35,845 nucleotides of DNA from NCBI GenBank assembly GCA_025603075.1, contig MU626457.1, forward strand, positions 1 to 35,845, given 5' to 3'. The position numbers and the translations under genes were made by a program. The notes below the pieces were generated by a model. It was not told where the DNA came from. It ran no database searches and saw nothing but the letters and a program-made list of their open reading frames with translations. Positions 1 to 35,845 of this stretch are shown here, one piece after another (positions within the stretch are counted from its first letter, which is position 1; each line of letters begins with the position of its first letter). This DNA is from Neoconidiobolus thromboides FSU 785 (taxonomy: Eukaryota; Fungi; Entomophthoromycota).

Positions 1-982
1 TTATGAGGAATAGCACGTAATAGGTTACAAGCTATATAAGACAAATAGAATAGACAATACTAATGTAAAATCTATGTAAAATACTATTAAGAAAACTTAG
101 TGGCTTTATTAAATGTTCGAGATATCAGGGATTAATTCAGTTAAAAAGCCTCGAACTATTATACTCTGTAAACTCTTTTATACTCTGAAAAGTATAAGTA
201 TCAAAATGAGAAGATAATATTCTTTTGGGTGGAACTAGAAATTCTCATAACAAATCAAAATAATTAACCATGGGACTGACGAAGCGATATTTCACACTCC
301 TTATAAAAAGTAGAATGTATCTGATCAATATAAATTCTAAATAAGTTTATAATGTATACCTCTGGCAAAAATAAATATACTTATTTTTACATAAATCTGC
401 CTTATCTCCCAACCCCTTTTATCAGTTTTTCGCTAGCTAGAACCTCAACTCTAAGTCTTTAGCAATTTACAGGAATCTAACCGTATAGCCTTTACCCTAA
501 TAAACATCATTGTGAAGTTTGAACTCATTGAAACCGAATGGTACCATTGTTTATCACTGAACTTATAGTATTTATATATACTTACCTTTTGTGCCTCAAT
601 GTTAAACCTATGATACTATTTCTTTCTATCTTTTGCCTTTTTTAGTTGTAAACCGTGTAGTTGCTTTTTCTGTTATTTTTTGCTTACTTATTAAGGTACC
701 TCCTTAAGAAATATCTTCTGTCCCTTCCATCCAGGTATGAAACTTCCATAAAGGGTTTATCTTGTGTACAATTTATTTCACTGACAATTTCATTGTTCCC
801 GTTCAATCGTAACAGCCTTTTCATTCTATCAAAGCCATATCGAGTGTAAAAACAAAATGTATCTTACTTTGCTTCTCTATATCTACTGAAGATATAAAAA
901 GGTTAGATTCTCTTCTGAAACTTTTAGAGAAGTTCCATTAAACAAAGCAGTCATTAAATCTAATTAGCCTTAGCATTTAGTA

Positions 983-1074
983 TATGGGATGTTTTTTTTG
1001 GCTTCATTACTTTTTCTATCTTTTAAGCATTATTTGAGTGGAAAAATTGTTAAACATAAAAATACATCCCCATA
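983..1074 (-). mobile_element. MITE-like repeat copy 1 (short internal deletion)
   Basis: TA-TGGGATGTTTTTTTTGGCTTCATTAC...GAGTGGAAAAATTG...AATACATCCCCA-TA; imperfect TIRs with TA at both ends; matches 9 other copies. Confidence 0.8.
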
Positions 1075-2923
1075 TTATTTTAATTAATAAGACAATTGGA
1101 GTCAATCCCTTTCAAAAAAATAATAGAAATTAGTTCAATCTATTTGTAAGCTATAAATTAAGATTATTTAAAAAGATGCAATGTTTTATATTGATATTGT
1201 AAGTTATATTATACATTACCTCAAATTGTAACACAGGTACTTTTCCATAATTTTATAAGTATTTTTTTACTGAGAAAAGGTAAGCGTTTGTTCAGCTCCC
1301 AATGGTAATAAGCTACTTATTTTATTATGATTTCAATAATTATAGTTCTAGAAAAAGTTATAAAATCAAGCCAAGGTTACTTGATGTATTTCATTAATTC
1401 ATCGTTTCTTTCCTGTTGGAATTACAGTCCTTTTAGAAACCTTGACAAAAATCACTCTCTACTCTCTACTTTTTTTGATTTATTAGGATAGCTTACAGTT
1501 AAATGTCTTAATTTTCTAATCTTTGCTTAGTTTTTTCGAATATAAAGTACATTTTTACAAATATATAAGCCCAGAGTATTAAATAATTTTAAGCAAAAAC
1601 CACCAAAACTAACAAAATACTAGAATTTACAACTTTCGAGTTTTTTTACTTCTAGCTATTTAAAGCTTCATCATTGGTAAATATATACAAAATGTGTGAT
1701 GGGTACAAAAAAATATAGCTCCTTAATTTCAAAAATAGTTGAAAAGAAGTTAAAAACAAAAGACATCCCAACCACAAACCAAACTGTTCTAGGTTTTTCC
1801 AAAAGTTTCTTCTATTCTGGATAAAACAAAGTTACTTTACTGTAAAAATTATTTACTGATACAAATTATACTGCTGCCATAAAGATTCATTCAAAATTAC
1901 GGAAACTTGCGAAAAGGCCTAATAAAATAATTTCTAATTTTATAAAGCTAGTTGGGGTTCAAAGTTCGTCTTTGATAACGCTAAAAAGGAATTTATTGGT
2001 TAAAGAGTGTTTTTTCGAAATCTTGAATCTTTCTGGGAAGGCGTTTTATTTGTCAAGCTAATTAATTGAATAGATTTGGTAGTCAATTAGTACAAGCATT
2101 TTTCGCAACGGAATTTTTTCAAGGGCGCTGTTGCTATAAGAGAATTGTTGAAATTATTAATATTAAAACATGTTTTTAATGTTCTATATTAAAATTATTC
2201 AGTACTTTTATATTCTTAAATAAAATATACCTTTCATTATAGATATAGAGTTAAAAGAGATCAACTTATGCTGCACATAAATTAAATAAAAAAATATAAA
2301 TTATAGCTGTCAAAATTTTTTTAAGATGTTTAGTATCTAATCTTATGGTACTTTTTAAATGTTTGATATAGCGACTCCACAATAGAGTACGTAGTATTGA
2401 TCTTTATTTAGTATAATAGCAAAAATTAAATTATAGCTAAAAATAAACGAATCTGAGATTCAAGTAGACCCTTCATTTATTAAATATCGTATAAATTCTC
2501 TAACTTAACAATTGAGTTTGATCCCATCAATTATTCTTAAAATAGGGCCTGGTTAGAAGCTTGATTGGTTTCTAATTTAATTAATTATCTATTTTGATTT
2601 TATCTTTAACTAAAAAATATTCTAATTGATACATGCTATTAGAAACCTTGGAAATTCTACCATTGTTATATATGTTATCGGGTTTTTCTTGAATAACCTC
2701 TGCCTTTAGATGAACTTCATACGTAAAGTAATTTATGTTTAAATATTTTTAAGTTTTAATGAAAAATGTGATTTTAAAGGAAAGTTTTAAAAGTTTGATA
2801 CAGTAAAGTTAGAATAACAAATTCTTATAAAAAGAATGACTATAAGCCTTTGTTATATAAATAGGCATTTTTAATTTTTTCAAATTTTTTTAAAAGATTT
2901 AACTTTATAATCTGTTTATTTAA

Positions 2924-3829
2924 ATGGATAAAAACGATCCTCTCTTTTCAACTAACTACCTTATCATAGCTTTGGCATTCGCAGCAGTCTTCCTCAACAC
3001 ATTCTTAATATATTTCTGTTTTAAAGTGAAGCCGTTGGCAAGAGATTTAAAATTAATTATAGCAGTAGCCTCAGTAGAGCTTTGTGCACCCTTAGTGACC
3101 TCGATCGATTATCTATATTATTTTATATATGGCGTAAAGTTGATTAATATCAACTTGGGTTGTCAGGTCCTTGGCTTTATTATAGGAGCAGCTTATTATT
3201 ATGAGATTCAAATCAATGTATTTTTAGCCTTGGAAAGGTTATGTAAAATCTCCGAAATTAAATTGCCAAGGTATGTGTATTTACCGATACATTTAAATGG
3301 ACTCGTTTTTATTGGATTGTCAATATACTGTGTATCCCAACGTTTAATGGTACCATCTGCTACTGAATTAATATGTATGTATCCTGTAGTTGATTCAACC
3401 ATTGGAGCAACCACATATTATTATTCAATCTTTAGTTTCTTTTTTGGGATAGTAATAATAACTTATTGTTATTATAAATTAGCTAGAAATATAACGAGCA
3501 TGCAAAAATTTGTTGAAATTGAAATGAATTGCAATTCAAATCAATCTATAAGTGATAAAAACTCCAAGTATAATATAGTTTTTCTTAAACTATATACAAT
3601 CTTGGCTATTTATACTACCTGTATGTTTGGTTCTTTTTTATTTCACTTGTTAGAAAGTATTTTTCATTACATTTATGGTAAAGTAAATCCGATTATTCTT
3701 GTTATGAATCAACTTGCAGAAATCATGTTTCTAATCGGTATTCTTGCAAACTCAAGTTTCTTTTTAATATTACATACAGGTATTTCTAACGAAGTTAAGA
3801 AGTTTTGTACCAACATTAAATGTTGGTAG
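2924..3829 (+). CDS. Intronless 7-transmembrane receptor, rhodopsin/class-A-like GPCR candidate (301 aa)
   Basis: Seven hydrophobic segments; Cys at the start of TM3 (LGCQVLGF) and in ECL2 (LICMYP); LALERLCKI at the DRY position; ANSSFFL at the NPxxY position. Confidence 0.75.
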   Translation: MDKNDPLFSTNYLIIALAFAAVFLNTFLIYFCFKVKPLARDLKLIIAVASVELCAPLVTSIDYLYYFIYGVKLININLGCQVLGFIIGAAYYYEIQINVFLALERLCKISEIKLPRYVYLPIHLNGLVFIGLSIYCVSQRLMVPSATELICMYPVVDSTIGATTYYYSIFSFFFGIVIITYCYYKLARNITSMQKFVEIEMNCNSNQSISDKNSKYNIVFLKLYTILAIYTTCMFGSFLFHLLESIFHYIYGKVNPIILVMNQLAEIMFLIGILANSSFFLILHTGISNEVKKFCTNIKCW

Positions 3830-4139
3830 TTAGATAGAAAGCTGTTTGAATTTGTTGTTTTATTTCAATTAATAAAAAATGGATTTACCGTACTATTTTA
3901 TATTGTTTTTGATAATAATTTATAACTTTGGTTAGTAATAACTTAAACTACAAGCTTAAGCATACATTTAATTGCGGATTTATCACTTTTATATCTTGAT
4001 TCATGTTTGTTATGTGATAATCCCTTTTTTATGATATTCTTTTTTGAAAGACATTCCTTGAAACAAAAATCAATAGCTCAATTATAAAAAACAGAAAAGA
4101 AAGGATATGAACAAATGGTTAAAAAGCAACTCGATTTAC

Positions 4140-4243
4140 CATGGGGATGTTTTTTTTGGCTTCATTACTTTTTCCACCCTTTAAGCGCTATTTGAGTGGA
4201 AAAATTATTAGTAAAGCTCTTAAATATAAAATACATCCCCATA
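4140..4243 (-). mobile_element. MITE-like repeat copy 2
   Basis: ATGGGGATGTTTTTTTTGG...AAATACATCCCCAT; terminal 10 nt are perfect inverted repeats. Confidence 0.85.
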
Positions 4244-4484
4244 GGATAACCTACTCTAAACACAATTTTAAAAGTTTAGTTAAAATGACATGTCAGTTCT
4301 AATATTTACACAAAGCTTTGTCCATACTTAACACATATAAAAGTATCAAAAATAGTCTGTGTTTTCTGCTCAAAAGTATTTTTATATCAAGATTCAAATA
4401 ATACTTTAAAAGTAATGAATGCGATCAATGTTGAATATTTAGTTATTTGCTCTGGTAAGTTTTTTGACTCTTCAATCTTTAAAA

Positions 4485-4587
4485 TATGGAGGATGTTTTT
4501 TTGGTTTCATTACTTTTTTCATTTTTTAGGCACTATTGAGTGAAAAAAACACTAGCAAATTTCTTAAACAAAAAAGACACTTCCATA
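4485..4587 (-). mobile_element. MITE-like repeat copy 3 (diverged)
   Basis: TATGGAGGATGTTTTTTTGGTTTCATTAC...TTCTTAAACAAAAAAGACACTTCCATA. Confidence 0.75.
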
Positions 4588-4967
4588 TATAATGTTAGTT
4601 TTATACTACCTCTGCTCCTAACTAAATACATATTTTGCTTTTTAGGCTGACCAAAAATTGTCTCATTTTTAAAAGTATTTGAAAGGGGCAACCCCCCACA
4701 AGTAGTTTATTATAGATATTTAAACAAATATATAGAGAGCAGTAGGTTATTTGGAAATAATTTCGCATCCAAATTTGTTCTTAGACAGTCTATCAATTAT
4801 AGGGGAAAAGTCAGTTTACTATTTGATTCTCTATTCAATTATTAAAAAAGAACCTGAAAGATGGAAATGTATAAGATCAAAAGCTGATTTTGCATGGAAT
4901 ATGTATATAATCCTAAGGACCGAGGAATATGAATTGGCTATGAATTCCAAATCTAAATTTTTTAAAA

Positions 4968-5036
4968 TATGGGGATGTAATTTTTTTAAGAATTTTATTA
5001 ACAATCTTTCTACTCAAATAGCGCTTAGAGAATGAA
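4968..5036 (+). mobile_element. MITE-like repeat copy 4 (truncated)
   Basis: TATGGGGATGTAATTTTTTTAAGAATTTTATTAACAATCTTTCTACTCAAATAGCGCTTAGAGAATGAAA; second TIR not recognisable. Confidence 0.7.
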
Positions 5037-6230
5037 AGACATTTGTACTCATTAGTATAAGATACAAAGTAGTAAAAAGAAGCAGTAAAAATAATCCGAA
5101 AAACAATTTTATAATAACATGTAGTAATGCCTATCATTTCAGTGCTGTGTTCACTTTTTAAAAGTAGGAATTATAAAATATTCCTAATTAAACTTATACA
5201 AAAATATCCTTCATTTCCTCAACAATGCCTAGGCATATATATTTTTAATAAGCAACTAGTCCTCCATTTTTAATCTTGAAAAATGAACAAATATTCAAAG
5301 GGAAAAATATATCTGGTACATCAAAGCAAATGCTTATAGTGAATATTCAAAGAACAATACACCGTTCAAGCTTACGCTTTTAACCATATAAATAGACTGC
5401 TATTTTTGTATTTATTCATTAGCTATCTATTATTATATCAATCTACTTTTAAAAAAGTGCTTTAAGAAAAAGAATAATCATGTAATTTTTCATCATAATC
5501 GCATAGTTCAATACGGAGGTTGAAAAAGAGTGTATTAAAAAGTTTGGCTGACAACTTTATAAGCATATGAATAAACTTAATATTAATACTACACAATTAC
5601 TCTTGATGGTATTAAAAATAGATAAGTAAAATTGCCAAGTTTTTGTTTTTGTTTTATTAAAGTATGACTATAGTCATCATCTTTACACTCTTTTTTGCTA
5701 AGATTTTAAATTTAGAATTTAACTCACACTCAATCTAAATATAACTTTTAAATTAACCACACTATTACCTCATTCCAAATTTAAGCCAATAAAACTTATG
5801 GATCTTTTTGCGAAATGTAATTAAAAATAAAAATAATTAAACAAAAAAGTAAAATTATTAGGGCACTTTTAAAAGTAAAAGCGGGAAAACTCAAACATTA
5901 TAGACAATCAATTGTTAATTTATAATTTTTTGATAAAGGTCATTCTCATTTTTAATTAGAAATTGGAAAAGCTGCATAATTTGATAAGAAAAGAAGCGGT
6001 GAATAAACGAAAAATATCCAATCAAAATCCAATCATCTCGATTAATCCAGATAGATTGGTCCTAAAAAAAACTTACTGCAATTTTGAAATTTAAATAATT
6101 AATAATCTAATAAATAGATACTTGGTAATAACAGTAACAAAAATTAATTTATGCTAATTTATTGCTTGTACAGGTGTAATAAATAAAGTATTTACAAAGG
6201 GGGAAGGAGAATAAAAAAAGGGATAGAATT

Positions 6231-6911
6231 CTATATCTTTAAAAGATTTGGCTTGGAAGCTTGATTTAAAAAGCTTACTAAGGGGCTTGATTTAGCTATT
6301 GTTACAATACTTGTAGTGTCGTAATTAACTAAATTATATGACTTATCTTTTAGATCCGATAAACTTTTTCTTCTAATATTTACATCATTTATATCTAAAC
6401 ATAACTCGGATTTAACGTCTTTCTTTAACATTTTATATAGCAATGGCTCTTGTTTTACTAAGTATTCAGTCATCAACATGGTGGCTGGAACATCTCCTCT
6501 AGCTAAGGCGATAGAAAGTGGGGTTGAGCCATATTTATCCAAAACATGAACCAACGCTCCATTCTCTAGTAAAAGTTTGATCATTTCTAAATTACCATTA
6601 GCTACAGCGTAGTGTAAAGCAGTGCAGCCAACTTCTTGTTTATTCCTAGATAAAGATAATGATCCAGAATATCTTCTAGGTTTTCTTCTTCCATTAACAT
6701 CGCATCCTTTTTCTATGAGATATTTCACTATATGGAGTTGACCATGACATGCGGCTATATGTATTGGTAATAAACCATTTAATACTGAATCTATAGGTTG
6801 ACCATTATCTAATGCAAATTTAACAAGGCCTATGTTTCCAGATGCAGCAGCGGAGTGTAAACCCAAGTTGACTTTACTGGTTGATTTAAACGGGAAATTC
6901 AATTTATTCAT
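6231..6911 (-). CDS. Ankyrin-repeat protein (226 aa)
   Basis: Ankyrin units LHSAAASGNIGLVKFAL, PIHIAACHGQLHIVKYLIEKG, TALHYAVANGNLEMIKLLLENG, TPLSIALARG. Confidence 0.9.
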   Translation of the reverse strand: MNKLNFPFKSTSKVNLGLHSAAASGNIGLVKFALDNGQPIDSVLNGLLPIHIAACHGQLHIVKYLIEKGCDVNGRRKPRRYSGSLSLSRNKQEVGCTALHYAVANGNLEMIKLLLENGALVHVLDKYGSTPLSIALARGDVPATMLMTEYLVKQEPLLYKMLKKDVKSELCLDINDVNIRRKSLSDLKDKSYNLVNYDTTSIVTIAKSSPLVSFLNQASKPNLLKI

Positions 6912-7809
6912 ATTTAAAAGATATCAATTCAACTCTGATATTAAATTGATATTAAATTTTAATTTACAGTTAAACTATGTCAACAAAAAATTTTGTTTCA
7001 AAAAATTCAATTAAACTTTAAAATGGAAAGTTTTTGCTTTTATATCTTTTTTTTAGTTGCTTATTTATTCTTTGCAAAGTTCACCACTGTAATTTTTGTT
7101 CTTTAAGCAACTAATTTATTACGTTACAGTAAGTGTAGTTTGTAATTTTGGTTATTGATTTTATTGGTTGATCTCCCTTAGGTTGCTTAGGAATCTAGGA
7201 TTTAGCCATTATAAATTTAGATGTTTGCTGCCATAATTTAATAACCACTCTTAGTCATTAAATTTGAATGTTTATCATCGTCCTCTCAATTACCTTTTAT
7301 TTGGTAACTGATTGATTTGTCCGACAACTCCATTCATTTCAACCAATCAATTGGGTTATATTGAAAATAGCTCAAGTTTTGATATTAAACTTTGCTATAA
7401 CCAACTTAATAGGCTAACAACCTAATTACTGTTTTTAAGCTATTAAACTATTATTATTACTATTATATTAATATAATATAGTATTTAAAAGTAAGCATAT
7501 AGATTATATGATATGATTTCATTCCCCTTTTAGTCAGCAAATAAACTATTGGAAATAAAAACCATATGTATGTAAACCCTTCTTTAATATGAAGCATCTG
7601 ATGAATGTTAGGATAAATAATGACGACTATCCTAAAATTTATATTTTATAAAGTAACCAACTATTGAATCTTATTTTTATTTTTAAAGCAAATAATTAGT
7701 TTAAAAAAATTAAAATTCATCTACTATTTTTTATTAATAAACTGAAACATGACATCACCCTGATAATGAAAGCGGAATATAGCCTAATCTTATTTTAAAT
7801 ATATTATTA

Positions 7810-7866
7810 ATAAAAATAACTATAAAAATAACTATAAAAATAAATATAAAAATAAATATAAAAATA
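7810..7866. repeat. 12-bp AT-rich minisatellite TATAAAAATAA(C/A), about 4-5 units
   Basis: Tandem units read directly. Confidence 0.7.
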
Positions 7867-8149
7867 TGAAATAAAACCAAAATTTTCGAAGTTCCTTAAG
7901 ATGAATAATAAATTACATGAAAATTAATTAATTATATTAATTAATTTTATAATTGCTTTAATATATTAATTAATTAATTAAGAAAATGTTATTAATTGAA
8001 TTTTCTTTATTAGGATAAATTTATAATGACTTTTTATTCCATTTATTTATTAGAGCTATTAATAAATTTTGGGTTTAAGTTATATTAATTATAGAATTAA
8101 CATTTTACTTGGGTAAAGCATTAATTAGTTCTGGTATATAGGTTAAGTT

Positions 8150-8760
8150 AGCTTACTATTGAAGACGAAGCTAGATTAAACTGCATTACCATGTATAACA
8201 TCAGGATTTTGTATTTAGTACTGCTTATGATTTATAATTAGCTTACAACTATTAAAGATATGATACAACTTATATGACCGTTGATTATCTAATCAAGAAT
8301 TTATGTTTTTAAATTAATTTATTATTCAAATGAGCTTTCTAAATTAATATTCAAGTTTCATCAATTTGAATATTAATTTATGATATAAGATAAATAGTAG
8401 TTCAGTTAAACCTGAGTTAAAAAATATTTTCTTATAAAGTAATATCATTTTTAGAGTATAATAGTTATATCTTAAGAAAGGATAGTGGTCTAATACGTAT
8501 GGTTTTATATTCAATGTTAATGTTCAAATTTATAGAAAATCTTTACATAGTATAATATTAGCGAAAGCTTTCACATGCAAAATCATTAATACTCTAGAAT
8601 TACAGATAATTTCCAAAACTTGGAATATTTCGCTATAATTGCTGCATACTTCACACTTTATTTACTTATTAGAATTTTAGAATATTTGTTTGTATCCTTG
8701 AAAGAGTTGGTAAATTCTCAAATGAGTCATTAACAAAAATAGCTATGTTTAATTATGAAA
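8150..8760 (+). pseudogene. Possible decayed LRR/RNI-like gene relic
   Basis: Stop-interrupted frames with LRR-like patches such as DNFQNLEYFAI; no intact ORF. Confidence 0.2.
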
Positions 8761-10099
8761 AAGAGAACAGGGGTCATTATACCCCCGAACATTTAATAAA
8801 GTTTAGTTTGGCTCTTGATTGATCAATAACTTACATAAGTAAGTTTAAGAACCCTGGTCTAATTTTAAATATTTTTCCAGCTTAGTCTCGATTTAATTTG
8901 AAAAAATTCAAAATGAGGGATAAAAAATGACTTTAAATATAAACTAATCTATTTAACAAATCAAACTAATATTAAAGTTCACGTTTATTGTAACAGTAGC
9001 TTAGTATACTACTTACTGTTTATAAATAAAATAACTCTAAATGCTATAAAAATTACCATTGGACTTCATTACAAATGATGATATGAGGCCCATTAGGCTT
9101 ATATCTATTATTTATTACATTTGAAATCACGGTAATTAAGGTTATTTACCTTTTATTGATTTATTAGTTTATATATCATTCTTATTTTTCAATAAATAAG
9201 TAATTACAAGAAATGGTGTTAGATAATAAATTTGTTTATTTTAATAATATTAATGCAAGTCAATGCGTTTATAACATTTTAATATATAATTGTTAGAAAG
9301 TAACCTATGTTAGCATATTGATTTGAGTTATTTAATTTGAATTTGATAAGAGATCTAGGTTGAAAACGTGAGAAATAAATCTAAGAATCTTATAACTGTA
9401 TATTTGTAAGTAACAAGACATTTATAATCTGGGGTCAAAAACTGCTTATAATTCAGAAAGATTTTTAAATCACTAATTCAAATCTAATCTTATATTATTA
9501 ATTTAATAGAATTTATTCTTTAAAAAAACTAGTAGGATTATTTTAATAATTATAAAACGACAATTGAATTGAAATAAAAAAACAGCAATAAATTAGATAA
9601 AGCTATTATTATTGATTTATTTGTTGATTATAATACTAATTTTATATACCAAAGATGTACGTCATTATTATAATAAAATTAACAAGGTTATAAAAGTATA
9701 GCTTGTTATTATTCTCATTGAGTATGAAACAGTTTTGTTTTTGACCTTTAAACTTCAGTCTCTTATAAATTGTTTTGAATTGTACTATAATGTCAAACAG
9801 CATTAACTTAATTCAGTATACATGTAGAACAGGGTCTATTTAATATTTCATTGTTCTCATTAGTGTTAAACTTACTCAATATTTACTAATGTATTAATAA
9901 TAAAGCTTAATTAATAAAGGCTAAGATGTGACAAGGGCTTATTTTATCATGATTCAAAAATATTATCACAGTTTACTCATTTAATAAATTATTTACTTAG
10001 ATATAGCTATAACTTGAAAACTATAATAGACAGACAAATCAAAATACTTTTTTCATAAACTTACACCAAGGTGCCATCTAGACTCAATTTCTTACCTGG

Positions 10100-11377
10100 T
10101 ATTGTTTTGGAGGAGATAATGAATTTTTCAAACAGTATTTGTTTAAGATTGTGGATAGAATAGTCAAATATATTATTTATTCACTTTATAATAACTATGT
10201 ATGATTTGAATTTGACCAAAAGAGGTTCATTATATAAAACGGATTATTAATGAGACATGAAGGTAGACTGTACCACTATCGAGTACTTGAACTATTATCC
10301 AAATGTGTAATTTGTACATCATAATATACTTGATAATGACAACAGTGATGATGGTACCAAAATAAATGCTAATTTTTCAAATTTATCAAAGCTAAGTATC
10401 TTCAGTTAATTATAAACATGCGGGGATGTATATTTGTATTTAAGGATTTTGCTAGTAATTTTTCCACTCAAATAGCGCTTGAAAGATGGAAAAAGTAGTG
10501 AAGCCAAAAAAAACACTCCCATGTATCAGTATTATCCATGTATTAGTATTATTTGGCAGTTATTTATGTCAACCTAAAGAGCTTGGGATTTTTGAAGATG
10601 TTATGGTTATTAATAATATTTCTCACTTGTTTAAATCCAAATAAATTCATTTTGTAGTTTAGATCTACGCGGATTTAATGTGATTAAAGCAAACCTTGAT
10701 AGCTTGAAGGCATTACAATTAAAGTCGGATGAGCTAGTTAATACAACTAAAATCAGTCCCAATATAAAGTTTGGTTTATCTTTGAAACTAGAAATAGAAA
10801 GAAACTTAATGTTTAGACCTTTCAGTGATTTGAAGCAATTAAAGAATATAAAGTTAATAATTTGTGATAATGTTTCTTTTATTAATATACATGATATAAA
10901 ATCAATTGAAAGCAACAATATTACCACTTTGAATCTTTTAGATTTTAGGGATACGGTCAATTACGATTAATTACGGTTGTTTAAAGTTATTAACCTTAAG
11001 AGAAGTTTGTGGATTATTTATCAAAAGAATTATTGTATAAGATTTCAATTTTACCAATTATTCAGACTATTTCTCTTCTTTTGATAAAGTTTGATATAAG
11101 AGAAATATTTAATAAAGGTAATTTAAATGTGATTAATATAGGTAGCAAAGGATGTATTCCAATTAAGTGTACGTTTGTAAAACAACTCATTACTCATCAT
11201 TTCTATAGTACATTTGAAGGATGTCCCTATTTTTTGTTTTTCTTTCTAAACCTTGAAGTACTTAGAACCATAAACTCTACTTTAACCGTTATATTTAAAG
11301 AATTTAATTACAATCTTAGTACTCATTTAGTGTTCTTTGCCCTTATGATCTCTGGTATAATTACTAATTTTTCTTGA
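10100..11377 (+). pseudogene. Fragmented LRR/RNI-like (possibly F-box-associated) gene, interrupted by a MITE-like copy
   Basis: Successive short ORFs on one strand with LxxLxxLxL-type patches (FSNLSKLSIF, LKQLKNIKLII, ITTLNLLDF, FLNLEVLRTI), separated by stops and frameshifts. Confidence 0.4.
10418..10522 (+). mobile_element. MITE-like repeat copy 5
   Basis: ATGCGGGGATGTATATTTGTATTTAAGG...CCACTCAAATAGCGCTTGAAAGATGGAAAAAGTAGTGAAGCCAAAAAAAACACTCCCAT. Confidence 0.85.
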
Positions 11378-12129
11378 GGACTAGAAACAATCTCAATGAT
11401 AACTTAGATAAAATTACATCAACTTATTTTATCGAATATATTTTAATATTGTAAACATTCAAAATAAATATTTAAAATGTGAAATATCTAATTTTTTTTA
11501 TAGTGCTTTCTTTAGATAACTATAAGTAATGATTTATTTATATTTATGTCTAGTAAATTTTATTTTAGAAACGTTTATAAATAAAATTCATAAGGTATGG
11601 TATAAAATAACGGATTGACTTTTATTTGTCCAATTCACTACTGGCACTACCCTTGGAGCGTTGTCTCTTTGTATATTGTTTCTACTTTGACAAATCAAGT
11701 ACTGGAGGGCTTTGGACTTTTAAAATTAAAAAATAAAACAAATAAATTATAAAAATAAAATGTTATAGCATACTCTATAAAAATATTTGCATAGCAATTA
11801 GTCAATTCCCTTTAAGTTGTATTAGATATTGAGTAAGTGTATTAAAGTTGTTAATGCTTTGACCTTTCATAGCATAATATGTTATTTTTTAAAAACTTGT
11901 AGCTATTAATCTCTTAATATTTAATATAAATAATATTTTAACAATTAAAAGCAACAACCTAATTTATAAAACTAAAGCATCATAAAACTACAATTTTTCA
12001 ATCAATAAAAAATTTGAGTGATTTATAATCATCTATTAATCTATTTTTGTTAGCTAAACATTTTAATATTATTAGCAAAAAATGCTTATAAATAAAGGAA
12101 AACTTTATTAGAAAAAATAAAAAACTTAT

Positions 12130-12803
12130 AAAAGAATAATATATATATATATGCATTTTTTGCGCTCAAATTTTCCATAGTAAGCTGCTGAACTAGTATT
12201 ACTGTTAACAACAATAGACTTTGCATCACTTTTTGATAGCTAATTTCCGTTCTTTGTTAAACCAGGGTATGATTCTAAATTCTTTGAAAGTAGAGTAACT
12301 TTACTGGCAAATTCTCCAAACTCACATTCTACTCCTTTATCAACTGTAATTTGTATAATAATAGAATTACATACAGTGAAATTACAGAATGAAAATGGAC
12401 CATGTACAGCTTCAGCAGTGTTAATAGAAAAACCATCACAAGCTCTATTTACATAAATTTAGTTAAGAATTTTACCTAACTTTCCATCATTTTCTTTCAA
12501 CAAATGCTTGTAATTGATTTAAGATTCAAAAAACTGTAAAGGATAAGCACAAATATTACCTGAAGGAGTTGATGGAAGCTTATCAGAAGCTCACCAAGCT
12601 TTTCTGACAGCAGAAAGTTTAACAGTTTTGTTTTTTGAAGTGTAGATATCTTTTTTAAGTAGTTTTAGATTAGTATTAGCATAATGCTTCTTTACTACGT
12701 CAAAACTAGGCAGTAATTTTACCTTATCTCCATCAATATTAACTGAACTATAATCATTATCTTCTTGGCTATATTCATAAGCATTGCTCCTTTTCCAACA
12801 CAT
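12130..12803 (-). pseudogene. GH72 (Gas/Gel) pseudogene: end of the catalytic domain, X8 domain and tail only
   Basis: AYEYSQEDNDYSSVNIDGDKVKLLPSFDVVK aligns with VYEFTEEANNYGLVEIKNGKVKTLPDFDVVK of 30691-32262; W*ASDKLPSTP vs WKASEKLPPTP; ACDGFSINTAEAVHGPFSFC vs VCDLIKSDTEKGEYGDFSIC; in-frame stops; no 5' part recognisable. Confidence 0.85.
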
Positions 12804-14480
12804 CCTACTTTAAAAGTAATAAACGATATGGGACCCATCCTTGAAACTAAGAAAAATTACCTGGCCTAATACTAGCTTACTGTTGACCTTGTACCCTTAC
12901 TTAACACTTGAATAGTTTGCTATTTGTTTATGAGTTACATTTTTCTTTACTTCAGTACTATTGACTTAGTTCGACCCTATTGTTGCTGTATAACCTTGCT
13001 TCAATATTTGAATAATTTAAAAGCTATTATAAAATATAATAAAATATAATAAAATATAACTTATAGACTTATTATATCGCTTTTTGTATTTCAGGACACT
13101 TTTACATTTTATTTTTTAAAAGTAGATGATTGCAATGTCATAAAGAATTTTGGTCAAAATAATTTAATTTTCAAATATAGGAAACATTTATCATCCTAAC
13201 CGGTAACTGAGATTTCTTTAATGTATTAAAAGCGTGTTAAAACATAGCAAACGGTTTAATATTAAATTTGTAAGCATAATTGATATTCAATGATAACAGG
13301 AAGTGATTCACTTTATTTGTGTTATTCTAGCTTACTATGTAAAGCAAAAGTTCAAATTCCTAGGGTAATGTAATTGCCAAAGTAATAAAACAACCTTTTA
13401 AAATAATCTAAGTTTATATAATAGAGTTATTAATTAGTTTATCAATTTATTTTTATTAAAATATGATTGATAAAATATAACTGATAAGAAGTGAATGTAG
13501 ATAGATTAATACTACGGGGATACCTGTCTTTAAGAAATTTACTATTTCTCCACTTGATAGTGCTCAAAAAATAAAAAATGAAGTCAAAGCATCACTTATA
13601 CTTAATTAGAAAGTAAATAGTATTATTTTTTATAATTGATTACAGTAGCCCTAATAAATAATTAAAAAATTTCATACATTTAATTTTAACGTTAATTTGT
13701 TAATGCTTAGTAATTCAATTTTATAACTTTTTTACACCTATATTGTTAAGCATATATTAATATCTCTCTAAAACATACTGCTTATGTACTTAATAATAAA
13801 CAAAATCTTTGAATTTATTTCACATTAAAAAGTATGGTAGTTTTTTTGGGGGCACTGTACATTGTATTACTAACCGTGCTTTTTATATGTAGTAAAAATG
13901 ACTATCTATGGTTAACCAAATTATTAAGGCTTCAGAGTATAATAATGGGCTTTTCATTTTAAAATTATGAGAAGAAATTATACTTTGGTGCATTGTTTCA
14001 AACTATCAACTAGTACTTTGACTCTAGAGTCGTTATATACATACTTTGTTTACAACTTTGATTCGGAGCCACAATATTATTGAATAATATAGCTTCAACA
14101 ACTTATTGATTCTTAATTTCAGGATTAACGTAGATGTGGACTATACATTTAAATTGGAGGGACTGTTGATTTAACTGTTGATAAAGTATTACCTTGTTGA
14201 TTGGGATTGAATATAAATAAATAATAATAACAATTAGCAAGTAGAAAATCAGATATGCTTTATTCAGGACTAGCATTTTTTTAGAGTAATTTTAACATCA
14301 TAAAATGAAACTAAGTTAAAAGATAAAAAAATAGTAATGCTATGGTCAAAACTTTCTTAATTAAAGTAGTTGATTTTAATCTATAATCTGATTTCCTAGA
14401 TGATTATTTTTCTAATTATACATCCATATTGGATCGTTTGGTTTATATAAGATAGTTTAAGGATTTGAAGAATATCAATA

Positions 14481-14583
14481 TATGGGAATGTATTTTTGTA
14501 TTTAAGAATTTTACTAACAGTTTTTTCACTCAAATAGCGCTTAAAAGATGGAAAAAATAATGAAGCCAAAAAAAACATCCCCA
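14481..14583 (+). mobile_element. MITE-like repeat copy 6
   Basis: TATGGGAATGTATTTTTGTATTTAAGAATTTTACTAACAG...GAAGCCAAAAAAAACATCCCCA. Confidence 0.85.
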
Positions 14584-16305
14584 CATGTATATCATATCTG
14601 AAGAAATTTTGAAGATTTAGAAAATATGGAAATACATCGATGGATAAGACATATTTTTCACTACTTTAATCCCACTCTTTTAACGGGGAGTTCATTTTCT
14701 TAGTTAAGGAAAAGGAGTGCGTTATCCTTGGCTACCTGTTTCTCCTTTAGACGATCGTTGGATTTTTTTTGAAAATATGTACCAAAGACAGTAATCATTA
14801 TATTAACATAACAGCTACTAAAGAAGCATTAATAGCAAGGAGAGTGTTGACTGAAAGACTGTAAAATTTATAATAAAATATATCGCTTTAACGATAAGGT
14901 ATCAAATGTAGGTATATAATCTTTCTTATTAAATTAGAAACAATAGCAATAATAGCTATAAGATTTTTATATTTTCTTTTTTTTATTCAATATGATATTT
15001 TTGAATTCATTAGTAAGTACAAAAAACAGAATCATTTTAACACTTATATTTACTTAAATATTATTAATTCAAGCTAAATGTATTTGTTTTTTAGTTTATA
15101 GACATAGATAAATCATTTATAAAAATAAATTAGAAACTTTTATTCGATATCAAAGCTCAAGATATATATATGGGAATATTAGGTCAATATATTTGAAAAG
15201 ATGACAATGATGGTGTAATTATTCTGTCTACTAATAGCAAAAAAACTGTAATCTAAATTAGAAAGTGGCGATTTGCAAATACTTTAAAGCCTTTTTAATT
15301 TAAGCTAAAGTTAACACTGGTGCCAGTCACACTAGTTAAGTTCACCATCCTTACAAGTCAAAAGATAGCTTTTTGAAAACTAGCATCACTTTGGGTCTAG
15401 TTTTATTTATTATGTCCATTCAAGGGTAGGAAATTCTTAAGCACACTTTCTATATTACTAAAAACTATCCATTAATAAGCTGTGTCCTCTAAATCAACTA
15501 GTAAACTATTGAATTCAAAAAAATTCAATTGAAAACATTGTGCTTTATTAGTGTAAAAGAAAAACCTGGGTTAATCTGGAAAGAGATCGAAAATAGAAAG
15601 GCCTTTCAGCCTGAAGTTAAGGCTGTAGCGAAGGGTGATGAAAAGCAATTGTTGATAGAGATGAATAAAACCCAAGCTTTAGTGGGTTTTCTAAAATGTA
15701 GTTTAAAAGGAAAAGCCATTTTCTTTTAAATATTTTGTAATATGGGAGAGAGTGAGGCATTGAGTTTTTATTGTTGCAAATAAGATACAGAGCTTCGATT
15801 CTTCAAAAAAGAAAAAGTTGTTTCATTAAAATTTATGAAAACTAAAATATAAGTATAGATAAAAATTAGAAATTAAATGATTAGACAATATTGGTATACT
15901 AATATTAAATGAAAACTGGGCTAATATTAAAATATCTTAATACCTAAAAATAATTATTACTTGTCTTTATACTCTTTCTCCCTTTTCTAAGCCCTCACTG
16001 CTACTACCTTCAGAGCTATCCACTCATATTGAGCTAAATTACTAGAAAATAATTTCTCTACTTCCCTGGCAGCGATTGCTCTACTATACCCCTACACAAG
16101 TTTATATCATTTAGAATATAAATTTATCTAAGTTATCCCAGTCAAATGCCAGTATTCTTACGCTCAACTATGTTCTTTTATTCTAGTAGTTTTTTGCATT
16201 ACTTTTTTTTGGCTTCATAACCTTTTTAGCTAACTTTACATTTTATTACCTCTTTAATAAATAAAAGCTTTTTTGAGATTTTTGAAAAATATCAAGAATT
16301 CAATG

Positions 16306-16410
16306 TATGAGGGATGTTTTTTTAATTTCATTACTTTTTCCGTTTTTTAAACTCTATTTGAGCAGAAAGATTGTTGGTAAAATTGTTAAACACAAAAATA
16401 CATCACTATA
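16306..16410 (-). mobile_element. MITE-like repeat copy 7 (diverged)
   Basis: TATGAGGGATGTTTTTTTAATTTCATTACTTTTTCC...AAACACAAAAATACATCACTATA. Confidence 0.75.
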
Positions 16411-17605
16411 TGGTATTTGTTTATTTATTATTAATTGTTTTATATTTATCTAAGCTCTTTTTTGTCCCCATTAAAATAGACAGAAATATTTATAGCAATT
16501 TGTCTGTATTATTTATTATTATATTCAAAGTTGTCAACATTCTGATTTATTTTATAAAACTATTTAAATGAAAAAATCTATTTTTTGTAATTTTTATTTT
16601 AAAATTATCCAAGTACTACTTTATCATTTTCATTTAGGTTATACATTGACAATATTATTACTTGACTTTAACTTTCAATATGGCCCAATCTTAACTCAAA
16701 CTTGGCTTGTTGAACGGAGGATCTTTTGATAAAAATACTTTTATTCTGTCCCCACTTTTGCATTCAGAGGAAGGCTTAGGGGTATATTAACAACCCCTTC
16801 AATACTAACACTTTAATTTAAATTGAACAATTCAGATTTTTCAACTTATCATGGCTCCTTTTGCTACTTGTCTGAGAAATTGCATTCTAAAATAACTGAG
16901 ATTGATTTTAGTTACTATTGAGAATATTAATAGATTAATTTAATATTATTGGGTTAAAATTGTATTTAAATAAATTGGAAGCTATCATTCATTTAAATAG
17001 TAAATAGAAATTAGCTGATGCTACTTTAATATTACACCATTATTACTAGTCACTGTAATCAGAGAGTCATCATATCAAAGTCAATTTTTACAGAATTTTA
17101 ATATAATCATTTATTGAGAATTTAGGAACAGTGTTCCTTCCAAAGATTACAATAGATCTTAACAAGGATCTATTGTGGGTCATCGGATGCTTAGTTTTCA
17201 ACCAGCAATGATCCAACCTCAGTAGGTACTTCATAGGTCTGGATTTACCCGTGCACAAGGATAAAGCTTATCGGATGTCAAATTGGGACTATTTATAGTC
17301 CATTTGAAACATTGGGATTTTTAATTAGTGGGATTCTGAAACCTTTTCAAACTTTTTAAGTAATAGTTGATTGGCCAATGATGAAGTTGGGATCTCATTA
17401 TGAGATTTGAAATCTATGGTTTATTCTTAAAATCTAGAAATTTAGAGTCTAATTTTATAACTCAAAATTTACAAATTAGGTTTCAAAATCAAATGGTTGG
17501 TGGGGTAAAAGTTACAAAATTTTAGTCAACCCAAAGTTAATGTTTTGAATTTTTCATTTTATATGTCAATTGTAAATTCATCCGTTTAAATTTCTATCTT
17601 TTTAA

Positions 17606-18890
17606 ATGGCTTTTAATTTTAAATGGTCCGATTTTCCACAAGAGTTTTATGATAAAGCTCAAGATATGCTAACCAGTGCTTTAAATAAAGGTACAAGACC
17701 AGCTATGGTAGCGGATAAAATTGTAGTTAAAGAACTTAACTTTGGTACAATAGTAAGTTTTTATAACTTGTTATAAATCTAAATTCTCTTGAGAATTTTG
17801 TAAATTTTAATTCAAATATATACTTAACCTTTATTTATTGTAGGCACCAGAGTTAGAAATATTAGAAATAGGAGAGTTATCTGAAGATAAATTCAAAGGC
17901 ATATTGAAATTAACTTATAATGGGGATGCTTTTATAGAATTAACAACAAAATTACAAGTTAATCCAGTTATTATTAACTCAGAAGTAAGTCTTCAAGCAA
18001 GAAGAGGGATACTTGCAGCTCACCAGCCCTTGATTATGCCAATGCTGTTAAAATTAAGCCAATTAAAATTAAGAGGAATTATAACATTATCACTTTCAAA
18101 AAGTACAGGGATAGCCTTATCGTTTAAAAATGATCCACTTGTTGGGGTAGAGATCAGCTCCTCTTTTGATGATTTAGAACCAATTCGATCCTTTTTACAA
18201 TCTCAAATAGAAACCAAATTAAGAAATGTATTGATTGATGATTTGCCCCAATTATTTTATTCATTATCGGATAAAATTATAGCAAAAAAAGAATTAGCAC
18301 CTTCAAGAAGTTCAGCTTCAGTACCTTCATCCCCACCCACGCCGCTTTATTCTCCTTATTCAATGAGAACGAAATCACCAGAGGGTATTTCAAAGATTTC
18401 TAAAGAGTTTAATTCAATACAAGAACAAGAAAATATCGATTATTTTAAAGTAGGCTATAAAACTCAAATGGATCAATTATCACCCAATAGCCATACTAAT
18501 AGCAGTTATGCAAGTAATAATGAAAATCAAGGTAAATTTTATAGTCGTTCACCACCGTTACCAAAAAAAGACTCTATGCATCCAAGGAGAAATTTTTCCT
18601 TAGATCATTTTCCTAGTATGACTAGTGTGTTTACTAGATCCTCTACAAGCTCGAGTTATTTTAATCATCATACTATATTAACAGAATCAAATATAAATGT
18701 AGACACCCCTAGTTGTAAATCACCAACCTTATCTACATTTTCTACTTGTAGTCATAATGAAGCTAAAATTTATAGTCGTGGAGGACAAATTCATTCCAAT
18801 AGTATTAGTTCACCGCCATCTCATGGATTGAAAGACTTACTAGAACCAGATATTAAAGTATCTGATTCTAGAATTCATTCCAAGTTTTAA
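17606..18890 (+). CDS. MDM34: ERMES complex subunit Mdm34 (SMP domain), 2 exons: 17606-17752, 17844-18890
   Basis: MAFNFKWSDF...LTSALNKG...IVVKELNFGTI|APELEILEIGELSEDKFKGILKLTYNGDAF...FKNDPLVGVEISSSFD matches the fungal Mdm34 N-terminus; GTAAGT...TAG intron keeps frame; Ser/Pro-rich tail. Confidence 0.92.
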
Positions 18891-19153
18891 AATTAAGAGT
18901 TAAATTGAGTAATTGATTTCATTTCTATTTTTAAAGCTTTTAAAAGTTGTTTTTATGTTGTATCATTTTATTTTAGATTAAATAAAATTTATTGTCTTTA
19001 ACATTTATTTAATTTCTATTATTTCACACTTTTTTAAGTATTTTGCTTTTACAATATTGGATTGAATTAAATAATCCAACAAAACGATAATGAAATAAGC
19101 ATAATAATATGATAGTATAAATATAATAAATAATAATTAAAATTTTGTATAAT

Positions 19154-21048
19154 TTAATAACGTTCTTTAAATAAAGAAGGTTTCCAATCAATAGGATGAG
19201 ATTCTGGAGTAGCTTGATCATCTTCCTATATAAAATAAAATAAAATAAAATAAAATAAAATAAAATAAATAAATAGAACCCATCAATTTCATTAATATTA
19301 TTAGAATTTACCTTCCAAATTTTAATAGTTTTATCTGCTTCCCCAGTAATAAATCTTAAACCTGTTTTATCAAAAGAAGAACTAAAGATACCCGCTTCGG
19401 AATCTAAAGATCCAGGTTGAGGTAAAGATTCCACTGTTTGAAAATTATATCCACTTTTCCAATCCCAAAATTTTAAACTACCATTATCGCCTAAATAAAA
19501 ATACATTATATATTATGTTACATTTTACATTATTTAAACGTACCACCAGTAACCATTACATTATCCTGATTAATTGAAAGAGAATTGATAATAGCATCAT
19601 GACCCGAATAGTTTTGAATAAATTTACCTTCAGGACATTTAAATTGTTTAATGTTATCCGGAGAAGCCGATGCAAAAGAAAATTCTCTTGGATGTAAATC
19701 AATAGCTCGAACTGCTTTTTTATGATGTGTAAGTGTATGTAAAGTTTTACCCGCCGCTAAATCATATAATTTGACGGTCGCATCCATAGATCCAGTAATA
19801 ATTTGTGGATCCGCTTCTTGACATTTAACTGTTGGTATAGTACCACGATGACTGGTTAATGTATGAATACATTGTTTAGTTCGCATATCCCATACCCTTG
19901 CAGTAGAATCTCTACCCGCTGTTACAAGCACATCTAATACAGGATGTATGTCTAAGGCATATACAGCAGATAAATGGCCATGATAATGTCGAATCACTTT
20001 GTTATATTCTAAATCCCAACATTTCACCATTTTATCTTCACCACAAGAAAATAAATAAGGATGACGAGAGGATACACCTAAACCTCTTACAGTACTTATG
20101 TGGCCAGTTAATGATAATTTTAATGTTCCAGACGCTAAATCCCAAATCTATTTATTTATCAAATAATAAATAACATTGCTTAATACTAAAATGAAATAAA
20201 ATGATTACTTTTATTGTTCTATCACCAGAACCAGTAGCAAACCATTTATTGCCAGGTTCAACAGCAATGGATCTTACCCAACCTAAATGACCTGATATTA
20301 CCTAAAATTGAAATTAGCATAATTGATATAAATTAAAATAGGTTATCTATTATTCTTACTCTCATAAGTTTCCAAGGAGCATGCCATTCTGGTTTAACTC
20401 GATCAATTTCCCGACGTTTAATTAAAGCGCCCCCTTCACCAGTACCAAATATACTGGAAGTATTACTTTTTTTATTTAATAAAGTTAACACCCCTGCTGA
20501 AGCATCCATTTGTGTACTTCAAAATAAAAATTAATAACATAGTTTGATATAATAAAATGGTATTACCCTTGATTGATGGATAATTGATTTAATGCATCGT
20601 TTGTCACACACTCATTTTCTATTGATAAATCTTCATCTTCAACTGGATATAATGAGAATAAAAATAAATTAATGATGCAATTTAATAACTAATTAGCTTA
20701 CCTGCTACTTTATCTTGATCTACTTTATTTTGTTGTTTAGTTAAAGATTTTGGTAACTGTTTTAGGTTATGATATTCATCTTTTATTTTTACGGATAATT
20801 TTATTTTTTGACTAAATATTTCAAAATAAAATCATTTAAAAAAGTATAATAATTTCAATCAAATTTATTTACCTTGCTGGTATATCTTCTAACTTGGTAT
20901 CTATCACTTGTTTATTTTCAGGAAATAAAGCTAATGCTCTTTTTTTACTATTTTCTAATAATAATTTTATATGTTGTTGAGGTTCTATTGAGTCTCCTTT
21001 TATCTCCTTTTCATTTGCATTCACTTGATTTTCCAATTCACTTGCCAT
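19154..21048 (-). CDS. PRP46: Pre-mRNA splicing factor Prp46/PLRG1 (WD40, NTC), multi-exon
   Basis: [13 protein letters not shown]|[31 protein letters not shown]|IWDLASG; [23 protein letters not shown]; SLDSEAGIF; last exon [16 protein letters not shown]; GT-AG introns; true ATG at 21048 (ORF track start at 21054 is TTG). Confidence 0.95.
19231..19268. repeat. (TAAAA)n microsatellite in the last PRP46 intron
   Basis: About 7 pentamer units forming the minus-strand pyrimidine tract. Confidence 0.8.
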
Positions 21049-21213
21049 CTTCAAAAAAGTAAATTTGAAATTTGAATAAAGATTAAACCCAATAAATTAT
21101 CATTGGTTTAAAATATCGACCAAAATATCAACATCGAAATTATTTTTAAAAAAACAATTGAAAATGCTTTTACTCTATCTTTCGGATTTAAATAAAGTAA
21201 CAACCAGAAAACA
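21049..21213. promoter_or_regulatory. Putative bidirectional promoter between PRP46 and prefoldin 5
   Basis: Head-to-head start codons separated by 165 bp. Confidence 0.55.
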
Positions 21214-21991
21214 ATGGCAACACAAGATAAAAATTCAGAGATGATAGATTTGGCTTCTCTACCACAACAACAATTGGAGCAAGTTAGAGAACAATTAAGA
21301 GAAGTAAAACGAAACATAACATTAATTTGAAACTGGATTAAAAAATTATAAATATTTAGGAAATTTCTCATTTTTCTACTTCATTTAATAAATTAAAACA
21401 AGCTCAAGTTACATTTTTAGAATGTAAAACAAATTTGAATGAAATCAATGAAGGGAATAAAGGTAATTATATAAAAAAATAAGTATAATTGAATATCAAT
21501 TCTTAATTTTAATCTGTATTTAGATAACCAAATCTTAGTACCACTTACAAGTTCAATATCCTTTTTTTATAAATAATAATACTAACATGAAACATATAAT
21601 GATAATTTATTATTAATCTTTAACCTATTAACACATTTATGTACCTGGTCAATTAAGAGATGTTCAAAAAGTTATTGTGGACGTTGGTACCGGTTATTAT
21701 GTTGAAAAGGTAATTTCATTATTTTTATTTCTATTTAAGTTTATTAAAAATGTTGATCCAAATTAGTCAATATCTTCGGCTAAAACTTATTATGATAAAA
21801 AAGTCAAAGAGATACAAGCTAATTTAACTACTTTACAAGATACTATTGCTAAAAAAAGAAATAATCTTAATGGTAAATATTTAGATTTGTTGTATTATAT
21901 AATGTTTTAATATCTTCTTTTATATTTAGTCTTAGAAGATATTTTAGTTTATAAATCCAATCAAGCTTTAAAAGCAAGCGCTAAAAAATAA
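21214..21991 (+). CDS. GIM5: Prefoldin subunit 5, 155 aa; exons 21214-21303, 21360-21462, 21524-21555, 21635-21709, 21767-21872, 21930-21991
   Basis: Spliced product contains ILVPLTSS|IYVPGQL...[13 protein letters not shown], the alpha-prefoldin signature; exon lengths sum to 468 nt; missed by the ORF track because exons are short. Confidence 0.93.
21556..21634 (+). other. U12-type (minor spliceosome) AT-AC intron, 79 nt
   Basis: 5' end ATATCCTTT, branch site TCTTTAAC at 21617-21624, 3' end AC; removal restores PLTSSIYVPG exactly. Confidence 0.92.
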
Positions 21992-22381
21992 ACTAGTTTT
22001 TTTACTATTGAATATTTTATGTTTATATTAAGGGTTTTTATTATTTGGATTGTTTGTTGATATTTATAAATTGAATTGATGATTGTTGTTATAGGGTTGT
22101 TGTTATTTTAAAACAGAAAATGGATCCAGTCATAAGGTTGATATATAATTCATAGACTGGTAAGAAGATTAGGTTAAAACAATTCATAATATAAATGTAT
22201 TAATCTGATAGTTAAATAATGTGGGAAAGTATACTTTAAACTAAATTTCATTTTTTAAAACATTACAGAACTATTAAAAAAAATTATAACTTTGATATTA
22301 ATATTAATACTTCAATAAAATTTTACTATATATTTGATTATTAATAATATATTTTTATATAAAAAAAGGCTTATTACAACA

Positions 22382-22454
22382 TGCTCCGTATAGGGCTTGA
22401 ACCTATGACCTTAGCGTTATTAGCACCACGCTCTGCCAACTGAGCTAACGGAGC
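22382..22454 (-). tRNA. tRNA-Ile (anticodon AAT), 73 nt, intronless
   Basis: GCTCCGT TAGCTCAGTTGGCAGAGC GTGGTGCT-AAT-AACGC...GGTTCAAGCCC...ACGGAGC A; acceptor stem, D arm and T loop all present. Confidence 0.95.
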
Positions 22455-22722
22455 CCGATTATTATTTACTGTTTGCATAAAATTTATATATTTAATTTTT
22501 TTTTAAAATTATTGACTAATTATTTAGTAATGTCGATGTGATGTGTAATTCAATGAAAGGCAAAGGAGAGATAAATGGATGGAATTTTTAGGCATGAAGT
22601 CGATGGCGAACGTTCTATGCATAATTATAGCAATACTCTTTTTAAATAAAGAAAAAATTGATATATGATAAATATGAAGCTTTATTTTATTTCTAAAATT
22701 AAATCAAGCCGACCATTCAATA

Positions 22723-22825
22723 CATGGGAGTGTCTTTTTTGACTTGATTATTTTTTCCATTTTTTAAGCGCTATTTAAGTGGAAAATTTGTTAGTAAGAT
22801 TCTTAAATACAAAAATACATCCCCA
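22723..22825 (-). mobile_element. MITE-like repeat copy 8
   Basis: ATGGGAGTGTCTTTTTTGACTTG...AAGCGCTATTTAAGTGGAAAATTTGTTAGTAAGATTCTTAAATACAAAAATACATCCCCA. Confidence 0.85.
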
Positions 22826-23200
22826 CATTGTGAATTATTGGGACACTCCCATATCTCAGAGCTTATAACGTCACTCCCATCTACATATCCAATTATAAAT
22901 AAACTATTAATATCTATATAATTGTAACAGTCCTCATGTTCCAGATTGATAATCGATTTAACATTAGCAAATTCTTCAGAAGTGAATATACTTATTGCTT
23001 CCATCAACATATTTCAATAGCATTTCAATCTTGTCATAAAAAACTATATTAATCTTCTTCTTTAATATTCGAGATATTATCATATTTAAAAAAAATTACC
23101 TGGATATAGACATGATAAATATTATTTTGTAATACAAAAAAGCGAGGATACATTCTACCATTATTGGAAAGCATTTTATCATTCAAATAATGATTTAGGA

Positions 23201-23304
23201 TATGGGGATGTATTTTTGTATTTAAGAATTTTACTAACAAATTTTCCACTCAAATAGCGTTTAAAAGATGGAAAAAGTAATGAAGCCAAAAAAACACTCC
23301 CATA
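23201..23304 (+). mobile_element. MITE-like repeat copy 9 (close to consensus)
   Basis: TA-TGGGGATGTATTTTTGTATTTAAG...GAAGCCAAAAAAACACTCCCA-TA. Confidence 0.88.
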
Positions 23305-23719
23305 TTTTCAATATTATTAATTGGATAATTTTGACTTCAGTGTGGCATTATGGCCTTCTTTTTACTCTTCAGGACATGCGGAAGGTATACCAAACTCAGA
23401 CTTATCATCATAATATGTCAATACACACATTTACTAGAATGGGTATTTTACACGCTCTCCTGTTGCTAAATTACATATTGTTTTTTGATTAGGCTAAATT
23501 ATTAAAAATTTCAAAATTAAATAAACATCAAAACTCAAAACTTAAAACTCAACTAGTTATTAAAGTTATCTTATTTTTTGAATTTTGAATTTGAATTGAA
23601 ACTTTAATTTATTCGTTTTACAAAATACGTCAACAGTAGTTTTAGTTTGAGCAAAATAAGCACTTAAATTAAACCCCTTTTCATCCCAAACAATTAAAAA
23701 AAAGGAAATCTTATCAATC

Positions 23720-35845: not shown

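Follow-up and report, generated by a model that had tools for sequence, protein, structure and literature searches.

The stretch of DNA analysed here (the window) is the whole contig MU626457.1 of Neoconidiobolus thromboides FSU 785 (assembly GCA_025603075.1), composed of 35,845 nucleotides (nt) with a G+C content of 25.9%. N. thromboides is an insect-associated fungus of the order Entomophthorales; a paralog of one window gene lies on a different contig of the assembly, and the glucanosyltransferase of the window has its nearest relatives in Entomophthora and Massospora. It carries a gene for prefoldin subunit 5 (PFDN5) with six exons, the coordinates of which are given in Table 1 together with those of the other features of the locus. 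Four of the five introns of this gene are of the U2 type and short (56-61 nt); their donors read GTAA... and their acceptors TTTAG or ATTAG. The third intron, of 79 nt, begins with AT and ends with AC, and is the subject of this work. Head-to-head with the prefoldin gene lies a PRP46/PLRG1-like WD40 gene (19311-21057, minus strand). An ortholog of this neighbour, with approximately 85% amino acid identity in tblastx segments, occupies the same divergent position beside PFDN5 in Mortierella alpina (L006:1-1319, minus strand), and the pair is conserved across fungal phyla. Downstream of the prefoldin gene, at about 390 nt from its stop codon, is a tRNA-Ile gene (AAT; 22382-22454, minus strand).

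Table 1. Features of the prefoldin-5 locus and the snRNA gene identified in the window, with the evidence for each.
Feature	Position	Strand	Evidence
Prefoldin subunit 5 gene, ATG to stop, 6 exons, 155 aa	21214-21991	+	Own model; RNA contigs join all five introns
Exon 1	21214-21303	+	Model; RNA joint 21303^21360
Intron 1, U2-type GT-AG, 56 nt, phase 0	21304-21359	+	Model and RNA contigs
Exon 2	21360-21462	+	Model and RNA contigs
Intron 2, U2-type GT-AG, 61 nt, phase 1	21463-21523	+	Model and RNA contigs
Exon 3, 32-nt micro-exon, encodes (D) and 10 residues	21524-21555	+	Model
Intron 3, U12-type AT-AC, 79 nt, phase 0, 15% G+C	21556-21634	+	Sequence and RNA joint
U12-type 5' splice site of intron 3, ATATCCTTT, matches /RTATCCTT	21556-21564	+	Sequence
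Branch-site motif of intron 3, TCTTTAAC, 7/8 to TCCTTAAC	21617-21624	+	Sequence; one mismatch to consensus
3' terminal AC of intron 3	21633-21634	+	Sequence and RNA joint
Exon 4, 25 residues, most conserved part of the protein	21635-21709	+	Model and homolog comparison
Intron 4, U2-type GT-AG, 57 nt	21710-21766	+	Model and RNA contigs
Exon 5	21767-21872	+	Model and RNA contigs
Intron 5, U2-type GT-AG, 57 nt	21873-21929	+	Model and RNA contigs
Exon 6, stop codon included	21930-21991	+	Model and RNA contigs
Major U4 snRNA, RF00015, 88.9 bits, full model	17126-17262	-	Rfam; low-depth RNA contig cover

The product of the gene can be assigned by its sequence to prefoldin subunit 5, to which it appears nearer than to subunit 3 (VBP1) or to the archaeal alpha subunit. 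Over the full model, identity to proteins designated prefoldin subunit 5 or alpha in Polychytrium, Mucorales and Mytilus is 47-55%. The 14-residue peptide that spans the junction between exons 3 and 4 aligns without gaps to human PFDN5 (LVPLTSSMYVPGKL; chains 6nr8_5 and 7wu7_5), with an E value of about 5e-13, and among the matches to solved structures the archaeal prefoldin alpha subunits reach only E values of 0.03-0.08. The annotation deposited for the contig has a 155-aa product with a precomputed PF02996 match, spanning 21214-21991. An earlier note on this DNA had supposed that standard gene predictors would probably mis-model the exon; this supposition did not hold for the deposited record, whose product agrees with our AT-AC model in both length and span, so that intron 3 is probably not mis-modelled there.

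Introns of the U12 type are characterized by the 5' splice site RTATCCTT and by a TCCTTAAC-like motif located approximately 10-20 nt from the 3' splice site, and they need no polypyrimidine tract. The 5' end of intron 3, read from 21556, is ATATCCTTTT, and the second A of the branch-site motif TCTTTAAC is 11 nt from the last base of the intron; the branch A is presumably 21623 or 21622, 11-12 nt before the intron end. Exon 3 ends at 21555 with CCA CTT ACA AGT TCA (PLTSS), and exon 4 starts at 21635 with ATT TAT GTA CCT GGT (IYVPG). A scan of the sequence found no AG within the intron, the first one past 21556 being at 21656-21657, and if the intron is retained it encodes ISFFYK followed by TAA, a stop after six codons. 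Because the intron has no AG and its retention brings in this stop, no route to a full-length protein other than the AT-AC splice is evident, and for the same reasons the minor spliceosome would be needed to make prefoldin 5. The intron also contains TACTAAC, the yeast-type U2 branch consensus, at 21580-21586.

The 5' motif by itself is not rare in such an AT-rich window: RTATCCTT occurs seven times on the two strands, against 4.1 expected. Six of these matches, at 4101 (-), 5204 (+), 8692 (+), 27706 (-), 32010 (-) and 33737 (-), were rejected as intron starts, since they either fall within coding ORFs or are not followed by a branch motif at a suitable distance. The site at 21556 is the only one of the seven with a properly spaced branch-site motif, and it stands out because the 5' motif, a branch motif at 11 nt, an AC end and the boundary of a conserved peptide come together there. 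It is also set apart by the excision of the intron in RNA.

The RNA evidence consists of assembled (de Bruijn) contigs of public runs, the RNA nature of which was partly guessed and from which neither the use of a junction nor intron retention can be quantified. Runs X1, X2 and X3 belong to organism A and X6 to organism C (95-99% alike), and the runs come from two studies. The joint 21555^21635, with AT..AC ends and 79 nt skipped, is present in contigs of all four runs, with depths of 148 (X1), 250 (X2), 306 (X3) and 101 (X6), which are similar to the depths of the four GT..AG joints in the same gene. Having AT at both borders, the joint can be moved by up to 2 nt rightward, which leaves the mRNA unchanged. 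All the other intron-sized joints with placeable ends that the RNA contigs revealed in a 6-kb stretch are GT-AG on the strands of their respective genes. The joint observed is exactly the one that the earlier note had put forward for verification in RNA, and the features that it had described for the intron from the sequence (the 79 nt, the motifs, the AC end, the lack of AG and the stop after six codons) all proved to be correctly placed.

The contigs also contain intron 3 in unspliced form. A 117-nt contig covering 21539-21655 has a depth of 18.5 in X1 and 10.8 in X2, and a second, variant contig of the unspliced intron has a depth of 9.4 and 6.75, respectively. The ratio of unspliced to spliced depth is roughly 7-16% in X2 and X1, contig depth being a poor measure of it. 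In the bins of the four GT-AG introns of the gene the unspliced depth in the RNA contigs is zero, and since these neighbouring introns are silent, DNA contamination is unlikely. There is thus a hint that intron 3 is selectively retained and is spliced more slowly than its neighbours. A higher retention of U12 introns is known (PMC4615840), and the pattern of intron 3 is consistent with it.

Relative to the window, the variant contig has six substitutions and seven inserted bases (13 positions), all of them intronic. It keeps ATATCC(TT), TCTTTAAC and the terminal AC, and in it the TACTAAC at 21580-21586 is destroyed by a C>A change at 21582 and by insertions. Such a pattern would result if selection acted on the U12 signals and not on a U2-type branch site. 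Run X3 carries both C and T at 21259; this position and the two versions of the unspliced intron suggest that two haplotypes, nuclei or strains are present in the samples. At 21931 the contigs of X1, X2 and X6 and a loose end of X3 have T where the genome has C, a synonymous change (GTC->GTT) in the first full codon of exon 6. Strain or allelic variation, an assembly error and editing would each account for it. As a result of this T in the RNA, the joint of intron 5 was reported as 21872^21932 with TT between its ends. Further downstream, at 22600-22999, the summed contig depth is in the hundreds, from many contigs that are 90-95% alike, a depth that fits the dispersed MITE-like repeats at 22723-23304.

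Exon 4 was searched against a representative library, and the full-length matches were followed to named orthologs and from these to genomic loci, where we compared the phase-0 site between ...LVPLTxS and xYVPG.... Five loci have an intron there. In Rhizopus microsporus (L005) it has 67 nt and the form ATATCCTTTT...TCCTTAAC, with 11 nt to AC; in Blyttiomyces helicus (L003) it has 121 nt and the form ATATCCTCTT...TCCTTAAC, with 13 nt to AC; and in Polychytrium aggregatum (L007) it has 214 nt and the form ATATCCTCTT...AC, with a weak branch motif. The intron of Mytilus edulis (L004), of 315 nt, reads GTATCCTATT...ATCTTAAC with 10 nt to AG, and that of a vertebrate-like Logan contig (L009), of 86 nt, reads GTATCCTTTC...TCCTTAAT with 16 nt to AG. 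There is no intron at the site in Mortierella alpina (L006), Coemansia asiatica (L010), Zymoseptoria tritici (L011), Thecaphora frezii (L012) and Thecamonas trahens (L008). In the vertebrate-like contig the exon ahead of the U12 intron likewise measures 32 nt, and upstream of it stands a phase-1 intron whose codon position matches that of intron 2 in the window; the micro-exon is therefore conserved as well.

Traces of the same intron are found in open reading frames and protein models. Among 150 representative matches, 17 ORF fragments that read into the intron from an animal-type MYVPG exon have a terminal Q (CAG), and five codons upstream of this Q all of them have V/I-L-D/N, which corresponds to TCCTTGAC or TCCTTAAC in the DNA. 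Eight other fragments of the same set, ahead of LYVPG, have Y or H (TAC or CAC) as the last residue. The Blyttiomyces helicus model P0125 reads the 3' end of the intron (LILNSPQH ahead of LYVPG) and drops the micro-exon, and the vertebrate-like protein P0246 is without the micro-exon too. Directly ahead of the U12 intron, the Blyttiomyces locus (KZ996196.1; L003:2200-2530) contains a run of N together with a second copy of the micro-exon and of the beginning of the intron; P0125, annotated as a 117-aa product, is mis-modelled over this region.

Since a U12-type intron occupies the same phase-0 site in Mucoromycota, in two chytrids and in animals, intron 3 of N. thromboides is inherited and not new. 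The PFDN5 U12 intron is, as far as these sequences indicate, ancestral at least to the opisthokonts. The simplest history would be a U12 intron in the opisthokont ancestor, found as AT-AC in the fungi examined and as GT-AG in the animals examined, and under this history the intron would have been precisely deleted, rather than converted, in Dikarya, Mortierella and Coemansia. The earlier note had suggested that the position may be ancestral, and the U12-type introns that three further fungi and two animal sequences have at the same site agree with it. Its central proposal, an AT-AC intron of the U12 type in prefoldin-5, is borne out by the RNA joint, by the gap-free alignment with human PFDN5 and by the orthologous U12-type introns.

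We are highly confident that 21556-21634 (plus strand) is a genuine U12-dependent AT-AC intron of the prefoldin subunit 5 gene of N. thromboides FSU 785. We infer the dependence on U12, since the search for the corresponding RNAs covered the 35.8-kb contig, which holds no gene for U11, U12, U4atac or U6atac. A few AT-AC introns are spliced by the U2-type spliceosome, and removal of intron 3 by this major machinery has to be weighed. The TACTAAC inside the intron, as well as the lack of minor snRNAs in the 35.8-kb contig, would speak for it. However, introns of that kind have a U2-like 5' site and a distal branch site accompanied by a pyrimidine tract, and they lack the U12 motifs. Intron 3 differs from them: its 5' site is the full ATATCCTTT, and a TCCTTAAC-like motif stands at the distance from the 3' end that U12 introns need, namely 11 nt. 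The TACTAAC is moreover the element lost in the variant allele, which keeps the U12 motifs, and the orthologs keep RTATCCT and the branch motif near the 3' end across fungi and animals despite the switch between AT-AC and GT-AG. Removal by the major spliceosome is consequently very improbable.

A second alternative is loss or strong reduction of the minor spliceosome in N. thromboides, with U12-like introns handled by an altered machinery. The Rfam search of the 35.8-kb contig, at the gathering threshold and at E<=1, found no U11, U12, U4atac or U6atac, and returned only U4 and tRNA, a result that would speak for such a loss. Against it, the U12 motifs are tightly conserved between two alleles, which implies that they are still read, and related lineages have minor snRNAs (PMC2396436, PMC10639083). 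We regard this alternative, too, as highly unlikely; the splicing of intron 3 and the literature on related fungi point to the retention of U11, U12, U4atac and U6atac in N. thromboides. That the 21555^21635 joint is an artefact, produced by contig mis-assembly or by template switching at the 2-nt AT repeat, has a negligible probability: although the contigs are de Bruijn assemblies and the placement of the joint is ambiguous by 2 nt, the joint recurs in four runs of two organisms and two studies at depths like those of the neighbouring GT-AG joints, restores the frame gap-free against human PFDN5, and falls where five other genomes have an orthologous intron.

Two further stretches of the window were considered as small RNA genes. 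The one at 22540-22645 (plus strand), beside the tRNA, has the U6atac-like words GTGT..ATGAAAGG..AAGGAGAGA..GGATGGAA, a T5 run at its end and the Sm-like sequences AAUUUUUAGG / AATTTTTAGG. As a candidate minor snRNA it was rejected, with no snRNA match at E<=10 on 306 nt, a fold z of -0.3 versus shuffled sequences and little RNA depth; judged by these Rfam, folding and depth results, it is probably not a minor snRNA. The other, at 14550-14745 (minus strand), gives a weak MIR169_2-like Rfam match (23.6 bits versus a gathering score of 50, E 0.05) and most likely represents an inverted repeat rich in A+T, not a miRNA.

The established U12 pathway is the basis of the steps that we propose for intron 3, in which the acting snRNPs and the branch-point A are putative. 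The U11/U12 di-snRNP would pair with the 5' site ATATCCTTT and with the branch site TCTTTAAC together. The U4atac/U6atac.U5 tri-snRNP would then enter, and U6atac would displace U11 at the 5' site. The branch A (approximately 21623, or 21622) would attack the 5' site, and ligation of the exons at the AC located 11 nt downstream would give ...PLTSS joined to IYVPG... in frame.

Intron 3 is cleanly documented as an RNA-supported U12 intron for an entomophthoralean fungus. A minor intron of PFDN5 that is known from humans is thereby common to chytrids, Mucorales and Entomophthorales, with switching of its subtype and repeated clean loss, including clean loss in all the Dikarya examined. It offers a useful annotation marker for early-diverging fungi, given that the Blyttiomyces helicus and vertebrate-like models are broken there. 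The intron is otherwise an ordinary case of an ancient conserved intron in a lineage where minor splicing is expected: it provides an extra data point for the reconstruction of ancestral minor introns and leaves the known distribution and mechanism of minor splicing unchanged. Only mildly new are the breadth of conservation of the intron and of the 32-nt micro-exon, and the selective retention in the RNA contigs. As intron 3 alone of the five introns is also found unspliced in these contigs, one could speculate that the U12 intron and the preceding micro-exon form a module, ancestral to opisthokonts and perhaps older, that has been kept because its slow splicing throttles the output of prefoldin-5. 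We consider this idea rather unlikely; if true, the supply of a tubulin/actin chaperone would be tied to the activity of the minor spliceosome even in a fungus.

Among known systems, minor introns and their snRNAs have been documented in Zoopagomycota, Mucoromycota and chytrids (PMC10639083, PMC2396436, PMC2846911), with 249 minor introns in Basidiobolus meristosporus and 205 in Rhizophagus irregularis, and U12-type introns also in Rhizopus oryzae and Phycomyces (PMC2846911, PMC2396436, PMC10639083). The main texts of these surveys of fungal U12 introns do not name Neoconidiobolus or Conidiobolus, and the supplement of PMC2426677 has no prefoldin entry. Intron 3 shares with the U12 introns of early-diverging fungi their class, their consensus motifs and their short, AT-rich form, and the signals of the Rhizopus microsporus PFDN5 intron are nearly identical to its own. 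Its host differs, belonging to the Entomophthorales, whereas the published fungal sets come from Basidiobolus, Mucorales and Glomeromycotina. Human PFDN5 is itself a published minor-intron gene (PMC8034651 supplement, chr12:53296276-53297849; PMC10853781; PMC12332006). Its minor intron lies in the orthologous gene and is of the U12 type, like intron 3, and the vertebrate-like contig, together with ORF fragments identical to human, indicates that the two would occupy the same site. They probably represent one ancient intron in two subtypes, as the PFDN5 introns of Mytilus edulis and of the vertebrate-like contig are GT-AG, in contrast to the AT-AC introns of the fungi.
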